This document shows positions 1 through 64,000 of a stretch of 64,000 nucleotides of DNA, in pieces. Location: positions 1,675 through 65,674 of the forward strand of contig CAIJFH010000027.1 in the NCBI GenBank assembly GCA_903819895.1. Reading direction: 5' to 3'. Below the pieces are notes generated by a model, which ran no database searches, was not told the DNA's origin, and saw nothing but the letters and a program-made list of their open reading frames with translations. How positions within the stretch are numbered: position 1 is the first letter of the stretch; every line of letters begins with the position of its first letter. This DNA is from Candidatus Adlerbacteria bacterium. Lineage in GTDB: Bacteria; Patescibacteriota; Minisyncoccia; Phycocordibacterales; SBAW01. The position numbers were made by a program, and so were the translations under genes.

Positions 1-630
1 GTTGCTGCTCGACGCGCCCAGCACTTGGCCGGTTTTTTTGTTGTTCACCTGCTGTTTAGACCATGCGATGCCACTGTCGAGTATTTTTGCTGCGCCAACG
101 CGCGCCGAGTCGAGTGTCGAGAAGACGGGTTTGGAGGTGTTGGCGACGACGGGTGAAAAACTTGCGATGCTGTTTTGTATGTTCTGTGACGTGTCGACTG
201 CTCCGCCACCAAGCAGGTTGCCTGCGTTGGCTGCTGCTGCAGTGTTTTCAGTATTTTTTGCAGCTGGCTGCGGCTTGGTGTTGATGTCGAATGTTGCCTG
301 TTCTTGGCCTACCGAGGCGCCACTGCTGTCGGTCAACTCGGCGACGATGGTGTGCGACCCCGCAGTCGGCTCCCACGAGACAGACACCGTGCTTGCCTTG
401 CCAGCGGCCAGCGCGACCGGCACCGTGCCAACGGCCTTTCCTGCGTCAGTAAAGACAAGCGTGCCCGCAAATTTGTGCGCCGGGTCGTCGTTGGAGACAA
501 CGGTGTAGATGAGCACCGTGTCGCCCTCGGTCACGGTCGATTGGGAGAGAAAGAGCGACTGCTTGGCAAAGCCCGCGCCAAAGGCGATGCCTGGTAGCAG
601 CAACAAACCAACAATATAGAGAAAGCGCAT
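1..630 (-). CDS. Secreted CARDB-like (Ig-like beta-sandwich) domain protein, 5'-partial in window (start ATG at complement 628-630, gene runs off the window start)
   Basis: Reverse-complement translation from 630 gives MRFLYIVGLLLLPGIAFG (signal peptide), then TVTEGDTVLIYTVVSNDD...STVSVSWEPTAGSHTIVAELTD, a CARDB-like pattern. It is not in the ORF track because it has no in-window stop. The plus-strand ORF 2..508 is its shadow. Confidence 0.7.
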   Translation of the reverse strand, partial: MRFLYIVGLLLLPGIAFGAGFAKQSLFLSQSTVTEGDTVLIYTVVSNDDPAHKFAGTLVFTDAGKAVGTVPVALAAGKASTVSVSWEPTAGSHTIVAELTDSSGASVGQEQATFDINTKPQPAAKNTENTAAAANAGNLLGGGAVDTSQNIQNSIASFSPVVANTSKPVFSTLDSARVGAAKILDSGIAWSKQQVNNKKTGQVLGASSSN

Positions 631-815
631 ACCCGCAGTATACCTTTTTTTGCTGTGCTATACTCTTTTTATGCACAGATTTAGTCGCAATGCGCTGTTG
701 GTCGTGTTCGCGCTCGTGTTTACTATCGAAGGGTTTTTGATGACGGGGTTGGTGACGCGCCAAAGTGGGGAGCAATTTCTTGCGTCGGTTGTCTCTGCGT
801 TATAATATGAGCAGT

Positions 816-1298
816 ATGAGACCTATATCACTACAAACCGCTATCGCCATTGCTGCTGGGTTGGCAGTGGTGGCGTTATTTTTCTTTTTTCTGCGACCAG
901 CAACAACTGGCGAAACAACACAGGCAGGCGCTGCTCAAGCACAAGGAGGTGCACAGTTGATCGCACAGGATGAGGAGGTGGGCACCGGCGCGGTCGCAAC
1001 ATCCGGCAGTTTTGTCACCGTCAATTACACGGGCAAGCTGCAGGATGGCACCGTGTTCGACAGCACCACCGGGCGTGGGCCGTTCCAATTCCAACTGGGT
1101 GTCGGCAAAGTAATCCCTGGTTGGGACCAAGGTCTGCAGGGGATGAAAGTAGGTGGCCGCCGCTTGCTGATTATCCCACCGTCGCTTGCGTATGGATCAC
1201 AAGCGAATGGCCCGATCCCAGCCAACTCGACGCTTATTTTTGATGTGACGCTGCTGGGTGTCTCGGCAACCGCAGCGACCACAACCGCCACTCAGTAA
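816..1298 (+). CDS. FKBP-type peptidyl-prolyl cis-trans isomerase with N-terminal membrane anchor
   Basis: VTVNYTGKLQDGTVFDST...FQFQLGVGKVIPGWDQGLQGMKVGGRRLLIIPPSLAYG is a classic FKBP fold signature. The start is ambiguous (ATGs at 765, 807, 816). TATAAT at 801-806 directly abuts the ATG at 807, so 816 (MRPISLQ...) is preferred as a possible leaderless start. Confidence 0.85.
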   Translation: MRPISLQTAIAIAAGLAVVALFFFFLRPATTGETTQAGAAQAQGGAQLIAQDEEVGTGAVATSGSFVTVNYTGKLQDGTVFDSTTGRGPFQFQLGVGKVIPGWDQGLQGMKVGGRRLLIIPPSLAYGSQANGPIPANSTLIFDVTLLGVSATAATTTATQ

Positions 1299-2672
1299 AT
1301 GCGACCAATCCGGCTGGATATAGAAAAAGAGGCACCTCGCTCGGGCGGGGGCCTCGACGCGCGTGCAGGTGTGCTGCATACGCCACACGGTGACATCAAG
1401 ACGCCGGCGTTTGTTGGTGTTGCCACCAAGGCGACTATTAAAGGGGTGTCGTCGGCGCAGTTTGCCGAGCTGGGGCTGCAAACGGTCATCGCCAACACCT
1501 ATCATTTGTACCTCTCGCCCGGCGAGGAGATGGTGCAAAAGGCGGGCGGTGTCGCCACGTTTATGAATTGGAGCGGCCCCACCATGACCGACTCGGGCGG
1601 GTTTCAAGTGTTCTCACTTGGCACGGGGTTTGGTAAAAAGGTCTCGAAGTTTGGACAATCTTCAAAATCGGAAGAGGGGAAGGAGGAAGAAACGCAGCAG
1701 GAGAACGATCTTCTCCGGAGAGATGAATGGGAGCCCAACTCCTCCGAAGAGCGTTCTCCTGCTGCTGAGCGCAAAAATCATCCGCTGCCGACGCAATACG
1801 ACGAAGATCTTGCTACGTCACATGGCAAGCTTGCCATTGTCGATGACGACGGCGTGACCTTTACCTCGCACCTCGACGGCACGATGCATCGCTTTACGCC
1901 CGAGCGCTCGGTCGAGATCCAACACAAGTTGGGTGCCGATATCTTTTTTGCATTCGACGAGTGCACCGAGCCGACCGCAACCTACGAGTATCAAAAAGAG
2001 GCGATGGAGCGCACGCATCGTTGGGCCAAGCGCAGTGTCGCCGCACATCGACAAAATTTTGATGCCAACAATACGCAGGCAATCTACGGCATCGGCCAAG
2101 GCGGGCAGTTTGATGATTTGCGGCAGGAGAGCGCGCGTGCCATCGGCGACATGGGATTTGACGGCTTCGGGCTTGGTGGCTCGTTTAGTAAAAAGTATGG
2201 CGACAACTCGCTCCAGTCGGCGCTCAACATGCTCGAATTTTTGCCAAAAGAGATGCCCAAGCATGGGCTTGGGGTGGGCGAGCCGGAGGATTTGTTTTTG
2301 GGTGCTGCGTACGGCATCGACACGTTCGACTGCGTGATCCCGACACGCAATGGTCGCACGGGCACGATCTTTACCCACCAGGGCAATATTAATATCGAAA
2401 ACGCGCAGTACAAGCACGACCTTTCGTCGCTCGACCCCGAGTGCGACTGCGTGGTTTGCATGGGAAGTGTTGCAACTGGTGGTGTGGGGTTTACTAAATC
2501 GTACATCCATCACCTCTTCCGCACCAAAGAGATGCTGGCGCCGATGCTCGCGAGCCAGCACAACATCCGCTTCCTCACCCGTCTTATCGACCGCATCCGC
2601 GAGTCCATTCTTGATGGCAGGTTTGATGATTTTCGCGACTCTTTTTTGCGTCGGTATAAAAATAAACAGTAG
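1299..2672 (+). CDS. tgt: Queuine tRNA-ribosyltransferase (tRNA-guanine transglycosylase) with an ~80 aa acidic low-complexity insertion
   Basis: LHTPHGDIKTPAFVGVATKATIKG, TDSGGFQVFSLG and the zinc motif CDCVVC...HHL are present. The start codon follows the FKBP stop directly. The insertion GFGKKVSKFGQSSKSEEGKEEETQQEND...ERKNHPLPTQYDEDL interrupts the canonical fold. Confidence 0.9.
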   Translation: MRPIRLDIEKEAPRSGGGLDARAGVLHTPHGDIKTPAFVGVATKATIKGVSSAQFAELGLQTVIANTYHLYLSPGEEMVQKAGGVATFMNWSGPTMTDSGGFQVFSLGTGFGKKVSKFGQSSKSEEGKEEETQQENDLLRRDEWEPNSSEERSPAAERKNHPLPTQYDEDLATSHGKLAIVDDDGVTFTSHLDGTMHRFTPERSVEIQHKLGADIFFAFDECTEPTATYEYQKEAMERTHRWAKRSVAAHRQNFDANNTQAIYGIGQGGQFDDLRQESARAIGDMGFDGFGLGGSFSKKYGDNSLQSALNMLEFLPKEMPKHGLGVGEPEDLFLGAAYGIDTFDCVIPTRNGRTGTIFTHQGNINIENAQYKHDLSSLDPECDCVVCMGSVATGGVGFTKSYIHHLFRTKEMLAPMLASQHNIRFLTRLIDRIRESILDGRFDDFRDSFLRRYKNKQ

Positions 2673-2678
2673 CGAGAA

Positions 2679-3860
2679 CTACGGCAAAAACTTTTTAAAC
2701 CAGCGGAAGAAGTTTTTGAGGAGTTCTTTCAACTCGCTTTGGTGTGTCGGCTCGCCCATATCGCCACCTTGGGTGATGCCCCAAATGGTGAGCCCATAGG
2801 CGACTGCCCACGTGCCGTCTTTAAGCTGCACCTTGCTCCCTGCGCCATCCTCAAACGAGGCGAGCCGCGATGGGAGATGCAAAATGGTTTTGGCGAGGTC
2901 GGATGCGGTTTGGATCGCCGAGCCGCCGCCGGTGAGGATGATACCCGCGGGGAGCAGCTCATTTTTGCCGATCTTTTTTAAATGTGCCTCGATGAGTTTA
3001 AACATATCCGACACGCGCTTGGCGATGAGGTCGTCGATTTTCTTTTTGGGGAATGGTGCGCCCAGGACAGCGCCCTGCTTGAGTTGCTCGGCGTCCTCGG
3101 GTGCAATGCGCAAACCAAGTGCCAAGTCATTGGTGATATCGGACGCGCCGACCGGGAACACTTTGATAGAGATGGGTGTGGTGTCCTCAAACACCGCGAT
3201 CGACAATGTTTCGGCGCCGATGTTGGCGAGCACGCAGCCGACGCGTTTTTGCATCTTCGACAGTGTGACAAAGCTCGCGGCGATGGGTGCGGCGACGACG
3301 TCCTCGACCTCAAACCCGGCCTCCTCGACTGCCGAGACCAAATCGTTGACGTGCCGCTCGAGGCAGGTGATAAACAGTGTCTCGACCGCGATGCGCACAC
3401 CTTTCATCCCGATGGGGCTGCCGCCCATGACGCGTTGTCCATCGACCGCGTAGCGCAGAGGGATGGTGTGGATGATTTTTCGATTGAGAATGAGTGCTGG
3501 TGCGAGCGCCTTCTCGCTGGCGGCGATGGCGTGGGGGATGTCACGCTCGGTGATCTCGGCATTGCCTTTCTCGACAATCGACTCGCCGCGGCCAAACGCC
3601 TCGTCGAGCCCGATGCCGCCAAGCCCCAAGTAGACGCGCTTTACTTTGACATGTGCGGCTTTGGACGCTTGTGCCACCGCGGCCGCGACGGAGCGTGACA
3701 CCTCGGGGATCGAGGTGATGTAACCATTTTTAAGCCCGCGCGACTCGGCGTATCCGGTCGCCAAAATACGCGGCAGTTGCCGCGGATCTGCTGCTTGCTC
3801 GGCGATGACCACTTTGACATGGTAGGTGCCGACATCTATGCCAGTGACGATGGTGCTCAT
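2679..3860 (-). CDS. ftsA: Cell division protein FtsA (actin-like ATPase)
   Basis: The N-terminus MSTIVTGIDVGTYHVKVVIAE and the motifs GAETLSIAVFED and ILTGGGSAI are actin/FtsA signatures. The C-terminus has an amphipathic tail (KNFFRWFKKFLP). No ftsZ is adjacent. Confidence 0.9.
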   Translation of the reverse strand: MSTIVTGIDVGTYHVKVVIAEQAADPRQLPRILATGYAESRGLKNGYITSIPEVSRSVAAAVAQASKAAHVKVKRVYLGLGGIGLDEAFGRGESIVEKGNAEITERDIPHAIAASEKALAPALILNRKIIHTIPLRYAVDGQRVMGGSPIGMKGVRIAVETLFITCLERHVNDLVSAVEEAGFEVEDVVAAPIAASFVTLSKMQKRVGCVLANIGAETLSIAVFEDTTPISIKVFPVGASDITNDLALGLRIAPEDAEQLKQGAVLGAPFPKKKIDDLIAKRVSDMFKLIEAHLKKIGKNELLPAGIILTGGGSAIQTASDLAKTILHLPSRLASFEDGAGSKVQLKDGTWAVAYGLTIWGITQGGDMGEPTHQSELKELLKNFFRWFKKFLP

Positions 3861-4252
3861 TACGCGCGGAGCGCGAATTGTTTTAAGATTCGACGCTCTT
3901 CACGTTCCATTGTATCACCATGATCCAATCCTCGTAAGTGCAGTAATCCGTGGATAAATAAATACGCGATGAAGATGCGCGGCGTCATCGAAAATTCTTT
4001 GCACTCGCGTCGTGCAGTCGCCGGGCAGAGCAAGATCTCGCCCGATGTTTCGCTGAGGGGGAAGGAAAGTACGTTGGATGCTTTGTCTTTATGTTTTACT
4101 TCTTGTGTCACACGCGTCGCCTCGGCTGCGGTGAGCAGCGCCAGCGACAGCTCGTACTCCTCGCCGAGCACGGCGTTTTTGAGTGCTAAAAACGGAACTC
4201 GCGGCACGGCGCCGCGGGTCTTGTTGGTGAGAGAAAAATTCTTGGTGCTCAT
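3860..4252 (-). CDS. ybeY: Endoribonuclease YbeY (rRNA maturation factor)
   Basis: HGLLHLRGLDHGDTMEREERRIL matches the HGxLHLxGxDH zinc motif. The start is chosen at ATG 4250-4252 (MSTKNFSL) to avoid overlapping rpsU. The longer ORF extends to 4336. The stop overlaps the ftsA start (ATGA). Confidence 0.8.
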   Translation of the reverse strand: MSTKNFSLTNKTRGAVPRVPFLALKNAVLGEEYELSLALLTAAEATRVTQEVKHKDKASNVLSFPLSETSGEILLCPATARRECKEFSMTPRIFIAYLFIHGLLHLRGLDHGDTMEREERRILKQFALRA

Positions 4253-4268
4253 GTGAGCAAAGAGATGC

Positions 4269-4523
4269 CTAGCGGCGGCGAGGGCCACGGGTGGTGCGCT
4301 CCTCCATTTTGCCGAGTTTGATCTGCTCTTGGACATCCTCGCGGCGCTTGATGACCTTGAGTGTCTGCTTGCGACGGACTTCGCGCGACTTGATGCGCGA
4401 GTAGTAGCGGCGGCTGCGCATACCTTGGATCAACCCCGAGCCCTGGACGCGCTTGCTAAAACGGCGGATCAAATTGACCGCCGACTCGCCCTCGTTTTTC
4501 GATACTTCTGCATTGGTAGCCAT
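4269..4523 (-). CDS. rpsU: 30S ribosomal protein S21
   Basis: The basic small protein ...AVNLIRRFSKRVQGSGLIQGMRSRRYYSRIKSREVRRKQ aligns with the S21 pattern (ALRRFKR..AGVL.E.RRR.FYEKP). The ATG at 4521-4523 (MATNAEV) is preferred over the upstream GTG. Confidence 0.8.
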   Translation of the reverse strand: MATNAEVSKNEGESAVNLIRRFSKRVQGSGLIQGMRSRRYYSRIKSREVRRKQTLKVIKRREDVQEQIKLGKMEERTTRGPRRR

Positions 4524-4590
4524 GTAAAAAGATACTACCACACCGCACTATTGCGTGCAACCAACTACATAGGACGGACCTATGTAGTGG

Positions 4591-5742
4591 TTACCGCAGT
4601 GTCTTAAGGAGGCGGGGGAGGGCGTCGATGCGGAGGGTAGTTTGGGACGAGTTGGTGGTCGAACGCAGGATGATGGTGCCATCGAGCGCCTCGCGCTGGC
4701 CCATGATGAGCAGGTGCGACACACCCATCTGCCGCGCGTTGGCGAGCTGTGGCGCTAAACTTTTTGCATCAAACGACTGCGACATTGGCACCTGCGCTTG
4801 GCGCAGCATGTCGACGACCGCGAGCCCTTGGAGTTTGGCGCGCAGCCCCAATTGGACAAAGTAGACCTTGGGCACCGCTGGTTGGGGCGGGGTGGCATAG
4901 CTCGTGCGGTCGGCACCTTTTTTGCGAAAGAAGATGCTCGCCGACACTGCGGCGGTATCTTTTTTGTTGAGCGTGCGACGCAAGTACTCGTCGTAGCGGC
5001 CGCCAACGCTGCTCATGATGGTGCCGTCCCCTTCGGGCAGGTCGATTGCAAACAGGATGCGCGGCTCGCGCTCGTCACCCACCAGCAAATCATCCAGCTC
5101 GTAGGGGAAGCCGAGTCCTTCGATATGCTCGAGCACCTCGCGAAAGTGCGCGCGGCTTTTCTCGGAGAGAAAGTTCATCGCGCGTGGGCCGCCCTCGAGC
5201 ACCTCGCGGCACACATCGTTGGTGCAGGTGTATGTGGCGCAGGGCGCTTGGCCGATGCGGGCGCGACAGGCGTCGTCGAGCTCGTGCGCATGGCGGCGCA
5301 GGTAGGCGGTCAACTCGCGCTCAAAGCGTGCCTTGGAGTCGCGGTCGCCCAGCGCGTTGATCCGGATGCGCGGCGCTTTGACGCCCCACTCGGTGAGGAT
5401 CGCAAACAATGTTTTGATGATAATCACCTCGCCGATGCTCTCGGGCGAGCCGATTACCTGCAGGCCAAACTCGGCTATCTCGCGTGGCAGGTGGGCAGGT
5501 GGCAGGTGGGTTGGCGATGGTGTCGCATAAAACGCGAGCACCGGCTCGCCTGCGCGTGCTTGCATCAGCGCTGCGCAGGTTTGCGCGGCGGTAGCAAAGG
5601 TGTGCGGCCCGCGCGGGCGCAGTGTTGCAGGGATGCCACGCTCGATCTCTTTAATGGGGCGAAATCCGTAGAACGTCGCCACATCGCCGGCACGTCGAAT
5701 AAAGGTGATGGGTGAACCTTGGGTGATTGGACTCATAGTCAC
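4591..5742 (-). CDS. hisS: Histidyl-tRNA synthetase-like class II aaRS protein (HisRS or HisZ-like paralog) with anticodon-binding domain and possibly degenerate motif 2
   Basis: GGRYDEYL (HisRS motif 3 GGRYD) is present. The central region is collinear with E. coli HisRS (FERELTAYLRRHAHELDDACRARI..., NFLSEKSRAHFREVLEHIEGLGFPYELDDLLVGDEREPRILFAIDL). The C-terminus VYFVQLG...LLIMGQREALDGTIILRS is a class II anticodon-binding fold. The motif-2 arginines are not evident (PSPTHLPPAHLPREIAEFGLQV). Confidence 0.65.
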   Translation of the reverse strand: MTMSPITQGSPITFIRRAGDVATFYGFRPIKEIERGIPATLRPRGPHTFATAAQTCAALMQARAGEPVLAFYATPSPTHLPPAHLPREIAEFGLQVIGSPESIGEVIIIKTLFAILTEWGVKAPRIRINALGDRDSKARFERELTAYLRRHAHELDDACRARIGQAPCATYTCTNDVCREVLEGGPRAMNFLSEKSRAHFREVLEHIEGLGFPYELDDLLVGDEREPRILFAIDLPEGDGTIMSSVGGRYDEYLRRTLNKKDTAAVSASIFFRKKGADRTSYATPPQPAVPKVYFVQLGLRAKLQGLAVVDMLRQAQVPMSQSFDAKSLAPQLANARQMGVSHLLIMGQREALDGTIILRSTTNSSQTTLRIDALPRLLKTLR

Positions 5743-5750
5743 GCTAATGA

Positions 5751-6311
5751 TTATTGCGGCTCGGACGCACTACCAGGGAAGATGCCGATCGATTGTGGGG
5801 GAAGCAGGCGGAGGAAGACGTGTCCGACAATGTCGCCTTGCGGCAAAAATCCCCAAATGCGCGAGTCGGACGACTCGGGTCGGTTGTCGCCCATGACAAA
5901 GTAGTTGCCTGCGGGGACGACGTAGGTTTGGTTGCCGCCGTTGCCGTGGTTGACGACGTACTGTTCGTTAACGGTAACTGTTGATGTGCCGTCTGTGTGC
6001 GTGACGGTCACGCCAGTGTCGGTGATGTGCACGGTCTCGCCAGGGAGCCCAATGATGCGCTTGATAAAAAATTGTGATGGATCTTTGGGGTAGCGAAAGA
6101 CGATGACATCGCCGCGTCTTGGCTGCTCAAAATGGTACGAGAGCTCGTCGACAATGAGGTATTGGTCGTTTTGAAAGGTGGGAACCATCGACTCGCCCGA
6201 GACGATAAACGGTTGCGCAACAAAAAGACGCACCGGAACCACAATCACCAATGCGATGATTGCAAATTTGAGGAGTTCGGTGAAAAAGGTATCACGTTTC
6301 TCCTCTTGCAT
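5751..6311 (-). CDS. lepB: Signal peptidase I
   Basis: A TM anchor is followed by FIVSGESMVPTF (catalytic Ser box), RGDVIVFRYPKD, GLPGE and YFVMGDNRPESSDSR. The start is taken at ATG 6309-6311 (MQEEKRD). The longer ORF extends to 6395. Confidence 0.88.
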   Translation of the reverse strand: MQEEKRDTFFTELLKFAIIALVIVVPVRLFVAQPFIVSGESMVPTFQNDQYLIVDELSYHFEQPRRGDVIVFRYPKDPSQFFIKRIIGLPGETVHITDTGVTVTHTDGTSTVTVNEQYVVNHGNGGNQTYVVPAGNYFVMGDNRPESSDSRIWGFLPQGDIVGHVFLRLLPPQSIGIFPGSASEPQ

Positions 6312-6389
6312 GTGCACATTGTATACTGCTAATACAATCGCGCAAGTCGAGACGCTACACATCGTATAAAAAAGGAGTATGCTGAGTAT

Positions 6390-6983
6390 ATGCAATGGAT
6401 TTTAGTCGGCTTAGGCAACCCAGGGAGCGAGTATGTCGGCACGCGGCACAATGTCGGGCGCGAGATGTTGCAACACATCGTGCACGAGGCGGGCATTGGC
6501 GAGTGGAAGGTGGATAAAAAACTCCATGCGCAAGCGACCAAGGGCGAGATTGATGGCAAAAAAGTGCTCGTCGTGCTGCCCGATACCTACATGAACAGCT
6601 CTGGCGGCTCGCTCAAGACGCTTGTGCTGTCCAAAAAGCAGGCCGAGCAGACGGTCGTCTTGCACGACGACCTCGATATCCCGCTCGGCAAAATCAAACT
6701 CTCGTTTGGTAGTGGTGCCGGCGGGCACAAAGGTGTTGAGTCAATTCACAAAGTGATTAAGACAAAAGATGTGGTGCGCATCCGCATCGGCATATCTCCC
6801 GCAACACCAAAGGGGAAGTTGAAGAAGCCCGACAGCGCGGACATTGTCGACTTTGTGCTCGGGACGTTTAAACCCAGCGAGCGCGCAAAGTTGGAGACCG
6901 CAAAAAAGAATATCCACGACGCAATCACCCTGCTCCTTAGTGAGGGCAGGGCGAAGGCGATGACCGAAATCAATTCGCGATAA
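6390..6983 (+). CDS. pth: Peptidyl-tRNA hydrolase
   Basis: MQWILVGLGNPGSEYVGTRHNVG is a canonical Pth N-terminus. The RBS aaggag lies upstream. Confidence 0.92.
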   Translation: MQWILVGLGNPGSEYVGTRHNVGREMLQHIVHEAGIGEWKVDKKLHAQATKGEIDGKKVLVVLPDTYMNSSGGSLKTLVLSKKQAEQTVVLHDDLDIPLGKIKLSFGSGAGGHKGVESIHKVIKTKDVVRIRIGISPATPKGKLKKPDSADIVDFVLGTFKPSERAKLETAKKNIHDAITLLLSEGRAKAMTEINSR

Positions 6984-6987
6984 TTTT

Positions 6988-8079
6988 TTACTTCTTCTCT
7001 CCGGTGAAGGCGAGTGCCATGCGCATCTCTTTGGGGTCAAAGAGCGAGATGGTGAATGGGTAGCGCTTGCCGAGCTCGAGTGCGGCGCTGAGTTTCTCCT
7101 CGCTGCCAAACTCCGACACGTGCACCAAGCCAGCAATGCCCTCCTCTATAGACGCGAGCGCGCCGTGCTTGTTGAACTTGATGACCACGCCCTCGACCTT
7201 GTCGCCCTTGTTGTATTTCTTTGCGGCTTCGCTCCACGGGTTGCTCTTGAGCGCCTTGACCGACAGCGACACTTTGCCATCTTTGATGTCGATAATCTTG
7301 ACCTGCGTCTTGTCGCCAACTTTAAAGAAGTGGCGCGGGTCGTCCACCAAGCCCCAGTCGATCTCCGAGATATGCACCAAGCCCTCGAGGCCTTCCTGCA
7401 GTTTAACAAAGACGCCAAAGTCGACCATGCCGGTCACCTCGCCGTCGACGACGTCGCCAACCTGGTAGTTTTGCACGATCTGCTTCTTCTCTTTATCATC
7501 CGAGCCCTTCTCCGAGAAGATAAGCTTGCCCTCCTTCGGCGTTGCCGAGATGAGCATCACCGGCAACTTTTGCCCGACAAACTTGCGCAGCTCATCGAGG
7601 ATGCGATCCTTATCGCCGTCGGACACGCGCGGGTAGTGCTCGGCTTTGAGCTGCGACGCAGGAAGGAAGCCGACGATACCCTGCCACTCGAGCATGAGCC
7701 CGCCCTTGTTTGCCTCCTTGACCACCAACTCGAAGAGCTGCTTGTTTTTGACCGCGTCCTCGGCCTCGGCCCAGAGCACCGCTTGACGTGCCTCCTTGAG
7801 CGAGAGCTCGATGTAGCCGTCTTTGGTGTCGGTCGCGATGACCTTTGCCTGCACCGTGTCGCCGACGTTGGTGCGCTTAATCACCTCGCGGGCGTTCATG
7901 TACTCGCGGCCATAAATAACGCCCGTACCAAACGGCGGCAGGTCGATGTACAACTTCGCGCGGTCCAGAGCCAAGACCTTGCCCTCGATAATGTCACCCG
8001 CTTTGGGTGGCATCGGTGCCTGCTCCGCAAACGCGGTCATGAGACGCACAACACCATCCTTCTCGATTGTTTCTGTCAT
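6988..8079 (-). CDS. rpsA: 30S ribosomal protein S1 (short 4-domain form)
   Basis: Repeated S1 domains are present (GDIIEGKV..., GDVVDGEVTGMVDFGVFVKL, GDKVEGVVIKFNKHGALASI). A TTGCTA-17-TATAGT promoter and a structured leader lie upstream on the minus strand. Confidence 0.9.
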   Translation of the reverse strand: MTETIEKDGVVRLMTAFAEQAPMPPKAGDIIEGKVLALDRAKLYIDLPPFGTGVIYGREYMNAREVIKRTNVGDTVQAKVIATDTKDGYIELSLKEARQAVLWAEAEDAVKNKQLFELVVKEANKGGLMLEWQGIVGFLPASQLKAEHYPRVSDGDKDRILDELRKFVGQKLPVMLISATPKEGKLIFSEKGSDDKEKKQIVQNYQVGDVVDGEVTGMVDFGVFVKLQEGLEGLVHISEIDWGLVDDPRHFFKVGDKTQVKIIDIKDGKVSLSVKALKSNPWSEAAKKYNKGDKVEGVVIKFNKHGALASIEEGIAGLVHVSEFGSEEKLSAALELGKRYPFTISLFDPKEMRMALAFTGEKK

Positions 8080-8226
8080 ATAATCTATTGATTTGTACGA
8101 TAGGGGCTCTTTGGCTCGCCCCGAGCGACTCCTAGGAGTCGAAGGGCTGTTCCGCAGAGTTTACTCCTACGCGATTTCTCTAATAATTACCCGCCCACCG
8201 AAAGAGCGACGGGATAATTGCTCGAA

Positions 8227-8255
8227 ACTATAGGGGATTTGCTGAAAAATAGCAA
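8227..8255 (-). promoter_or_regulatory. Sigma70-like promoter for rpsA (TTGCTA-17nt-TATAGT on minus strand)
   Basis: The minus-strand sequence TTGCTATTTTTCAGCAAATCCCCTATAGT has correct -35/-10 spacing and sits about 150 nt upstream of the rpsA ATG. Confidence 0.5.
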
Positions 8256-8257
8256 GT

Positions 8258-8300
8258 ATAAAAAGCAAAACCACCCGAAAGCATGGGTAGCTTTGGGTGG
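8258..8300 (-). terminator. Rho-independent terminator (minus strand) downstream of small ORF 8386-8559
   Basis: The minus-strand hairpin CCACCCAAAGC...GCTTTCGGGTGG is followed by TTTTGCTTTTTAT. Confidence 0.55.
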
Positions 8301-8385
8301 GAGTGGGGGAGCCGAAGCTCCCCCGTAGACGGTTGATGGAGCTTGATTTGGTCGGGAAATCCCGACCCTTCGTCGTTGACTGCCG

Positions 8386-8559
8386 TTACGCGCTGCCGCC
8401 CTGGTGCGCCTCGGCGGTGATCTGGCCGGCCTGGGTGATGTGGCCGACGCCGTCCGACGAGTGGTGCTGCGCCGCATCGAGGGGCGGGGCGGTCTGACTG
8501 GCGACGGTGGCGGGCGGAGCAACGGCCGTCGGGCGCGGAATCGAATGGCATCCGGGCAT
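8386..8559 (-). CDS. Candidate small protein (57 aa, Pro/Ala/His-rich) with strong Shine-Dalgarno, own promoter and terminator; function unknown
   Basis: On the minus strand AAAGGAGGA is followed by a 7-nt spacer and then ATG. The product is MPGCHSIPRPTAVAPPATVASQTAPPLDAAQHHSSDGVGHITQAGQITAEAHQGGSA. The region is locally about 70% GC. The call is ab initio only. Confidence 0.3.
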   Translation of the reverse strand: MPGCHSIPRPTAVAPPATVASQTAPPLDAAQHHSSDGVGHITQAGQITAEAHQGGSA

Positions 8560-8666
8560 TGGAAGTCCTCCTTTGTTTCCCCGCGGCATTATGCCGACAG
8601 GGTCGAAGCCGCTCAAGAGTCAGCGAATCTTGTCCGGACAGTGTTTCGCACAAGAACGGCTACCAG

Positions 8667-8699
8667 CAAATCTATAAAATCTCCGTTTTGCTGTCAACT
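8667..8699 (-). promoter_or_regulatory. Candidate promoter (perfect -35 TTGACA, 16-17 nt spacer, TATAGA/TAGATT -10) on minus strand
   Basis: The minus-strand sequence GTTGACAGCAAAACGGAGATTTTATAGATTTGC lies about 115 nt upstream of the small ORF ATG. Confidence 0.4.
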
Positions 8700-8731
8700 A
8701 CTCAAAACGCGGGAGGTGTGGATAGGGTGAA

Positions 8732-8779
8732 GATAAAAAGAGAGTGCGGGCGAGATTCCTGTAAGGAATTCCCGCCCGC
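8732..8779 (-). terminator. Rho-independent terminator (minus strand) ending an upstream ORF-free transcript
   Basis: The minus-strand hairpin GCGGGCGGGAATTCCTTACAGGAATCTCGCCCGC is followed by ACTCTCTTTTTATC. Confidence 0.55.
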
Positions 8780-9075
8780 TTCCTACTTCACGCAGTTTCC
8801 CACGTGAGGGACGCCAAAATCGAGGCGTCCCTAGTCGTCAGCCGTTGGTACTCCGCCAGCTGACGGTGGTGGGCGGATCAACGTTGTTCCGCTCGACACC
8901 CGGCCCTCGGTGGCCACTCCGGAGGGCAGGCCGAAAAAGGGTCTTTTGCACGTGCATCCCTTTCGTGTTTGCCAGAGCGACGATGCTCTGGCGCGGCTGG
9001 TGCACCCAATAAGATTTAGACAGTGCACCCACCTAAACAGTACGTTCATTCACTCTTCATGTCAACAACAGATCT
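8780..9075 (-). ncRNA. Candidate structured non-coding RNA (identity unresolved) in ORF-free region between rpsA and MBL hydrolase gene
   Basis: The minus strand shows serial perfect hairpins (GCCAGAGC-GACGAT-GCTCTGGC; CGTCAGC...GCTGACG; GGGACGCC-TCGATTTT-GGCGTCCC). The segment is bounded by a TTGACA-containing promoter-like sequence near 9060-9080 and the terminator at 8732-8779. No ORF is present. No RNase P, tmRNA or SRP consensus was recognised by eye. Confidence 0.3.
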
Positions 9076-9133
9076 TGGATTGTTTGGATAGGGAAGTGGT
9101 GGAGAATGGTCGGGTGTGATAAAATACTGCTAT

Positions 9134-9781
9134 ATGGTGATCAGCTACCTCGGCGGTGAGTGTTTTAAAATTACCCAAGGCGATTTGACGATCGCAGTTA
9201 ACCCGCCCTCCAAGGACTCGACGCTGAAAGGTGTTAAGTTTGGCGCGGATATCACGCTCGTGTCGCAGGATCACCCCGACTTTAATGGTGTCGAGAGCAA
9301 CATTTTTGGCGAGCGCGAGCCGTTTGTCGTGCGCGGCCCCGGCGAGTACGAGGTGCGCGGCGTGGCGATCCGCGGCTTTGCGTCTGAGTCGCACTATGGC
9401 TTTTCTAATGGCAAGGCGGGGGCAGTGGAGGAATCTCATGTGAATACTATATATAGTATCGTCTTGGAGGGGATGAACCTCTGCTTTTTGGGTGCGCTCG
9501 GCTCGGCAACACTCCCCACTGCCGCCAAGCAGGAGTTGGATGATATTGATATACTATTTCTACCAATTGGAGGAGACGGCATTATCGACTACGCCGAGGC
9601 GTACAAATTGGCGGTGCAGTTGGAGCCCCGGGCAATTATCCCGATGCACTATACTCCCGAGACGCTCAAGCATTTTCTGAAGGAGGCGGGTGCAGACACG
9701 GTCGAGCCGCAGGAAAAACTGACGGTCAAAAAGAAGGATTTGGAAGGGAAGGAAAATGAGATTGTCGTGCTCGCATCGTAG
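9134..9781 (+). CDS. Metallo-beta-lactamase-fold hydrolase (UPF0173-like)
   Basis: The pattern MVISYLGGECFKI...GADITLVSQDHPDFNG...DILFLPIGG...IIPMHY matches the MBL fold of Zn-dependent hydrolases. The start is taken at the internal ATG (ORF from 9116). Confidence 0.75.
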   Translation: MVISYLGGECFKITQGDLTIAVNPPSKDSTLKGVKFGADITLVSQDHPDFNGVESNIFGEREPFVVRGPGEYEVRGVAIRGFASESHYGFSNGKAGAVEESHVNTIYSIVLEGMNLCFLGALGSATLPTAAKQELDDIDILFLPIGGDGIIDYAEAYKLAVQLEPRAIIPMHYTPETLKHFLKEAGADTVEPQEKLTVKKKDLEGKENEIVVLAS

Positions 9782-9807
9782 TTACTTGTAGTGAGCGAAG
9801 TCGAACT

Positions 9808-10134
9808 ATGAAAAAATATTTGCATCATATAAAATCCAAGCCGACCCACGAGCGCCGCGAGCATGCGATGCGTGTTGCGGGCGTGGTGACCGCGCTGGTC
9901 TTTTTTGGGTGGATCAGTACACTGGGTGTGCGCTTGGCGATCCACAGCTCGGCTGCGTCGGTCGCGAGTGCAGGTGATTCGACCGCGAGTGGCGACAGTA
10001 CGAGCGCCAACCAAACGCAGTTGGCGGGCGTTGCCGCGGCAGACCAGACAACCAACACCGCGCAAGGTGGAGGCGACACCGACCCAAACGCCAACCATCT
10101 GGAGGTGGCGACAACCAGCGTCTTTGCGCAGTAG
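9808..10134 (+). CDS. Hypothetical small membrane-anchored protein
   Basis: The ORF has an N-terminal TM helix (VAGVVTALVFFGWISTLGV) and a Ser/Ala/Thr-rich tail. There is no recognisable domain. Confidence 0.45.
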   Translation: MKKYLHHIKSKPTHERREHAMRVAGVVTALVFFGWISTLGVRLAIHSSAASVASAGDSTASGDSTSANQTQLAGVAAADQTTNTAQGGGDTDPNANHLEVATTSVFAQ

Positions 10135-10164
10135 GTTCTCATCCCGCACACTTTTTCTATCCGT

Positions 10165-12753
10165 ATGGCTGATAAAAATACAAAAAAAATTGAAGAATCG
10201 GCGCCAATGCCCGAGCGTGTGAACGTGATAGATCGCAACATTTCAACCGAGATGCGCGAGTCGTACCTCGATTACGCAATGTCGGTGATTACGACACGTG
10301 CGCTCCCCGATGTGCGCGATGGTTTGAAGCCCGTGCACCGCCGCATCCTCTACGCGATGCATCGCATGGGGCTCACCCCGGGCGCACGTTTTCGCAAGTC
10401 GGCGGCAGTGGTTGGTGATGTGCTGGGTAAGTACCATCCGCACGGCGATATTTCTGTATACGATGCAATGGTCAAGATGGCGCAAGAGTTCTCGATGCGC
10501 TACCCATTGGTTATTGGCCAAGGAAACTTCGGCTCAATCGACGGCGACTCGGCAGCAGCGATGCGCTACACCGAGGCAAAGATGTCGTCGATGGCGTCGC
10601 TCTTGTTGAACGATCTCGAGAAGGAGACCGTCGACTGGCGCCCCAACTACGACGGCACACTCAAAGAGCCCGAGGTGCTGCCCGCTGCGGTGCCAAATAT
10701 TTTGCTCAACGGTACACTCGGCATCGCCGTTGGTATGGCGACCTCTATCCCGCCACACAACCTCACCGAACTCACCAACGCGCTCACGCATTTGATAGAA
10801 AACCCCGATGCGACGGTCGAGGATTTGATGGAGCATGTCTCGGGCCCCGACTTCCCCACAGGCGCGGTCGCGTTTAATAAAAAGGATTTGCTGCACGCCT
10901 ACACCACCGGCAAGGGCGGCGTCGTGGTGCGCGGCCAGGCCGAAATTGTCGAGGATAAAAAAGGCAACTTCCAAATTATCATCACCTCCATCCCATACCG
11001 CGTCAACAAGTCCGACCTCATTGTCCGCATCGCCGATTTGGTGCGCGATAAAAAAATCGATGGCATCAGAGGGCTCCGCGATGAATCAACCCGCGACATC
11101 CGCGTCGTGGTCGACCTCAAGGTTGGTGCGCATCCACAAAAGGTGCTCAACTTTCTCTACAAGCACACGGCGCTCGAGGACACGTTCCACTTCAACATGG
11201 TCGTCTTGGTCGACGGCGTGCCGCAAACGCTGTCACTCAAAGGGATCCTCCAAGAGTTTATCAAGCACCGCAAGGTGATCGTGAAGCGTCGCACTGAGTA
11301 CGATTTGCGCAAAGCGCAAGAGCGCGAGCACATTTTGCTTGGCCTCACCAAAGCCCTCGATCATATCGACGAGGTGATCAAGACGATTCGCGCGTCCAAG
11401 GATGTGCCGGACGCAGCAGCCAACCTCATCAAAAAGTTTAAATTTTCCGACCTGCAAGCGGCAGCGATTTTGGAGATGCGCTTGTCGCGTCTTGCAAACC
11501 TCGAGCGCAAGAAGGTCGAAGACGAGTTAGCAGAAGTACAGGCGATGATCGCTGAGTGGACCGCGCTCTTGGGGAGTGAAAAGAAGATGCTCAGTGTCGT
11601 CAAAACAGAAATTGTCGCTGCGGGCGAGAAGTTTGGCGATGATCGCAACACCAAAGTCATTAAGGGTGCCGCAGGTATCATCAACGTCGAGGACTTGGTG
11701 CCCGAGGAGGAGCAGGTGCTCGTCCTCACCTCCGGCGGCTACGTCAAACGCACCAACCCCGAGGAGTACAAACGCCAAAAGCGCGGCGGCGTTGGTGTGA
11801 TTGACCTTGATACAAAGGAGGAGGATTTTGTCACCACGGTCCTCACCACCTCGAGCCACAGCGACCTGCTCTTTTTTACCGACCTTGGCAAAGCGTATCA
11901 AATCAAGATGTACGAGCTCCCCGAAGGGAAGCGTTCGACCAAAGGCAAGGCGATCGTCAACTTTTTGTCGATTGGTGACAACGAAAAGGTCACGAGTGTC
12001 TTGCCGATGCGCCTCTCTGCACACTCGACCAAGGGTAAAAAATCTGCCAAGGCGGATGGTGCGTCTGGCAAGGATGATGCTGCCGAGGGATCGCAGTCGC
12101 TGTACATGATCACCAAGTTGGGTGTCGCCAAGAAAGTTGATGCGACCGCGTTCCACGATGTGCGAAGATCGGGGCTCATCGCGATGCGGCTCGACGCAGG
12201 CGACCAGCTCATCGCAGCGCTGTTGGTGGGTAAGGGGGATGAAATTGTCCTCACCTCGCAGCGTGGGCAAGCGATCCGCTTTAAAGAAAGTGACATCCGC
12301 TCGATGGGTCGGACAGCCGGCGGCGTGCGCGGTATGAAGCTCGACAAAGACGATGTTATTGTCGGCGCCGATGTGGTGCGCCACGGCGACAAGGGGGCAG
12401 AGATCCTCGTCGTGACAAAGAATGGCTACGGCAAGACGACGCCTGCGAAAGAATATAAAACGCAGAATCGCGGCGGCTCGGGAATCAAGACGGTCAAAGT
12501 AACGCCAAAGACGGGGCAGCTGATCGCCGCGCGCGTGGTCTCAAAAGTTGGCGGCAATGCAAAGTCGTCTGGCAACGGCGACACGTCCGCCGACAACATC
12601 AACGACATGAGCGAGCTCGTCGTCGTCTCGCAAAAAGGCCAAGTGATCCGCACCGAGCTCTCCGAGATCCCATCCCTCTCGCGCGACACCCAAGGCGTCC
12701 GTATCATGAAACTCCGCGACGGCGACGCCATTGCGAGCTTTGTTTGTTTGTAA
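10165..12753 (+). CDS. gyrA: DNA gyrase subunit A
   Basis: [26 protein letters not shown], the catalytic Tyr region [11 protein letters not shown], GyrA-box and C-terminal beta-pinwheel repeats are present. The product is 862 aa. Confidence 0.95.
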
Positions 12754-12760
12754 AATCTTT

Positions 12761-13012
12761 ATGCTTGATAGAGAAAGTGACAATAAAATTATTGGTACAT
12801 TAGGTGCAACCAATACGAATCTCTTTCAAATACAGGGTACTCTTTCTAGTTTAGCGAGACAGTTTTCAGACTTAAACAAAAATCTGAGGGATTCGGCTGA
12901 ATCGTCCACAAAACTTACGAAAGCAATTAAAAACGTAACATTGTTTGGTGTCGGTGTCGCCGTTCTTTCTTTATGTTGGGATATTTACAAGACACTGTTT
13001 CTTCATGCCTAA
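12761..13012 (+). CDS. Hypothetical small protein with C-terminal TM helix, in AT-rich islet
   Basis: The ORF is AT-rich (about 38% GC against a host of about 58%). The product is MLDRESDNKIIGTLGATNTNLFQIQ...VTLFGVGVAVLSLCWDIY. Confidence 0.4.
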   Translation: MLDRESDNKIIGTLGATNTNLFQIQGTLSSLARQFSDLNKNLRDSAESSTKLTKAIKNVTLFGVGVAVLSLCWDIYKTLFLHA

Positions 13013-13020
13013 ATAGTCAT

Positions 13021-13302
13021 ATGAGGCAAGGACCAAAAAATATTTGTTCTCCACTGGAGCGTAAAACCCCCACACAATATTCAGGGCTGCAGCCAGATAG
13101 TGTAGATTTTCAGGAGTATTTTGATGCCTGGAGTTTGGAGGAACAGATAATGTGTGTGCGTTATGTAGAAAGAGATGCTTTTCGCTACGCATTTAAATTT
13201 GCGTTAGTTGTGGGCTTGATAATTGGTTTTTGCTTTGGCTTTCTTCTCGCTCAGAATCATTATTCTCGTGTGTTGATTGAGAAAGTCTTTGCTGGTCAGT
13301 AG
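13021..13302 (+). CDS. Hypothetical small membrane protein, AT-rich islet
   Basis: The product is MRQGPKNICSPLERK...FKFALVVGLIIGFCFGFLLAQNHY (C-terminal TM). It sits immediately upstream of the Fic/DOC gene. Confidence 0.35.
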   Translation: MRQGPKNICSPLERKTPTQYSGLQPDSVDFQEYFDAWSLEEQIMCVRYVERDAFRYAFKFALVVGLIIGFCFGFLLAQNHYSRVLIEKVFAGQ

Positions 13303-13408
13303 AAAATAGGTGCCAAGTATTTCTTCTGGCGCGTGTAGTAAGCAAGGCGTCGCCTTGCTAAAAAGCAAAAAAGCAAACCGTTGTCGAATTTTTTGCTATA
13401 CTTACGGT

Positions 13409-14392
13409 ATGGTACAGGCGAAGAAGAAAACAGGCGGGGTGGTGCTGTATCAGGCAAAGAACGGAGCGATTGAGCTGCGGGGTGATGCGTCACGCGAGAC
13501 GATTTGGGCGAACCGTATGCAGATGGCAGAAATCTTCGGCGTTAATCCACAGGCGATAACCAAGCATATCCAGCATATCTATGAGGAAAAAGAGTTGGAT
13601 CGAAAGGCAACTAGTTCCAAATTGGAACTAGTTCAAAACGAGTCTGGCAGAACAGTAAAACGACAGGTTGATATCTACAACTTGGACGTTATTATTGCTG
13701 TCGGCTATCGAATCAACTCGGTGATGGGGACAAACTTTCGCATCTGGGCGACCAAGACGCTGCGGGAGCATATTACAAAGGGGTACACCATCAACCGCAA
13801 GCAGATTGCCAAGAACTACGACGCGTTTATGAAAGTGGTTGGCGATGTGCAGGCGCTCTTGCCCGAGCATGTCGCACTCGACCCCAAAGGCGTGCTCGAA
13901 CTTATCAAAGAGTTTGCGGGCACGTGGGTGTCGCTCGACGCATACGACAAAGAGACACTCTCGACCAAAGGTGTCACCAAGAAGAGTGTGCGGCTTACTG
14001 GCGAGGAGTTGCGCACAGCGATTAGTGATCTCAAAAAAGAGTTGCTGCGCAAAGGCGAGGCAACAGAGCTCTGTGCTGCCGAGCGCGCGGCGGGGAGTGT
14101 CGAGGGAATTGTCGGCAACGTGATGCAATCCTTCGGCGGCAAGCCGGTTTACGCGACCGTCGAGGAGAAGGCAGCGCACCTCTTGTACTTTATGGTCAAA
14201 AATCATCCCTTTACCGACGGCAACAAGCGGTCGGGCGCTTTCGCGTTCGTGTGGTTCTTGCGAAAGACAGGCAGCCGTGGGAGCCGCAACATCAACCCAG
14301 CAGCGCTCACGGCACTGACATTACTTATTGCCGAAAGTAACCCGCACAAAAAAGATCAGATGGTCGCTCTGGTGACGCAGATGCTCAAATAG
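13409..14392 (+). CDS. Fic/DOC family protein with RhuM-like N-terminal domain
   Basis: The Fic motif HPFTDGNKRSGAFAFVWFL (HPFx[DE]GNxR) is present. The N-terminus (LYQAKNGAIELRGDASRETIWANRMQMAEIFGVNPQAITKHIQHIY) resembles virulence protein RhuM. The start is ATG 13409 (ORF from 13310). Confidence 0.75.
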   Translation: MVQAKKKTGGVVLYQAKNGAIELRGDASRETIWANRMQMAEIFGVNPQAITKHIQHIYEEKELDRKATSSKLELVQNESGRTVKRQVDIYNLDVIIAVGYRINSVMGTNFRIWATKTLREHITKGYTINRKQIAKNYDAFMKVVGDVQALLPEHVALDPKGVLELIKEFAGTWVSLDAYDKETLSTKGVTKKSVRLTGEELRTAISDLKKELLRKGEATELCAAERAAGSVEGIVGNVMQSFGGKPVYATVEEKAAHLLYFMVKNHPFTDGNKRSGAFAFVWFLRKTGSRGSRNINPAALTALTLLIAESNPHKKDQMVALVTQMLK

Positions 14393-14415
14393 ATAGTTGA
14401 TGGTATAGTACACTC

Positions 14416-14940
14416 ATGTCGTCGACGCATCGGCCCAAGGAGGATCAGAACGCGTGGAATATCTTTTTCTCTCTCGTCTTTGGCGGGATAGTGGTTGCTG
14501 CGCTGTGGTGGGTGTGGGGCAGGGGAGGCACCTTCCCACATGCGATACCGCTCTTTGACGCGCTACTCCTCTCGCTCGCGGCGTTTCGCATCACACGGCT
14601 GGTGGTGTATGACAAAATCATGCGCTGGTTCCGCGAGTTGTTTGTCGACGCGCGCGAGTATGACAAAGATGGTGCGACCTGGGTCGAGCTGGTGCCGCCT
14701 CGCGGTGGTGTGCGTCGCACGGTGCACGACTTGCTCGGCTGCCCATGGTGCATCGGCTTTTGGTCGGCGCTCATCGTCACTTGCTGCTACTACCTCTTTG
14801 CGTGGGCGTGGGTGGTGATTCTCTTTCTTGCGATCGCAGCGATGGGCTCGCTCTTTCAAATCATCGCCAATTTGGTTGGCTGGACAGCCGAAAACGGCAA
14901 GCTCGACGCGCACCGCAAAGAGCGCGAGCAAGAGCAGTAG
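14416..14940 (+). CDS. DUF1360-like membrane protein
   Basis: Multiple TM helices and the LLGCPWCIGFWSAL motif are typical of the DUF1360 family. Confidence 0.55.
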   Translation: MSSTHRPKEDQNAWNIFFSLVFGGIVVAALWWVWGRGGTFPHAIPLFDALLLSLAAFRITRLVVYDKIMRWFRELFVDAREYDKDGATWVELVPPRGGVRRTVHDLLGCPWCIGFWSALIVTCCYYLFAWAWVVILFLAIAAMGSLFQIIANLVGWTAENGKLDAHRKEREQEQ

Positions 14941-14999
14941 TATACAAAGGACAGTCCTTGGCATGCCGCCCGCGCGATTTTCTTTGCTACAATAGACGC

Positions 15000-15650
15000 A
15001 TGCAATCCATACGCGCATTCCAAAAACAAGTGCGCCGTGGGGTCGCGCGCCGCGTTGCACGAGTCAAACATTTTGCGGGGCTCATTCTCTTTCTCTTTAT
15101 CTCGCCCATCGTGATCCTCTACTTTGGCATCATCCCGTTTTCTGCACGGCTGTGGATACTCGGGCTGTACATGCTCGTTGCAATCAGTATTGTCATCCGC
15201 CAAGAGCGCTCGCTGCGCAGTTTGGGGATGCGCAGCGACAATCTCAAGACAACCGTCGTGCCCTACACCATCTTTACCTTGGTGAGCGTGCTGCTCTTGC
15301 TCCTCTTTGCACACATTCTCGGCAAAGAGCCGATACCCGAGTGGACACACAACTCGAGCTTGCTCTTTCTCTTTATCCCGATCAGCTTTACGCAGGAGTT
15401 TCTCTACCGGAGCGTCCTCATGACCGAGCTGCGCCGATTTTATGCATCAATCATCTCGGTGATTATCGTCAACTCGCTGCTGTTTACCTTTCTCCACATC
15501 ATCTACGGCGAGCCGTTTATCACGCTGCCCTTGGCGCTGGTCGCGGGGGTCGGCTTCTCGTTTATGTATTACAAATATCCCAACTTGTGGATGATCGCCC
15601 TGTCGCACAGTATCCTCAACTTTGTCGCCGTGCTGTACAGCTTTTTTTAG
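15000..15650 (+). CDS. CPBP (CAAX) family intramembrane metalloprotease
   Basis: The motifs FTQEFLYRSVL (EExxxR-like), FTFLH and LSHSILN lie in polytopic membrane context. The start is ATG 15000, just after an extended -10 TGCTACAAT (probably leaderless). The ORF-track N-terminal extension from 14745 was rejected. Confidence 0.7.
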   Translation: MQSIRAFQKQVRRGVARRVARVKHFAGLILFLFISPIVILYFGIIPFSARLWILGLYMLVAISIVIRQERSLRSLGMRSDNLKTTVVPYTIFTLVSVLLLLLFAHILGKEPIPEWTHNSSLLFLFIPISFTQEFLYRSVLMTELRRFYASIISVIIVNSLLFTFLHIIYGEPFITLPLALVAGVGFSFMYYKYPNLWMIALSHSILNFVAVLYSFF

Positions 15651-15690
15651 GGTCGATTTCGTGGTACGGTAGTGGAGTTCGCACAGCAGT

Positions 15691-15768
15691 CGCACCCTTA
15701 GCTCAGTTGGTAGAGCACACCCTTCACACGGGTGGGGTCGCAGGTTCGAGTCCTGCAGGGTGCACCAC
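15691..15768 (+). tRNA. tRNA-Val (anticodon CAC), CCA encoded
   Basis: The acceptor GCACCCT/AGGGTGC, D-arm GCTCAGTTGGTAGAGC, anticodon stem-loop CACCC-TTCACAC-GGGTG, T-arm GCAGGTTCGAGTCCTGC and a 3' ACCA are present. By my reading there are 2 extra nt between the D-stem and anticodon stem, possibly a transcription artefact of mine. Confidence 0.8.
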
Positions 15769-15914
15769 CCTGAGCAAGCAACCTGCGTTGCTTGCGTCAG
15801 GACGAGAAAGGCGGAGCATGTCGAGCCCAGCAGGGCGAGGCAGCGAGCCGGGGTCGCGGTCGAGGATGCGCGACGGCGCAGACGAGAACCGTGACCGAGT
15901 CGTTAGCAATAGTG

Positions 15915-15985
15915 CGGGCTGTAGTATACCGGTAGTACGCGCGCTTCGGGTGCGTGAAGACCGGGTTCGATTCCCGGCAGCCCGA
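15915..15985 (+). tRNA. tRNA-Pro (anticodon CGG), CCA not encoded
   Basis: The acceptor CGGGCTG/CAGCCCG, anticodon stem-loop CGCGC-TTCGGGT-GCGTG (G37) and T-arm CCGGGTTCGATTCCCGG are present. Confidence 0.75.
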
Positions 15986-16013
15986 CAAGTAGTGTAGAGT
16001 AAGTGAGACCGAG

Positions 16014-16055
16014 TTCGACCCGCCTGCCGGCGGGCAGGTTCCCGGCAGCCCGACA
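16014..16055 (+). terminator. Hairpin plus T-run after tRNA-Pro; contains second copy of tRNA-Pro 3' end (TTCCCGGCAGCCCGACA)
   Basis: The hairpin CTGCCGG-cgggcaggttc-CCGGCAG is followed by CCCGACAGAG and then TTTTTTT (16049-16055). Confidence 0.4.
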
Positions 16056-16102
16056 GAGTTTTTTTGTGTTACATTAATACGCGTGCCACATCGGCACGTT
16101 AG

Positions 16103-16173
16103 GGCCCATAGTTAAGTGGTAAAACGCTGCATTCGCATTGCAGAGGCGCGAGTCCGATTCTCGCTGGGTCCAC
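16103..16173 (+). tRNA. tRNA-Ala (anticodon CGC), G3:U70 present, CCA not encoded
   Basis: The acceptor GGGCCCA/TGGGTCC has a G3-U70 wobble. The anticodon stem-loop is CTGCA-TTCGCAT-TGCAG and the T-arm is GCGAGTCCGATTCTCGC. Confidence 0.8.
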
Positions 16174-16257
16174 AAATCATTGACAGATAAGAACATTCTG
16201 TTCTACATTGTTTGTAGACGATCTCCGACACAACCTCGCAAGAAAGGATTCTGCGTT

Positions 16258-17553
16258 ATGTACAGAGAGTTAAAGTCTCCTGTTGCGGTCCAACTGGAAC
16301 TAACGACAGGATGCAATGAAAGGTGCGTCCATTGCTACAACCACTGGAGAAGATCCTCCGAAGAAGACAGGACTTTGACCGAGGATGACGTCCGGCGAAT
16401 CATCGAGAACCTCAAGGATAGCGAAGTTCCAAACCTGCTCATCACAGGCGGAGAACCGATGCTCTACCCCGACCTATTGATCCGCACACTTGAACTTGGG
16501 AGGGAAGCTGGCCTCAAGTGCTCGCTGAACTCCAATTTGACGCTCGTGACGCCAGAGCTTGCTCGAGAGCTGAAAAGGCTCAAGGTCGGCATACTGACAT
16601 CGATCCTATCTTTTGACGAGAGACTGCACGATAAGCTCACAACCGTGCCTGGTTCCTTCGACATGCTCGTCAAGGGAATCAGGTTGGTCAGGGAATACGA
16701 AATCCCCGTTGGCGCGAACATGGTCGTGATGCAAATGAATGTGGACCAAATCTACGAGACGGGTAGGTTTATTCATAGCATGGGCGTGACTGCGTTTCGG
16801 GCAACGAAAGTACATCCCGCCCAAGGATCCCCATGCTTCGAGAGGATCAAGCTCCCTTCGGAACGCATTGTCGACATTTTCGACACCTTGATTAGGTTGC
16901 GGGATGAGCTCGGACTCGACGTCGATTCTCTGACTACCTACCCCACCTGCCTCCTCAAGGATATGAGCCGCTACGGCCAATTCGTCTCGAGAAGGAGCTG
17001 TAGCGCTGGAAAGACTGGCTGCACAATCGGCGCGGACGGACAAGTTCGCCCGTGCGGTCATTCCGACAACACCTACGGCAACTCTATTGTCGAGCCGCTT
17101 CTCGAAATCTGGCCTAGATTGCGGGAGTGGCGAGACGGCTCGCTGTTACCAACGGAATGCAAAGAATGCAAGCATGTTATTCAATGCAGCGGCGGCTGTC
17201 GTATGGATTGCAAGCACTACGGCAACATCAGTGGGATGGATCCATACGCCCCGGGCAAAGACTTCGCGTACACACCCCAACAACGAGAGGAGGTCACGCC
17301 TCTTGATCCTGAATCGGAGCTGGTCGTTAACTCGACCCTTCGCCTGAGAATCGAGACATTCGGCACAGCACTGATTGTCGATGGGAACTTCAAATCTATC
17401 GTCACCTCTGACACGGCCGAATTGTTGGAGCAGCTACGGAATGCAACTTTCACGCTCGGCTCAATCTCTGAGGAGTATGGTCTTGAGGTGGACATGCTGT
17501 GCAAGTTCTTTGCCAGCTTGCACGCCTTGAGAGTCGTCTACTTTGCCAGCTAG
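16258..17553 (+). CDS. Radical SAM enzyme with C-terminal SPASM domain (peptide-modifying or AnSME-like maturase)
   Basis: The ORF has a GGAG-type RBS (gaaagga). LELTTGCNERCVHCYN carries the CX3CX2C motif and LLITGGEPML the GGEP SAM-binding motif. A C-terminal Cys cluster (CSAGKTGCTIGADGQVRPCGH...CKECKHVIQCSGGCRMDC) matches SPASM. The start is ATG 16258 (ORF from 16138 overlaps tRNA-Ala). GC is lower than the flanking DNA. Confidence 0.85.
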   Translation: MYRELKSPVAVQLELTTGCNERCVHCYNHWRRSSEEDRTLTEDDVRRIIENLKDSEVPNLLITGGEPMLYPDLLIRTLELGREAGLKCSLNSNLTLVTPELARELKRLKVGILTSILSFDERLHDKLTTVPGSFDMLVKGIRLVREYEIPVGANMVVMQMNVDQIYETGRFIHSMGVTAFRATKVHPAQGSPCFERIKLPSERIVDIFDTLIRLRDELGLDVDSLTTYPTCLLKDMSRYGQFVSRRSCSAGKTGCTIGADGQVRPCGHSDNTYGNSIVEPLLEIWPRLREWRDGSLLPTECKECKHVIQCSGGCRMDCKHYGNISGMDPYAPGKDFAYTPQQREEVTPLDPESELVVNSTLRLRIETFGTALIVDGNFKSIVTSDTAELLEQLRNATFTLGSISEEYGLEVDMLCKFFASLHALRVVYFAS

Positions 17554-17661
17554 CACTTGTACTAAAATTGTGCTAGAAACAAACAAGAAAGGAGGCATCC
17601 TAGGAGTTCCCGAGAAGGTTAAGCCGACCACTAAACAACGTAAACAGCGAGGAGATAAGCC

Positions 17662-17778
17662 GTGAAGACACTGAATCTGGGTTTCGTCTCGATGACCACT
17701 ATCAAGGGGCGGGAACCCCAACCCATCCTTGGTCTGGATAGTTGCGACTGTTGGTGTGACTACGACAAGGGGAACTAA
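17662..17778 (+). CDS. Candidate RiPP precursor peptide, 38 aa from GTG (or 28 aa from ATG 17692): MKTLNLGFVSMTTIKGREPQPILGLDSCDCWCDYDKGN
   Basis: This ORF is not in the provided track. GAGGAG lies 7 nt before GTG 17662, and an in-frame ATG is at 17692. The C-terminus is Cys-rich (CDCWC). It sits 109 nt downstream of the rSAM/SPASM gene and is followed by two hairpins (17790-17859). Confidence 0.45.
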   Translation: MKTLNLGFVSMTTIKGREPQPILGLDSCDCWCDYDKGN

Positions 17779-17789
17779 TCCCCCAATGA

Positions 17790-17859
17790 CTGCGCATGAA
17801 TCCTTATGCGCAGAACCGCCGGCTAACGGAAACGTTAGCCGGCTTTCCATTTAATTTTA
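17790..17859 (+). terminator. Tandem hairpins (CTGCGCAT-gaatcctt-ATGCGCAG; CCGGCTAACG-gaaa-CGTTAGCCGG + T-rich) after candidate precursor peptide; possible attenuator/terminator
   Basis: Two perfect inverted repeats are seen directly. The second is followed by CTTTCCATTTAATTTTA. Confidence 0.4.
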
Positions 17860-17881
17860 TATATCATATACTGGAATATCT

Positions 17882-18730
17882 ATGAAAAAGATTATTTTAA
17901 AGGAGGATTTTGATGCAGAGATGCGTATTTTCCTTAATTTCTTGAACAGCAAAGAATATCCACAACATCGGAATATCATATTTTCTTGCTTCCCTGCATT
18001 GAAAGAAAAACTCGAGGCGAATGTCACAGATGAAAAATCGGTTGTTACGGCATTCATACAAGAGAAAAGGACACACAACGAACAAGCTATCCGGCAATCG
18101 GTTGCCTTTGTTAAGCATGAGCTAGAACAAAAAGGAGAGAAGACGTTAGAAATACTCGCCCAGCTGATGGATTATGTATGGGAATCTCAAGAGGATCCCT
18201 ACTTCTTGGTACCAACCATTTTCCCTCTGTCTCCCTTTAATAAGGATACATTCTTTTTCTCGATATACCCATCACTGCAAGGCAAAACAGAATATCCGAG
18301 AGTGCTGGCAGTTTCAGCTCACGAGATATCTCACATGATACTTCTCGACATCTTGAAAGAGCGAAACATACAGATGGGACAAGAACTGGTCTATTTTGTA
18401 AAAGAACTGATTGCTCCGGTGTTGGTATATCAAGATGATTTCGACGGTATGTTCAAGAAACAAATCGTGGGAAACTACAACGTGTTGGAGGTCTATTTTG
18501 AAGAAGGCGGAAAGTCGGTAACGGCTTTCGATTATTTTCTTGCTATGTTCGCAAATAACAGAGCTGAGGGCAAGAAATTCAATGCATTCCTCGATAATAT
18601 GATCTCTGTTTGTAGAAAAATAGAGCAGGAGATACAGGACAAGAGAGCGTTTGATGACGAATACGGCACACGAATACTAAAAGAGCCGGAACTACTGGAG
18701 AAATTTAGGGAGCCTATCGTGTTGATGTAA
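17882..18730 (+). CDS. HExxH-motif protein (putative zinc metallopeptidase), AT-rich gene
   Basis: The motif AVSAHEISHMILLDIL is present in the product. GC is about 38%, far below the host. No other recognisable domain is present. The gene is co-located with the rSAM/SPASM and peptide genes. Confidence 0.55.
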   Translation: MKKIILKEDFDAEMRIFLNFLNSKEYPQHRNIIFSCFPALKEKLEANVTDEKSVVTAFIQEKRTHNEQAIRQSVAFVKHELEQKGEKTLEILAQLMDYVWESQEDPYFLVPTIFPLSPFNKDTFFFSIYPSLQGKTEYPRVLAVSAHEISHMILLDILKERNIQMGQELVYFVKELIAPVLVYQDDFDGMFKKQIVGNYNVLEVYFEEGGKSVTAFDYFLAMFANNRAEGKKFNAFLDNMISVCRKIEQEIQDKRAFDDEYGTRILKEPELLEKFREPIVLM

Positions 18731-18990
18731 AGGGTTTTCACCACTCTAATCCAATACACTCATTGTGTATCTCTTGTTGCGCATCCGCTAGGCGCACTCT
18801 AGGGCTTTTCGTAGCATAGAGCTGCTCTGGTAATACTCCCAGAATCGGGAAATATAGCTTTTTACAGAGTCCAATGTTTTAATGGCTGTGTCCACTACTT
18901 CGCTCACTGTTTACAGACAGTCGCCGTGTTTCTTTTTTGGCGTAATTCATGTACGCTGCCATCGGCTACGCACAAACAAGGAGAAAAACG

Positions 18991-19224
18991 ATGCTGCAAC
19001 ATCCGGAACCGAAGCAGGTATTGTACCTGGACTATCCCCTTGGTGATTCTAGGGACGCGCCCGAAGTGATCGAATACGTCGCGCGCATGTTCTCTGAACG
19101 AGGACTGCCCGTTGTGTTTTCTTTCTGCGGGATTGCCTACGAATTCAACGGCACAGAGACCGTGCCCGAATGTCTCGAAAAGTGGAGGTATCGGTACCAC
19201 GTCTCCATGGATCTTGATGATTGA
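18991..19224 (+). CDS. Hypothetical protein (78 aa)
   Basis: The RBS aaggag lies before ATG 18991. The ORF is followed by a strong terminator. Confidence 0.45.
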   Translation: MLQHPEPKQVLYLDYPLGDSRDAPEVIEYVARMFSERGLPVVFSFCGIAYEFNGTETVPECLEKWRYRYHVSMDLDD

Positions 19225-19234
19225 GACGCGAAAG

Positions 19235-19288
19235 ACCGCCGCTAAGCACGCTGTGCTTAGCGGCGGTTCGCTGTATTTATTTTTTAAG
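19235..19288. terminator. Bidirectional rho-independent terminator
   Basis: The hairpin ACCGCCGCTAAGCACG-CTG-TGCTTAGCGGCGGT is followed by TCGCTGTATTTATTTTTT. Its complement is A-rich, serving the convergent minus ORF. Confidence 0.7.
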
Positions 19289-19453
19289 CGTACTAAACAC
19301 CGCGCCCACACCTGCTACTTGTTTGGCGACTTGGTCGACGATGGCGGTCTTGATGGGGTAGAGGAGGGAAGTGGGGGTCGCGTGGCTGGCGACCGCGGCG
19401 CTGCCGTAGCCGATGGCGGATAGGAGAATGAGCGAGCCGATGATTGTTGGCAT
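19277..19453 (-). CDS. Hypothetical small hydrophobic protein (58 aa)
   Basis: The product is MPTIIGSLILLSAIGYGSAAVASHATPTSLLYPIKTAIVDQVAKQVAGVGAVFSTLKK (signal/TM). Confidence 0.35.
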   Translation of the reverse strand: MPTIIGSLILLSAIGYGSAAVASHATPTSLLYPIKTAIVDQVAKQVAGVGAVFSTLKK

Positions 19454-19513
19454 ACAGCTAGTATATACCAACTTTCGCCAAGGGCTCTGGTGTGCTAGGA
19501 TGGGCGCATTGGT

Positions 19514-20329
19514 ATGGAGAAAAGCGGTTTACATATATCGCTCGCGGCGGAGCGGCTTGGTACGTTTTTGACGATACCAATCACCAACACGCTCGTTGCC
19601 GAGTTGACGGTCACGGTCGTGCTGCTTGCCACCGCCTTTTTGGTTGGGCGCCGTCCTACGTTGATCCCCGGCGCAGTGCAGAATTTTTTTGAGTCACTTG
19701 TCGAGTTTGTGCTCGGCTATATGGAGGGCGTGCTCGGCTCGCGTGCGCTCGCCGTCAAATTCTTCCCACTCGTCATCACCATCTTTCTGTTTATCGCGAC
19801 CTCCAACCTCTTCGACTTTTTGCCATTTGTTGGCAGTGTCGGCTTTATCCACCCGGGCAGCGAGTTTGTGCCACTCTTCCGCCCCGTCAACACCGACCTC
19901 AACGTCACGCTCGCGCTCGCGATTATTGCGGTAATCTCGATCGAGGTGTCTGGCATCGTCGCCGTGGGCTTTTGGCGCTACGCGGGCAAGTTCTTCAACT
20001 TCTCCTCACCGCTCAACTTTGTGGTCGGCATCATCGAGTTTGTTTCCGAGATGTCGCGATTCATCTCCTTCTCCTTCCGTCTCTTTGGCAACATCTTCGC
20101 GGGCGAGGTGTTGCTTGCGGTCGCGGGCTACTTTATGCCCTACCTCTTGCCGGTGCCCTTGATGGCGTTCGAGACCTTTATCGGCGTTGTCCAAGCGGCA
20201 GTGTTTGCACTCCTCACGCTCTTCTTTATCAAGCTGGCGATTGCTATGCCACACGGAGCAGAGGAGAGTCACCACCACACATCGAACGAGGCACCTGTCT
20301 CGGTCGAGGGTGCGGTTGTGAGCCAGTAG
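19514..20329 (+). CDS. atpB: F0F1 ATP synthase subunit a
   Basis: A polytopic protein with the conserved FSFRLFGNIFAGEVLL (essential Arg) is encoded. Confidence 0.9.
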   Translation: MEKSGLHISLAAERLGTFLTIPITNTLVAELTVTVVLLATAFLVGRRPTLIPGAVQNFFESLVEFVLGYMEGVLGSRALAVKFFPLVITIFLFIATSNLFDFLPFVGSVGFIHPGSEFVPLFRPVNTDLNVTLALAIIAVISIEVSGIVAVGFWRYAGKFFNFSSPLNFVVGIIEFVSEMSRFISFSFRLFGNIFAGEVLLAVAGYFMPYLLPVPLMAFETFIGVVQAAVFALLTLFFIKLAIAMPHGAEESHHHTSNEAPVSVEGAVVSQ

Positions 20330-20390
20330 CTGCGTGTTTTTAGTGAGGAAGTGTGTTAGAGTGGGCGCATTAGGAGATTAGTTCGCGTAA

Positions 20391-20633
<243 letters not shown>

Positions 20634-20654
20634 CCAGTTTACTTCGCATCCCGT

Positions 20655-21098
20655 ATGAACGCATTACTTGCTGCATTTGGTATCGATTGGCGCTTGCTGC
20701 TGATTAACCTGCTCAACTTTGGCCTGCTCTTTTGGCTATTGTCGCACTACTTGTACGGGCCGCTCACGCGGATGCTCGAGAGTCGCCGCGAGAAGATCGC
20801 CGAGGGTGTGCGCAATGCGGCCGAGGCCGAGCAAAAGCTGGAGGAGATTGCTGGCCTGCGCGCAGCGATGCTTGCTGACACGGGCAAGCAGGCCGACCAG
20901 TTGCTTGCCGACGCACGCGCCGTTGCTGCAGAAAAAGAGCGCAAAATCATCGCCGATGGCGAGGCAAATGCTGCGGTCATCATTAGTGACGCCAAGCGCC
21001 AAGCAGATGAGCTCCAGGCACAAGCGTTGGTCGAGAGCAAAAAAGAGGCGGCAAAGCTCATTGTGCTCGGGATGGAAAAACTCGCGCTCGGTAAATAA
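20655..21098 (+). CDS. atpF: F0F1 ATP synthase subunit b
   Basis: An N-terminal TM helix and a long charged Ala-rich coiled coil are encoded, in operon position. Confidence 0.85.
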   Translation: MNALLAAFGIDWRLLLINLLNFGLLFWLLSHYLYGPLTRMLESRREKIAEGVRNAAEAEQKLEEIAGLRAAMLADTGKQADQLLADARAVAAEKERKIIADGEANAAVIISDAKRQADELQAQALVESKKEAAKLIVLGMEKLALGK

Positions 21099-21103
21099 CC
21101 ACT

Positions 21104-21376
21104 ATGCACTACTCCGCCTATTATGCCCGCGCACTCTTTGACCTCGTCACCCGAGGTGGCGGGGCGAGCGAGCAGCAAGGGAGCATGTATCTCGAGAATC
21201 TCAAGCAGGTGCTCGCGCGACGCGGGCATCAATCGCTCTTGCCAAACATTTTTGCGGAGTATCAAAAGCTCGTACAACGCCGCGAGCGAGCCGCAAACCA
21301 GGCAAAGATAACCCCCGAGCGCGAGCGCACCAGAGTGCTGCTCGAGCTGTACCGCCGATTAGTAGCGACCCACTAG
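21104..21376 (+). CDS. atpH: F0F1 ATP synthase subunit delta, truncated (90 aa, N-terminal domain only)
   Basis: YARALFDLV matches the delta/OSCP N-terminus, and the gene is in operon position. It is about half the usual length. Confidence 0.7.
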
Positions 21377-21383
21377 ACCAGTT

Positions 21384-22949
<1,566 letters not shown>

Positions 22950-22989
22950 TGCGTGCTGTACTGGTTGGCAGATAGAGTAGAACAAACGT

Positions 22990-25342
<2,353 letters not shown>

Positions 25343-25363
25343 TACGGAGGACGGACCTCCGTA
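25343..25363. repeat. Palindromic intergenic hairpin family with core GGACGGACC (copy after atpD; other copies 4565-4587, 42713-42733, 43423-43441, 49526-49546, 60637-60655; degenerate 45184-45202, 61659-61679, 62172-62188)
   Basis: The form is TACGGA-GGACGGACC-TCCGTA. The arms co-vary (CTACATA/TATGTAG in two copies) while the 9-nt core is constant in either orientation. Confidence 0.7.
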
Positions 25364-25372
25364 GTAGAAACT

Positions 25373-25621
25373 ATGAAAGTAATTATTGCAAAAGTTGATG
25401 AGACACTCTTCTCCGGCGACGCCGTGTCACTTACCGTGCCGGGGAGCGAGGGCGAGATGACGGTGCTCGGCGAGCACGAGCCGCTGGTGACGACACTGCG
25501 GCCAGGTGTCGCCATTATCCGCAGCACGCAGGAGGGAAGCAGTGAGTTTGCTGTGCGCGAAGTCGCGATCCCTGGTGGTCTGCTCGAAGTTCGCCGCGAT
25601 GGCGCGACCATCATCCTTTAA
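25373..25621 (+). CDS. atpC: F0F1 ATP synthase subunit epsilon, short form (82 aa, beta-sandwich only)
   Basis: The ORF is in operon position. The N-terminal beta-sandwich pattern is present. The C-terminal helical hairpin is absent. Confidence 0.75.
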   Translation: MKVIIAKVDETLFSGDAVSLTVPGSEGEMTVLGEHEPLVTTLRPGVAIIRSTQEGSSEFAVREVAIPGGLLEVRRDGATIIL

Positions 25622-25648
25622 TCGCCCCGTTCAATTTTATTTGCGCGT

Positions 25649-26386
25649 ATGCTACAACCAATCATCCTGGTCGCAGGCAAGGGGACGCGGATGCAGACCG
25701 CCGAGCCAAAGACCCTGTTCCCCCTCAAGGGCAAGCCGATGATCAACTGGCTGCTTGATATGCTCGCCGAAGTCGAGGGCGCAAAGTCGCCACTGATTGT
25801 CATCGGCCACAATGGCGACATGATCCGCGAGCGCGTGGGCGATGCCTACACCTATGTGACCCAGACCGAGTTGACCGGCCCCGCGTCGGGTGTGGCAGTG
25901 TGCGCGCCAATTTTTTCTACACAGAGCGACCCTGTCGTCATCCTCTATGGCGACAATCCATTTGTTGCCGCGGACACTATCCGTGCTGCAGAAAATATTT
26001 TCAATACCGAAAAAGCGACACTGGTGTTTGGTGTGGTCGAGGTGCCACACTTTGCCGACGAGTATGCAGCGTTCTACAAATTTAGCCGGATACTGCGCAA
26101 GGCGGACGGTACGCTCGACAGGTTGGTGGAGTATAAGTACACCACCGAAGAGCAGCGCCAACTGCGCGAGGTGAGCCCGGGTGTTTTTTGTATCGACCCT
26201 GTGTGGCTCGCAGGAGCACTCCCGCGTGTGGTGCCTGCGGGCGAAGGTGGCGAGTACTACCTCACCGACCTGATCCGCATTGCGCTCGAGGACGGAGTCA
26301 CGATCGCGACTGTACCACTCGCGCCGCGCGAAGGGGTAGGCATCAATAGTATCGAGGATGCCGCCTGCGCACAGTTTTTCCTTTAA
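25649..26386 (+). CDS. Sugar-phosphate nucleotidyltransferase (NTP_transferase fold)
   Basis: ILVAGKGTRM matches the GxGTR(M/L) pyrophosphorylase motif, and the topology is GlmU-N/RmlA-like. Confidence 0.7.
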   Translation: MLQPIILVAGKGTRMQTAEPKTLFPLKGKPMINWLLDMLAEVEGAKSPLIVIGHNGDMIRERVGDAYTYVTQTELTGPASGVAVCAPIFSTQSDPVVILYGDNPFVAADTIRAAENIFNTEKATLVFGVVEVPHFADEYAAFYKFSRILRKADGTLDRLVEYKYTTEEQRQLREVSPGVFCIDPVWLAGALPRVVPAGEGGEYYLTDLIRIALEDGVTIATVPLAPREGVGINSIEDAACAQFFL

Positions 26387-26443
26387 ATCCCAAACAACTT
26401 GCGAGTACTGTAATACAGTGCTAGCATATGAGTATTAACCTCA

Positions 26444-26480
26444 CTGCCCCTGCCGCAAGGCAAGGGCAGTTTCCGTTTTG
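26444..26480 (+). terminator. Rho-independent terminator
   Basis: The nested hairpin CTGCCCCTGCC-gcaa-GGCAAGGGCAG is followed by TTTCCGTTTTGG. Confidence 0.6.
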
Positions 26481-26496
26481 GCAGTATACTATTTGA

Positions 26497-27045
26497 ATGC
26501 TAAACATCGAGGATCGAGTTTCTGTATATATCGACGGCGGGAATTTCTTTCGACGAGTGCGTGAAGCCGGTCTTGCAAAAGGGAGTAGAATGGACTATCC
26601 GGCATTGATTAACTTTCTTTTGCGTAAGCGAACCCTTGTAAGCAAAGCGTACTATATCGGCGTGGTTAGAAATCATGACCAAACAGAGCAAAGTCAGCGC
26701 ATGGTGGAAGACCAGCAAAAATTTCTTGCAAAACTCGAAGCAGAAGGGTTTGGTATAAAACGAGGGAGAATCGTGTATGACCACAAGATTCGTGAAAAAG
26801 GAGTCGATGTGCAACTCGCAATCGATTTGGTAATTGGAGCAGCAGAGAATCAGTATGATACCGCCATTGTTGTGAGCTCTGATACTGATCTCATTCCTGC
26901 CATACGATATGTTCGCAGCAAGGGTAAGCAAGTGGAGTATGTAGGATTTTCGACCCACCCTTCTCTTGGTATGGCCAAGGAGAGTTCATTGAGCATTCTG
27001 TTGCTGCCTGAAGATATACAGCAAAAATTCGTGCTACACTTTTAG
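26497..27045 (+). CDS. NYN/LabA-like (PIN-fold) domain protein
   Basis: The motifs VYIDGGNFF, KGVDVQLAIDLV and VVSSDTDLIPAI are present. Local GC is lower. Confidence 0.7.
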   Translation: MLNIEDRVSVYIDGGNFFRRVREAGLAKGSRMDYPALINFLLRKRTLVSKAYYIGVVRNHDQTEQSQRMVEDQQKFLAKLEAEGFGIKRGRIVYDHKIREKGVDVQLAIDLVIGAAENQYDTAIVVSSDTDLIPAIRYVRSKGKQVEYVGFSTHPSLGMAKESSLSILLLPEDIQQKFVLHF

Positions 27046-27046
27046 T

Positions 27047-27268
27047 ATGTTTGCGTCGTTGTTTGGACATAAAAAATCAGGCCGCCCGCCGATACCGCCC
27101 GCACCGCGGCCAAACGTTAGTGCCGCAGTTGCTACAGACGCCCATGCAGTTGCCATGGCTGCGCCACCACCTCCGCCACCATCGGGCGCGTCGGCAACAG
27201 GGTCGGAGCATTCTGGCCTGCGTGGGGTGACGGTGATGCCGCGCAATCCAGCCGAATTAAAAAAGTAA
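27047..27268 (+). CDS. Hypothetical Pro-rich small protein
   Basis: The ATG lies 1 nt after the NYN stop. The product is PPIPPAPRPN...APPPPPPSGASA. There is no homology basis. Confidence 0.3.
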   Translation: MFASLFGHKKSGRPPIPPAPRPNVSAAVATDAHAVAMAAPPPPPPSGASATGSEHSGLRGVTVMPRNPAELKK

Positions 27269-27295
27269 CAATACGCACCGCTTATCGTATCTACC

Positions 27296-27910
27296 ATGCA
27301 GCTCTTTCGCGACTATCCAAAAAAGAAAATTGTACTCTTGTTGGGGCATCCCGACGCATCACCGACACTCTGCAGTGAGCTCGCGTTGCTGTACGAGACC
27401 GCAGCAAAAAAGGCGGGCCACGAGGTGCGGCGATTCAACCTGGCCGAGATGCACTTTGACCCGATTTTGCATCAAGGGTACAAAGCGCGCCAAGAGCTCG
27501 AGCCCGACCTGCTCGCGCTGCAGGAGGCAGTGCGCTGGAGCGAGCATGTGGTGATTATCTACCCCACGTGGTGGTGCTCGATGCCAGCGCTGCTCAAGGG
27601 TTTGTTTGACCGCGCATGGCTCCCAGGGTTTGCATTCGCGATGTACAAGACCGGTTGGCGAGCCAAGTTGAGCATGAGTGCGCCGCTCTTGTCGGGCAAA
27701 ACCGCGCGTGTCATCACCACGTCGGCCGGGCAGCCGTTGCTCCTCGCACTCTTCCAAGCAAATCACACCGCTGTAATCCGCAATAGTATTTTGCAACTGG
27801 CGGGCATCAAGACGCGCGTGTTGCGGATCGGCCCGGCACTACTCGCGCCCGAGTGGCGACGCCAAGAGTGGCGCAAGCACGTTGCCTATTTGGGGCGCTT
27901 GGGCGAATAG
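27296..27910 (+). CDS. Flavodoxin-like NAD(P)H-dependent oxidoreductase (FMN reductase/quinone reductase family)
   Basis: KIVLLLGHP...GHEV...HVVIIYPTWW shows the Flavodoxin_2/NAD(P)H dehydrogenase (quinone) topology. Confidence 0.65.
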   Translation: MQLFRDYPKKKIVLLLGHPDASPTLCSELALLYETAAKKAGHEVRRFNLAEMHFDPILHQGYKARQELEPDLLALQEAVRWSEHVVIIYPTWWCSMPALLKGLFDRAWLPGFAFAMYKTGWRAKLSMSAPLLSGKTARVITTSAGQPLLLALFQANHTAVIRNSILQLAGIKTRVLRIGPALLAPEWRRQEWRKHVAYLGRLGE

Positions 27911-27945
27911 TGCAGCGCTTTACAAACCAAGAGTAGGAGTGTAGC

Positions 27946-28392
27946 GTGTGCCTAATGGTGAGAAATGGCATGCTTTTTTTGGGTTGCATCGTCTGTATTG
28001 TGGTATGCGCTGCTGCCTATTTTCATGCAGCGATATATGCCGAGATGGATTCGTGGTTGCTCATCCCGCGCCCCGAGCATTTTACCGAGTTGTCGTTTGA
28101 TAACTACACCGCTACTGCGGCGCATATTCCAAAACATGCCGCGCGGGGTCAACGTATCCCGTTTTCGTTCACCATCCACAATGTCGAAGGGCGCACCATG
28201 ACCTACACCTACGACGTGTTTGTTGTCGTGGGGCACAGCACAACAACAATCAATAGTGGTACGATCGCGGTGCCAGATGGCGCGGCGGTGCATATCCCTG
28301 AGGTGTATGTCGTGCGGGGGGCAGGTGACGCAGTGGTGTCGGTGTCATTACCCGAGCAGCAAGAATCGCTGCACTTATCGGTGCCGCAATAG
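27946..28392 (+). CDS. Hypothetical membrane-anchored protein
   Basis: An N-terminal TM helix (LFLGCIVCIVVCAAAYF) is followed by a beta-rich domain. No motif is recognisable. Confidence 0.45.
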   Translation: MCLMVRNGMLFLGCIVCIVVCAAAYFHAAIYAEMDSWLLIPRPEHFTELSFDNYTATAAHIPKHAARGQRIPFSFTIHNVEGRTMTYTYDVFVVVGHSTTTINSGTIAVPDGAAVHIPEVYVVRGAGDAVVSVSLPEQQESLHLSVPQ

Positions 28393-28400
28393 ATGTTGCC

Positions 28401-31391
28401 ATGGAACAGAAACGCAAAAAGATTGTCGCTCTCATCCCTTGCTATAACGAAGAGCGCGGTGTGGCCGCCGTGTTGCAGCGATTCCCGCACGACAAAATTG
28501 CTGCGCAGGGTTTTGATCTAGAAAGTATTGTTATCGACAACAACTCGACCGACAACACCGCCGCGGTTGCGCGCTCGCTTGGTGCGACAGTAATCCACGA
28601 GCCAAAAAAAGGGAAGGGCAATGCGATGCGGCGTGGATTTTATGCGATACCCGATGACGCCGACTACATTGTGATGCTCGATGGCGACGACACCTACCGC
28701 CCCGAAGAGATGTTGCGCCTGGTTGAGCTGCTCGACTCGGGGTTCTGCAGCGTAGCGATTGGCTCGCGGCTGGGTGGCCGCGTAGTCGAGGGCTCGATGC
28801 CGTTTGTAAATCGTGTAGGCAATTGGATTTTTTCGCACCTGGTGCGTTTTTTCTATCGCGCCAATGTTACCGATGTGCTCACAGGTTACTTTGCCTGGGA
28901 TCGTCGCGCACTCGAGCGGCTGCGGCCACACTTGGTGTCCGAAGGGTTTGCGATAGAGATGGAGATGGTGACCAAGCTGGCGCGGCTCGGCGAGGATATC
29001 TACTGCGTCCCCATCACCTACGTCTCCCGCGAGGGCAAGAGCAATTTGCGACCGTTCTACGATGGGCTGCGCATCTTGTGGATGGGTACCAAAAACTTTT
29101 TTTGGCGACCACCGGTTGAACAATTGGTGCCGCCTAGGTTGACACGCAAGCGTCTCGTTGTTGTTGCGCCTTATTTTTATCCAAAGATCGGCGGGCTCGA
29201 GAAGTATGCGCACACCGTTGCTACGGGTATGGCCGCAAGTGGCGAGTGGGAGGTGAGCATCGTCACCAGCAATCACGAAGGACGCGCGTACAAGAAAGAA
29301 GTTGTTGACGGCATGACTGTGCACCGACTGCCAGCGTGGTGGATACTTTCAAACACACCCATCAACCCGCTGTGGTTTTTTTGGCTGCGCCGATTCTATC
29401 GCCAAGAGCGTCCCGACCTAATTCATGTGCATTCGCCCGTGCCGTTTATTGCGGACATGGCGACCTTTGCTGCGGGCAGTATACCTGTGGTGATGACATA
29501 CCATGCCGGCAGCATGGCAAAAGGTCGTACGAGTATTGATCTGCTCATCCGTTTGTATGAAAAGACAGTGTTGCGCGCGGTATTTCGTCGTGTCGACGCG
29601 ATTGTTGCTGTGTCTGCGGCCGCAGCGCCGCAGGAGTTGGCATCGGTACAACACAAGGTGCACTACATATCCCCCAGCGTCGCCATCGAGTCGTTTACTC
29701 CCACACCGCTGCCGACACGGCGCGAGAAAGTAGTGCTGTTTGTGGGGCGGATCGAGCAGAGTTCTGCCTGGAAAGGGATTGATCCGCTATTGCAATCGAT
29801 TGCACTGCTGCGCCAACAGATGCCACAGGTGCGGCTGCATTTGGTGGGGAGCGGGGACGCAGTCGAGCAGTATCGTGCGCGAGCAACTGCGCTTGGTATT
29901 GGCGATTATGTTTCGTTTGCGGGCACCCAACGAGGCGCTGATTTGGCACAGCAGTATGCAAACGCCGATGTTGTCGTCTTGCCCTCAACTTCGGCGTCCG
30001 AGTCGTTTGGCACGGTACTCATCGAGGCAATGGCCTCGGGGCGGCCGGTGGTGGGCTCGCGTGTGGGCGGCATCCCGCAAGTGATCGACCACGAAGAGAC
30101 CGGGTTGCTGGTGCCACCCAACGACCCGCGTGCGCTGGCAGATGCGCTCGCGCGTATCTTGTCTGACACTTCGCTCGCGACACGTCTTGCCACGGCAGGG
30201 CTCCACAAAGCGCAAACAACCTACACCACACAGATACAACATGCACGTTACCGTTCGCTCTATGCGAATATGCTGCAACAAACACAGAGCGTGCCGGTGG
30301 TGCACCTTTCGGCATATTACCCACCACACACGGGTGGGCTCGAGCGGGTCGCACAAATGTGCGTTGAGGGGCTCGCGGCGCGCGGATACCCAACACGCAT
30401 CATCACCACGACGCAAAGCGGATTAGCACCTGGCACCACCACGACTGGCAATATCACCACCACCGTGCTGCGCAGTGTCGAAGTCGCGCATACGCCCGTG
30501 GCACCGGGGTTGGTGTGGGAGTTGTGCATGCTTCCGCGCGGCTCCGTCTTGCATATCCACCTGGCGCAAGCATTTTTCCCCGAGGTGCTGCTGATGGTGG
30601 CGTGGCTGCGCGGGATGCGGTACGTCGTGCACTTTCATCTGGACGTAGCGCCGTCGGGCACCTTTGGTCGTGTGTTTGTGCTCTACAAACGCATCGTGTG
30701 GCACGCGCTGTTGCAGCATGCTGCGCATGTTATTTCCTGCGCACAGGATCAGGTTACTATTCTCGAACAAAAATTTGGCGTACCGCCCGAGCGCGTCACC
30801 GTTATCCCAAACGCCGTTGGCACCGACTTTTTTAGCAATCGCGTGTATCAACCGTCGGATGATACCCTGCGCATCTTGTCTATTGGGCGACTCTCGGCAC
30901 AAAAGCGCATCGACCGATTACTCGAGGCATGTGCATTGCTCACCATCCCGTACACACTTACTATCACAGGTGATGGCGAAGAGCGTGCAGCACTCGAGGA
31001 GTTGGCCACGCGGCGCGGTCTCACCAACGTGGTGTTTGTGGGGAAGAAAACTGACAGGGAGATGCAAGCATTGCATCGCACACACGACCTGTTTGTCGTG
31101 CCGTCCGACAAAGAGGGGATGCCGCTTGCAGTGCTTGAGGCGATGGCAGCGGGACTGCCTATCCTAGCAACACGAGTCGAGGGTTTGGCCGAGCTGCTCG
31201 ACGGCGTTGGCGTGCTGGTTGATGCGCCCTACGAGCAAGCGCTCGCGCGTGCGATAGAACAGCTGTGGCACGACAAGACACAACTGGTCGCTCTGTCCCG
31301 CAAAAGTATTGCCAAAGCAGCTACCTATCGCTGGGAGCGTTTTATCGATTCGCTCTTGTCTGTTTATACTACCTACGTATGCGCACATTAA
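28401..31391 (+). CDS. Tri-domain glycosyltransferase fusion: N-terminal GT2 followed by two GT4 (GT-B) modules, 996 aa
   Basis: The GT2 module has IALIPCYNEERGV, DNNSTDNT and the DxD-like MLDGDD. The first GT4 module has ESFGTVLIEAMASGRPVVGSRVGGIPQVI...GLLVPPND. The second has EGMPLAVLEAMAAGLPILATRVEGLAELL. Confidence 0.85.
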   Translation: MEQKRKKIVALIPCYNEERGVAAVLQRFPHDKIAAQGFDLESIVIDNNSTDNTAAVARSLGATVIHEPKKGKGNAMRRGFYAIPDDADYIVMLDGDDTYRPEEMLRLVELLDSGFCSVAIGSRLGGRVVEGSMPFVNRVGNWIFSHLVRFFYRANVTDVLTGYFAWDRRALERLRPHLVSEGFAIEMEMVTKLARLGEDIYCVPITYVSREGKSNLRPFYDGLRILWMGTKNFFWRPPVEQLVPPRLTRKRLVVVAPYFYPKIGGLEKYAHTVATGMAASGEWEVSIVTSNHEGRAYKKEVVDGMTVHRLPAWWILSNTPINPLWFFWLRRFYRQERPDLIHVHSPVPFIADMATFAAGSIPVVMTYHAGSMAKGRTSIDLLIRLYEKTVLRAVFRRVDAIVAVSAAAAPQELASVQHKVHYISPSVAIESFTPTPLPTRREKVVLFVGRIEQSSAWKGIDPLLQSIALLRQQMPQVRLHLVGSGDAVEQYRARATALGIGDYVSFAGTQRGADLAQQYANADVVVLPSTSASESFGTVLIEAMASGRPVVGSRVGGIPQVIDHEETGLLVPPNDPRALADALARILSDTSLATRLATAGLHKAQTTYTTQIQHARYRSLYANMLQQTQSVPVVHLSAYYPPHTGGLERVAQMCVEGLAARGYPTRIITTTQSGLAPGTTTTGNITTTVLRSVEVAHTPVAPGLVWELCMLPRGSVLHIHLAQAFFPEVLLMVAWLRGMRYVVHFHLDVAPSGTFGRVFVLYKRIVWHALLQHAAHVISCAQDQVTILEQKFGVPPERVTVIPNAVGTDFFSNRVYQPSDDTLRILSIGRLSAQKRIDRLLEACALLTIPYTLTITGDGEERAALEELATRRGLTNVVFVGKKTDREMQALHRTHDLFVVPSDKEGMPLAVLEAMAAGLPILATRVEGLAELLDGVGVLVDAPYEQALARAIEQLWHDKTQLVALSRKSIAKAATYRWERFIDSLLSVYTTYVCAH

Positions 31392-33736
31392 GTACAAGAG
31401 TGGGCTTGGTCGTACTGGTGGCCATACTGTGGTCGCTGTTTGTCTGTCTGTGTGTGTCTGGCAACAACACGCTCCAGCTCGAGACACTGCTTGGTGTTGT
31501 GTTGTGCGGGTTCGTGCCCGGGTGGTGTTTGTTGCTTGGGTTTCGATTGCAATTCCCTCCATGGATACTACTCGCCTTGTCGGTCGCAGGGAGCATTCTC
31601 GCGCTGATGCTGGTGGTGCTCACGGGCAACACCGTGCTGCCATGGGTGGGCGTTGCCGCGCCGCTGGATGCGCCCGTGGTCTTGGTTGAGATCACCGCAC
31701 TACTCGCAGCGTCGCTCGTGTGTGCATGGTTTCAAATTAATGATTGGCAGTTGAGTATCAGCACCTGGGTGCGCACCGTCTACCCGCGCGGGCGGGATGT
31801 GTGGCTGTCGCTCCTGCCGCTTTTGTTTGTAGTGCAGGCAGTGTACGGCGCGTTTGTGCTCAACAATGGTGGCAGCGAGTACCTCACGCTCGCGCTCTTG
31901 GGCGAGATACTCATCTACTTCTCGGTGTTGGTGCGCATGGCGCCTTCGGTCGAGGACAACACCATCGCGACCGGCATGTCACTGGTTGGCGCGGCACTGC
32001 TGTTGATGACCAGCATGCGCGGGTGGCATATCACCGGCCATGATATCCAACGCGAGTTCGCGGTCTTTCAACTCACCAAAACCAATGGCGTGTGGAGCAT
32101 GGCTGCCTACCGCGACGCGTACAACGCATGTCTCAGCATCACCCTGTTGCCAACAGTGTTTGCCAACGTGCTGCGTCTCCCCGATGTGTATATTTTTAAA
32201 TTGCTCTTCCAGCTCTTTTTTGCGCTCGTGCCCGGGGTGGTCTACCTGACTAACCGATTTTGGCTACGCCGAGAGTACGCTATTTTGGCGACGATATATT
32301 TTGTTGGCTTTCCCACCTTTTTTCTCGATATGCCATTTTTGGTGCGGCAAGAAATCGCCTTCCTCTTTTTTAGTTTGATGCTCTATGTGCTGTTTGAGCC
32401 GACGCTTGGGCTGCGTGCGCGACGCCTGCTATTTATACTCTGTGGTGTTGGCGTAATTTTATCGCACTACTCGACCACCTACACCACGCTGTTTGTGCTG
32501 CTCTTGGCAACACTGACCTACCCGCTGCTTGTGCGCGCGCTCACCAGTACGTGGATGCCAAACCGGATTCGCGCCGCACCAGTGGTGGCGGCACTGTTGC
32601 GTGAGACGGCGCTGCGCGGTCGGCAACTCACCTTTGGTATGGTTGCCTGTTTGATCGCCCTCAGTTTGGTGTGGACATCGTCGGTGACACACACGGGTGG
32701 CAGCGTGACCCGCGTGGTGCTCGAGACACTGGGCGCAGTGCGCGATGGATTTACCGAAAATAGTCGATCGGTTGATGTGGTCAATCTATTTACGTTTAGC
32801 AAAGCGAGCCAACAGCAAGAGCTCGATGCATATATCAAAGACACCGTCGTACCAACACGCAACAGTGCTGTGCCAAGCACCTATGTGGCAACCTCAACCT
32901 ACGCGGCCTACACCTACACCGCGCTACCCGATGAAAAGCGCCCCGACACCGCGCTGAGTGTCAGCATCAAACAAGCGGTGGGCATTGACGCGGGCACCAC
33001 CAGCGCGCTGTTGGGACAATTGGTGGCAAAGTTGATGGAGTTGCTCGCGCCGCTTGGGCTTCTGTGTGTGTTGTGGCGGCGGGAGAGTGTGCGACGTATT
33101 AATTTGGAGTATCTGCTCTTGGTGATATTCTCTTTTGTATTTATTGCAATGAATATCATTCTGCCGGTGTTGTCGACCGAGTATGGCATCCTCCGCGCGC
33201 TCCTCCAGTCGTTGTTTATCATTGGTCCATTAATTGTCATTGCAACGGTGTTGCTCGGTGATGCACTCGCAACAATATCGACTACACACAGCTGGAGATC
33301 AAGCACTATCCCGCTCATCATCGCGCTGCTCTTCTTTGCTTACAGCACCGGGTTTGTGTCGCAGTTGTTTGGAGATAATGCGCCGCTCCTGCATCTCAAC
33401 AACAGTGGGCGCTACTACGACTCGTACCTGGTCCAGGGCGCAGGCATCGCTGCCGAGCGTTGGCTGCTCGCACAAAACAGAGGGGCAAGCACCATCGCGG
33501 TTGACCACAACTTCGCGCAGCAGTTTGCGCTGACAGATGTCTCGTTTGCAGATGGGATATTTCCCGGGCTTGTCCGCCGCGACGCGTTTGTGTTTGTGAC
33601 ACAACCCACCTACACAGATGGTCGCGCGTCGCTGCTCTACAACGGCGACCAGGTGGTGTACTCCTACCCGACGCAATTTCTCGACGCAACAAAAGATCGC
33701 ATCTACGACAACGGGTTTGCACACATATACCGATGA
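31379..33736 (+). CDS. Large polytopic membrane protein, putative GT-C-type glycosyltransferase/polymerase
   Basis: The start ATG 31379 (MRTLSTRV...) overlaps the GT stop by 13 nt. There are more than 12 hydrophobic helices, then a soluble C-terminal domain. The functional call is from architecture only. Confidence 0.5.
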   Translation: MRTLSTRVGLVVLVAILWSLFVCLCVSGNNTLQLETLLGVVLCGFVPGWCLLLGFRLQFPPWILLALSVAGSILALMLVVLTGNTVLPWVGVAAPLDAPVVLVEITALLAASLVCAWFQINDWQLSISTWVRTVYPRGRDVWLSLLPLLFVVQAVYGAFVLNNGGSEYLTLALLGEILIYFSVLVRMAPSVEDNTIATGMSLVGAALLLMTSMRGWHITGHDIQREFAVFQLTKTNGVWSMAAYRDAYNACLSITLLPTVFANVLRLPDVYIFKLLFQLFFALVPGVVYLTNRFWLRREYAILATIYFVGFPTFFLDMPFLVRQEIAFLFFSLMLYVLFEPTLGLRARRLLFILCGVGVILSHYSTTYTTLFVLLLATLTYPLLVRALTSTWMPNRIRAAPVVAALLRETALRGRQLTFGMVACLIALSLVWTSSVTHTGGSVTRVVLETLGAVRDGFTENSRSVDVVNLFTFSKASQQQELDAYIKDTVVPTRNSAVPSTYVATSTYAAYTYTALPDEKRPDTALSVSIKQAVGIDAGTTSALLGQLVAKLMELLAPLGLLCVLWRRESVRRINLEYLLLVIFSFVFIAMNIILPVLSTEYGILRALLQSLFIIGPLIVIATVLLGDALATISTTHSWRSSTIPLIIALLFFAYSTGFVSQLFGDNAPLLHLNNSGRYYDSYLVQGAGIAAERWLLAQNRGASTIAVDHNFAQQFALTDVSFADGIFPGLVRRDAFVFVTQPTYTDGRASLLYNGDQVVYSYPTQFLDATKDRIYDNGFAHIYR

Positions 33737-34920
33737 AAATTTTATGGATTACATCGTCCGGGTGGAAGGAGGGTGGTGTCGAGAACTACCTCGCACTCCT
33801 GCGTCCACAGCTCGAGGGGCTGGGGCACACAGTGCGCATCCTGTCGAGCAACGATCGCCCCGACATGCCGCACTTTAGTGATGTCGAATACGCAACCCCG
33901 TCGGGGCCACTGCGGCCACTTGGCTACAGCATCAACCCGAGCGCCTATCGGACACTGCGCCGCGTGCTCGCCGAGTATGCACCAGACCTCGTGCATATCC
34001 ACACTATTGGCCATGCATCGCCCGCGATACTGTTTGCGTTGCGCGATGTGCCAACCGTGTTGACGGTGCATGGGCCAGAAGGATTTATCAAAAGTTTGCT
34101 GGTGCATTGTCTCCCGATGTCCGACTTTGTTGGCGCCGTACGCAGTAAGCGCCACTTGCGATTTGTTGGATGGGCGAAATATGTGTACCACCGCTGCGTC
34201 AATGGGCCGCTCTATTGGTTGGGGTTCCGCAATGTCGATCTGGTGATTACGCCAAGTGTATACATGCAAACATTGGTTGCTCGCGATGGGTACGCCAACG
34301 TATGTATCCCCAACGGGACAGCATTGTTTGCGCATCATCCACTGTCTGCAACAGAACTCACGCCAACGGTTGTGTTTGCGGGGCGGCTCGAGACCTACAA
34401 AGGAGTCGATTGTTTATTGCGCGCGTTTGCAGAGGTACTCAAGACCATTCCCGATGCGCGGCTGATTATTGCGGGCGATGGCACCGAGCGAGAACATCTC
34501 GAGCAGTTGACGCGCGATCTCTCGCTTACTGCGGCAGTTGAGTTTGTAGGTCACGTGGGACGTAGCGAGGTAGAGAACATATATCAGCGTGCGGCGTTGG
34601 CCGTGATGCCATCCACCTGGGTTGAGGCGTTTGGACTCTCGGGTATCGAGGCGATGAGTGTTGGCCGCCCGGTCGTTGCGTCGCGGGTTGGTGGCATACC
34701 GGATTGGTTAATCGACGGCACAACCGGCTACTTGGTGCCGCCACAAGATACACGCGCGTTGGCAGGGGCGATCATCAAACTGCTTGCGAACCCTGACACG
34801 CTGCAAGCGATGATGCACAACGCGCGAGCGCGAGCAGAAGCGTTTGGTATCGAGCAGCACGCCGTGCAGATACTCGACCTTTATGCCGCTGTGGTGCGGC
34901 AGGTGCGCAGCAAGAGGTAG
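33733..34920 (+). CDS. GT4 family glycosyltransferase
   Basis: EAFGLSGIEAMSVGRPVVASRVGGIPDWLIDGTTGYLVPPQD matches the GT4 E-x7-E region. The start overlaps the previous stop (ATGA). Confidence 0.85.
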   Translation: MKILWITSSGWKEGGVENYLALLRPQLEGLGHTVRILSSNDRPDMPHFSDVEYATPSGPLRPLGYSINPSAYRTLRRVLAEYAPDLVHIHTIGHASPAILFALRDVPTVLTVHGPEGFIKSLLVHCLPMSDFVGAVRSKRHLRFVGWAKYVYHRCVNGPLYWLGFRNVDLVITPSVYMQTLVARDGYANVCIPNGTALFAHHPLSATELTPTVVFAGRLETYKGVDCLLRAFAEVLKTIPDARLIIAGDGTEREHLEQLTRDLSLTAAVEFVGHVGRSEVENIYQRAALAVMPSTWVEAFGLSGIEAMSVGRPVVASRVGGIPDWLIDGTTGYLVPPQDTRALAGAIIKLLANPDTLQAMMHNARARAEAFGIEQHAVQILDLYAAVVRQVRSKR

Positions 34921-36128
34921 CTCACAACACTCGCGACCACGTGGCCGGCAAGCCAGGCGACACCAATGCCAGCGAGGCCAAAGGGGAGCAGCACGTATCC
35001 GAGCCCGCATATCGTGCCCATATAAAAAATATTGATGATGATAAGCCAGTTAGAGTTGCCCACGACACGGAAGTAGGTCTCGAGCAGCGACAGCGCACAC
35101 ACCGCGAGCCCGGTTACGGCGACCAGTTGCAAAAAGCGAAAGCCCTCGACCGAGTACGCCTTCCCAAACATGCTCAGCAGCAACCCGCCGCCAACACACA
35201 GCACCACGACTGCGGGCACCATCACGGCGGCCATGAGTTTGAGCGATTTGCGCACATTGGCTGCAAGCGTCTCTGGGTCGCGCGACCCTTCGGCAAACAG
35301 CGAGCGCGTGGTTGTCCACGGCACGGCATAGAGCAAGTTGCCGATCATCATCGCAATACTAAAGAAGGCGGCTTTGGCCGGCCCGAGCGTGTCGATAATC
35401 ATAATCGGTAGTATCGTTGCTGGCAGGAGGTTGAGTATGCCCGCGACATAGTTGCCCGCCGAGTAGCCGCCGACGCGCCGGAGCACCTGGGCATCAATCT
35501 GCACCGCTGGCACGTAGGCAAAGGAGCGCAGCAGCACCAACACACTCAGCACTAGGCCAATGGTTTGTGACACGCCAACTGCAAGAAAGATACCAACCGT
35601 GCCGCTGTGTACAAAACACAACAGGAGCACAATCCGCGAGGCAGAAAAGAGCGTGTTGATAATGAACGTATACTTTGCCGCGCGATGTGCGAGAAAGATC
35701 GAGTCGGTAAGAATGTTAAGCGCCGTCGCTGCGCAGAGAAAGATAAAAATAAGTGGCAGCACGACGCCAGCGCGAATAAACAGCAGCACGGGTGCCAACA
35801 CACCAACAAGCGCAAGAAACACGCCCGCAATGAGCACCGCGGCGGCGGCAACCACCAGCATACCCGTGTTGATTGTCGCGTCTTTGTGTGTGGTACTAGG
35901 GAGAAATCGCACCAGCGCGGTGTCGAAGCCAAGCAAACTAAGCATCGCGATCAGGTTCATCACCGCGATGAGTGTGGTGGCGAGCCCAACGTCGGCAGGT
36001 GAGAAGATGCGCGATGCCAATAGCCAAAAAAAGAAACCAAACCCTGCCATCACTCCTGTGGCGAGCAAGAGGTAGAGCGAGTTGCGAAAGAGTCCATCAG
36101 CGTACCAAGCAAGAAAGCGTTTCTTCAT
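34881..36128 (-). CDS. Polysaccharide biosynthesis flippase (Wzx/MOP superfamily)
   Basis: The 415-aa product has about 12 predicted TM helices and a PST/Wzx-like N-terminus (FLAWYADGLFRNSLYLLLATG). Its 3' end overlaps the convergent GT4 by about 40 nt. Confidence 0.7.
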   Translation of the reverse strand: MKKRFLAWYADGLFRNSLYLLLATGVMAGFGFFFWLLASRIFSPADVGLATTLIAVMNLIAMLSLLGFDTALVRFLPSTTHKDATINTGMLVVAAAAVLIAGVFLALVGVLAPVLLFIRAGVVLPLIFIFLCAATALNILTDSIFLAHRAAKYTFIINTLFSASRIVLLLCFVHSGTVGIFLAVGVSQTIGLVLSVLVLLRSFAYVPAVQIDAQVLRRVGGYSAGNYVAGILNLLPATILPIMIIDTLGPAKAAFFSIAMMIGNLLYAVPWTTTRSLFAEGSRDPETLAANVRKSLKLMAAVMVPAVVVLCVGGGLLLSMFGKAYSVEGFRFLQLVAVTGLAVCALSLLETYFRVVGNSNWLIIINIFYMGTICGLGYVLLPFGLAGIGVAWLAGHVVASVVSYLLLRTCRTTAA

Positions 36129-36197
36129 ACTTCTATAGTGCGCATACTGGCATGCTTGGCACTATTTGTCGACTCGTGCATCTGCTATAGTGTACAT

Positions 36198-37370
36198 ATG
36201 CGTATCCAGCGAACAGTGTTCGCATTGGTGATGGTTGCCGTACTTGTGGCGACCGCTGCGGTGCTGTTTGCTGTAACAAATCATACAGCAACTGTCTTGA
36301 GTGTCTCTGCCAACGGACGAAGCGCAACGACGCGACAACACGCGGTCGCACAACCCAACCAGGAGGTGGGGTTGTCGGTAGGGAATACGCTTGAGTATGC
36401 AAACGACGCCAACCGCGATGCGGCACTCGACGACATACAGTCGCTTGGCGTCACCTGGCTGCGCTTTGATGTCGCATGGAGCGATGTGCAGAGCGACAAC
36501 AGCACCACCTACGATTGGACATCCGTCGACAACGTGGTTGCTGCAGCGCAGGCACGCGGGTTGCATCTCTTGCCGATTTTGGTTTATACGCCCACGTGGG
36601 CTCGGTTGCCAAGTTGTGCCAACACCGCATATTGCGCGCCTGCCGACCCCGACCAATTTGCCGCGTTTGCGCGCACTGCCGCAGAGCGTTATGCGCCGCA
36701 AGGCGTACACGACTGGGAGATTTGGAACGAGCCCAACATGGGTAGGTACTGGGGGAGCGCGGGCAATATCGTTGGGTATGCAACATTGCTTACCCACGCC
36801 AGTACTGCAATCCGCGCTGTTGACCCATCTGCAGTTGTGGTCACCGGCGGGTTGAGCCCTGCTGCAACCCGCGGCGCCGACATTTCCCCCACCGACTTTT
36901 TGGAGGGGTTGTACGACGCCGGCGCAGGCAACTCGTTTGATGCGGTGGGCGATCATCCCTACAGCTACCCGGTGCCACCCAGCTACGCCGAGGATTGGAA
37001 CGCGTGGCAGCAGATGGACGCGACACCAACGAGCATCCGCAGCGTCATGGCCGCACACGGCGACGCGGCGAAACAAATTTGGATTACCGAGTACGGCGCA
37101 CCAACCAACGGCCCAGGCACAGAGGCAACCGAGAACAACTACCAACTTGATAACGCGCCCGACCACGTCTCGGAGGCGCTCCAAGCGCGCATGTTGTCCG
37201 AGGCGCTCCAAGCGCACGCAGAGGATCCGTGGGCAGGGCCACTGTTTTGGTACTCATACAAAGACCTGGGCATCACGACCGATACCAACGAGAATTTTTT
37301 TGGATTGATTCGTTTTGACGGCAGCAAAAAGCCGTCTTACGCAATTCTTCAGCAAAACTTCATACAGTAA
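36198..37370 (+). CDS. Clan GH-A (GH5-like) glycoside hydrolase, secreted/anchored, paralog 1
   Basis: WEIWNEPN (acid/base NEP) and IWITEYG (nucleophile) are present. The start is ATG 36198 (MRIQRTVFALVMVAVLV signal anchor). The ORF begins at 36138. Confidence 0.75.
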   Translation: MRIQRTVFALVMVAVLVATAAVLFAVTNHTATVLSVSANGRSATTRQHAVAQPNQEVGLSVGNTLEYANDANRDAALDDIQSLGVTWLRFDVAWSDVQSDNSTTYDWTSVDNVVAAAQARGLHLLPILVYTPTWARLPSCANTAYCAPADPDQFAAFARTAAERYAPQGVHDWEIWNEPNMGRYWGSAGNIVGYATLLTHASTAIRAVDPSAVVVTGGLSPAATRGADISPTDFLEGLYDAGAGNSFDAVGDHPYSYPVPPSYAEDWNAWQQMDATPTSIRSVMAAHGDAAKQIWITEYGAPTNGPGTEATENNYQLDNAPDHVSEALQARMLSEALQAHAEDPWAGPLFWYSYKDLGITTDTNENFFGLIRFDGSKKPSYAILQQNFIQ

Positions 37371-37379
37371 TGCTAGTGT

Positions 37380-39437
37380 TTGGGTGTTATCTACCCATTA
37401 CACACGCTTTTTATCTTTTCATCCGTCATGATTAGTTCTTCACACGCAGCTCGTCGCATGTTTGTCGCCACGGTTTCATCTGGTGTATTGGTCGTTGCGC
37501 TCGCACTACTCGCGACACCACAGCGCTCGTTTGCTGCTGGGTCGGGATGTTCGTTGCACAACACGGTTGTCTATACCGTAGCGCACGAGGACGACTCGCT
37601 CTTGTTTCAAAGCCCCGACCTGTTGCACGACATTCAAAATGGCGATTGTGTCCGCACGGTGTTTATGACCGCAGGTGACGCAGGACAGGGCTCGACCTAC
37701 TGGCTTGGTCGCGAACAGGGTGCGCTGGCTGCATACGCAACGATGGCAGGCGTGTCCGACACATGGGCACAATCCGACGCAGGTGTTGCTGGCCGATCGA
37801 TCCCTTTGTTTACTCTTTCAAATAATCCAAAAATATCGGTTGCATTTTTGCGATTGCCAGACGGCGGTGTCGACGGGAGCGGGTTTGGCCACGGGAGTAT
37901 GCAACAGTTGTGGACCGGTGCCACCTCGACCTTGTCGACGGTTGATGGGCTCAATACGTACTCCAAGCAGGACATCGTCAACACACTCGCGACATTGCTC
38001 ATTGCCTATCAACCATCGCGCATCAACACGCAGGACTTTGTGGGCACCTTTGGCGGCGGCGACCATAGCGACCACTACGCGACCGGGCTCTTTACACAGA
38101 GCGCGCAAGCGGCATACCCCACGCCGCACACGCTCTATGGCTATGTGGGCTATTTGTCGGCGCTCCAACCTGCAAACGTGTTTGGTGCCGACCTTGCGGC
38201 AAAGATCCAAGCGTTCTTCGCATATACACCGTTTGATACAGACGCTTGTCAAAATTACGCGAGTTGCGGCGGTGCCTACGATGATTGGCTTAATCGCCAG
38301 TACTACGCGGGCTCCCAAGCAGGCGGCACGGTTGACCAATGCCCCAACCTCGATGGCATGCAAACCACAATCCCGAACGGGTATCAGCTCAACAGTGCTG
38401 GCAACTGTGTGCCGAACCCAAACATCTGCGAGTCGGTGGTGAGCGATACGACTGACCTTGCCAACGGTTTGCCCGTAGTCGCGGCCTTTGTGTCGCCCTT
38501 GTGGACAGCGGGTGCAAATATCCCAGGTGCCACATGGATCTGGAACGCATACCATGTCACCGACCCAGCAAACGGCGAGACGGTCACCTTTAGCAAAACC
38601 GTCTTTGCCACCACCACACCCACAAACGCATCCATTGTTGTTGCGGCAGATGATACCTTTACTGCGTCGCTCAATGGGACACAATTTGCCTCAAGCTCGG
38701 CAGCGGGGTTGTACTTGGCGGGCAATGAGCAGACCTACGACGTCACCGCGCTTATGCACGCGGGGTCAAACACATTGACCTTTGCGGTGCACAACATGGC
38801 AACCGGCGACACCAACCCCGAGCTAAACCCCGCAGGTCTTCGCTATAAACTTGATATCACCGAAGCATCGTGTGTTGCCACTTCGACCGCAACCTCGACA
38901 CCCGTCGTGCCGGCCCCAACCCCAGCACCCACGCCGGCCCCGGTCATCTTCCCAATAATCCCGCCAGTGTCTGGTGGCGGCGGCGGGATTCTCTCCGGCC
39001 CGCTGTCGTTCGGATACCATATACCAGCGCCCGTGGTCGCACCAACCACACCAACAGGCCAAGTGCTCGGCGCCTCGGCATACAACTTTACCGTTGACCT
39101 TTCGCTCGGATCCAACGGGGCGGCAGTGACGGCGCTGCAGCAACTGCTCTTGCAGGGCGGATTCTACAACGGCCCGATTACTGGCTACTTTGGCCCGATG
39201 ACGCTCGCGGCAGTAAAGAAGTTTCAGATTGCGCACAAAATTACTCCGGCAAACGGCTACGTTGGCCCAACCACCCGCACGATACTCAACCAAGGTGTAA
39301 CACCAAAAACAGCTAACGCCGGGTCGTCTACACCGCTCACGGCGGCACAAATCCAGTCGCTCGTACTCCTCTTGCAATCCCTCGGTGCGGACGCAACAAC
39401 AATCAACATCGTCAACACAGCGCTGAGCACTCGATAA
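37380..39437 (+). CDS. Secreted PIG-L/LmbE-family N-acetylglucosaminyl deacetylase fused to beta-sandwich and C-terminal peptidoglycan-binding domain
   Basis: VAHEDDSLLF and GGGDHSDHYATG are LmbE motifs. The Pro/Thr linker is APTPAPTPAP. The PG_binding_1-like segment is AAVTALQQLLLQGGFYNGPITGYFGPMTLAAVKKFQ. The start may be internal (37428). Confidence 0.75.
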   Translation: MGVIYPLHTLFIFSSVMISSSHAARRMFVATVSSGVLVVALALLATPQRSFAAGSGCSLHNTVVYTVAHEDDSLLFQSPDLLHDIQNGDCVRTVFMTAGDAGQGSTYWLGREQGALAAYATMAGVSDTWAQSDAGVAGRSIPLFTLSNNPKISVAFLRLPDGGVDGSGFGHGSMQQLWTGATSTLSTVDGLNTYSKQDIVNTLATLLIAYQPSRINTQDFVGTFGGGDHSDHYATGLFTQSAQAAYPTPHTLYGYVGYLSALQPANVFGADLAAKIQAFFAYTPFDTDACQNYASCGGAYDDWLNRQYYAGSQAGGTVDQCPNLDGMQTTIPNGYQLNSAGNCVPNPNICESVVSDTTDLANGLPVVAAFVSPLWTAGANIPGATWIWNAYHVTDPANGETVTFSKTVFATTTPTNASIVVAADDTFTASLNGTQFASSSAAGLYLAGNEQTYDVTALMHAGSNTLTFAVHNMATGDTNPELNPAGLRYKLDITEASCVATSTATSTPVVPAPTPAPTPAPVIFPIIPPVSGGGGGILSGPLSFGYHIPAPVVAPTTPTGQVLGASAYNFTVDLSLGSNGAAVTALQQLLLQGGFYNGPITGYFGPMTLAAVKKFQIAHKITPANGYVGPTTRTILNQGVTPKTANAGSSTPLTAAQIQSLVLLLQSLGADATTINIVNTALSTR

Positions 39438-39461
39438 TACTAGTGGTGCTATCATATACGT

Positions 39462-40406
39462 ATGACGGCAAAAAAAGGAGGTAGTCGTATCCGGCACCTA
39501 CTGCGCTACGAAGTCGTTGCTGGTGTACTCGTGTGTGTCCTGCTGGTCGAGGTGTTTGGGGTGCTGCAATCGTTTCGACTACAAAACTCTGCAACGCAAA
39601 TTGGTGTCGTGTTGCCAGCGGTGATTGTCGACATAACCAACGCACAACGTACGTCCAATGATCTCGGCACACTGACCCCAAACGCGACACTCGCCACAGC
39701 GGCACAAGCAGCGGCAGATGACATGGCAACCGAAGGGTACTTCGCGCACGTGAGCCCCAATGGGACAACGCCCTGGGATTGGCTCGCGCAGGCGGGGTAC
39801 TCCTACCAGTACGCGGGGGAGAATCTTGCCGTTAATTTTGATGATTCGCGACAACTGGTCGACGCGTGGATGAGCTCGCCCACGCACCGTGCCAACATCT
39901 TGGGCCAACACTTCACGGAGATCGGTGTTGGCATGGCGACCGGCACCTACCAAGGTCACATCGCGGTGTTTGTCGTGCAATTTTTTGGCTCACCGCTGCT
40001 TGCGACCCCATCAACATCTGCCAAACACGCCAGCCCGGTCGGGCACAATTCAGTCACCACATCTACACAACATACCGCTGCCCAAGATCTTGCAGTGGCG
40101 ACTCCACAACCAATACTTCCTGCGCTGCCAGCTGTTGCTGCTGCCGAGACCGAGGTTGCTACATCCCCGCACACCTACGCCACCGACGTGCTTGTTGCTA
40201 TCGGCACCGTGTTTGCGCTACTCCTCGTTGCTGGTGTCGTCCCCACACTGCGCCGCCTCCTTCATCCACATGCGCTTATCAACGGTGCAGCTCTGGTTGT
40301 GGTTATTATCGGATTATTGGTGCTCAACGAGCAGGTTCTCTTTGCAAACGTCACACTTCCTGCTGATACACAGAGTGCTAGTGTCGTCATGCAACAATCA
40401 CAGTAG
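39462..40406 (+). CDS. CAP/SCP (PR-1-like, YkwD-type) domain membrane protein
   Basis: GYFAHVSPNG...YAGENLAVNF...WMSSPTHRANIL...EIGVG is a CAP-domain signature. There are N-terminal and C-terminal TM helices. Confidence 0.75.
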   Translation: MTAKKGGSRIRHLLRYEVVAGVLVCVLLVEVFGVLQSFRLQNSATQIGVVLPAVIVDITNAQRTSNDLGTLTPNATLATAAQAAADDMATEGYFAHVSPNGTTPWDWLAQAGYSYQYAGENLAVNFDDSRQLVDAWMSSPTHRANILGQHFTEIGVGMATGTYQGHIAVFVVQFFGSPLLATPSTSAKHASPVGHNSVTTSTQHTAAQDLAVATPQPILPALPAVAAAETEVATSPHTYATDVLVAIGTVFALLLVAGVVPTLRRLLHPHALINGAALVVVIIGLLVLNEQVLFANVTLPADTQSASVVMQQSQ

Positions 40407-40424
40407 GTAGGGTATACTGGGGAG

Positions 40425-41735
40425 ATGAAAGGACGCTCCGCGTATCGTCGTCTCTTGTTTGTTGGGCTGGGCGCCTCGGTGGTGTTGGTGGGGCTCGTTG
40501 TAGCATATGCACGCCTCAGCACCAACCAACCAATACTGCTAACCGGATTGTTCCACGGGCCGCGCTACGACTCGTCGACATTACTGCCCGACACCTCCAT
40601 CGTGGCGAGTGTCGTGCACAGCATTTCTCACCGACAAACTCGGCCGACCACCACTCGCGGGCAAACCGGCGGTAGCACCGCAACAACCACCACAGGTAGC
40701 ACAAGCACAACGACACCAACACAAACAACGTCCGCATCAAAAACAGTGGCGTTTGGTATCGCCGCGGGTGGCGGGCTTACCGACCTCGACCAGCCAGCAC
40801 TCAACACCTACTTTCAAGCGCTCAAGACGCTGGGTGTCCAATGGGTGCGTTGGGATATCGATTGGGGAGTGGTACAACCAGATGATGCGACGCACTACAA
40901 CTGGGCAGCAATCGACCGCGTCGCAGCGACCGCCAAACAATATGGCATCAACTCGCTCGCGATCCTGACCTACACCCCTGCGTGGGCATACCCCAGCGGC
41001 TGCACTATGAGCCAGTGCCTCCCAGCCGACCCGAGCGCGTTCGCTACATTTGCTGGTGCTGCCGCCGCACGCTACAAGGACACCATCCACACCTGGGAGA
41101 TTTGGAACGAGCCCAACGTCGCACCAAATGCAAATGTTGCTGTCTATAGCACCGTGCTGCGCGGCAGCTACAGCGCCATCAAAGCAGTCGACCCAAGCGC
41201 CATGGTGCTGAGCGGTGGGCTCGCGCCAGCAGCCGACGGGGGTGGCAACATCGCTCCTGCAACATTTGTCCAAGCGCTCTATGCCGACCAAGACCGCGCC
41301 TACTTTGACGCGCTTGCGCTCCACCCTTACACCTACCCTGTGTCGGTTGGCTATCAAGCGATATGGAACAGCTGGTTGCAAATGGCGATTATTCAAAACA
41401 GTATGCAGGCCAACGGCGATGGCGCTAAAAAAATATGGATTACCGAGTTTGGGTCGCCAACCAACGGGCCGGGCTCGCTCCGACAGCAAAACCAACTCAC
41501 CTTTGTGTACGGGTCGGACTATTTGTCCGAACAAACACAGCAGACACTCCTGCAAGATGCGCTCGCGTACTACATACAAAACAGCGCATCCTTTGGGCCG
41601 TTCTTTTTTTACAGTTTGCATGACAACGGCACCAACACCAACACGCCAGAAAACTTTTTTGGCCTGCTGCGCTACGACTGGAGCCAAAAACCCGCGTATC
41701 AAACCTTCCAGCAAACCATCGCGCAGTATAAGTAA
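40425..41735 (+). CDS. Clan GH-A (GH5-like) glycoside hydrolase, paralog 2
   Basis: WEIWNEPN and IWITEFG are present. A Thr-rich linker follows the TM anchor. The product is collinear with the 36198-37370 protein. Confidence 0.75.
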   Translation: MKGRSAYRRLLFVGLGASVVLVGLVVAYARLSTNQPILLTGLFHGPRYDSSTLLPDTSIVASVVHSISHRQTRPTTTRGQTGGSTATTTTGSTSTTTPTQTTSASKTVAFGIAAGGGLTDLDQPALNTYFQALKTLGVQWVRWDIDWGVVQPDDATHYNWAAIDRVAATAKQYGINSLAILTYTPAWAYPSGCTMSQCLPADPSAFATFAGAAAARYKDTIHTWEIWNEPNVAPNANVAVYSTVLRGSYSAIKAVDPSAMVLSGGLAPAADGGGNIAPATFVQALYADQDRAYFDALALHPYTYPVSVGYQAIWNSWLQMAIIQNSMQANGDGAKKIWITEFGSPTNGPGSLRQQNQLTFVYGSDYLSEQTQQTLLQDALAYYIQNSASFGPFFFYSLHDNGTNTNTPENFFGLLRYDWSQKPAYQTFQQTIAQYK

Positions 41736-41832
41736 TCATTCTTGCCACATATAAAAAGAGAAGCGCCGAGGTTTAACCTCGGCGCTGATTGCTGCGTCCT
41801 TCTGTTTGAGATACTAGCGTGCGTATGGCTCG

Positions 41833-42420
41833 TTACGCGACCTCTGTCATCCTCGTTGCAAGATACTGCTCCCACCGTGGGCGCCACCTGTCTGCGGTTA
41901 CGATGAGGTGCACTTCATCTACAAACGTACCGTCTTTGGCGCGAATCCACTGCGGCAGCCGCCCAACTTCTTCGTACCCACACTTGCGTGCATAGGCGAT
42001 ACTCCGCTCATTAAACGCAAAGACGGGCGATAAGATGCACCGTAAGCCGAGCGTGTTGAACGCAAAGTCGAGCAACAGCATCTTCGCTTCGGTGCCGTAC
42101 CCCTTGCTGTACGCTGTCTTGTCCCAAATTACGCTCCCTGTCTTTGCGGTACCGTCCTTCCAGTTGATAGCATGCAGACCCATGGTGCCAATGAGTGCTT
42201 CGGTATTGTTGAGCATAATACCAAAGACGAAGTTTTTGTCGCTTTTGTTGAGTCCTGCAAGAACCTCTTCCTCTTCCTGCAAACTAATAGGCATCCAGCG
42301 TGCCAAGTACTGGGTGATGTCTGGGTCGTTCATAGCGATACATGCCGCACGCGCATCCGACTGCTCGACGATGCACAGCGACACGGCGATATGCCCGCGA
42401 CGAAAGATAATCCTGCTCAT
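41833..42420 (-). CDS. GNAT family N-acetyltransferase (RimJ/RimL-like)
   Basis: The Acetyltransf_3 pattern is present (FGIMLNNTEALIGTMGLHAINWKDGTAKTGSVIWDKTAYSKGYGTEA). Confidence 0.75.
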   Translation of the reverse strand: MSRIIFRRGHIAVSLCIVEQSDARAACIAMNDPDITQYLARWMPISLQEEEEVLAGLNKSDKNFVFGIMLNNTEALIGTMGLHAINWKDGTAKTGSVIWDKTAYSKGYGTEAKMLLLDFAFNTLGLRCILSPVFAFNERSIAYARKCGYEEVGRLPQWIRAKDGTFVDEVHLIVTADRWRPRWEQYLATRMTEVA

Positions 42421-42757
42421 GTGTTTTCTCCATAGTGTGTGTTGCTGTCAAAGATCTGCCGGAATACAAAAAACCCTCGGGCTTTGTATCCAGCCGAGGG
42501 GTTTCTAGGAGTGTGGTTTTCTAGTTCGATTACGAGGTCATACAAAATCCACGGCTGTATACAAGCTGGCTCTGCTCCTGCTTGTCGGAGACGACAGCAA
42601 AGAGCGCCCGGGTAGTCGGGGCAATAGCGCACGTATACATCTGGTGGACTGCGTATTTCATACTCTTACAAACTACACAAATATAGCCGTTGTGTCAATA
42701 CCTCGCAAAATACATAGGACGGACCTATGTAGACGGAGAATTTGCTATACTGCCGCT

Positions 42758-43417
42758 ATGGAAATCGTATCAACCACTATGACCACCGAGGAACTGATAC
42801 AAATTGTCTGGGACTACCAGTTGATGCATCAAGAGTTGTGCAAGGCGGATGCTCTTGTCGTGCTCGGCAATCACGATGTCCAAGTTGCTGAGTATGCAGC
42901 CAAGCTCTATCTCGACGGATGGGCGCCGCTACTCGTCTTTTCGGGCGGGTCGGGGAGGTCAACCGAGCAGTGGCAAAAAACTGAGGCCGAGATATTTACC
43001 AACGCAGCTGTGCGACTTGGTGTGCCCGCGGAGAAGATCCTGCTCGAGCGTAAAGCCGCCAACACAGGCGAGAATATTTTGTTTACGAAGGCGCTACTTG
43101 AAGAGAAGCGCATCGAGGTGCGCCAGATTATCGTCGTACAAAAGCCCTACATGGAGCGTCGTTCGTATGCTACCTGCAAAAAGCTTTGGCCCGAGGTCGA
43201 CGTCGTGGTCACCTCGCCGCCGATAGCGTGCAAGGACTATGCGCCCGCGGGCGTGTCGCGCGACCAATGGGTGAGTATTATGGTCGGCGACCTTCAGCGC
43301 ATCAAACTCTATGCCGAAAAAGGATTTATGATCCCGCAAGAAATCCCCGCAGACGTCTGGGCAGCGTATGAGGAACTTGTCGCGCGCGGCTATGACGCAC
43401 ATGTACTAAAAGAGTAG
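42758..43417 (+). CDS. DUF218/YdcF-like (ElyC/SanA family) protein
   Basis: ALVVLGNHD...LVFSGG...GVPAEKILLERKAANTGEN is the YdcF signature. The start is ATG 42758 (ORF from 42644). Confidence 0.75.
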   Translation: MEIVSTTMTTEELIQIVWDYQLMHQELCKADALVVLGNHDVQVAEYAAKLYLDGWAPLLVFSGGSGRSTEQWQKTEAEIFTNAAVRLGVPAEKILLERKAANTGENILFTKALLEEKRIEVRQIIVVQKPYMERRSYATCKKLWPEVDVVVTSPPIACKDYAPAGVSRDQWVSIMVGDLQRIKLYAEKGFMIPQEIPADVWAAYEELVARGYDAHVLKE

Positions 43418-43488
43418 AGAATACGGAGGTCCGTCCTCCGTGGTGTGAGGAGGGTAGGAAAACTGGTGTATCGTGGTATACTGTTTGT

Positions 43489-43692
43489 ATGATTACTGCG
43501 GGATTTAAAAACGTCGTTTGGCGGGAAGGGGGGCAGTATGTTGCCCAGTCCTTAAACGTGGACGTATCAAGTTTTGGAAATACACGAACAGAGGCGCTGT
43601 CTAACCTCAAAGAGGCACTCGAGTTGTATTTTGAAGACGCTCCCGCTGGCGCTGCGTCTTCGGTCGAAGAGCCCGAGATTGTGTCCATCTAA
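43489..43692 (+). CDS. hicB: HicB-family antitoxin (UPF0150)
   Basis: GGQYVAQSLNVDVSSFGNTRTEALSNLKEALELYFED resembles the HicB N-terminal domain. Confidence 0.65.
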   Translation: MITAGFKNVVWREGGQYVAQSLNVDVSSFGNTRTEALSNLKEALELYFEDAPAGAASSVEEPEIVSI

Positions 43693-43696
43693 GTGT

Positions 43697-43909
43697 ATGT
43701 CGAGGTTGCACTCCTCAAACCATATTATTTCTGTGTTAGAGCAAAACGACTTCTATTTTGTTTCGCAAAAAGGAAGTCATGCAAAGTATCGCAAAGAAAG
43801 CAATGGCAAGACACTCACCGTCATTGTGCCAGTAGACAAAAAAGAAATCCCTCGCGGCACATTCCGATCAATATTGCGGCAATCGCAACTAACACCACAG
43901 GATTTTTAA
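43697..43909 (+). CDS. hicA: HicA-family mRNA interferase toxin
   Basis: QKGSHAKYRKESNGKTLTVIVPVDKKEIPRGTFRSILRQSQL matches the HicA (YcfA-like) motif. The ATG lies 5 nt after the hicB stop. Confidence 0.7.
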   Translation: MSRLHSSNHIISVLEQNDFYFVSQKGSHAKYRKESNGKTLTVIVPVDKKEIPRGTFRSILRQSQLTPQDF

Positions 43910-43917
43910 AAACTATT

Positions 43918-44358
43918 ATGAACCAGGACAAGAAGTTTGAGATACGCTGTCGCGGAGTGATTGTGCACGAGGGGAAGTTGCTTGTAGTCAAACACACACA
44001 TGACACCACGTTTGCCGCGCTCCCGGGCGGGCACTTGGAGTTTGGCGAGGATGTGCAGGAGTGCCTGCGACGCGAGCTGGTCGAGGAACTTGGTATCGAA
44101 CCCGAGATTGGACGATTGTTGTATGTCAACACATATATCGAGTCCTACGGCGCACAGCCAGTGGAGTTCTTCTTCGAGATTCTAAACGGCGACGCATATG
44201 CAAAAGGGAGCAATGTTGCAGCGACGCATGCACACGAGCTTGCGGCAGTTGTTTGGATGCACCCTTCCGACGACATCCTACTGCGCCCAACCCAGTTTGC
44301 CGATGACTTTCGCGCAGGGGAATTGTTTGCAGACGAAGTGCGGTATATCAAGAAGTAA
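43918..44358 (+). CDS. NUDIX hydrolase
   Basis: The Nudix box GGHLEFGEDVQECLRRELVEELGI is present. The start is ATG 43918 (ORF from 43693). Confidence 0.8.
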   Translation: MNQDKKFEIRCRGVIVHEGKLLVVKHTHDTTFAALPGGHLEFGEDVQECLRRELVEELGIEPEIGRLLYVNTYIESYGAQPVEFFFEILNGDAYAKGSNVAATHAHELAAVVWMHPSDDILLRPTQFADDFRAGELFADEVRYIKK

Positions 44359-44381
44359 GAAAATGAGCTCCCAATACTTTT

Positions 44382-45143
44382 ATGATTGGTGAAAGTCAGA
44401 CAGAAAAACACCTGTTAAATGAAATTTTGGCAGATTTTGTATTCTTTACAAATCCTGAGCTCATGAAAGATGAATTTCGCCTACTGGTCGATACTTCTTC
44501 CGCAGATATTTCCCAAATAGAGAAATACCGCACCCTTCTTTCAAATATCCAATATGCATGGCAGAAAACCTTGAAGTATAGCATTTATTTTGCAGAGTTT
44601 TATCCGCCAGAGTCTAGGATAGAAAAAATTGAGGCGCTGAATCACCACACACATGCATATTTGCAGGATGCTGATACTTTGAAAAACAAAATAGAAATCT
44701 TTTTACAAACACTCAAAAAGGATTTAACTAAAACTGCATTAAACAAAGATGACGTGCGAGATTTTGTTGATGCTGGGATAGAAAAAACATACGGAGTCTT
44801 CGAGAACATTCTTAAACATCGACACGCTCATGTCCACTATGGTATGCGTTTTGTGGATGGCGATTTACTTAAAGCTGAGAATGCTCAAGTGACTCTGGTG
44901 ATGTTTGAAAAACCACCTTTTAACTCAATGTTGAATCCAGATCGTAAACCTGAACTTGTTGCAAAACTAGAAAAACAAAAAGATGAGTCTTTTGAGGTTG
45001 CCAAGGTGCGCTGGGTATCGACCGCTCAGAGAAACGATGAACAGATATCTGGCTTTCTGCGCGCTCTCCTGTTTGCATTACGGCCCAGTTTCTATGAGTT
45101 TCTTGGCATTCGTTCTGTGAAAGAGTTAATTATCTCCGAATAG
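44382..45143 (+). CDS. Hypothetical AT-rich protein with HEPN-like Rx4HxH motif (KHRHAHVH)
   Basis: GC is about 38%. There is no clear family. The R-x4-H motif is consistent with a HEPN fold but weak. Confidence 0.45.
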   Translation: MIGESQTEKHLLNEILADFVFFTNPELMKDEFRLLVDTSSADISQIEKYRTLLSNIQYAWQKTLKYSIYFAEFYPPESRIEKIEALNHHTHAYLQDADTLKNKIEIFLQTLKKDLTKTALNKDDVRDFVDAGIEKTYGVFENILKHRHAHVHYGMRFVDGDLLKAENAQVTLVMFEKPPFNSMLNPDRKPELVAKLEKQKDESFEVAKVRWVSTAQRNDEQISGFLRALLFALRPSFYEFLGIRSVKELIISE

Positions 45144-45150
45144 AATGACA

Positions 45151-45171
45151 ATCCAAGGGTAACCCTTGGAT
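45151..45171. repeat. Palindromic intergenic element ATCCAAGGGTAACCCTTGGAT (copy 1 of 4; others at 45653-45673, 46538-46556, 62933-62952)
   Basis: The same 19-21 nt perfect palindrome (stem TCCAAGGG, loop TAA) recurs immediately 3' of stop codons. Confidence 0.7.
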
Positions 45172-45221
45172 TGTAGCGACCATGGATGTCCGTCCTCTGT
45201 AGAGTTTGCTATACTGCTGTT

Positions 45222-45650
45222 ATGGATGAAGAATATATGCGTCGTGCTATTGCGCAGGCGAAACAGTCCAAGCAATATATTGGCTGCGGCGTAGTGATAG
45301 TAAAAGACGGGCACATTCTCGCAGAGACATACAACAAACAAAAAGAGTCATGCGATGCCACTGCGCATGCGGAGATTTTAGCAATACGCGCTGCGGGTGG
45401 GCAGCTTGGGCAAAAAGATCTGGATGGTTGTACCGTCTACTGCACCTGCGAGCCATGCACGATGTGTCTGTCGGCAATCATCTTTGCAAAAGTTCCACGA
45501 CTGGTTTATGGCACCTCGATGCAGGAGACATTTCCCGATAACTTGCCAATTACGCTCACCAGCCAAGAGTTGCTCGCGCACGCGCCCCATCATATCGACA
45601 TTGTTTCAGGGTACTTGCACGACGAATGCGCGACATTGTTGAGCAAATAG
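45222..45650 (+). CDS. Cytidine/deoxycytidylate deaminase-family protein (TadA-like)
   Basis: HAEILAI and CEPCTMC zinc ligand motifs are present. The start is ATG 45222 (ORF from 45186). Confidence 0.8.
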   Translation: MDEEYMRRAIAQAKQSKQYIGCGVVIVKDGHILAETYNKQKESCDATAHAEILAIRAAGGQLGQKDLDGCTVYCTCEPCTMCLSAIIFAKVPRLVYGTSMQETFPDNLPITLTSQELLAHAPHHIDIVSGYLHDECATLLSK

Positions 45651-45701
45651 TCATCCAAGGGTAACCCTTGGATTGTGATAAAATACGCCCAGTTGTAGTA
45701 T

Positions 45702-46022
45702 GTGGTTATGGGGAAGTATAAAGTCGTGGTAACTGTTCCAGTAAGTCATGCCAATATGGTGCGTGAGGCGATTGGGCAAGCTGGCGGTGGCAGAGTCGGC
45801 AACTACTCTTTTTGTAGTTTTTCGGTGCGCGGTGTTGGGCGTTTTAAGCCGAACGAACATGCGCGTCCGTTCGTGGGCGGGACTGGATTGCTGGAGGAGG
45901 TCGAGGAAGAGCGGATAGAGGTAACTTGCGATGCTGCCGAGCTTGATGCGGTAGTTGCTGCAATCAAACGTGTGCATCCGTACGAAGAAGTTGTGCTGGA
46001 TGTGTATGAATTAAATTCATGA
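45702..46022 (+). CDS. Small NIF3-C-terminal-like/PII-like fold protein, function unknown
   Basis: GNYSFCSF...GRFKPNEHARPFVGGTG...RIEVTCDAAELDAVVAAIKRVHPYEEVVLDVYEL resembles the NIF3 C-terminal segment. Confidence 0.5.
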   Translation: MVMGKYKVVVTVPVSHANMVREAIGQAGGGRVGNYSFCSFSVRGVGRFKPNEHARPFVGGTGLLEEVEEERIEVTCDAAELDAVVAAIKRVHPYEEVVLDVYELNS

Positions 46023-46528
46023 GAATCACCATCATCGGACATTGTGGGAGTGGGAAGAGTACGCTCGCGGCACAAATCAGCGAGAAGTTGCATATCCCGT
46101 ACCTCCACCTAGACCGATTGTGGTTTGAGGCGGGTGGGCACGTCGTGCCCAAGAGTGACACCGTTGCTCGAAAGAAGATGGACGAGACGATTAGGGAGCG
46201 TGCGCAAGAGTTCGTACGACAAGATGCGTGGGTGTCCGACGGCTGGCACGGAACGATACAGCCCGTCATTGTCGAGCGTGCCGACCAGATTGTCTTTCTC
46301 GACATCCCGCTATGGCGACGAGTGTGGAATCATATCTATCGCATATTTTTTACGACACGACACGCAGAACTTACAAAGTGGCAGGATTTCAAATTTACGT
46401 GGCAGATTATCCGGCGCACCTACCGACACGGTCCCGCGATGCGCGCCTTTATCCACGAACATGCCGACAAGGTGGTCACCCTTCGCAACTATGCTGCAGT
46501 AAAGCGATATGTGGCGGGGTTGCAGTAA
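46019..46528 (+). CDS. P-loop NTPase (adenylate-kinase-like/topology modulation protein-like)
   Basis: The Walker A sequence IIGHCGSGKSTLA is present. Confidence 0.65.
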   Translation: MRITIIGHCGSGKSTLAAQISEKLHIPYLHLDRLWFEAGGHVVPKSDTVARKKMDETIRERAQEFVRQDAWVSDGWHGTIQPVIVERADQIVFLDIPLWRRVWNHIYRIFFTTRHAELTKWQDFKFTWQIIRRTYRHGPAMRAFIHEHADKVVTLRNYAAVKRYVAGLQ

Positions 46529-46627
46529 TTGAGCTGTACAAGGGTAACCCTTGGATTATACAAAGGACTGTCCTCTGTACGCAAAAAGGTAATGCGCTAA
46601 ACATCTTCACTGTGCTATATTTCCATC

Positions 46628-47236
46628 ATGCATATATTTTTTATCCGGCACGGCGAGACGACGGGTGACGTAGAGAATCGCTACGGCGGCACATACGACG
46701 ACCATTTGTCCGAAAAGGGGGTCGAGCAAGTGGGCGCACTTGCCGAGGCGCTGCGCGGCAAGGGGATACAAACAATTTTCTCTAGCCCGCTCATTCGCGC
46801 ACAAGAAACATCTCAGCTACTTGCTGGTGCGCTCGACTGCCCAGTACAAACCATTGCCGACTTGCGCGAGCGCAATCAGTACAGTTTTTTGTCGGGCATG
46901 AAAAAGGACGAGGCGCTAGAGCGCTACCCACAGGAGGTCGAGCTGCTCAAAAATCGATACAACACCATTGCTGGTGCGGAGTCGTACGAGGATTTTAGTG
47001 CGCGCATTGCAGAGGTGTTTCGATCAATTGCAAGCACTGTCGAGCATGAGTCCATCGCGATGGTCTCTCACGGTGGGCCGGTGCGCGTTTTGTTTCGCGA
47101 CATTCTACAATGGGGCGAGATGAAAGAGATTGGCGACTGCGCGTTTGTCGAATTACAAAAAACGGGCGACACCTATTCCTACATCACCTCGAGCGGATTG
47201 GTTCCCGCATTTGGTTTTGAGGAGCACACAGTGTAA
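46628..47236 (+). CDS. Histidine phosphatase family protein (phosphoglycerate mutase-like), paralog 1
   Basis: FIRHGET and the catalytic His (SHGG) are present. Confidence 0.8.
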   Translation: MHIFFIRHGETTGDVENRYGGTYDDHLSEKGVEQVGALAEALRGKGIQTIFSSPLIRAQETSQLLAGALDCPVQTIADLRERNQYSFLSGMKKDEALERYPQEVELLKNRYNTIAGAESYEDFSARIAEVFRSIASTVEHESIAMVSHGGPVRVLFRDILQWGEMKEIGDCAFVELQKTGDTYSYITSSGLVPAFGFEEHTV

Positions 47237-47314
47237 TTACCAACACGTATACAAAGGACTGTCCTTGGTAGTGATGTGGTAGTCAAACCGGCGGATTTCA
47301 GTTACTATGCGGCG

Positions 47315-48415
47315 ATGGCGCTACGCATCGGCATTGTTGGGCTCCCCAATGTGGGCAAGTCGACACTCTTTCAAGCACTCACTAAAAAGAGTGTCTTGGT
47401 GGCCAATTACCCTTTTGCAACCATCGACCCATCGGTTGGTGTTGTTGCTGTGCCCGACGAGCGGCTCGACCAGTTGGCAGCATTTTCCGAATCGGCAAAA
47501 AAGGTGCCCGCCGCTGTCGAGTTTGTCGACATTGCGGGGCTGGTCAAGGGTGCCTCCGAGGGCGAGGGGCTTGGCAACCAGTTTCTCTCGCATATCCGCG
47601 AGGTAGATGCGATCGCCCACATGGTGCGCATTTTTGACAACACGGACATTATGCATGTTGATGGCGAGGTCGAGCCGCTGCGCGATATCGAGACCATCAA
47701 CCTGGAGCTGATTTTGGCCGACCTCGAGACGGTCGAGAAGCGTCTATCATCCCTGGAGCGCGAGGTGAAGAGGGGTAATAAAGAGATTGCCACCGAGCAC
47801 GCGGCGATTCAAAAAGCACACGAGATGCTCCGCGACAGCAAGCTCGCACGTACTGCCGACTACACACCCGAGGAGCTACTCTCCATCAAAGGTCTCCACT
47901 TGTTGACCATGAAGCCGATGCTGTATGTGCTCAATCGCGAGGCGGGTGGGCATAATATCGACGAGCAGCGCGACGGCCGCTGGGAGAAAGTGCAGCATTT
48001 TTTTGAGACAACCGGCGCGTCGTACACCTTTGTGGATGCAAATATCGAAAATGAGTTGCGCGACCTGCACACCGAGGACAAAGCGACCTTTCGTCAAGAG
48101 TATGGCGTCGAGGATGACGGGGTCAATGGGCTGATCCGCGCGGGCTATGCGCTCTTGGGGTTGATGAGTTTTTTTACCACCGGCCCCGATGAGACGCGCG
48201 CATGGACAATCCCCGTTGGCTCGACTGCGCCCGAGGCAGGTGCGGCGATCCACACCGATTTTAAAGATAAATTTATCCGCGCCGAGGTGATCAACTGGCA
48301 GCAACTCATCCAATCGGGCTCCTATGCCAAAGCGCGCGAGCAGGGGTTGGTGCGCACCGAGGGCAAAGAATATGTTGTCCACAATGGCGATGTGATGGAA
48401 TTTTTGCACTCATAG
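47315..48415 (+). CDS. ychF: Ribosome-binding ATPase YchF
   Basis: IGIVGLPNVGKSTLF, the TGS domain and the C-terminus GDVMEFLHS are present. The start is ATG 47315. Confidence 0.92.
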   Translation: MALRIGIVGLPNVGKSTLFQALTKKSVLVANYPFATIDPSVGVVAVPDERLDQLAAFSESAKKVPAAVEFVDIAGLVKGASEGEGLGNQFLSHIREVDAIAHMVRIFDNTDIMHVDGEVEPLRDIETINLELILADLETVEKRLSSLEREVKRGNKEIATEHAAIQKAHEMLRDSKLARTADYTPEELLSIKGLHLLTMKPMLYVLNREAGGHNIDEQRDGRWEKVQHFFETTGASYTFVDANIENELRDLHTEDKATFRQEYGVEDDGVNGLIRAGYALLGLMSFFTTGPDETRAWTIPVGSTAPEAGAAIHTDFKDKFIRAEVINWQQLIQSGSYAKAREQGLVRTEGKEYVVHNGDVMEFLHS

Positions 48416-48496
48416 CAACACACTATATTCGTTTTTTGAAATGCAAAAGGTGTGGTATGCTAAGTTGACTTTAGCACTAACGCATCCTCTATCTCT

Positions 48497-49519
48497 ATGG
48501 ATAAACCAAAGACGACGCCGAAGGATTTCTTTTTGTGGGCAGGGGTAGTCGCCGCGCTCTATGTCAGCGTATTTAACTACATCGCGCTCGTGTGGGATTA
48601 CATCAACTACGCCTTCCCAACGCCAACGACCGCAACGTACTACGTCGACCCCTACCAAAACGGCATCAGTTGGGAGATGGCGACGCTCATCGTGCTCTCG
48701 CCCGTCTGTTTTGGCTTGTTGTTGCTGATCCGTCGCGACATTGTGCGCGACCCGGTGCGGCGCGAGTTGTGGGTGCGGCGCTGGGCGCTGTTTCTCACCC
48801 TGTTTATCGCGGGCGCAACAGCGGTGGTCGACCTCATCTACGTTTTGTACGCATTCCTCAACGGCACCGATGTGACCGCACAGTTTTTGCTCAAGGCGTT
48901 GGTGGTGCTGCTCGTTGCAGCGATGGTCTTTATGCACTTTATCGCCGATCTGTGGAACTATTGGGAGCAGTATCCGCGCCGCAACCGCTCGGTTGTTGTC
49001 GCCGTGGGCGCGCTGGTGTTGGTGACTATTGTTGCAGGGTTCTTTATTGTCGGCACACCACAGCAAGCGCGGACCTACCGCCAAGATGCACAGCGCGTGT
49101 CCGACCTGCAAACCATCCAGTATCAAATCACCAACTATTGGCAGCACACGCAGACACTCCCCACAACCCTGGCCGAGGTGCGCGACCCACTTTCGGGTGT
49201 CACCATCCCTGTCGACCCGGCAACCGGCGCGCCGTATGTCTACCAAGCAATGGGCGCAACCTCGTTTAAAATCTGCGCGACCTTTGGTGCCGTAAGCCAG
49301 CAGGGGCAGACATACCCCAACAGCCCGTATTCATTGCAATCTGCGCCGATTGCGCAACCAACAGCAACAGTACCAGCCGAGCCCGCGGGCCTTGGCGGCG
49401 GCGCAGAACTAACTGACACCTGGCAGCATGCAGCAGGGGAGGTGTGCTTTGCTCGCACCATCAACCCCAAGTTGTATCCACCGATTACCACCCAAGCCGC
49501 GATGCCAGCGGGGAAGTAA
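48497..49519 (+). CDS. Membrane protein with C-terminal pilin/pseudopilin-like domain (hypothetical)
   Basis: There are 4-5 TM helices. The C-terminus RQDAQRVSDLQTIQYQITNYW...LPTTLAEVRDP...PVDPATGAPYVYQ resembles a GspG/type IV pilin core. The call is inferential. Confidence 0.5.
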   Translation: MDKPKTTPKDFFLWAGVVAALYVSVFNYIALVWDYINYAFPTPTTATYYVDPYQNGISWEMATLIVLSPVCFGLLLLIRRDIVRDPVRRELWVRRWALFLTLFIAGATAVVDLIYVLYAFLNGTDVTAQFLLKALVVLLVAAMVFMHFIADLWNYWEQYPRRNRSVVVAVGALVLVTIVAGFFIVGTPQQARTYRQDAQRVSDLQTIQYQITNYWQHTQTLPTTLAEVRDPLSGVTIPVDPATGAPYVYQAMGATSFKICATFGAVSQQGQTYPNSPYSLQSAPIAQPTATVPAEPAGLGGGAELTDTWQHAAGEVCFARTINPKLYPPITTQAAMPAGK

Positions 49520-49558
49520 CATCACTACGGAGGTCCGTCCTCCGTATCTTGCATATAT

Positions 49559-52048
49559 ATGGAACAATACGATCACAAAAAAATAGAAAAAAAGTGGCAG
49601 CAGCGGTGGCGGGACACCAAGTTGTATCGCACTACCGAGGATTCGTCTAAGCCGAAGTCGTATGTGCTCGACATGTTCCCGTACCCATCCGGCGAGGGGC
49701 TGCATGTTGGTCACCCCAAAGGATACATCGCGACCGACATTTACTCGCGCTACAAGCGGATGCAGGGGCACAATGTACTGCACCCAATGGGCTGGGATGC
49801 GTTTGGTTTGCCTGCCGAAAATTACGCACTCAAAAACAAAGTCCACCCGCGTGTCGCGGTCGAGAAGAACATTGCCACGTTTAAAGACCAACTCGCGCAC
49901 ATTGGCTTTAATTATGATTGGGAGCGTGAGATCTCGACCACCGACCCGGCGTTTTACAAATGGACGCAATGGATTTTTTTGCAGATGTATAAAAAAGGGC
50001 TGGCGTTCCAATCCAACGAGCCGATTAACTGGTGCCCATCGTGCAAGACAGGGCTTGCCAACGAAGATCTTGACGGCAACACATGCGAGCGCTGTGGCAC
50101 CGTTGTCGAGAAAAAGCGCTTGCCGCAGTGGGTGCTCAAAATTACCGACTATGCCGACCGCATGCTCGCCGACCTCGACCTGCTCGACTGGCCCGAGCAC
50201 ATTAAAACCGCGCAGCGCAACTGGATCGGCCGCAGCGAGGGCGCAGAGATTGATTTTGCTATCGTTGGTTCAGATACAAAAATAAAAGTATTTACCACGC
50301 GCCCGGATACGCTGTTTGGTGCAACGTACATGGTGCTTGCGCCAGAGCACTCACTCGTCTCTTCACTCCTCAACGATACTGCGTCGGCAGTATCGAACAA
50401 GAAAGAGGTCGCAGCATATGTTGCGCAAGCCGCAAAAAAGACCGAGATTGAGCGTGGAGGCGATAAAGAAAAAACAGGCGTCGAGCTGCAAGGAATCAAG
50501 GCAATCAACCCAGCAAACAAAAAAGAAATTCCGATTTTTGTTGCCGATTATGTACTCGGCGGCTATGGCACAGGCGCCATCATGGCTGTGCCCGCGCACG
50601 ACGAACGCGATGCTGCTTTTGCTCGAGCCTACAAATTGCAAGCTAAAGCTGTGATAATTCCAAGAAATCTTGAAGTCCTGCACTCTTATGTGCCCAAAGG
50701 TCTGCCAGATAAAACAGATTCACAATATGACTCTGCACTAAGAGATCTTTCTTTGAAATATCTAGTGCACCCAATGGTGTTAGACGGAACTCTTATAAAC
50801 TCTGATCAATTTGATGGATTGTCAGTGGAGGAAGCAAAAAAGAAAATCACCGAGTTTGTTGGCGGGAAGATAGCGACGACGTACAAACTCAAGGACTGGG
50901 TGTTTTCGCGGCAGCGATACTGGGGCGAACCAATCCCGATCATCCACTGCCCAACACACGGTGCGGTCGCGGTGCCCGAGGAGCAGCTGCCGGTCTTGCT
51001 GCCCAACGTGGAGTCATATGAACCAAGCGGCACTGGCGAGTCGCCACTGGCGAATATGACTGAGTGGGTCAATACAACCTGCCCAACCTGCGGCGGCCCC
51101 GCCAAGCGCGAGACAAACACGATGCCGCAGTGGGCGGGCTCGTCGTGGTACTACCTGCGCTTTATGGATCCAAACAACAACACAGCGCTGGTTGGCAAAG
51201 ACAAAGAAAAATACTGGGCACCCGTTGATGTCTATGTCGGTGGCGACCACGCCGTGCGTCATCTCATTTATGCACGCTTTTGGCATAAATTTCTCTACGA
51301 TATTGGCACGGTGAGCACGGTTGAGCCCTTTGCGCGCCTCGAGTTCTTGGGTTTTATCCTTGCCGAAGACGGCCGCAAGATGAGCAAGCGCTACGGCAAC
51401 GTGATCAACCCAACTGAGGTGATTGCAAACTATGGCGCGGACGCATTTCGCATCTACGAGATGTTTATGGGTCCGTTTGAGAACACGGTCGCGTGGAACA
51501 TGGCGTCGATTGCAGGCACGACCCGTTTTGTCGAACGAGCGTGGGCGATACAAGACATGGTCACCAAGGATACATCTCCCGAATTGGAGGTGGTGTTACA
51601 TCAATCCATCAAGAAAGTGAGCGAGGACATCGAGGCGTTTAAATTTAATACCGCGGTGAGCCAACTCATGATACTGCTTAACGCGATAGAAAAGCAGGGT
51701 AGCATCGGGCGCGAGCAGTGGGACGTATGTCTGCGTCTTTTGGCACCACTTGCACCACACACCACCGAGGAGCTGTGGGAGAAATTGGGGCACACCGAGT
51801 CAATCCATGTTGCACCGTGGCCCACCTATGACCCAGCAAAGTTGGTGGCGAGTGTGGCAAAGGTGGCAGTGCAGGTCAACGGGAAGGTGCGCGCGGTGCT
51901 TGAGTTATCCACAACCGCGAGCGAGACGGAGGCGCTTGCAGCAGCGCGTGCCGAGCCCACAATCACCAAGTGGCTCAGCGAAGGGCGGGAGACAAAGGCG
52001 GTGTATGTGCCGGGCAAAATTATCAGCTTCGCGGTAGAGCCCCAGTAG
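49559..52048 (+). CDS. leuS: Leucyl-tRNA synthetase
   Basis: PYPSGEGLHVGHPKGY (HIGH) and KMSKR are present. The product is 829 aa. Confidence 0.95.
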   Translation: MEQYDHKKIEKKWQQRWRDTKLYRTTEDSSKPKSYVLDMFPYPSGEGLHVGHPKGYIATDIYSRYKRMQGHNVLHPMGWDAFGLPAENYALKNKVHPRVAVEKNIATFKDQLAHIGFNYDWEREISTTDPAFYKWTQWIFLQMYKKGLAFQSNEPINWCPSCKTGLANEDLDGNTCERCGTVVEKKRLPQWVLKITDYADRMLADLDLLDWPEHIKTAQRNWIGRSEGAEIDFAIVGSDTKIKVFTTRPDTLFGATYMVLAPEHSLVSSLLNDTASAVSNKKEVAAYVAQAAKKTEIERGGDKEKTGVELQGIKAINPANKKEIPIFVADYVLGGYGTGAIMAVPAHDERDAAFARAYKLQAKAVIIPRNLEVLHSYVPKGLPDKTDSQYDSALRDLSLKYLVHPMVLDGTLINSDQFDGLSVEEAKKKITEFVGGKIATTYKLKDWVFSRQRYWGEPIPIIHCPTHGAVAVPEEQLPVLLPNVESYEPSGTGESPLANMTEWVNTTCPTCGGPAKRETNTMPQWAGSSWYYLRFMDPNNNTALVGKDKEKYWAPVDVYVGGDHAVRHLIYARFWHKFLYDIGTVSTVEPFARLEFLGFILAEDGRKMSKRYGNVINPTEVIANYGADAFRIYEMFMGPFENTVAWNMASIAGTTRFVERAWAIQDMVTKDTSPELEVVLHQSIKKVSEDIEAFKFNTAVSQLMILLNAIEKQGSIGREQWDVCLRLLAPLAPHTTEELWEKLGHTESIHVAPWPTYDPAKLVASVAKVAVQVNGKVRAVLELSTTASETEALAAARAEPTITKWLSEGRETKAVYVPGKIISFAVEPQ

Positions 52049-52120
52049 GTCATCGTGTGCCGATGTGGCATAATTTGTTGACCAATAAAGTAATCCGTGA
52101 TACAACGTATTCACAACTAT

Positions 52121-53176
52121 ATGACACAACCAGTCGAGAAAACCGCCGACAAGACCAGCTTTAAGCCCAAAACAATCGTCAAAAAGCTCCTTTCTGCCTT
52201 GCCCGAGCGCTCGCGCATTGTGCTGGAGGCGCGTTTTGGCCTTGGTGCCGACACCGAGCGCGTCACGCTCGAGTCCATCGGCCAGCGCTACGGGATCACC
52301 CGCGAGCGTGTCCGCCAGATCGAAAACCACGCGATTGCCACTCTCAAAAAGTCGCCAACATTTGCCGACGCTGCAGTTGCCTTTGCCGAGCTGGAGCAGA
52401 TTATCGACTCGCTTGGCGGTATTGTCTGCGAGGATGACCTGTTGGCATTTATTACCAAAGACCGTTCGATGCAGAACCATATCTACTTCTTGCTTGTCTT
52501 GGGTGACCCGTTTAAATATCGCAAAGAGGATGATGAAATTGAGCGCTGCTGGTATGTCGACCAAGACCTCGCCAACAAGATCGAGAAATCGCTCCAGGCG
52601 CTCTACCACAGCATCTCCGACGAGGATCTGATCCCCGAGGGCGAAATGATCGACCGTTTTCTCAAACAGCTGGAGACCATCAACGACAAACACCACAACG
52701 ACGAGGTGCTCAAGCGCTGGCTTTCTATCTCTAAAAACATCGGCAAAAACCCGCTCGGCGAGTGGGGACATGCAGCGTCGCCAAACGTCAAAACCAAAGG
52801 CGTGCGCGACTACGCCTACCTTGCAGTCAAAAAGCATGGGAGCCCGCTCCACTTTCGCGAGGTGGCAAAGTTGATCGAGAAGACCTTCAACCGCGCGGCA
52901 CACGTGGCAACAACGCACAACGAGCTGATTAAAGACGACCGCTTTGTCTTGGTTGGTCGCGGCATGTACGCACTCAAAGAGTGGGGCTACACCTCGGGCG
53001 TGGTGCGCGACGTGATCCGCGAGATGCTCAAACGCGATGGTGCGCTCACTAAAGACGAGATCATCGACCGCGTGCTCAAAGAGCGTCACGTCAAGCCGGG
53101 CACGATTGTCGTCAACCTCCAAAACCAAAAATATTTTAAGCGCAGCAAAGAAGGGAAGTTCTCGGTAGTTCGCTAA
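52121..53176 (+). CDS. Sigma-70 region-4-like HTH domain protein with C-terminal winged-HTH-like domain; function unknown
   Basis: LPERSRIVLEARFGL...TLESIGQRYGITRERVRQIENHAIATLKK is a sigma70_r4 signature. There are no region 2 motifs. Confidence 0.6.
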   Translation: MTQPVEKTADKTSFKPKTIVKKLLSALPERSRIVLEARFGLGADTERVTLESIGQRYGITRERVRQIENHAIATLKKSPTFADAAVAFAELEQIIDSLGGIVCEDDLLAFITKDRSMQNHIYFLLVLGDPFKYRKEDDEIERCWYVDQDLANKIEKSLQALYHSISDEDLIPEGEMIDRFLKQLETINDKHHNDEVLKRWLSISKNIGKNPLGEWGHAASPNVKTKGVRDYAYLAVKKHGSPLHFREVAKLIEKTFNRAAHVATTHNELIKDDRFVLVGRGMYALKEWGYTSGVVRDVIREMLKRDGALTKDEIIDRVLKERHVKPGTIVVNLQNQKYFKRSKEGKFSVVR

Positions 53177-53210
53177 CAAACACTTCTCACCACAAACTAC
53201 AAAGCATCCG

Positions 53211-53600
53211 TTAGTGTCCACCACCAGCGGATGCTTTTGATTTAAAAAAGATAATCCAGATTGCAAGAAAGATGATGAGGAGGATGCTCACCACCGTGTT
53301 TGCCGTGTCGTAGCCAAACCAGGTTGCCACAAAGCGCAAAATCTCCCAAAAGATAAACGCTGCCGTGATCTGAAATGCGCCAGTCATTGCATCTATTTGC
53401 GCATGATGCTGGTGCTCGGCGTGGCCATCGTGGAGGAGTATGTAGCCCGACCCAGAGAGGAAGCCGCGCAAAAAGGTGGTAAACCCGTACGTTGCGAGCA
53501 CACACAAGCACGCGCCGATATAGAGGAGCGGATTGTCGAGCAGCGACTGCGAGAGCGTGTGGATCCAAATAGCAAAGTCGTTGAATGTTTGCATAGTCAT
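53211..53600 (-). CDS. Hypothetical membrane protein with His-rich segment (HDGHAEHQHH)
   Basis: The start is chosen at ATG 53598-53600 (MTMQTFND) to avoid overlapping the divergent gene. It encodes 3 TM helices. Confidence 0.45.
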   Translation of the reverse strand: MTMQTFNDFAIWIHTLSQSLLDNPLLYIGACLCVLATYGFTTFLRGFLSGSGYILLHDGHAEHQHHAQIDAMTGAFQITAAFIFWEILRFVATWFGYDTANTVVSILLIIFLAIWIIFFKSKASAGGGH

Positions 53601-53642
53601 GACTGGTGGATGTCCCGTATCGTACGGTATACTATACCATGT

Positions 53643-54989
53643 ATGTTTCTGCACACCGAAGCAGCAAAGACCGCCGACAAGCTCAGCAGCAAAGGTGTCG
53701 AGCCCATTGTCGCCGCGAGTGCGTACCTTGTACTGCTTTGCATTTTTGTGACCATCTACGACCCGGGTGCGGTGTACAACTTTGTATTTTCGACCGTTGT
53801 CACCGCGCCGTTTTGGTTGCCGTTTTTTATGCTCACGATTTTTTGGATTATCTGGATGCACTATGTCCGCTTTGTATTCTTTTTCTCAAATAGAAATGTC
53901 TTGCTGGAGGTGCAGCTCCCGCCCGAGGTAGAAAAATCGCCACTGACAATCGAGCTCTTTCTCGCCACGCTCAACAACTCCGGCGGCGAGGCGACCATTC
54001 TTGCCCGCGCATGGAGAGGTCAACATCGTGCCATCTGGTCGCTCGAGATCGCCAGCAACGAGGGGCGCATCGGGTTTTATATCCGCACACGCGATGGCTA
54101 CCGCCACATTATCGAGGCGCGCATCTATGGCCAGTTCCCCGAGGCAAAAGTGTTCGAGGTAGACGACTATGTCAACCAAATCCCACCCGACACCAAGGGC
54201 TACACGGTGTGGGGCAACGAGTTTAAAAAAGGCGAACCACAAGCGCTGCCGATCCGCACCTATGTCGACTTTAAAATGGATAAGGATCCGAAAGAGGAGT
54301 TTAAGATTGATCCGCTTGCCAACCTGCTCGAGCTCTTGGGCCAAATCGGCCCAGGCGAACACTTGTGGTTTCAAATTATTCTCAAAGCACGCAAAGCAGA
54401 CGAGTGGTACGGTTTCTATCTCGATGGGGACAGCTACAAAGACGCTGCCAAAAAAGAAATCAAAGCGATTATGGCAGGAGCGGCGGCACGCGCAAAAGAG
54501 GTGATTGCCGAAAATGACATCACCGAGGGCAAGACGTCGCTCCTCACCGATGGCGAAAAGCGCCGCATCGACGCCATCGAGCGTGCCATGAGCAAGCCAG
54601 TGTTTGAGTGCGGCCTGCGCGGCGTGTACATCGCAAAAAATGAACTGTTTAACGGCATCAACGTGCCTGGCGTCATCAACCTTCTTGGACAATTTAAAGG
54701 CGGGGTAGAGTACAACGGCTTTATCCCCACCCGCGGCTTGGCGTTTATGGATTACCCTTGGCAGGATTATAAAGATTATCGCAAGAGCCGCATCGCCAAG
54801 CAGGTGTTTTTCCACTACAAGCATCGTGCATACTTTTACGTGCCGTACGACCAAGTGCCGGTCTTTCTCAATACCGAAGAGATCGCATCGCTGTGGCACT
54901 TCCCGGGCTCGAGCATCCGCACACCGGGGTTGTCGCGCGTACCGTCGCGCCGCGGCGAGGCGCCGGTCAATTTGCCGACGGGGCAATAA
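53643..54989 (+). CDS. Hypothetical membrane-anchored protein (2 N-terminal TM helices plus large Lys-rich soluble domain)
   Basis: The start is ATG 53643 (MFLHTEAAKT). There is no recognisable motif. Confidence 0.5.
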   Translation: MFLHTEAAKTADKLSSKGVEPIVAASAYLVLLCIFVTIYDPGAVYNFVFSTVVTAPFWLPFFMLTIFWIIWMHYVRFVFFFSNRNVLLEVQLPPEVEKSPLTIELFLATLNNSGGEATILARAWRGQHRAIWSLEIASNEGRIGFYIRTRDGYRHIIEARIYGQFPEAKVFEVDDYVNQIPPDTKGYTVWGNEFKKGEPQALPIRTYVDFKMDKDPKEEFKIDPLANLLELLGQIGPGEHLWFQIILKARKADEWYGFYLDGDSYKDAAKKEIKAIMAGAAARAKEVIAENDITEGKTSLLTDGEKRRIDAIERAMSKPVFECGLRGVYIAKNELFNGINVPGVINLLGQFKGGVEYNGFIPTRGLAFMDYPWQDYKDYRKSRIAKQVFFHYKHRAYFYVPYDQVPVFLNTEEIASLWHFPGSSIRTPGLSRVPSRRGEAPVNLPTGQ

Positions 54990-55013
54990 TCAACAACGTC
55001 TTCTTGTATTTCT

Positions 55014-56018
55014 ATGGAACCGTCACGTTTTACGAACACGCAGTGGTATATCGAGCAGTGGCAGCGCTATAATCGCTTGCTGCCAACCGCATTTCTCTTT
55101 GGCATACTCTGTTTCCTGATTTATTTTGTGACTCTCGCAGCACCACTCGATTTCCCCACGGCGACCTACCTCAAAATTAGTCCGGGCGAAACGTCCGCGC
55201 AGGTGGCACAGGATCTGGCCGAGCGACAGATTATCCAATCGGCACCGATTTTTACCCACATCCTCGCGCTCTACAAAAAACAGGGCGAGCCCGCACCGGG
55301 CGAATACTTCTTCCCTGGGCCAGAGGGGGTGATTGTGGTTGCCAAGCGCATTGCCCGTGGCGACTTCGAGCTCACCCCTGTGCGCGTGACGATCCCCGAA
55401 GGCGCAAACTCGCACGAGATGGGGGATTTGCTCGCGCAAAAATTGCCCGACTTCGACGAGCCAGCATTCCTCCGTGACGCACAACCCAAAGAGGGGTACT
55501 TGTTTCCTGACACCTACTTTTTTCTCCCGGGGCAAAACCCCGACACCGTGTTGACCATGCTGTCCAACAATTTTGCCAACCATGTGGCACAGGCGCAGGT
55601 CGTGCAGGCAATCACCACGTTTGGAAAACCATTGCCCGATGTGGTCACGATGGCATCGCTGCTCGAAAAAGAGGCGCCGAAGACGGCAGATCGAAAGATT
55701 ATTGCAGGTATCTTGTGGCGGCGCATCGCGATCGGCATGCCGCTGCAGGTGGACGCGGTTTTTCCCTACATCATGGGCAAAAACTCCTTCCAACTCACGC
55801 GCGCCGACCTCCGGACACCATCGCCCTACAACACCTATGTCAACAAAGGTCTGCCCGTGGGGCCGATTACCAACCCGGGACTTGATGCGATTCTCGACGC
55901 AGTGACCCCAACCAAGACGCCATATCTCTACTACCTCTCCGACATGCACGGGAACATGCACTACAGCAAGACCTATGCCGAGCAGCTCGCCAACCAGAAA
56001 AAATATCTCTCCAATTAA
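55014..56018 (+). CDS. mltG: Endolytic murein transglycosylase MltG (YceG-like)
   Basis: An N-terminal TM helix, EGYLFPDTYFF and YNTYVNKGLPVGPITNPG are present. Confidence 0.88.
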   Translation: MEPSRFTNTQWYIEQWQRYNRLLPTAFLFGILCFLIYFVTLAAPLDFPTATYLKISPGETSAQVAQDLAERQIIQSAPIFTHILALYKKQGEPAPGEYFFPGPEGVIVVAKRIARGDFELTPVRVTIPEGANSHEMGDLLAQKLPDFDEPAFLRDAQPKEGYLFPDTYFFLPGQNPDTVLTMLSNNFANHVAQAQVVQAITTFGKPLPDVVTMASLLEKEAPKTADRKIIAGILWRRIAIGMPLQVDAVFPYIMGKNSFQLTRADLRTPSPYNTYVNKGLPVGPITNPGLDAILDAVTPTKTPYLYYLSDMHGNMHYSKTYAEQLANQKKYLSN

Positions 56019-56087
56019 AGGTGTCAGGAACCTTTTATACCTCTTTATCTCTTTGCGCCACAACGCAAAATGCGCTACTGTCGTGCT

Positions 56088-57197
56088 ATGAACGTGTTTG
56101 TCGGACTCTCGGGCGGGGTGGACTCCGCCGTATCAGCAGCACTGCTCCAGCAGCAGGGTTTTGACGTGGTCGGTGTGTTTATCCGCATCGCGCTGCCGGG
56201 CTACCCATGCACCGCCGGCACCGACAAGATCGAGGCGATGCGTGTCGCGGCACATCTCCACATCCCGTTTATCGAGATTGATTTGTCGAGTGAGTACGAG
56301 CAGGCAGTGTTCCAGACGAGCGTGCGCGAGTTTGCAAAGGGCAACACACCCAACCCCGACACCTTGTGCAACAAAGAAATCAAGTTTGGTGTCTTTTACC
56401 ACTGGGCGATGGCGCACGGCGCCGACCTGGTCGCCACGGGGCACTACGCACAATTGCAACACAACGCCGACGGCTCGGTCGAACTCTTGGCAGGCAAAGA
56501 TGCAGAGAAGGATCAAAGCTACTTTTTGTGGATGGTGCCCGAGGAGGCGCTGCGGCACACCCGCTTTCCGGTTGGTGGGATGGAAAAGCGCGAGGTCCGC
56601 GCACTGGCAAAAAAGTTTGCACTCCCCAACGCCACGCGCAAAGACAGTCAGGGCTTATGCTTTCTTGGTGACATATCAATCGCACAAATGCTCAACAAAG
56701 AACTGACTCTCGTGCCGGGTGATGTGTTGTCAGAGCAAGGGGAGGTGATTGGCACACACGATGGCGCAGCGCTCTACACTTTGGGGCAGCGGCACGGGTT
56801 TATGGTCACGGCACTTCCAACAAAAAATCAGACAAGAGAAAACGAGCAGGTGCATTCGAAAGAGTTACTGCCCCATTTTGTAATCTCAAAAGACATAGCA
56901 CACAACACAATTACTGTGTCGACCGAGCGATATCCAAAGAATAAAACCTGCACGAGTGTCTTGCTGCGTAACGTGCAGTGGATTGGTGACGTGGCACCCG
57001 GCGCATGCAGCGCGCGCTTTCGCTATCGACAAGAACTGATTCCCGCTACACTCGAGCACCCCACGAGCAATAGCGAGAACCGTGCGACCGTGATACTACA
57101 GGCGCCACACTATGTGCCCGAGGGCCAGTCGTTGGTGCTCTACCGAGGCGAGCGTTGCTTAGGCGGTGGGATCATCGAGCGCGGGGAATTGGGGTGA
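56088..57197 (+). CDS. mnmA: tRNA-specific 2-thiouridylase MnmA
   Basis: VGLSGGVDSAV (PP-loop) and CNKEIKFGVF are present. The start is ATG 56088. Confidence 0.9.
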   Translation: MNVFVGLSGGVDSAVSAALLQQQGFDVVGVFIRIALPGYPCTAGTDKIEAMRVAAHLHIPFIEIDLSSEYEQAVFQTSVREFAKGNTPNPDTLCNKEIKFGVFYHWAMAHGADLVATGHYAQLQHNADGSVELLAGKDAEKDQSYFLWMVPEEALRHTRFPVGGMEKREVRALAKKFALPNATRKDSQGLCFLGDISIAQMLNKELTLVPGDVLSEQGEVIGTHDGAALYTLGQRHGFMVTALPTKNQTRENEQVHSKELLPHFVISKDIAHNTITVSTERYPKNKTCTSVLLRNVQWIGDVAPGACSARFRYRQELIPATLEHPTSNSENRATVILQAPHYVPEGQSLVLYRGERCLGGGIIERGELG

Positions 57198-57248
57198 CGT
57201 GTTGATAACTTGCCACACGCGCCAAGAGAAAGAGCGTATACTCTGAGT

Positions 57249-57743
57249 ATGGCAAACGACAAGCGCAAGAGCCACCACTTGCTGGCAGGGTTGCTGGTTG
57301 TGTTGGTGCTCGCATTTTTGGCATTGTGGTATGTCGAGTCCACAACACAACACCCAAGCCCAACACCCGTGACAACCGCAACACCAACAAAGCCAGCACT
57401 CGTGCTCCCCGACGGATACACTTCTGACCCGACATACCAACAGCCGTCCACTCTCGCGCTGCGCCACACCAAGAGCAAACACGACCACATATATAGTGGT
57501 GCGTTGGTGGCATCTCCGTGCGACACATTCTCCAGCAGCGTGAGCACCCAGGGCGGGCCGCCCGCACACATCACACTTGGGCTGGTTATCCTGCGACCCG
57601 TGGGCACCTGTGTTGATGGTCCTGCAACCTCAACCCCATTTAGCTTTAGCGTCTCGGCAGCAGGCAGCTCGGCGACAAACCCGGTGTTTGACGCAGTCAC
57701 CATCAATGGCGAGCCAGTGACCATAACCACCACTGACCGATAA
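57249..57743 (+). CDS. Hypothetical membrane-anchored secreted protein
   Basis: A TM helix (LLAGLLVVLVLAFLALWYV) is followed by a Thr/Pro-rich linker and a small domain. Confidence 0.45.
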   Translation: MANDKRKSHHLLAGLLVVLVLAFLALWYVESTTQHPSPTPVTTATPTKPALVLPDGYTSDPTYQQPSTLALRHTKSKHDHIYSGALVASPCDTFSSSVSTQGGPPAHITLGLVILRPVGTCVDGPATSTPFSFSVSAAGSSATNPVFDAVTINGEPVTITTTDR

Positions 57744-57749
57744 TCACTC

Positions 57750-58577
57750 ATGGCCACTCTTGTTGCAAAAGCGGACGGCACCGCAGAACCGTTCGACCCA
57801 TCAAAGCTGCGCACCTCGCTGCGTCGCTCGGGTGCCGATGATGACGTCGCTGAAGAAATCTCCAAAGAAATCGAGACCGAGTTGTACAACAGTATCACCA
57901 CCAGCGAGATTTATCGCCGCGCATTTGCACATCTGCGCGATCATCGCCACAGCGCTGCCGCACGCTACTCGCTCAAGCGCGCGATACTCGACTTTGGCCC
58001 ATCGGGGTTCCCGTTTGAGGCATACCTCGCCGAGCTGTTTCGCACACAAGGGTACAGCGCAAGTATTGATCAAATCGTCAAAGGCGGCTGCGTCGAGCAC
58101 GAGGTAGATGTCGTGCTCAAGAAAGGGGATGAGACAACCTATGTCGAAGCCAAGTTCCACAACACGGCGGGATTTAAGACCGACCTCAAGACAACACTGT
58201 ATGTCAAAGCGCGCATCGACGACATCCGCGCTGCGCGTCCAAACGAGCAGGTGCGTGGGTTGCTGGTCACCAACACCAAATTTACGAGCGTCGCGATGCA
58301 GTACGCGCTGTGCGAGGGGTTGCCACTCCTGGGGTGGGAGTACCCCAACGAGCACAACCTCCATGACCAGATCGACGAAGCAAAGTTGTATCCGATTACC
58401 GCGCTCACCACACTCAGCAAACGTGAGAAAATGGCCCTACTCGGCGACAGAAAAGTCCTCTGTAGCGCCTTGTCGCACGACTCGGACGCGCTGTCGCGGA
58501 TTGGTATCCATGGCAAACGCGCCGACACCATACTCCAAGAGGTGGGGGCATTGTGCCTCCCCAAGAAGGAGCTATAA
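57750..58577 (+). CDS. ATP-cone domain fused to Mrr-like PD-(D/E)xK restriction-endonuclease domain
   Basis: The N-terminus LVAKADGTAEPFDPSKLRTSLRRSG...SEIYRRAFAHL matches the ATP-cone pattern (V.KRDG..E.FD..KI). The D...EAK core is VEHEVDVVLKKGDETTYVEAKFH, with Mrr_cat-like topology. Confidence 0.7.
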   Translation: MATLVAKADGTAEPFDPSKLRTSLRRSGADDDVAEEISKEIETELYNSITTSEIYRRAFAHLRDHRHSAAARYSLKRAILDFGPSGFPFEAYLAELFRTQGYSASIDQIVKGGCVEHEVDVVLKKGDETTYVEAKFHNTAGFKTDLKTTLYVKARIDDIRAARPNEQVRGLLVTNTKFTSVAMQYALCEGLPLLGWEYPNEHNLHDQIDEAKLYPITALTTLSKREKMALLGDRKVLCSALSHDSDALSRIGIHGKRADTILQEVGALCLPKKEL

Positions 58578-58620
58578 TACTAGTGATGGGCATTTTATAA
58601 ATCTTTAGCCGAACAAGCGT

Positions 58621-59349
58621 ATGCAAACGAACAGCAATCAGGGACAGGGGAGCAATCAGAATAATCAGCAAGGCGGACAGCAGAAGTCGACGCTTTCGTG
58701 GTCACAGCCAACCAATACACAAGGCAACAAGCCACAGCAGCAAAGCCAGCCAAGCCGCCCGCTGCCACCAACCGTGCCTGCCTCATCGGGCAGCAACACG
58801 CCGTGGGTTATCGCGGGTGTTATCATTGTTATCGCGCTCATCGTCTGGGGCTTTAACTCGGGACGCAACACAGGCGACCAGCAAGGTGCCGAGAACGCAA
58901 CCAGCACCAACTCGGTAGCAACCGAGACAACCTCCAGCACCACGCCGAGCACATCGGACACTACTGCGACAACCGACAATACCTCTGGTGCTGCAGCCAC
59001 TACGGCAACTACACCAACTACTGCGGGCACGATTGCTGGGCTCACTATTCCATCACCACAAACAGCTGGCATGCAAGTTGCAGTTGCTGCGGTTGATGTC
59101 AGCACCCCAACATGGGTGGTTGTCTACGAGGACAACAACGGCGTCCCGGGCAACGTGCTTGGCGCTGGTCTCTTTACCTCCAGCAACAAAAGCGGTGTTG
59201 TCGAGTTGCTCCGCGGCACGCTCCCGGGCCAGACCTACTTTGTCGGCGAGTCACGCGACGATGGCGACCGTATGTACTCGATGACCAACGACCCGGCAAC
59301 GCGCGACCAGAGCGGCAACCCCGTGTTGACCACCTTCCAAACCAAATAA
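58621..59349 (+). CDS. Hypothetical membrane protein with Q/N-rich N-terminus, Ser/Thr-rich linker and C-terminal beta domain
   Basis: The composition is low-complexity and there is a single TM helix (WVIAGVIIVIALIVWGF). Confidence 0.45.
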   Translation: MQTNSNQGQGSNQNNQQGGQQKSTLSWSQPTNTQGNKPQQQSQPSRPLPPTVPASSGSNTPWVIAGVIIVIALIVWGFNSGRNTGDQQGAENATSTNSVATETTSSTTPSTSDTTATTDNTSGAAATTATTPTTAGTIAGLTIPSPQTAGMQVAVAAVDVSTPTWVVVYEDNNGVPGNVLGAGLFTSSNKSGVVELLRGTLPGQTYFVGESRDDGDRMYSMTNDPATRDQSGNPVLTTFQTK

Positions 59350-59355
59350 GCATCT

Positions 59356-59838
59356 ATGGATACACTGCTGCACACTATATCGCCATTTGGGCTCGCTGAG
59401 TTTGGGTTTATCTGGCGACTCTTGGTGGCAGCGGTGCTGGGCACCCTGATGGGGCTCGAGCGATCCATCGCTGGCAAACATGCAGGCATGCGCACCTACG
59501 CACTCGTGGCGATGGGCTCATGCCTCTTTTGCTTGATCAGTGTCTTGGCGGGGTTTGAGCTCACCAGTTTTGCCGCAACCAACCCGCTTCTTATTGCATC
59601 CTCGGTGGTGGTTGGCATCGGCTTTATCGGCAGCGGGCTGGCGCTCACCCATGGCGAGAAGCTCGGCGAGCTGACCACCGCCTCGGGCGTGTGGGTCGTC
59701 GCTGGTGTTGGCATGGCGTGCGGCTTTGGACTGTTTATCACTGCAGCGGTTGCAACCATTCTCACTATCATCATCTTCTCGTTCTTCTCGCGGGTCGAGC
59801 GCTACCTGCGCATCACTTGGGGAGTTGATGGGCAATAG
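59356..59838 (+). CDS. MgtC/SapB family membrane protein
   Basis: LLVAAVLGTLMGLERSIAGKHAGMRTYALVAMGSCLF is the MgtC signature. Confidence 0.85.
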   Translation: MDTLLHTISPFGLAEFGFIWRLLVAAVLGTLMGLERSIAGKHAGMRTYALVAMGSCLFCLISVLAGFELTSFAATNPLLIASSVVVGIGFIGSGLALTHGEKLGELTTASGVWVVAGVGMACGFGLFITAAVATILTIIIFSFFSRVERYLRITWGVDGQ

Positions 59839-59873
59839 GGTACAATAGGAGCTCGCCTCGCGAGTACGATACT

Positions 59874-60746
59874 ATGAGCTCCTACTATAAACCACATCGC
59901 AACACGGGCTGGAACTATGGTGGCCGCAATTGGCGCCTCTCGCGCAGCAAAATCGCGCTCTTTGTCGAGTGCGCACGTTGCTTCTATATCGACAACAAGC
60001 TCGGCACGGCGCGGCCACCAGGGTTCCCCTTCAATCTCAACTCGGCGGTCGACGCATTGCTCAAGAAAGAGTTCGATATACACCGCACTGCTGCATCGTC
60101 ACACCCGATTATGCAGCAGTATGGCGTCGACGCGGTGCCGTACCAGCATGCCGAGATGGATATTTGGCGCGAGAACTTTAAAGGCATCGAGTTTCGCCAT
60201 CTGCCAACGGGCTTTACTATCGCGGGCGCGGTCGACGATGTGTGGGTCAACCCCCAAGGCGAGCTGATTGTCGTCGACTACAAATCGACCAGCAAGGATG
60301 AAAAAATCGATGCGCTCGACGCCGACTGGCACGACGGCTACAAGCGGCAGATGGAGACGTACCAATGGTTGCTGCGCCAGCGCGGGTTTAAGGTCTCCAA
60401 CACGGGCTACTTTGTCTATGCCAACGCGAGCAAAGATCGCCCCGCGTTCGACGGCAAGCTGGAGTTTGACCTCACGCTGATCCCGCATGTCGGCAATACC
60501 GACTGGATCGAACCAACCATTGCCAAACTCAAACTCTGCCTCGACAGCAACGCGCTCCCCGCCGCTGCACCCGACTGCGACTACTGCACCTACCGCCAAG
60601 CCGTCGAGGATGATTTGCGCGAACACGAGTCAAAACACGGAGGACGGACCTCCGTATCAAAAGAAGTAGAACCCACGCCAGCACCAGCCACAAAACCAGT
60701 AAGCAAAAAATCCAACAGCAGCGAACCAACGGGGCAGCTATTCTAA
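59874..60746 (+). CDS. Cas4/RecB-like PD-(D/E)xK nuclease with four-Cys cluster (orphan, no CRISPR context)
   Basis: N-terminal ECARCFY, the ELIVVDYKSTS core (D, E, K) and C-terminal PDCDYCTY are present. A palindromic GGACGGACC hairpin lies inside the 3' end (60637-60655), so the true stop may be earlier or the tail is a low-complexity extension. Confidence 0.65.
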   Translation: MSSYYKPHRNTGWNYGGRNWRLSRSKIALFVECARCFYIDNKLGTARPPGFPFNLNSAVDALLKKEFDIHRTAASSHPIMQQYGVDAVPYQHAEMDIWRENFKGIEFRHLPTGFTIAGAVDDVWVNPQGELIVVDYKSTSKDEKIDALDADWHDGYKRQMETYQWLLRQRGFKVSNTGYFVYANASKDRPAFDGKLEFDLTLIPHVGNTDWIEPTIAKLKLCLDSNALPAAAPDCDYCTYRQAVEDDLREHESKHGGRTSVSKEVEPTPAPATKPVSKKSNSSEPTGQLF

Positions 60747-60752
60747 CTACCC

Positions 60753-61406
60753 ATGGTTGAAACATCAACAGAAAAAATCATTTACCTTGTCCGACACGGG
60801 CAAACTCATGGGAACGTCGACCCAGTGTTTCAAGGTGTCGACTCAACGCTCAATACGACAGGACGCGAGCAAGCGGAACAAGTAGCGCAACGTGTTGCAA
60901 GATTATCTTTCGATACATTGGTTGCAAGCCCGCGCATGCGCACAAGGGAGACAGCTGAGATTATCGCCCGAGCAACTGGCAAAACTCCGGAATATGCGGA
61001 CGTGTTTGTCGAACGCACCAAACCAACACGCGTCGATGGCAGACCATACACAGACACCGAAGCAAATGCACTCTGGCAGTTATGGGAACAGAGCATCTAT
61101 ACACCGGGCATGCGCGCAGAGGATGGCGAAAATTTTGATGACATTATTGCACGTGCGGACAAGGCGCTCGATTTTCTCCAAAACCGATTCGAACAAGCGC
61201 TCGTGGTCGTAACACATGGACACTTTTTGCGCACACTTGTTGCCCGCATTTTGCTCGGCAGTTCTCTTACTGGCGATAATTTTAGACACTTCCAAGCGAG
61301 CATCAAAACAGAAAATACGGGTATCACTGTATTGAAGTATGACGCAGCACGAACAGAAGCGCCTTGGCGTTTGTGGATCTATAACGACCATGCACATCTT
61401 GGATAA
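60753..61406 (+). CDS. Histidine phosphatase family protein, paralog 2
   Basis: LVRHGQT and VVTHGHF are present. Confidence 0.8.
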   Translation: MVETSTEKIIYLVRHGQTHGNVDPVFQGVDSTLNTTGREQAEQVAQRVARLSFDTLVASPRMRTRETAEIIARATGKTPEYADVFVERTKPTRVDGRPYTDTEANALWQLWEQSIYTPGMRAEDGENFDDIIARADKALDFLQNRFEQALVVVTHGHFLRTLVARILLGSSLTGDNFRHFQASIKTENTGITVLKYDAARTEAPWRLWIYNDHAHLG

Positions 61407-61665
61407 ATCAACATCTTTCGCCGAGCGCGTCCGCGCGGTTGTGGCGCAAATTCCGAAAGGCGAGACAATGACATACCAGCAAGTGGCAACGAAGGCGGGG
61501 AACGCAAACGCTGCGCGAGCGGTTGGCACAGTGATGTCAAAGAACTTTGACCCGAACATCCCGTGCCACCGGGTCGTCCGCTCCGACGGCACACCTGGTG
61601 GGTACAACCGCGGCGGGAGTACTCGCAAAGCAGCACTCCTCCAAGCCGAACACTCGCACACATAG
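61390..61665 (+). CDS. Methylated-DNA-protein-cysteine methyltransferase DNA-binding domain protein (Ogt C-terminal domain only)
   Basis: The PCHRVV active-site motif and the ETMTYQQVA helix are present. The start ATG 61390 overlaps the previous gene by 17 nt. Confidence 0.75.
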   Translation: MHILDKSTSFAERVRAVVAQIPKGETMTYQQVATKAGNANAARAVGTVMSKNFDPNIPCHRVVRSDGTPGGYNRGGSTRKAALLQAEHSHT

Positions 61666-61691
61666 GTCCGTCCTTTGTGCTGCGAAACAAC

Positions 61692-62126
61692 TTACTCGCC
61701 TGACATCTCTGAAAACGCGACACCTTGTTTGATGAGGGGGAGTGCAGCGGCGACTTCTTCAACAACGTTTGTACCAAGCTCGGCGAGCGTCGCCCAGCGC
61801 AAGTCGCCGATTTTCTCTGGCTCGTTGTTGACGGGCTCGCCCTGCCACTTGGTGGTGGTGAAAAAATACTCAACAAGAATGTCCTCGCGATACAGCACAT
61901 GCACAAAACGTAGGTCGTCCGGAGCAATATCGATACCAACCTCCTCTTTTGCCTCGCGAATCATCGCCTCGGTTGGGAGCTCGCCCAGGTCGACATGTCC
62001 TGCGGGCAAGCTATAAAAACCCTCGTGGTAGTCGGTATTTTTCCGCTGTGCAAAAAGATATGTACCATCTTTCTCCAGCACCAAATACACCGCCACCCGC
62101 ACCCGGAGTCGCTCGGTTGTTGTCAT
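61692..62126 (-). CDS. NUDIX hydrolase
   Basis: The Nudix box GHVDLGELPTEAMIREAKEEVGI is present. Confidence 0.8.
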   Translation of the reverse strand: MTTTERLRVRVAVYLVLEKDGTYLFAQRKNTDYHEGFYSLPAGHVDLGELPTEAMIREAKEEVGIDIAPDDLRFVHVLYREDILVEYFFTTTKWQGEPVNNEPEKIGDLRWATLAELGTNVVEEVAAALPLIKQGVAFSEMSGE

Positions 62127-62209
62127 ACTTCAAAGATACCACATATCCATATTGCGACTATATGTCCGTCCTCTGTGCCCCTCTATACCAACTCTTGTAT
62201 ACTAACTGC

Positions 62210-62929
62210 ATGGATGCCAAGGATGTGAAGATGGAGGAGTCATGGAAACGGCGGCTGGCGGGGGAGTTTGAGAAGCCGTACTTTGCCGAGCTGTCGGCGT
62301 TTGTGCGGCAGGAGTACAAAAACGAGGTGGTGTATCCGCCGCCGAAATATATCTTCCGCGCGTTTGACTTGTGCCCGTTCGAGCAGGTGCAGGTCGTGAT
62401 ACTCGGGCAGGATCCGTACCACGGGCCAAAGCAGGCAAACGGCTTGTGCTTCGCGGTCGACGAGGGGACGAAACTCCCGCCCTCGCTGCAAAATATTTTT
62501 AAAGAGATTGCGAGCGAGTATTCAGCAACAGCGTCGGGAGGTGAAACCTCCCAACAAACGAAAGAAGAGCGCGAGGCGCGTGCCCTGCGTAGCTTTAGCG
62601 AAGTAGGGGTGCAGGGCGTATTACTTTTAAATGCGACGCTCACGGTGCGTGCGCATATGGCGGGCTCGCATCAGGGCAAGGGCTGGGAGGAGTTTACCGA
62701 CGCGGCGGTTGCGGCGCTCTCGCAGGAGCGCGAGCATCTCGTCTTTATGCTGTGGGGCAACTACGCAAAAGCAAAAGGCGCACACATCGACCGCACGAAA
62801 CACCTCGTACTCGAAGCGGCGCACCCATCGCCATTCTCTGCCTACAACGGATTCTTCGGCTGCGGACATTTCAAAAAAGCCAACGACTATTTGGTCGCGC
62901 ATGGCAAAAAGCCGATTGATTGGCTGTAA
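62210..62929 (+). CDS. ung: Uracil-DNA glycosylase (family 1)
   Basis: VVILGQDPYHG, GVLLLN and HPSPF are present. The start is ATG 62210 (the ORF extension from 61949 overlaps the Nudix gene). Confidence 0.88.
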   Translation: MDAKDVKMEESWKRRLAGEFEKPYFAELSAFVRQEYKNEVVYPPPKYIFRAFDLCPFEQVQVVILGQDPYHGPKQANGLCFAVDEGTKLPPSLQNIFKEIASEYSATASGGETSQQTKEEREARALRSFSEVGVQGVLLLNATLTVRAHMAGSHQGKGWEEFTDAAVAALSQEREHLVFMLWGNYAKAKGAHIDRTKHLVLEAAHPSPFSAYNGFFGCGHFKKANDYLVAHGKKPIDWL

Positions 62930-62994
62930 CTCATCCAAGGGTAACCCTTGGACAGCCGCTTTTTATATAGAGAGTTCTTCGGTATACTGCCCAC

Positions 62995-64000
62995 ATGAAA
63001 CTCAAGACCACGTGGGATTTGTCGAGGTTGTATTATCCGTCGCTCGGGGACAAAAAACTGATGCAAGATGTCGACACAGGGGACAAGGCGGTTGACGCGT
63101 TTGTCGAGACGTATAGCAAAAACAAAAAGTGGTTGAGCGATCCGAAGGAGCTCAAGAAGGCGCTTGCCGAATACGAAGGGTTGATAAAAAAAGTGTCGCC
63201 ATCGCCGCTGTACTACACAATGTACCGCAAGGAGCTCGACGCGACCGACAAAAAAGCCGAGGCGCTGCAGAACCTGCTCGACGAGCGCTACACCAAGCGC
63301 GGCAACAAGCTGCTCTTTTTTGATTTGGAATTAGCAAAAGTAAGCGCCGCGACGCAAAAGAAGTTTCTCGCTGCGAAAGAGTTGGAGGATTTGCACTACT
63401 GGCTCGAGAAGTTGTTTGAACACGCGCGACACAACCTTTCGGAGAGCGAGGAGCGGCTGCTCTCACTACTCGGCGATGTGTCGTTTGGCCGCTGGGTGCA
63501 GGCAGTTGATAACATTCTCAACACACGCACAGTCACTTGGGGCGGTAAGCAGATCCCGCTCAACGAGGCGCAAGAGACATTAAAGACCTTGCCGATGAAG
63601 CAGCGCCGCGCGCTACACCTTGTTGTTATCGCCGCATACAAGTCGGTCGCCGACATGGCAGAGAGCGAGCTCAACGCGATTGTCACAAAGAAGAAGATTA
63701 CCGACGAGCTGCGCGGCTACGCGGAGCCCTACGACGCGACGATTATGGGCTACGAGAACAATCGCGAAAGTGTCTTGGCACTCGTCGAGGCAGTGACCAA
63801 GCGGTTTGATATCTCCAAGAAGTTTTATCGTGTCAAAGCAAAGATGCTCAAGGAAAAAAAGTTGACCTACGCCGACCGCTCGGCACCGGTGGGCAAGATC
63901 GCCAAGAAAATCCCCTTTGACGAAGCAGCAAAAATCGTCGGCGAAACATTTGGCAAGCTGCATCCGCGCTACAAAGAGATTTTTGAACGACTGCTCCAAA
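62995..64000 (+). CDS. pepF: Oligoendopeptidase F (M3 family), 3'-partial at window end
   Basis: The N-terminal PepF pattern MKLKTTWDLSRLYYPSLGD...WLEKLFEHARHNLSESEERLLSL is present. There is no stop before 64000. Confidence 0.7.
   Translation, partial: MKLKTTWDLSRLYYPSLGDKKLMQDVDTGDKAVDAFVETYSKNKKWLSDPKELKKALAEYEGLIKKVSPSPLYYTMYRKELDATDKKAEALQNLLDERYTKRGNKLLFFDLELAKVSAATQKKFLAAKELEDLHYWLEKLFEHARHNLSESEERLLSLLGDVSFGRWVQAVDNILNTRTVTWGGKQIPLNEAQETLKTLPMKQRRALHLVVIAAYKSVADMAESELNAIVTKKKITDELRGYAEPYDATIMGYENNRESVLALVEAVTKRFDISKKFYRVKAKMLKEKKLTYADRSAPVGKIAKKIPFDEAAKIVGETFGKLHPRYKEIFERLLQ

Follow-up and report, generated by a model that had tools for sequence, protein, structure and literature searches.

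The closest described counterparts of the hairpins reported here belong to REP/RAYT systems, exemplified by TnpA_REP/YafM of E. coli and the REPINs of Pseudomonas, in which numerous palindromes of ~20–30 nt lie mostly outside genes and often downstream of them. In the described REP superfamilies one end carries a tetranucleotide, GTAG or CGTC, that stays unpaired (Di Nocera 2013, PMC3733652), and for E. coli TnpA_REP the 5' GTAG is required for binding and cleavage (PMC3479197). RAYTs are present as one copy per genome and vertically inherited, and the 16-mers flanking them are abundant genome-wide (Bertels 2017, PMC5581495). IS200/IS605 elements and PATEs provide a second point of comparison, as elements of 100–400 bp with distinct ends whose Y1 HUH transposases recognise imperfect hairpins in single-stranded DNA. 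Bacteria of the CPR rank among those with the smallest and most streamlined genomes and, to our knowledge, are not known for repeat families. We found no report of a REP/RAYT system in CPR among the literature searched: neither RAYT nor REPIN appeared in the 15 top-ranked papers of a search combining these terms with CPR, and CPR terms were absent from two RAYT survey papers. In one preprint, on mobile elements in compost, "candidate phyla radiation" and "repetitive extragenic palindromic" both appear a single time.

Here we describe a family of hairpins centred on GGACGGACC in a 64,000-nt stretch of DNA (hereafter the window) from an ultra-small bacterium of the CPR (Paceibacterota), near Adlerbacteria. 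A literature search with this core sequence gave nothing relevant among the 20 top-ranked of 194 papers. The hairpins are most probably small mobile palindromes, REP-like elements that would serve as the sites of a RAYT-like HUH/Y1 transposase.

Seven hairpins with an invariant core

The core GGACGGACC occurs exactly seven times on the two strands of the window (4572+, 25349+, 42717+, 43428-, 49532-, 60642+ and 61665-), a density of ~1 per 9 kb, against an expectation of 0.46 from dinucleotide shuffles, which never contained more than two. Variants with one mismatch stay at chance level (11 found vs 12.6 expected), so the core is sharply defined. Each exact core sits at the centre of an inverted repeat. 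As single-stranded DNA these elements, designated type A, fold into stems of 7–10 bp with the loop ACGGA (-6.2 to -10.3 kcal/mol, folding z-scores -3.0 to -5.7); they measure 19–27 nt and share the central block AGG-ACGGA-CCT. The arms are of three types, ACGGA/TCCGT in four copies, ACATA/TATGT in two and ACAAA/TATGT, with one mismatch, in the last. When any loop is allowed, hairpins of the form arm-GG-N5-CC-arm number 15 in the window vs 1.85 in shuffles. Like REPs, type A elements are thus short palindromes able to form stem-loops (20–40 bp in the REP definition), and they are numerous and mainly extragenic, with six of the seven exact copies outside genes or overlapping a stop codon and with multiple copies in related genomes.

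The copy that gave rise to this report, TACGGAGG-ACGGA-CCTCCGTA (25343–25363, plus strand), is an ACGGA-loop hairpin that fills the spacer between the atpD stop (25342) and the atpC start (25373). The plus-strand copy at 4564–4588, ACTACATAGG-ACGGA-CCTATGTAGT, with AT arms and a 10-bp stem, lies 2 nt past the stop of a HisRS-like gene (4591–5742, minus strand) and ahead of the next gene on that strand. Two copies with GG arms carry the core on the minus strand: one (43423–43441) is found 5 nt past the stop (43417) of a DUF218 gene, and the other (49526–49546) 6 nt past the stop (49519) of a DUF5671 gene and 12 nt ahead of the leuS start (49559). The remaining three are placed differently. On the minus strand, the copy with one arm mismatch (61656–61683, exact core at 61665) overlaps the TAG stop of an MGMT-like gene, whose convergent neighbour is a Nudix gene (61692–62126, minus strand). 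The plus-strand copy TACATAGG-ACGGA-CCTATGTA (42711–42731, AT arms) occupies the spacer between divergent genes; the TGcTATACT box belonging to the DUF218 gene (start 42758) follows ~15 nt downstream. Finally, the plus-strand copy at 60637–60655 (GG arms) is in frame within an ORF (59874–60746) and encodes HGGRTSV in the C-terminal tail of a PD-(D/E)XK protein; such in-ORF copies insert 7-codon segments into proteins. The spacing of the cores at 42717 and 43428, 711 nt, resembles that around the transposase gene in the related contig L021, but the gene enclosed here is DUF218.

A preliminary description of this DNA had claimed at least six good copies, a core constant in either orientation and arms that covary. 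The seven exact cores, each forming a hairpin and found as plus and minus copies, agree with the first two claims, and the covariation visible in the window proved much stronger in metagenomes. Its coordinates were correct for all copies except 42713–42733, the actual site being 42711–42731. It placed nearly all copies 1–10 nt after a stop codon; of the seven, four are found 0–6 nt after one (4564, 25343, 43422 and 49526), and the others are the divergent-spacer copy at 42711, the in-ORF copy at 60637 and the stop-overlapping copy at 61659. As for the degenerate relatives that it listed, those at 45182–45200 and 62158–62176 indeed carry a changed core, GGACGGACA, whereas the one at 61659 retains the exact core and has a single arm mismatch. 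Both decayed elements are on the minus strand: ACAGAGGACGGACATCCAT (45182–45200) is directly upstream of a TGcTATACT box, and ACAGAGGACGGACATATAG (62158–62176) lies in a spacer between divergent genes.

The frequent position behind genes suggests a transcribed 3'-end hairpin that terminates or protects mRNA, its loop being read by an RNA-binding protein. Five of the seven window copies overlap a stop codon or lie no farther than 6 nt from one, and across genomes 29 of 69 unique copies follow an ORF of 100 aa or longer, no more than 45 nt beyond its stop. A scan for canonical terminators in the window gave 16 against 13.6 expected; as these are in no excess, other 3'-end structures might be needed, and in some AT-rich CPR contigs (L044, L105, L118) a T-run does follow the hairpin. 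Rho-independent terminators resemble type A elements in being stable hairpins shortly past a stop codon, but they are GC-rich hairpins with a U-tract, oriented with the gene, whereas no T-tract flanks any of the window copies. Orientation of the core relative to the upstream ORF is random (10 sense and 13 antisense, with a further 6 convergent, by the stop-codon test), so that the RNA loop would read ACGGA or UCCGU depending on the copy and an invariant asymmetric loop is left unexplained. Nor do G·T and A·C mismatches show a strand bias, and copies also occur in divergent spacers (42711, 62158), within ORFs (60637 and transposase genes) and at the atpD–atpC junction. In an Rfam 15 scan of the window, three tRNAs were the only matches at gathering score, and no hairpin was matched. 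The 3'-end stabiliser or terminator proposed in the preliminary description is therefore unsupported as the primary role, and we consider it unlikely that the family is an RNA element. Individual copies past stop codons may additionally act as mRNA 3'-end hairpins, a use that would not define the family. Sequestration of Shine-Dalgarno sequences (GGAGG:CCUCC in GG-arm copies) was also considered and dropped: the other arm types lack this pairing and start codons are at least 22 nt away. A likeness to the MS2 operator hairpin was judged superficial, being one of shape only.

Arm complementarity and turnover in related genomes

The type A hairpin is present in multiple copies in CPR MAGs of 30–58% GC, including Paceibacterota, Adlerbacteria, Nomurabacteria and Saccharibacteria, and its 11-nt centre is identical over this entire range. 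The arms come in at least 11 complementary types, of which usually one dominates per genome. Two arm positions that had been left free in the search pattern were fully complementary in 51 of 127 metagenome matches, vs 1/16 by chance. Taken singly, they pair in 78% and 71% of 140 unique copies from contigs below 60% GC, and in 26–33% of the chance matches in high-GC sequence. Complementarity of the arms, as claimed in the preliminary description, is thus kept elsewhere well above chance. In viral contigs the arms pair in 2 of 16 matches, a chance level, indicating that the type A element is not phage-borne. Arm types are uniform within genomes: JBAYJV01 has only GG arms, E14 only AT arms and the L162 group only GA arms. 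This uniformity suggests that the element was amplified or homogenised inside each genome. Most of the covariation consists of arm types fixed genome by genome, not of independent compensatory changes at one site.

These observations also bear on a double-stranded DNA site for a host protein with no part in transposition, be it a site for a global regulator or nucleoid protein, a DNA-uptake signal read by the competence machinery on which CPR bacteria depend, or a recombinase site. Such a site would fit a core that is invariant, asymmetric and orientation-independent across very different genomes; moreover, the copies at 42711 and 45182 overlap the -35 position of TATACT promoters, and gene-content differences from a relative, I3b, coincide with hairpin-bearing junctions. 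A duplex-binding protein, however, offers no reason for arms to change in sequence yet stay complementary. The uptake sequences of Neisseria (DUS) and Pasteurellaceae (USS) are likewise short, invariant, orientation-independent motifs common to related genomes, and DUS also occur as inverted pairs forming terminators. Known uptake sequences are found roughly once per kb, so that ~1 per 9 kb is far below them, ~10x lower in density; in addition, the asymmetric CPR core is single, sits in a loop between variable complementary arms and is linked to a transposase. The bracketing of HUH transposase genes described below, which extends to genomes without other nearby hairpins, is not predicted by a duplex site either, and we regard this explanation as improbable.

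Comparison with the Adlerbacteria relative I3b, 82–88% identical to the window, revealed fast turnover at matching sites, with flips, arm changes, additions, presence or absence, and decay. At the site matching 4564, I3b has the core flipped, GG-type arms and an extra type B hairpin (see below). The hairpin at 25343 is identical in strain-level contigs (L038–L043), and the atpD–atpC site of I3b holds a different or degenerate hairpin instead. The hairpin at 49526 is kept in I3b and absent from the C24 bin, and the I3b counterpart of the in-ORF copy at 60637 is decaying, its core mutated to GGACGGACA. Among strain-level contigs (99.3–100% identical) we saw neither gain nor loss of hairpins, no insertion polymorphism and hence no sign of recent mobility.

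A transposase gene bracketed by matching hairpins

In every CPR contig examined that encodes a HUH/Y1 transposase of ~220 aa, hairpins with the architecture described above lie to both sides of the gene, no more than ~60 nt away. Type A hairpins bracket seven distinct transposase genes, usually with one further in-frame copy inside the gene, and hairpins with other loops bracket four more. Searches that started from the hairpin led to contigs L025/L055, L021, L053, L044, L121 and L158/L162, each with an ORF of 220–235 aa, type A hairpins on both sides of the gene and usually one in frame inside the ORF. Starting from the protein, we found type A hairpins in L175/176 and in L179, a contig of 52% GC whose GG arms are identical to those of the window, and other loops in L164 (GTTAC), L166/167 and L168/169 (TTCCA) and L177/178 (CCAGA), again on both sides of the gene. 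Hairpins flanking the transposase are dispersed in JBAYJV01, E14 and I3b. In L166 and L168 they are confined to the transposase gene within 20 kb, which means that the association is no by-product of hairpin density. The copy inside the transposase ORF shares the arm type of its genome. One hairpin pair in I3b (L016) encloses an unannotated 207-aa ORF with no transposase homology.

The protein matches Pfam Y1_Tnp (PF01797) with 29–45 bits (cut-off 23), and its only NCBIfam match is the REP-associated tyrosine transposase NF047646, at 42–48 bits and below the equivalog cut-off of 80. The HUH histidines (H-x-H) and the tyrosine motif Y-x3-N show no variation in either of two alignments, of 22 and 39 diverse sequences, as expected of a RAYT with a catalytic Tyr. 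Searches of the PDB by sequence gave weak matches (E 0.04–0.9). An AlphaFold model (pLDDT 90.6) has as its best PDB match 4ER8_A (E 6e-7, TM 0.70 normalised to target), the structure of E. coli TnpA_REP in complex with a REP hairpin; the predicted fold is thus TnpA_REP-like. The next matches are the TnpA proteins of IS608, IS200 and ISDra2 (E ~1e-4). The family has >4,500 homologues, and the invariance of catalytic residues within it indicates ongoing selection and activity.

This last observation weighs against the hairpins being inert relics, palindromes spread long ago or born of local template-switch repair, on which no factor acts. Decayed copies do exist (45182, 62158 and the in-ORF copy of I3b) and strains show no polymorphism, as relics might. 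An 11-nt centre identical between genomes of 30 and 58% GC, arm types uniform within a genome down to the copy inside the transposase gene, and catalytic residues invariant in >4,500 proteins would then be hard to account for, and we hold this to be the least probable of the readings considered.

The genome-wide REP-like element, first among the readings in the preliminary description, gains support from the bracketing of a RAYT-like HUH/Y1 transposase gene by the same hairpins. The protein-binding site with a recognised loop, also suggested there, is compatible with it: the invariant loop and closing pairs would be the part read by the transposase. In such a model, the genome would encode, at another locus, a RAYT-like HUH/Y1 tyrosine transposase of ~220 aa, whose cognate DNA sites would be the hairpins. 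Where DNA becomes single-stranded, for example at a replication fork, the element would fold into its hairpin of 7–10 bp; the enzyme would recognise the invariant loop and closing pairs (A-GG-ACGGA-CC-T), the outer stem merely having to pair. Cutting and rejoining of the single strand would copy or move the ~21-nt element, mostly to intergenic places, and the same activity would keep the copies of one genome alike. We infer that the transposase binds and cleaves the hairpins and mobilises the copies, and that the window's own genome encodes one. No homologue was found within the 64-kb window, and copies flank a RAYT-like gene in related genomes only; the nearest evidence comes from the E14 genome (L021), 73–76% identical, and from contig L179.

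Several further features are shared with REP/RAYT systems. Matching palindromes flank a Y1/HUH transposase gene with HUH and Tyr motifs, whose product is best matched by 4ER8 in the model; the gene adjoins mraZ in three related contigs, a shared locus; and transposase lineages differ in palindrome type, each having one of its own. In E14, two transposase paralogues sharing only 40% identity are each accompanied by a separate hairpin type. Transposase phylogeny does not predict loop type in a simple manner: type A loops accompany two lineages only ~35% identical to each other, and other loops are found with transposases that are 60–68% identical to that of E14. Other features set the CPR system apart. 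The hairpins have no unpaired 5' GTAG or CGTC tag and conserve the loop and closing pairs instead; their ends are paired (TAC...GTA, AAC...GTT or CCC...GGG), and GTAG occurs solely at the 3' end of certain arms, where it is paired. In contrast to REPINs, which are inverted REP doublets with a short spacer that replicate as a unit, the window copies are single; elsewhere, there are a few inverted pairs (L011, and downstream of the transposase gene in L166). The protein, of ~220 aa with an extra C-terminal region, exceeds the ~150–165 aa of RAYTs and falls below their equivalog cut-off, and its ORF holds an in-frame hairpin copy. IS200/IS605 elements and PATEs share the Y1 HUH transposase acting on imperfect hairpins in single-stranded DNA, and their TnpA proteins are the second-best fold matches; unlike them, the dispersed CPR unit is a bare hairpin of ~21 nt, and no multi-copy transposase was seen in the CPR contigs. 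A tblastn search of 1.09 Mb of hairpin loci, with an IS200 TnpA query, yielded no IS200-like protein.

We take this to be a CPR form of the REP/RAYT system, varying from those already known in that the loop, not a 5' GTAG tag, is conserved and the elements stand as single copies. Such systems persist even in CPR, as shown by a conserved transposase family with matching hairpin repeats. Somewhat short of an even chance, in our estimate, is the broader proposal that the CPR (Paceibacterota) hold a distinct, ancient and largely vertically inherited REP/RAYT class, in which loop and closing pairs are read and no 5' guide tetranucleotide is used. The loop "dialects" ACGGA, GTTAC, TTCCA, CCAGA and GGAC-N-GTCC would then form as marks of enzyme lineages. 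With one stem architecture and several loops, these hairpins are natural variants that might reveal how HUH enzymes recognise hairpins without a GTAG guide. The in-frame target copy within the transposase gene could serve self-regulation or the homogeneity of a genome's copies. Where genomes of ~1 Mb have few canonical terminators, such hairpins might also have been recruited as the ordinary structures at gene ends. For Paceibacterota the hairpins could be useful as lineage markers. The repeats probably break metagenome assemblies, given that many of the contigs with a transposase measure only 1–2 kb.

Companion palindromes of the window

The GGAC-N-GTCC variants noted earlier are present at 14944, 46560 and 47251 and form a second family, type B: ACAAAGGAC-A-GTCCTTGGC (14944–14962), ACAAAGGAC-T-GTCCTCTGT (46560–46578) and ACAAAGGAC-T-GTCCTTGGT (47251–47269). 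A third palindrome family, type C, of the form (AT)CCAAGGGTAACCCTTGG(AT), was absent from the preliminary description. It comprises ACAATCCAAGGGTAACCCTTGGATTGT (45148–45174; 13-bp stem, -12.4 kcal/mol), ATCCAAGGGTAACCCTTGGAT (45653–45673), the short form CAAGGGTAACCCTTG (46539–46553) and TCCAAGGGTAACCCTTGGA (62934–62952).

The sole clusters in the window join unlike types 7 nt apart, namely type C at 45148 with the decayed type A copy at 45182, and type C at 46539 with type B at 46560. These occasional mixed tandem clusters resemble the BIMEs of REP/RAYT systems. Both companion types also have transposase-associated counterparts (in L022 and L164), and the core type of type C flanks the transposase gene of Adlerbacteria A3D70 (L164).

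Hairpin families in the window

The preliminary description had claimed a family of intergenic hairpins built on a constant core, and this family proved to be real. The core of the type A hairpin, GGACGGACC (loop ACGGA), occurs seven times in the window (4572, 25349, 42717 and 60642 on the plus strand; 43428, 49532 and 61665 on the minus strand), against a mean of 0.46 and a maximum of 2 in dinucleotide-preserving shuffles of the window, and one-mismatch versions add only chance-level matches. All seven copies are perfect or nearly perfect inverted repeats, with the core-aligned consensus (T)AC-xx-A-GG-ACGGA-CC-T-xx-GT(A). Their single strands fold into a 7-10 bp stem with the loop ACGGA, much better than shuffles, and hairpins of the general form arm-GG-N5-CC-arm number 15 in the window versus 1.85 in shuffles. 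The coordinates reported earlier were correct for all copies but one, placed at 42713-42733 and truly located at 42711-42731. The reported degenerate copies (45182, 62158) and GGAC-N-GTCC palindromes, here termed type B (14944, 46560, 47251), were also recovered. A third palindrome family, (AT)CCAAGGGTAACCCTTGG(AT), was absent from the earlier list; its members lie at 45148-45174, 45653-45673, 46539-46553 and 62934-62952, at two places 7 nt from members of other families.

Genes flanking the hairpins in the window include atpD, a short atpC, leuS, a HisRS-like gene, ybeY, DUF5671, DUF218 and Nudix genes. The atpC product (25373-25621, 82 aa) comprises only the N-terminal beta-sandwich of the epsilon subunit and is missing the C-terminal helical part. 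The window also carries a cluster of three tRNA genes at 15692-16173 (Val-CAC, Pro-CGG, Ala-CGC). Separately, 16 ORFs of 50 codons or more have a -10-like box, usually (TG)nTATACT, 5-8 nt (usually 6) ahead of their ATG, compared with 0.56 expected from shuffles (plus strand: 13397, 14988, 26485, 27035, 31365, 40413, 42746, 43477, 45210, 53628, 57237, 62198, 62983; minus strand: 642, 6323, 19465), which suggests that many mRNAs of this genome are leaderless.

Distribution, arm pairing and turnover of the hairpins

The hairpin pattern, used to search species-representative genomes, matched chiefly MAGs of Candidatus Paceibacterota, Adlerbacteria, Nomurabacteria and Saccharibacteria, and genomes of 30%-58% GC each contain the 19-21-mer type A element several times. 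Well-paired, long-armed type A hairpins were also seen in a few MAGs labelled as non-CPR, namely Bacteroidales (L013), Oscillospiraceae (L018) and Anaerolineaceae (L035 and L077), which could reflect binning errors or a broader distribution. The covariation of the arms claimed for the window was borne out in other genomes. When metagenomes were scanned with two arm positions per side left free, both positions were complementary in 51 of 127 matches (chance, 1 in 16), with at least 11 arm types, AG/CT, GG/CC, GA/TC and AA/TT being the most frequent. The two free positions were paired in 78% and 71% of 140 unique copies from contigs below 60% GC, as opposed to 26% and 33% of 27 copies from high-GC contigs, which are chance matches, and only 2 of 16 viral matches were fully complementary; the 11-nt centre A-GG-ACGGA-CC-T is invariant. 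Together, the GC classes and viral contigs indicate that pairing is kept and the centre constant while the arm sequence is free. A single arm type predominates per genome (all GG in JBAYJV01, all AT in E14_metabat.bin.253, hereafter E14, all GA in the L162 group), so that much of the covariation is between genomes, and this pattern points to amplification or homogenisation inside a genome.

Recognition of these hairpins as RNA was also considered, and several observations argue against it. The loop is invariant, yet a factor that binds RNA would be unable to read ACGGA as well as UCCGU. Of 69 unique copies, 10 are preceded by an ORF of 100 aa or more that ends no further than 45 nt upstream on the core-sense strand, 13 by such an ORF on the opposite strand and 6 by one on each strand; the corresponding split in the window is 2 versus 3. 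G·T and A·C mismatches are equally frequent on both strands. In the window, type A hairpins are not followed by T-runs, terminator-like sites are not enriched, and an Rfam search left the hairpins unmatched. Finally, type A or decayed copies are found between divergent genes (42711, 62158) and one type A copy lies within a reading frame (60637).

The closest relative of the window is Adlerbacteria I3b_bin-425 (I3b; 82-88% nucleotide identity), followed by the C24 bin and E14 (~73-76%); near-identical contigs originate from lake metagenomes and from GCA_903934455.1. In I3b, the site following the HisRS-like gene shows a flipped core, GG arms where the window has AT arms and an additional, overlapping type B hairpin, and the hairpin at the I3b atpD-atpC junction is a different and partly degenerate one. 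The copy preceding leuS is kept in I3b and missing from the more distant C24 bin, and the intragenic copy is retained in I3b with a core mutation. No hairpin differences were found among strains 99.3-100% identical to the window. From the comparison with relatives, the family is strongly conserved and its single sites are labile, as expected for copy-and-paste elements with a conserved enzyme.

The gene content of window 60509-62130 differs from that of I3b (L032) exactly at hairpin-bearing junctions: a histidine-phosphatase gene (60753-61406) is missing in I3b, and I3b carries an additional gene of ~0.8 kb that separates the MGMT-like gene from the Nudix gene, a place occupied in the window by just a hairpin. 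Strain L171, elsewhere 99.9% identical, has a divergent replacement segment of ~340 nt at window 53651-53987, which looks like a recombination tract without hairpin association.

A transposase gene bracketed by hairpins

Loci with several closely spaced hairpins proved to hold one gene family. At L025, a contig of JBAYJV01, a 235-aa ORF has hairpins 19 nt past its stop codon and 27 nt ahead of its start codon, and one internally; the arrangement recurs in L021 (E14), L162, L044, L053 and L121. The proteins carry the motifs (F/L)MPNH(I/F)H(L/I)L and Y-I-H-x-N-P, match Pfam Y1_Tnp above cut-off, and have REP-associated tyrosine transposase as their sole NCBIfam match, under the equivalog cut-off of that model. 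Homologues number 4,548 proteins at E <= 1e-10, with about 56-86% identity to the query among those listed, and all organisms named as their source are CPR (Adlerbacteria, Ryanbacteria, Parcubacteria or Paceibacterota). Across alignments of 22 and 39 members, neither the HUH histidines nor the tyrosine motif varies. An AlphaFold model (pLDDT 90.6) is most similar to the crystal structure of E. coli TnpA_REP with a REP hairpin (4ER8, E 6e-7), followed by the IS608, IS200 and ISDra2 transposases.

A cognate hairpin also lies in frame within the transposase coding sequence, its place differing between lineages, with two or three different positions in all (L025, 6065; L044; L162, 506; L021, 4290; L175, 3538; L179, 1629; L166 and L168, 10163), its arms following the genome's arm type also where this alters amino acids (YGGPSSV, NRGPSSV, NEGPSFV). 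In L021 (2125-5554), L175, L176 and the locus of protein P0004, the gene has an aminoacyl-tRNA synthetase gene on one side and mraZ-rsmH on the other, suggesting a stable, vertically inherited locus. Many transposase contigs are merely 1-2.5 kb long, which fits assemblies breaking at flanking repeats.

As an independent test, contigs were chosen by the transposase protein, without use of the hairpin. Hairpins of the same architecture flank the gene on both sides in every such contig with DNA. L175/176 (P0003) have type A hairpins with CCCATAGG arms, including one copy within the gene, and L179 (P0008; 52% GC) has four type A copies in 1.8 kb with CTACGGAGG arms identical to those of the window. 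Adlerbacteria A3D70 (L164) has ACATAGG-GTTAC-CCTATG, whose core is of the type seen in the third family of the window. Other loop types on this stem architecture flank other transposase lineages, in L177/178 (P0005; ATACATAGG-CCAGA-CCTATGTA, GG-CCAGA-CC at 321, 355 and 1062) and in L166/167 (P0106) and L168/169 (P0110), where ...AAGG-TTCCA-CCTT... occurs within 20 kb at the transposase gene only (GG-TTCCA-CC; L166, 9960-10705; L168, 10163 and 10673). A second E14 paralogue, 40% identical to the first, has GGAC(C/G)GTCC motifs that resemble type B, located ahead of the gene, within it and at its end. Each of the three palindrome families of the window thus has a counterpart linked to a transposase in relatives. 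No transposase gene was found within the 64-kb window itself.

Relation to REP/RAYT systems

The simplest account of the hairpins is a REP/RAYT-type system (RAYT, REP-associated tyrosine transposase), an identification that we hold with moderate to high confidence; the REP-like nature proposed earlier is supported by the RAYT-like HUH transposase genes that the hairpins bracket in relatives. Such a system would explain why the asymmetric core is invariant whichever way it points, why the arms need only to pair, why there is one arm type per genome and why hairpin types occur in mixed clusters. It would also account for the turnover at matching sites, for the 21-nt insertions found in frame in proteins and for the bracketing of the transposase gene. 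The HUH tyrosine transposase would recognise the folded single-stranded hairpin via its loop and closing pairs, and would spread and homogenise the copies; that it binds, cleaves and mobilises hairpins is inferred by analogy with E. coli TnpA_REP (PMC3479197).

The elements resemble described REP/RAYT systems (PMC3733652, PMC5581495, PMC3479197) in repeat size and location, in flanking a Y1 transposase gene (here in related genomes), in the catalytic motifs and fold of the transposase and in the conserved position of its gene, which adjoins mraZ in three related contigs. CPR terms are absent from two RAYT survey papers, and no link of REP or RAYT to CPR bacteria was found among the top-ranked papers of combined literature searches. 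The present variant occurs in an unexpected group of organisms. Unlike described REPs, the hairpins are without an unpaired GTAG or CGTC tag and their conserved part is the loop, and copies are single, in contrast to the inverted doublets known as REPINs. The protein is also longer and falls under the NCBIfam equivalog cut-off, and its ORF, again unlike in described REP/RAYT systems, contains a target copy with the arm type of the genome.

Follow-up and report, generated by a model that had tools for sequence, protein, structure and literature searches.

Four adjacent genes of unlike composition

Within the 64-kb stretch of Candidatus Adlerbacteria DNA analysed here (hereafter, the window), four co-oriented open reading frames (ORFs) encode, in order, HicB, HicA, a Nudix hydrolase and a 253-aa protein, and the locus raises the question of whether these genes belong together and what the 253-aa protein might do. 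An earlier note on the same DNA had described them as one small defence or addiction islet, judging from composition and content, and had made a weak guess that the last protein is HEPN-like. The four ORFs, their spacing (hicB before hicA with 4 nt in between, then the Nudix gene after 8 nt) and the KHRHAHVH motif of the 253-aa protein were all found again, and the coordinates were confirmed (Table 1).

Table 1. Positions in the window of the four genes and of the elements within and around them.
Feature	Position	Strand	Remarks
Hairpin, DUF218-hicB intergenic	43422..43442	+	8-bp stem UACGGAGG/CCUCCGUA, loop UCCGU; -12.7 kcal/mol
Extended -10-like TGgTATACT	43474..43482	+	Read from sequence; ends 6 nt upstream of the hicB ATG
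hicB	43489..43692	+	67 aa; Pfam DUF7387, 33.1 bits (cut-off 27.9)
hicA	43697..43909	+	70 aa; preceded by 4-nt gap (43693-43696); PF07927, E 6.6e-17
Nudix hydrolase	43918..44358	+	146 aa; 8-nt gap after hicA; PF00293, E 8.8e-16
253-aa gene	44382..45143	+	23-nt gap after Nudix; all-alpha protein of an uncharacterised family
R147-H-A-H150-V-H152 codons	44820..44837	+	Rx4H motif, putative catalytic site
Perfect palindrome	45148..45174	.	13-bp stem, shortly past the 253-aa stop codon; region -24 kcal/mol, z -3.3
Degenerate GTCCGTCCTC hairpin-motif copy	45181..45204	+	Precedes the deaminase gene; 76% identity over 33 nt to 43414-43446

The GC contents of the four genes are 50.5% (hicB), 41.3% (hicA), 53.5% (Nudix) and 38.6% (253-aa gene), and that of the whole window is 54.9%, with a standard deviation of 3.9% across windows of equal size. 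The value for the 253-aa gene (GC3 35.8%), which agrees with the figure of about 38% proposed before, is the minimum among all 762-nt windows of the 64 kb, and the Nudix gene (GC3 63%) has the native composition. hicA and the 253-aa gene are compositionally foreign; inclusion of the Nudix gene in an islet is not supported, since it has native GC and its orthologues have housekeeping neighbours.

When conservation of the four-gene block was checked across genomes, the block was found in no other locus examined. None of the approximately 31 loci of the 253-aa family carried HicAB or Nudix, none of the 10 loci of Nudix orthologues carried HicAB or a 253-aa-type gene, and neither Nudix nor a 253-aa-type gene was present in the four other hicBA contexts. 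These counts speak against a single four-gene islet: the four genes are a mosaic and not a conserved unit. For an empty-site comparison, the genome collection contained no relative above approximately 60% protein identity. Synteny with relatives is lost except for the DUF218-Nudix pair, which is kept at one (L014) of the 10 orthologous loci. We consider it probable that the mosaic comprises a mobile hicB-hicA pair, a resident Nudix gene and an acquired gene for a divergent HEPN-type RNase, lying between two copies of a genome-wide hairpin.

The hicB-hicA cassette

HicA scored 61.8 bits against PF07927 (cut-off 27), with 56 of the 58 profile positions covered, and resembles the solved HicA structures 1whz, 4c26 and 6g26 of the PDB. 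Its K25-G-S-H28 segment aligned with KGGH of 1whz, and H28 (G-x-H) is presumably the catalytic histidine. The hicA gene is absent from the public gene calls for the contig. The 67-aa HicB has 861 homologues, several of which are named HicB family antitoxin; homologues that are 73-81% identical carry the source names (including those of NCBI) "type II toxin-antitoxin system HicB family antitoxin" or "RNase H-like HicB family nuclease". A solved HicB (9svk) matched the 67-aa protein weakly across the FGN..EA..NL.E motif, and the last 17 residues form a low-complexity acidic tail.

A hicB-then-hicA pair with 71-88% identity was found in four other, unrelated Patescibacteria contexts, among them between SecG and GroES, beside RibD_C and beside a ParE/Phd pair. 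hicA was always the next gene, and the GC content of hicBA was below that of the flanks in each context. As judged from sequence, the hicB-hicA pair is a genuine toxin-antitoxin module of type II and a self-contained mobile cassette, in which HicA would act as a small toxin cleaving RNA via the conserved histidine and the 67-aa HicB would neutralise HicA through direct binding. The pair shares with E. coli HicAB, Yersinia pestis HicA3B3 and Burkholderia HicAB the small HicA with a dsRBD-like HicA_toxin domain and the G-x-H histidine, as well as the adjoining small partner of HicB fold and the arrangement as a two-gene cassette amid unrelated genes. It differs from the studied systems in that the antitoxin gene comes first and in that HicB is only 67 aa long, with no hit to a DNA-binding domain such as the C-terminal RHH/HTH domain of those systems; any autoregulation would consequently differ from that of long HicB proteins.

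A resident Nudix gene

The Nudix protein scored 58.6 bits against PF00293 (cut-off 21.1) and contains a complete Nudix box, G38-HLEFG-E44-DVQECLR-R52-E53-L-V-E56-E57-L-G59-I60. In this box, its single domain and its length of approximately 146 aa it is like the MutT-type Nudix hydrolases (PF00293), from which it differs in having no equivalog-level assignment; its best NCBIfam similarities, to MutT and to pyrimidine (d)NTP pyrophosphatases, were all far below the cut-offs. Orthologues with 48-63% identity are present in 10 Parcubacteria genomes, where their GC content follows that of each host and their neighbours are housekeeping genes, such as those for KhpA, TrmD, CYTH and glyoxalase proteins. 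The Nudix gene is a native gene of housekeeping type, located outside any mobile unit, and its product may be a resident housekeeping pyrophosphohydrolase whose gene lies by chance beside the insertion. A function as a defence gene, suggested by a match to the PADLOC candidate PDC-S07, was rejected, because the housekeeping neighbours of the orthologues identify this match as generic Nudix similarity.

Intergenic elements and the boundaries of the region

The core motif of the hairpin upstream of hicB occurs in 12 copies in the window against 3.0 expected, with compensatory variants in the stems. This hairpin is a copy of a genome-wide motif and not an insertion boundary. Together with the degenerate copy downstream it flanks the four genes, and the 33-nt direct repeat thus formed was considered as an att site or target duplication and rejected, because its core is the same genome-wide hairpin. 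tRNA-linked integration was also rejected, the only tRNAs of the window being located at 15.7-16.2 kb.

The extended -10-like element is a possible promoter, whose hicBA transcript would have little or no leader. The same TATACT-N6-ATG layout was observed at the deaminase gene and after the copy of the hairpin motif at 62164, and a generic sigma-70 scan did not call the element at 43474. The palindrome behind the 253-aa gene is likely to be a bidirectional terminator or insulator, and its 24-nt sequence was found again downstream of the deaminase gene.

These elements bear on the alternative that the four genes were acquired together and work as one functional islet, in which, for example, the Nudix protein would degrade a nucleotide signal or an RNA cap controlling a HEPN-like effector and HicBA would stabilise the islet. 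The genes are co-oriented and closely spaced (4, 8 and 23 nt), they are surrounded by two copies of the hairpin motif and a strong palindrome, the sole obvious promoter-like element precedes hicB, and the Nudix protein matches PDC-S07 with an E value of 5e-12. We nevertheless regard this alternative as very unlikely, given that the genes co-occur at none of the other 253-aa-family, Nudix or hicBA loci, that GC content changes sharply from gene to gene, that the hairpin on both sides is a genome-wide motif and that the PDC-S07 score does not exceed that of a generic Nudix match.

A conserved Rx4H motif in the family of the 253-aa protein

The composition of the 253-aa gene sets it apart from the rest of the window, and its product was compared with 67 close and approximately 163 clustered relatives, which so far come only from Patescibacteria and uncultured samples. 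The protein contains the sequence K145-H-R147-H-A-H150-V-H152 (KHRHAHVH), encoded at 44814-44837. Since a single Rx4H in one protein may arise by chance and is uninformative, it is the invariance of the motif across the family that counts. R147, H150 and H152 are invariant among 30 close relatives (alignment A1) and, in an alignment of 44 sequences with 14-25% identity, are present in 43, 43 and 44, respectively. The only other column that is at least 90% conserved among these 44 distant relatives is column 98, where the consensus is Y and the window protein has D, so that R147, H150 and H152 are the only near-invariant residues common to the window protein and its distant relatives. A second, word-indexed search for homologues with the distant alignment again returned the close clade only.

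In HEPN domains, a polar residue (N, D or H) directly follows the motif Arg (PMC3710099). At this position the window protein has H148, and 23 of the 30 A1 sequences have D, N or H; G, D, S or N is frequent in the distant clade, where this feature is therefore only partly valid. Among acidic positions, E84 (E-x3-H88) and D96 are invariant in the close clade, and [DE]96 and E102-R103 are found in the wider family. No clean instance of the canonical second HEPN motif, Ex3[KR], was observed in either. This uncharacterised family is represented in the window by the 253-aa gene, a solitary copy gained by horizontal transfer.

Predicted structure and profile searches

The AlphaFold2 (AF2) model of the 253-aa protein is all-alpha (pLDDT 90.4, pTM 0.86), with helices at 82-118, 122-153 and 160-176. 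The motif (147-152) occupies the C-terminal end of helix 122-153 and is followed by the loop 154-159, an arrangement that in the model resembles that of HEPN RNases, where the motif stands at a helix end running into a loop (PMC3710099). From the register of the helical hairpin, H88 and H89 would lie near the motif on the facing helix.

As the earlier note had stated, the protein belongs to no obvious family: neither it nor its nearest relatives were matched, at E values up to 10, by the curated profiles of Pfam (including PF18730), NCBIfam, PADLOC (including ApeA) and PHROGs. Profile searches of PDB sequences for the family gave no match, and fold searches with the model returned generic helical bundles only. 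In three relatives, the Pfam model HEPN_Apea matched below threshold across the stretch containing the motif, the best E value being 5.4e-5; the distant member with this value was not among the ten members that were re-scanned. A homologue with 59% identity (P0003) bears the UniRef name "Cthe-2314-like HEPN domain-containing protein". This label was not confirmed: PF18730, taken to be part of the Pfam copy scanned, matched neither the window protein nor any of 83 relatives, including P0003 at E values up to 10, and cluster look-ups gave no further names. Cthe_2314 is not mentioned in the supplement of Anantharaman et al. 2013.

Association of the family with type I restriction-modification operons

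In 9 of approximately 31 non-redundant loci, the gene of the 253-aa family stands within a type I restriction-modification (R-M) operon, with hsdM on one side and hsdS on the other, often with 4-nt overlaps at the junctions, and in three of these 9 loci hsdR lies downstream of hsdS. The cargo of those operons includes Abi_alpha, NYN, PBECR3, AbiJ_NTD4 and Schlafen AlbA_2, and one further locus lies near HEPN_AbiV. Approximately two thirds of the family loci have no R-M neighbours, and the window likewise contains no R-M genes. A phage origin of the 253-aa gene was considered and rejected, as no relatives were found in 2.9 million viral contigs and neither a BFVD fold match nor a PHROG match was obtained.

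The invariance of the motif, its position in the model and the embedding in type I R-M operons make the HEPN and defence reading stronger than the earlier note had supposed, and on the basis of sequence and model the 253-aa protein is predicted to be a HEPN-like RNase and a defence effector. This reading is unproven, in that the fold searches were generic and the curated HEPN profiles did not match the window protein; the guess of a HEPN domain has thus gained in plausibility, and a confident HEPN assignment was not reached. The combination that was expected to speak against it, a confident non-HEPN assignment for the protein and a block that is core genome with even GC, was not observed. We tentatively suggest, as a possibility deserving serious attention, that the family is an unnamed, highly divergent HEPN clade, so far encountered only in candidate-phyla-radiation bacteria and uncultured samples, comprising minimal, sensor-less second-line RNases that are either encoded in type I R-M operons between hsdM and hsdS, with PrrC logic but no ATPase, or solitary.

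The same conservation and context could be read differently, with the 253-aa protein being no nuclease and instead a metal-binding four-helix bundle (hemerythrin-, DinB- or di-metal-like) or an accessory R-M subunit, which might modulate the assembly of HsdM and HsdS or sense redox state or metal. E84, H88, H89, D96, H150, H152, D159, E166 and E202 are all invariant in the close clade, as would suit a metal site, and the tight operon coupling between hsdM and hsdS would suit a subunit. In the wider family, however, the full ligand set is not conserved, H89 being kept in 36 of 44 sequences and H88 being mostly replaced by Tyr, and an invariant Arg four residues ahead of an invariant His is the signature of HEPN and not of hemerythrin. 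A cargo effector is also a better fit than a subunit to a family of which about two thirds of the loci are solitary or lie beside unrelated mobile or Abi genes. We consider a non-nuclease function unlikely.

That the window copy is a decaying, functionless remnant, a hitch-hiker left behind by a type I R-M island that was lost, would agree with the lack of R-M genes in the 64-kb window and with the strongly unameliorated GC content. We judge this highly improbable, because the ORF is full-length and retains every family-invariant residue, and because the protein is identical across several independent assemblies, including a strain at only 99.5% DNA identity.

Comparison with known HEPN systems and a proposed mechanism

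Returning to the HEPN reading, the 253-aa family is like PrrC/EcoprrI, RloC, Abi2/AbiD/AbiF and ApeA (PMC3710099) in having Rx4H at a helix end, an all-alpha structure and a polar residue after the Arg. As in R-M-embedded HEPN nucleases, its members occur within type I R-M operons and beside Abi genes, with a patchy, horizontally transferred distribution; the window copy differs in being solitary, without an R-M partner. In contrast to PrrC and RloC, the protein has only about 250 aa and neither an ABC-ATPase nor another sensor domain, and in contrast to these HEPN nucleases it has an extra invariant His (R-x2-H-x-H) and lacks a clear Ex3[KR]. ApeA is a single-gene HEPN effector that cleaves tRNA anticodon loops upon a small-molecule cue (bioRxiv 10.64898/2026.01.26.701840). 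Among curated HEPN models, HEPN_Apea alone matches the 253-aa family recurrently; these matches are weak and below threshold, and the ApeA model of PADLOC gives none. The Cthe_2314 family (PF18730) is bacterial and stand-alone, with a conserved Rx4-6H and no gene-neighbourhood signal (Anantharaman et al. 2013), whereas the 253-aa family is strongly associated with type I R-M.

On these grounds, we propose that the 253-aa family may be a divergent, metal-independent RNase of HEPN type. Its active site, at the end of helix 3, would be formed by R147 and H152 (Rx4H) with H150 and the H88/H89 cluster in a supporting role, and dimerisation would probably complete it, if other HEPN enzymes are a guide. 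The enzyme would be silent until a phage cue is received, whereupon tRNA or mRNA would be cut and the infection aborted. Translational coupling between hsdM and hsdS in the relatives suggests a second-line effector, which might fire once restriction has been defeated, following a logic like that of PrrC. Gene content, composition, motif conservation across the family, the predicted all-helical fold with the place of the motif in it, and the genomic associations come from the analysis itself; the RNase chemistry, the dimerisation, the trigger and the role in abortive infection are all things that we infer. No mechanism that would restrain a solitary toxic RNase is visible in the window.

Patescibacteria are often called poor in known defence systems. 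The 253-aa family is invisible to PADLOC, Pfam, NCBIfam and PHROGs, although in these bacteria it travels repeatedly with type I R-M systems as an operon-coupled passenger. If the HEPN reading is true, a compact single-gene effector would be added to the R-M-linked abortive-infection repertoire, and episymbionts with tiny genomes would possess a layer of abortive infection hidden from current defence finders. HicBA and the Nudix protein are ordinary by comparison, and the main practical lesson they offer is that automated gene calling overlooks hicA in these genomes.

Composition and conservation of the four-gene block

Re-reading of the sequence gave the same positions for all four open reading frames (ORFs) as an earlier note, which had described them as a possible small defence or addiction islet. 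The 253-aa gene was the lowest-GC stretch in the whole 64 kb, with 38.6% GC (GC3, 35.8%) against 54.9% for the window (sd 3.9% in same-length windows). The other values were 41.3% for hicA, 50.5% for hicB and 53.5% for the Nudix gene, the GC3 of which (63%) was similar to that of its neighbours. HicAB, Nudix and 253-aa-family genes were never neighbours in the compared loci, so that conservation of the block across genomes was not observed. This zero co-occurrence and the stepwise GC values contradict the reading as a single islet. The block is a mosaic in which a native Nudix gene lies between a mobile hicBA cassette and a solitary member of an unnamed family that was acquired separately. The overall observation was confirmed and its interpretation stood in part: the islet reading was dropped, and the HEPN-like reading of the 253-aa gene was retained with moderate confidence.

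Features of the window (positions in nt)
Feature	Position	Strand	Remarks
hicB-like ORF	43489-43692	+	67 aa
hicA	43697-43909	+	70 aa; 4-nt gap from hicB
Nudix gene	43918-44358	+	146 aa; 8-nt gap from hicA
253-aa ORF	44382-45143	+	23-nt gap from Nudix gene
K145-H-R147-H-A-H150-V-H152	44814-44837	+	coding sequence, 253-aa protein
Deaminase gene	45222-45650		cytidine/tRNA-adenosine deaminase-like
Hairpin copies	4570, 25347, 42715, 60640	-	
Hairpin copies	43429, 45188, 49533, 61666, 62164	+	
Palindrome, 13-bp stem	45148-45174		perfect; 3' of 253-aa gene stop codon
ATCCAAGGGTAACCCTTGGAT copies	45151-45174, 45653-45676, about 62937-62957		identical
TATACT, hicB	43474-43491		
TATACT, deaminase gene	45207-45224		
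TATACT, gene after 62164 hairpin	about 62195-62212		
Stretch with two small orphan ORFs	12731-13302		~40% GC
RhuM-Fic/DOC fusion gene	13310-14392	+	PF13310, E 6e-22; PF02661, E 5e-11
tRNA-Val/Pro/Ala cluster	15692-16173		
Radical SAM/SPASM gene	16138-17553		
282-aa orphan ORF	17882-18730	+	~39% GC

The hicBA cassette and the Nudix gene

The assignment of the first two genes to HicB and HicA was borne out. HicA matched PF07927 with 61.8 bits (cut-off, 27; E 6.6e-17) and was matched by the solved HicA proteins 1whz, 4c26 and 6g26, with the histidine of G-S-H28 aligned. The 67-aa protein passed the cut-off of Pfam DUF7387 (33.1 versus 27.9 bits), and a solved HicB matched it weakly. Most of its 861 homologues were also 67 aa long, and their names included "type II toxin-antitoxin system HicB family antitoxin" (several, NCBI) and "RNase H-like HicB family nuclease" (JGI). 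Canonical HicB carries a DNA-binding domain, for which the 67-aa protein is too short. The pair recurred in the order hicB-hicA, at 71-88% identity, at four unrelated places: with SecG/GroES, with RibD_C, next to a ParE/Phd pair, and at a form of the latter site without ParE/Phd. Its GC was below that of the surrounding locus in all three loci measured, which marks hicBA as a mobile cassette of two genes, of an ordinary kind. On the window contig and on a related one (L089/L090, 3306-3515), hicA is absent from the public gene calls; given the E value of the HicA_toxin match, HicA is under-reported by automated annotation in these genomes.

The Nudix protein matched PF00293 (E 8.8e-16) with a complete Nudix box, and its orthologues were found in ten Parcubacteria/Paceibacteria genomes at 48-63% identity, none with HicAB or a 253-aa-family gene nearby. 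The GC of the orthologues tracked each host genome, and their adjoining genes with a Pfam match encoded KhpA, TrmD, CYTH, glyoxalase, HAD and Na/Ca exchanger proteins. A match to PADLOC PDC-S07, considered as a sign of a defence gene, was no better than generic Nudix similarity. We conclude that the Nudix gene is a resident with a housekeeping role, and that insertion placed hicBA between it and the upstream DUF218 gene; both parts of the block are ordinary. The DUF218 gene was kept at only one of the ten orthologue loci (L014), where a different 650-nt filler separates it from the Nudix gene. There, the space taken by hicBA in the window contains an opposite-strand ORF of 199 aa and unknown family (L014, 5344-5997), which suggests that insertions recur at the DUF218-Nudix intergenic site.

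The 253-aa protein as a predicted HEPN-type effector

The 253-aa protein had no match in Pfam, NCBIfam, PADLOC or PHROGs, consistent with its earlier description as belonging to no obvious family, and a profile of its relatives found no match among PDB sequences. Its 67 close relatives (42-60% identity) were, where taxon-named, all from Patescibacteria-type MAGs (WS5, Colwellbacteria, Magasanikbacteria or "Patescibacteria group"), and an exhaustive profile search (E up to 1e-3) yielded only 163 clusters. Invariant residues in the close clade included R147, H150, H152, E84, H88, H89, D96, K101-K103, D159 and E166. Among 44 sequences aligned at 14-25% identity, conservation of ≥90% was confined to R147 (43/44), H150 (43/44), H152 (44/44) and a tyrosine column; 36 sequences retained H89. 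A lone Rx4H in a single sequence would be expected by chance; that of the 253-aa family goes beyond chance, because almost nothing else has stayed constant across this very divergent group.

The AlphaFold2 model was confident (pLDDT, 90.4; pTM, 0.86) and all-helical, and placed Rx4H at the C-terminal end of helix 122-153, followed by a loop (154-159). The three statements of a survey of HEPN proteins, all-alpha RNases with an Rx4-6H motif, including that these proteins fold as a four-helix up-down bundle and that the residue after the motif arginine is usually N, D or H (PMC3710099), agree with the alignment and with this model. Judged by the register of the hairpin that helices 82-118 and 122-153 form, the H88/H89 cluster should face the motif. 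Sub-threshold matches to Pfam HEPN_Apea covered the motif-bearing stretch in three relatives (best E 5.4e-5). A 59%-identical homologue is named "Cthe-2314-like HEPN domain-containing protein" in UniRef; it had no Pfam match even at E up to 10, and the label is therefore a lead, not a test.

In about 31 non-redundant loci sampled, HicAB or Nudix was never a neighbour of the family. The family gene was directly upstream of hsdS in nine and, where the contig extended upstream, also downstream of hsdM, within a type I restriction-modification (R-M) operon in which start and stop codons often overlapped by 4 nt; hsdR followed hsdS in three of the nine. These operons also held genes for Abi_alpha, NYN, PBECR3 plus UvrD helicase, AbiJ_NTD4 or Schlafen AlbA_2. 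At other loci, the neighbours were a ParB-methylase together with ImmA/HTH genes, an FtsK-type ATPase, a HEPN_AbiV protein or simply housekeeping genes. No R-M genes were present in the 64-kb window, and no relatives were found on 2.9 million viral contigs. PrrC, RloC, Abi2 and ApeA are listed as embedded in R-M operons (PMC3710099), a setting shared with part of the 253-aa family, and ApeA is a ligand-activated anticodon nuclease (bioRxiv 10.64898/2026.01.26.701840). By this analogy, the family most plausibly represents divergent HEPN-type RNases, predicted to act as defence effectors; we infer all of its chemistry, oligomeric state, trigger and restraint of self-toxicity. The literature searched held no description of its type I R-M association, and we predict with moderate confidence that the gene encodes a new, unannotated HEPN-like R-M-associated effector. 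Metagenomic type I R-M operons with varied cargo among hsdM, hsdS and hsdR were seen at L012, L047, L048, L049, L053, L054, L055, L063 and L078, the cargo comprising the 253-aa family, the accessory genes named for these operons and several unannotated 160-320-aa proteins.

Repeats and other foreign-looking genes

A 33-nt imperfect direct repeat bracketing the four genes was rejected as an insertion scar: the window contains 12 copies of its core, GTCCGTCCTC, where 3.0 would be expected. The core folds as an 8-bp hairpin; its UCCGU loop is conserved, and its stem shows compensatory variants (ACGGAGG/CCUCCGU versus ACAUAGG/CCUAUGU). The hairpin family is genome-wide and intergenic and had no match in Rfam; its 8-bp stem is UACGGAGG/CCUCCGUA or, in doubly compensated form, UACAUAGG/CCUAUGUA. 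At least five copies (4570, 43429, 45188, 49533 and 62164) precede the next ATG by 16-51 nt, and no start codon is near those at 25347, 60640 and 61666; the family could serve as an operator bound by a protein or as a terminator/insulator. The palindrome after the 253-aa gene is repeated after the next gene, so that two ATCCAAGGGTAACCCTTGGAT copies flank the deaminase gene; in form it resembles a bidirectional terminator or a REP-like element. TATACT, accompanied at some sites by an upstream TG, stands 6 nt before several ATGs and was not called by a generic sigma-70 scan; judged from this placement, the organism may produce leaderless or near-leaderless transcripts.

The RhuM-Fic/DOC region, which closely follows a large gene resembling gyrA in translation and is preceded by the stretch with two orphan ORFs, is another conflict-type insertion. 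An orphan ORF of 282 aa without a Pfam match occupies the stretch with the second-lowest GC of the window. It lies directly after the radical SAM/SPASM gene and the tRNA cluster, and may be part of a peptide-modification cassette or another foreign gene.

Follow-up and report, generated by a model that had tools for sequence, protein, structure and literature searches.

Palindromic hairpins behind genes of a Candidatus Adlerbacteria contig as probable copies of a REP-type repeat associated with RAYT-like transposases

Four palindromes behind stop codons

The window, a 64-kb stretch of Candidatus Adlerbacteria DNA, holds a short palindrome, TCCAAGGGTAACCCTTGGA, in four copies, three of them exact and one with 1 mismatch. 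At up to 3 mismatches it gives 8 strand-matches, against 0.01 expected from shuffles, and the recurrence claimed in an earlier note on this DNA is thereby confirmed. The gene labels proposed there mostly hold: a dCMP/cytidine deaminase and a weakly P-loop kinase-like gene are found among the genes concerned, whereas the ORF called NIF3-like has no Pfam match. Other Pfam-labeled genes in the neighborhood are His_Phos_1 and UDG. For LeuS, the best named matches are of Paceibacteria type (Adlerbacteria, Paceibacterota, Minisyncoccia), and an initial assignment to Saccharibacteria was dropped.

Copy 1 is a 27-nt perfect palindrome on the plus strand (45148..45174, ACAATCCAAGGGTAACCCTTGGATTGT) with 13-nt arms around a central A and the exact 19-mer at 45152-45170; it begins 4 nt 3' of the TAG stop (45141-45143) of a 253-aa ORF and ends ~48 nt before the deaminase ATG (45222). 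Behind the deaminase gene, 2 nt 3' of its TAG stop (45648-45650), lies copy 2, a 21-nt perfect palindrome on the plus strand (45653..45673, ATCCAAGGGTAACCCTTGGAT; 10-nt arms; exact 19-mer at 45654-45672), and the next ATG (45708) follows after 34 nt. Copy 3 (46537..46555, plus strand) is degenerate, TACAAGGGTAACCCTTGGA, with 1 mismatch (TACAAGGG...) and perfect arms of only 7 nt (46539-46553). Relative to the TAA stop (46526-46528) of the P-loop kinase-like gene, its 19-mer starts 8 nt and its perfect palindrome 10 nt downstream. Copy 4, on the plus strand at 62934..62952, is the 19-nt perfect palindrome TCCAAGGGTAACCCTTGGA itself, with 9-nt arms, 4 nt 3' of the TAA stop of the UDG gene (62927-62929) and 42 nt ahead of the ATG of an M3 peptidase gene (62995).

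All are odd palindromes with a single central base, which is A on the plus strand in 4/4 copies; this is the sense strand of the upstream gene, since all upstream genes lie on the plus strand. The distance from the upstream stop is tight (4, 2, 10, and 4 nt for copies 1 to 4), while that from the palindrome end to the following start is highly variable (roughly 34 to 74 nt), and no copy in the window lies within a gene. The sites in the earlier note were thus right, with positions off by about one base and gaps of 2 to 10 nt in place of 3 to 10 nt. Its perfect 8-bp stem with a TAA loop describes the folded form of the odd palindrome, except in copy 3, where the stem is 6 bp. In short, the window presents what is expected of a REP in two respects: a short, hairpin-forming, near-identical repeat (4 copies of 19 to 27 nt), and an extragenic location near gene 3' ends, 2 to 10 nt behind stops in 4/4 cases. 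The copy count for this genome, three of the four being clustered, refers to these 64 kb and about 10 kb more.

The copies fold as stable hairpins in DNA and RNA. RNA folds of the stretches with copies 1, 2, and 4 reach -18.9, -14.2, and -15.0 kcal/mol (z, -3.3 to -4.7), the last value taking in a second, adjoining hairpin. The fold of copy 3, with its 6-bp stem, is weaker (z, -0.4 for a 50-nt stretch). As for termination signals, no T-run was found 3' of the copies on the sense strand (0/4 window copies); at copy 4, TTTTT begins only 8 nt past the stem. A scan for Rho-independent terminators between 43000 and 50000 called no sense-strand copy, only a minus-strand reading of copy 1, so that of the stem-loop and direct U-tract that define such a terminator only the stems are present. 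The palindrome matches no RNA family in Rfam 15, for which a gathering-threshold scan of the whole window returned three tRNAs only.

Two copies are followed by a GGAC-core sequence, as had been noted before: at 45186-45196 behind copy 1, with 1 mismatch to AGGACGGACCT, and at about 46563 behind copy 3, where it reads GGACTGTCC. Hairpins of this GGAC-core type are more numerous in the window than the palindrome. Promoter-like TGCTATACT boxes also lie downstream of the palindromes. The right arm (TTGGA) was considered as a -35 box and rejected because the -10-like boxes of the window are at the wrong distance from it.

Distribution of the palindrome among genomes

Among species-representative genomes, the exact 18-mer occurs at 55 loci, 51 of them in 26 assemblies of the ultra-small Patescibacteria (CPR) from several classes (with the labels Saccharibacteria-, Kaiser-, Adler-, Zambryski-, and Paceibacteria-) and the other 4 all singletons outside the phylum. 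Assemblies elsewhere hold 1 to 8 exact copies, as counted in 8-kb pieces only, and one locus (L050) has 9 copies in 8 kb. At L050, small genes are each followed by a two-hairpin composite. In contrast, 780 kb of relatives, made up of 80 metagenome loci anchored on ychF, contain 0 copies. A scan of viral contigs gave 2 identical matches, in phage coding sequence and without T at -9, which we take as chance.

The element is neither confined to the window nor indifferent to gene ends: of the 64 distinct copies counted elsewhere, 34 follow a long-ORF stop codon by no more than 45 nt. Another 14 of the 64 are inside long ORFs, seven of them Pfam-supported. In-frame copies were found in the housekeeping genes TGT, SufS, MurD, MurJ, RNase HII, and PheT, and in Pfam-verified genes they occur in three reading frames; in TGT and SufS, they fall at loop positions as small net insertions relative to solved homologues. 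Some copies adjoin gene starts, and by eye those at L019 and L023 seem to lie between divergent promoter-like sequences. In AT-rich relatives (e.g., L008, L041, and L045), many copies have T-runs 3' and A-runs 5'.

Alignment of 59 oriented copies revealed symmetric conservation (T-9/A+9, W at ±10 and ±11), with T at -9 in 53/59 although the search did not force that base. The arms still pair in 63% of cases at ±10 and in 53% at ±11, with background levels beyond. The position table of these copies lacks an asymmetric GTAG-like foot, a feature of REPs. On the sense strand of the upstream gene, the central base is A in 23 cases versus T in 6, a bias that could reflect RNA-level selection rather than mere tolerance. 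Upstream of fusA, the hairpin occupies a common site in three related genomes, with the central base inverted at this orthologous site.

Within the species, the three clustered copies are identical in three other assemblies (L136 to L138), as is the UDG/peptidase junction carrying copy 4 in two assemblies (L149 and L150), and neither site showed presence/absence polymorphism among these. None of the 80 ychF-anchored loci keeps the small genes upstream of ychF, and hence none offers a comparable empty site. Since no pre-insertion site was found in these loci or in the same-species assemblies, mobility of the element is something that we infer.

RAYT-like genes and the origin of the repeat

Our interpretation draws on the company that the palindrome keeps elsewhere. 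A tblastn search with an ORF from locus L051, which belongs to the Pfam family Y1_Tnp, detected homologues directly beside the palindrome at four independent loci (L051, L025, L019, and L050). Its sole NCBIfam match is REP_Tyr_transpos. An AF2 model of the RAYT-like protein (pLDDT, 93.6) has as its top PDB fold match 4ER8_A (E, 2e-6; TM, 0.61 on target), the E. coli REP-associated tyrosine transposase bound to a REP hairpin, with the IS200/IS605 TnpAs (ISDra2, IS608, and IS200) next. Across 75 sequences, H79/H81 of the HUH motif and Y139 show no or almost no variation, and the motifs NHFH and YIHLNP are present. The proteins thus combine the Y1/HUH fold, the HUH motif, and the catalytic tyrosine of a RAYT. 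They are about 220 aa long, reaching at the C terminus beyond the 165-residue 4ER8 chain, and score 31 to 45 bits against the NCBIfam equivalog NF047646, below its cut-off of 80; such scores mark a distant clade, not the characterized proteobacterial one. The RAYT genes listed fall in at least 7,894 clusters. The only related pair compared (L142/L143) has the gene at a syntenic place, where it appears fixed.

In nine loci, the RAYT-like gene is flanked by palindromes: by exactly this sequence in two and by co-varying dialects in the others. The exact flanks are inverted both at L051 (2190-2208 with central A and 2879-2897 with central T) and at L025 (at 1224 and 1939). The dialects come from RAYT loci fetched independently of the palindrome. 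CCAAGGG-ATG-CCCTTGG at L142, CCAAGGACTCCCCTTGG at L139, CCAAAGTCTCACTTTGG at L145, CATAGGGTTACCCTATG at L147, TCAAGGGGAGTCCTTGA at L019, and CCGAGGGTTACCCTCGG at L050 each stand on both sides of the RAYT gene and also inside it, while at L143 a 50-nt double palindrome stands on both sides with no internal copy. Indeed, 8/9 loci have a same-dialect copy or remnant inside the transposase ORF, where the hairpin ATC CAA GGG TTA CCC TTG GAT encodes the conserved IQGLPLD of the RAYT. The loop codon specifies the residue that varies among homologues (L/M/V/Y/S/H), and among the 9 genes checked the internal copy, where there is one, co-varies with the gene-flanking and genome-dispersed copies.

We conclude that the four window palindromes are probably copies of a REP-type mobile hairpin spread by a RAYT (Y1/HUH) transposase. 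Because in other genomes of the group a gene for a hairpin-cutting transposase contains the palindrome as well as being flanked by it, we regard the element as a REP-like selfish repeat and not as an operon-specific signal. This agrees with the small mobile repeat that the earlier note had offered as one of two options, an option favored by the scatter of the 19-mer over 26 Patescibacteria assemblies, its position beside RAYT-like genes, and its in-frame occurrence inside housekeeping genes. The other option, a terminator or processing signal shared by this operon, is not upheld, the element being neither operon-specific nor followed by a sense-strand T-run. A REP/RAYT-type repeat is apparently new for this phylum: in the library searched, the exact sequence was in no paper, and no paper was found linking RAYT/REP with CPR/Patescibacteria.

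The details of how such a repeat might spread follow what is known of E. coli TnpA-REP and the IS200/IS605 TnpA family. The hairpin would form where DNA becomes single-stranded, probably at the replication fork. The RAYT would then bind the stem-loop and cut and rejoin beside it, so that the element is copied or moved, a scheme drawn in part from the E. coli TnpA-REP biochemistry (PMC3479197). Copies would be expected to last where harm is small, as in the short gap that a compact genome leaves between a stop codon and the promoter that follows. For this genome, tblastn found no RAYT homologue in the 64-kb window or in 10 kb upstream (L151), and the link between repeat and RAYT is therefore identity of the repeat sequence only. 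As the 64 kb revealed no transposase gene, the window copies may be relics, or a transposase encoded outside this stretch may act on them in trans. If they are served by a transposase of their own, a RAYT-like gene with inverted TCCAAGGGTWACCCTTGGA flanks is to be expected, along with more copies genome-wide.

The main competing view, that the palindrome is a host transcription terminator or mRNA 3'-stabilizing hairpin, not mobile but retained behind genes by selection, with a sequence conserved through being read by a host RNA-binding or termination factor, strikes us as unlikely. It would accommodate the sense orientation of the window copies 2 to 10 nt after stops, their stable RNA hairpins, the T-runs after and A-runs before many copies in AT-rich relatives, the excess of central A, and the retention of the hairpin upstream of fusA. 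However, no sense-strand T-tract follows any window copy, copies elsewhere lie within coding sequences in three frames or adjoin gene starts (even, seemingly, between divergent promoter-like sequences), and the orthologous fusA site shows the opposite central base. Nor would it be expected from a terminator that RAYT genes are flanked and invaded by RAYT-matched dialects, or that there are 0 copies in relatives that also must terminate transcription. Since the window copies have no U-tract, we go only so far as to call a terminator or 3'-stabilizer role for them possible, and the same grade applies to a 3'-end hairpin as a secondary role of the mobile repeat. At the 3' end of the upstream mRNA, the transcribed hairpin (about -14 to -19 kcal/mol) may protect the transcript or slow read-through.

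Much less probable is a gene-cassette array upstream of ychF with attC-like recombination sites, a hairpin after each small gene. The clustering of three copies within 1.4 kb, all of them following a small gene or gene pair, the lack of synteny of these small genes with ychF in 80 relatives, and the small genes with composites at L050 all fit such an array, but the element is 19 to 27 nt and not 57 to 141 nt long, as attC sites are, and GGGTAAC/GTTACCC does not fit the GTTRRRY/RYYYAAC core sites, none of which is present. Furthermore, the returned gene lists with Pfam matches contain no integrase, the associated enzyme is a Y1/HUH transposase and not a tyrosine recombinase, and the same array is found in three other assemblies of the species.

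An operator for a dimeric DNA-binding regulator of the nucleotide-salvage/repair neighbors (deaminase, kinase, UDG, and NUDIX) is more doubtful still. A perfect odd-centered palindrome upstream of promoter-like boxes, among neighboring genes with related themes, would be in keeping with this idea, whereas it is the distance to the upstream stop, and not that to the next start, that is tight. In other genomes, the neighbors are unrelated (fusA, TGT, MurD, SufS, and others), copies lie inside ORFs, and no consistent regulon was seen across genomes. Moreover, the arms are lengthened by complementary sequence that varies between copies, something for which a site bound by protein as duplex DNA has no need. 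Least probable of all is a DNA uptake sequence for the competence machinery, the hairpins behind genes then being comparable to the DUS pairs of Neisseria. Patescibacteria do rely on taking up DNA, and the sequence is conserved across the whole lineage behind genes, but its density is too low and patchy (1 to 8 exact copies per assembly, 0 in 780 kb of relatives) and a dialect-matched RAYT link is not expected of an uptake signal.

Returning to the REP-type mobile hairpin, a broader version is attractive but tentative, and we would put it slightly short of an even chance. There may be a phylum-wide Patescibacteria REP-RAYT system with the repeat built into the reading frame of the transposase, in which the joint protein and hairpin constraint on the internal copy froze one 19-mer across classes. 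The internal copy may be a master or autoregulatory copy, repeats would colonize housekeeping genes in frame, and the window copies, probably with the GGAC-core hairpins, would be outposts.

What is known of REP/RAYT systems comes mainly from Proteobacteria, and whether these systems are selfish, domesticated, or both is still argued. Our reading extends them to very reduced Patescibacteria genomes, in which every intergenic base is under pressure, and adds unusual traits: one repeat conserved phylum-wide, a repeat in the coding sequence of the transposase with matching dialects, and in-frame colonization of essential genes. A protein of about 220 aa and a 19-nt oligonucleotide would make a tractable test bed for the co-evolution of a hairpin-reading enzyme and its DNA target. 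For annotation, the repeat accounts for recurrent 'QGLPL / PRVTLG / SKGNPW' inserts in CPR proteins and for recurrent hairpins behind CPR genes that are otherwise mistaken for terminators or operators.

Comparison with known systems

Rho-independent terminators share with the element a GC-rich stem-loop right behind stops and, in AT-rich relatives, frequent T-runs; they differ in that the window copies lack a U-tract, the stem sequence is invariant across distant genomes, and copies occur in ORFs and around a transposase gene. As with the subterminal hairpins of IS200/IS605 and the MITE-like PATEs, a Y1/HUH enzyme reads a hairpin on single-stranded DNA. Unlike in IS200/IS605, left and right ends with differing imperfect hairpins are lacking, as is tnpB, copies of the repeat occur scattered by themselves, and the Patescibacteria gene seems fixed in a syntenic position (L142/L143). 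Rickettsia palindromic elements, about 100 to 150 bp in size and with no known dedicated transposase, are likewise tolerated in frame in coding genes with few added loop residues, but there is no sequence relation and 0/4 window copies are intragenic.

The closest parallel is REP/RAYT, with clear departures. Enterobacterial and pseudomonad REPs have GTAG at the 5' foot, whereas the Patescibacteria repeat is a perfect palindrome without an asymmetric GTAG-like flank. Classical REPs number hundreds of copies and are species- or genus-specific; in Patescibacteria, few copies per genome are seen and the 19-mer is conserved across classes of a phylum. Also different are the cognate repeat in the IQGLPLD codons of the RAYT ORF, the many in-frame copies within housekeeping genes, and the longer protein with its C-terminal extension and score below the NCBIfam RAYT cut-off. 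The likenesses are to the REP/REPIN elements with RAYT (TnpA-REP) of E. coli, Pseudomonas, and Stenotrophomonas (PMC2817692, PMC3116915, and PMC3479197): a short GC-rich hairpin repeat, mainly extragenic and close behind genes; a Y1/HUH gene between inverted repeats, with dialects that match their own RAYT; and a RAYT that is syntenic in related genomes (L142/L143) and whose fold is nearest to 4ER8.

Palindromes behind stop codons of the window

The exact 19-mer TCCAAGGGTAACCCTTGGA is found in the window at 45152-45170, 45654-45672, and 62934-62952, with a fourth copy carrying one mismatch at 46537-46555; 0.01 matches are expected by chance (shuffles). Each copy starts 2 to 10 nt past the stop of a + strand gene. 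The repeated palindrome after stop codons described in the earlier note is real. Extended outward, the copies are odd palindromes centered on one base, spanning 27 nt in copy 1 (45148-45174, + strand), 21 nt in copy 2 (45653-45673, +), 19 nt in copy 4 (62934-62952, +), and 15 perfect nt in copy 3 (46539-46553, +), and the + strand holds the central A in all four. The RNA folding energies of the stretches with copies 1, 2, and 4 are -18.9 (z, -4.7), -14.2 (z, -3.9), and -15.0 kcal/mol (z, -3.3; a second adjoining hairpin is counted in), respectively, and copy 3 forms a stem of only 6 bp; as DNA, the window copies fold at -12.4 to -5.0 kcal/mol. None of the four is followed by a T-run on the sense strand, and the sole call of a consensus terminator scan among them was on the antisense strand of copy 1.

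The genes around the copies are small and diverse (NUDIX, an unknown protein of 253 aa, cytidine/dCMP deaminase, a 104-aa ORF without assignment, a weak P-loop kinase-like protein, His_Phos_1, YchF, UDG, and M3 peptidase). The G+C content of the window is 55%. Its LeuS shares 66 to 72% identity with proteins assigned to Adlerbacteria, Paceibacterota, Minisyncoccia, and the Parcubacteria group, which places the organism among Patescibacteria of the Paceibacteria type. Several lake assemblies and NCBI MAG GCA_903934455.1 contain this species too, with the same palindrome copies, and no empty (preinsertion) site was found among the ychF-anchored relatives and same-species assemblies compared.

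The small-gene run upstream of ychF (43693-47236; NUDIX, unknown, deaminase, unknown, kinase-like, and His_Phos) is absent beside ychF in all 80 relatives (L056 to L135), among which the spacing from ychF to DUF5671/leuS differs by several kb. The region upstream of ychF looks like a variable part of these genomes. Other same-species assemblies have a called 91-aa gene between His_Phos and NUDIX (PF01035, DNA_binding_1, methyltransferase-type; 8230-8505 of the same-species locus L149), whereas the genes called on the 170-kb contig of the species do not include it (window 61406-61949; the comparison is of gene calls). Three tRNA genes lie inside 500 bp (15692-16172). TGCTATA(C/T)T followed after 6 nt by ATG occurs at five + strand sites (656, 13394, 42743, 45207, and 46613; 0.24 expected in shuffles); an extended -10-like box so near the ATG suggests that mRNAs of this organism have no leader or almost none.

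Distribution and placement across Patescibacteria

An exact scan for CCAAGGGTAACCCTTGGA in one genome per prokaryotic species returned 55 loci, 51 of which belong to 26 Patescibacteria (CPR) assemblies labeled Saccharibacteria, Kaiser-, Adler-, Zambryski-, or Paceibacteria, or Parcubacteria; the other four are singletons in other phyla. Because about 17 chance matches to an 18-mer are expected in 596 Gb on both strands (an arithmetic estimate), the non-CPR matches are unremarkable and the CPR matches are in large excess. Among 59 oriented copies, T at -9 is present in 53, though it lies outside the search pattern, arm pairing stays above background out to ±11 and decays beyond, and the position table contains no conserved asymmetric flank. 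Single copies lengthen the stem by complementary sequence of their own, with arms reaching 21 nt. At one locus (L040, 2687-2790), tandem 41-nt units each consist of one palindrome copy and the spacer GATAGATTGGGCAAAAAGTTATCA.

In the 80 loci (780 kb) of relatives with a 60 to 75% identical YchF, there were no copies of the 13-nt core and no palindromes with the CCAAGG/CCTTGG arms of this repeat family. A repeat so deeply conserved yet so patchily distributed does not suggest a simple host signal passed down vertically. The proposal that the palindrome is a shared terminator or processing signal of this operon is unsupported, as it is not local to the operon and no T-run follows the window copies on the sense strand.

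A position census covered 64 distinct Patescibacteria copies, with simple ORF calls for foreign loci and long ORFs taken as at least 100 codons. More than half (34/64) lie no more than 45 nt past the stop of a long ORF, including 5 between convergent stops; 14 fall within long ORFs and 16 elsewhere. In-frame copies were found inside Pfam-verified TGT, MurJ, RNase HII, PheT, inositol monophosphatase, MurD, and SufS, the resulting peptide depending on the frame (QGLPL, PRVTLG, or SKG(N/Y)PW, the fourth possibility being a stop). Those in TGT and SufS occupy loop positions, with small net insertions relative to solved homologues, and the 41-nt palindrome of MurD, translated as HNPFQGLPLERVV, lies within a poorly aligned loop. 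On the sense strand of an assignable single upstream gene, the central base is A in 23 cases and T in 6 (crude ORF calls; the four window copies are counted). At a shared site upstream of fusA, the hairpin is kept in three related genomes with the central base flipped in two of them. The A/T bias could arise from insertion on one replication strand, to which IS200/IS605 insertion is biased, or it could reflect selection acting on the transcript.

A RAYT-like transposase and its matched palindromes

In locus L051, three palindrome copies surround a 220-aa ORF assigned by Pfam to Y1_Tnp, which is flanked by AATCCAAGGGTAACCCTTGGAC at 2190-2208 and the inverse-sense TATCCAAGGGTTACCCTTGGATAA at 2879-2897. 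Homologues found by tblastn (48 to 57% identity) adjoin the palindrome in three further independent loci, L025 (flanking copies at 1224 and 1939), L019, and L050; none was found in the 64-kb window by tblastn, nor in a 10-kb extension on its upstream side. The L051 protein carries the motifs YHIYNRG, CLMPNHFHLL (HUH), and YIHLNP (Tyr), and H79, H81, and Y139 vary little or not at all across 75 homologues. Its sole NCBIfam match, with a score under the curated cutoff, is "REP-associated tyrosine transposase" (RAYT). The AlphaFold model (pLDDT, 93.6) has as its top PDB fold match 4ER8_A, the E. coli RAYT bound to its REP (repetitive extragenic palindrome) hairpin (E, 2e-6), followed by IS200/IS605 TnpA structures. 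The family comprises at least 7,894 clusters at 90% identity with E of ≤1e-10, and its 50%-identity representatives number 344 at E of ≤1e-30 and 6,104 at E of ≤1e-10. Wherever a source organism is named, it is a Patescibacterium, and one member is labeled RayT by JGI.

Further RAYT loci were picked by protein only, ignoring the palindrome, and every gene lies between inverted palindromes of a sequence particular to it, here called a dialect. These are CCAAGGG-ATG/CAT-CCCTTGG in L142 (upstream at 9948-9972, dispersed at 15112 and 15354), CCAAGGACTCCCCTTGG and CCAAGGACWGTCCTTGG on both gene sides in L139 (dispersed at 8339 and 8369), CCAAAGTCTCACTTTGG in L145 (internal at 2843-2863, downstream at 3357-3377), CATAGGGTTACCCTATG in L147 (9970-9988 and 10656-10698), and 50-nt double palindromes on both gene sides in L143. 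L019 has CCATCAAGGGGAGTCCTTGATGG on both gene sides, and L050 has GTCCGAGGGTTACCCTCGGAC, which differs from the window sequence by one compensated A>G / T>C change and forms two-hairpin composites recurring after four genes in 8 kb. These 69-nt composites (281-359, 1067-1145, 4857-4935, and 7869-7947), with GGATTTTATGGCTCTACCACGGTGG between the hairpins, each lie directly past a + strand gene, one pair flanking the RAYT gene, an arrangement like that of BIMEs. The L142 and L143 RAYTs are 54% identical with different dialects; they share a gene neighborhood (RecA ... FtsK ... PG_binding protein - RAYT - LCAT-like).

In eight of the nine genes compared, the RAYT ORF itself contains the cognate hairpin or a remnant of it, always at the same position. 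In L051 (2393-2415), it reads ATC CAA GGG TTA CCC TTG GAT, the codons of IQGLPLD, and in L142 (10156-10178) the loop codon is ATG (IQGMPLD), matching the dispersed copies of that genome. L145 (2843-2863), L147 (10165-10181), L139 (within 4747-5400), and L019 carry their own dialects internally; the copy is decayed in L025 and L050 and absent in L143. The peptide reads IQG-x-PLD across the 120 best homologues, where x can be L, M, V, Y, S, H, or another residue; the variable residue is therefore the loop codon, with the arms kept. The arm-position Leu is TTG in all seven of the nine genes that have Leu there, and the model gives this segment (residues 51 to 60) a confident structure (pLDDT, 95).

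The window has a second palindrome family, outnumbering the first, of GGAC-core hairpins, TAC(A/G)(T/G)AGG-ACGGA/TCCGT-CCT(A/C)(T/C)GTA, at 4564-4588, 25343-25363, 42711-42731, 43423-43441, 49526-49546, 60637-60655, and 61664-61674, with weaker ones at 45186-45196, 46563-46573, and 62162-62172. Several lie directly past stop codons, and both loop orientations are seen. The exact core was found in this species only among all fetched loci; the arms of these hairpins, ACATAGG...CCTATGT, match the dialect flanking and within the L147 RAYT, which is present in L142 too. This family probably constitutes a further REP dialect within the same system. A perfect palindrome at 41762-41786, AGCGCCGAGGTTTAACCTCGGCGCT, has 12-nt arms whose CCGAGG/CCTCGG resemble the L050 and L143 dialects.

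Proposed origin and relation to known systems

The four 19-mer copies of the window are most likely REP-type elements with the TCCAAGGGTWACCCTTGGA dialect. The alternative view in the earlier note, a small mobile repeat, was right in kind: the repeat is shared phylum-wide but patchy, and it flanks RAYT-like genes elsewhere. By analogy with homologous enzymes, the hairpin would be extruded on single-stranded DNA and its stem-loop recognized by the RAYT, which would cut and rejoin beside it via the HUH-bound metal and the tyrosine. Copies would persist in a narrow neutral strip from the stop codon to the next promoter; this strip is short in this genome, with promoter-like TGCTATAYT boxes 6 nt ahead of several ATGs. 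A hairpin transcribed at the tail of the upstream message may serve as a 3' stabilizer or partial terminator; as the window copies have no U-tract, we regard this role as a possibility. Such a role is argued for E. coli REPs in PMC12306157 and bioRxiv 10.64898/2026.03.23.713779. In the library of papers searched, neither this sequence nor a REP/RAYT system of Patescibacteria is described, which does not prove novelty.

In conclusion, by its architecture and the predicted fold of the enzyme, the element belongs with REP/RAYT systems. These are defined by a fixed chromosomal Y1 gene, an inverted flanking hairpin that is also dispersed, and matched specificity, a combination seen across these CPR loci, with the gene position shared by L142 and L143. 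In contrast to characterized REP/RAYT systems, the palindrome here is perfect and without a GTAG foot, the repeat is identical phylum-wide, a copy resides within the RAYT ORF, and genes carry in-frame insertions of the repeat. In carrying palindromes in frame within genes, the system resembles the Rickettsia palindromic elements.
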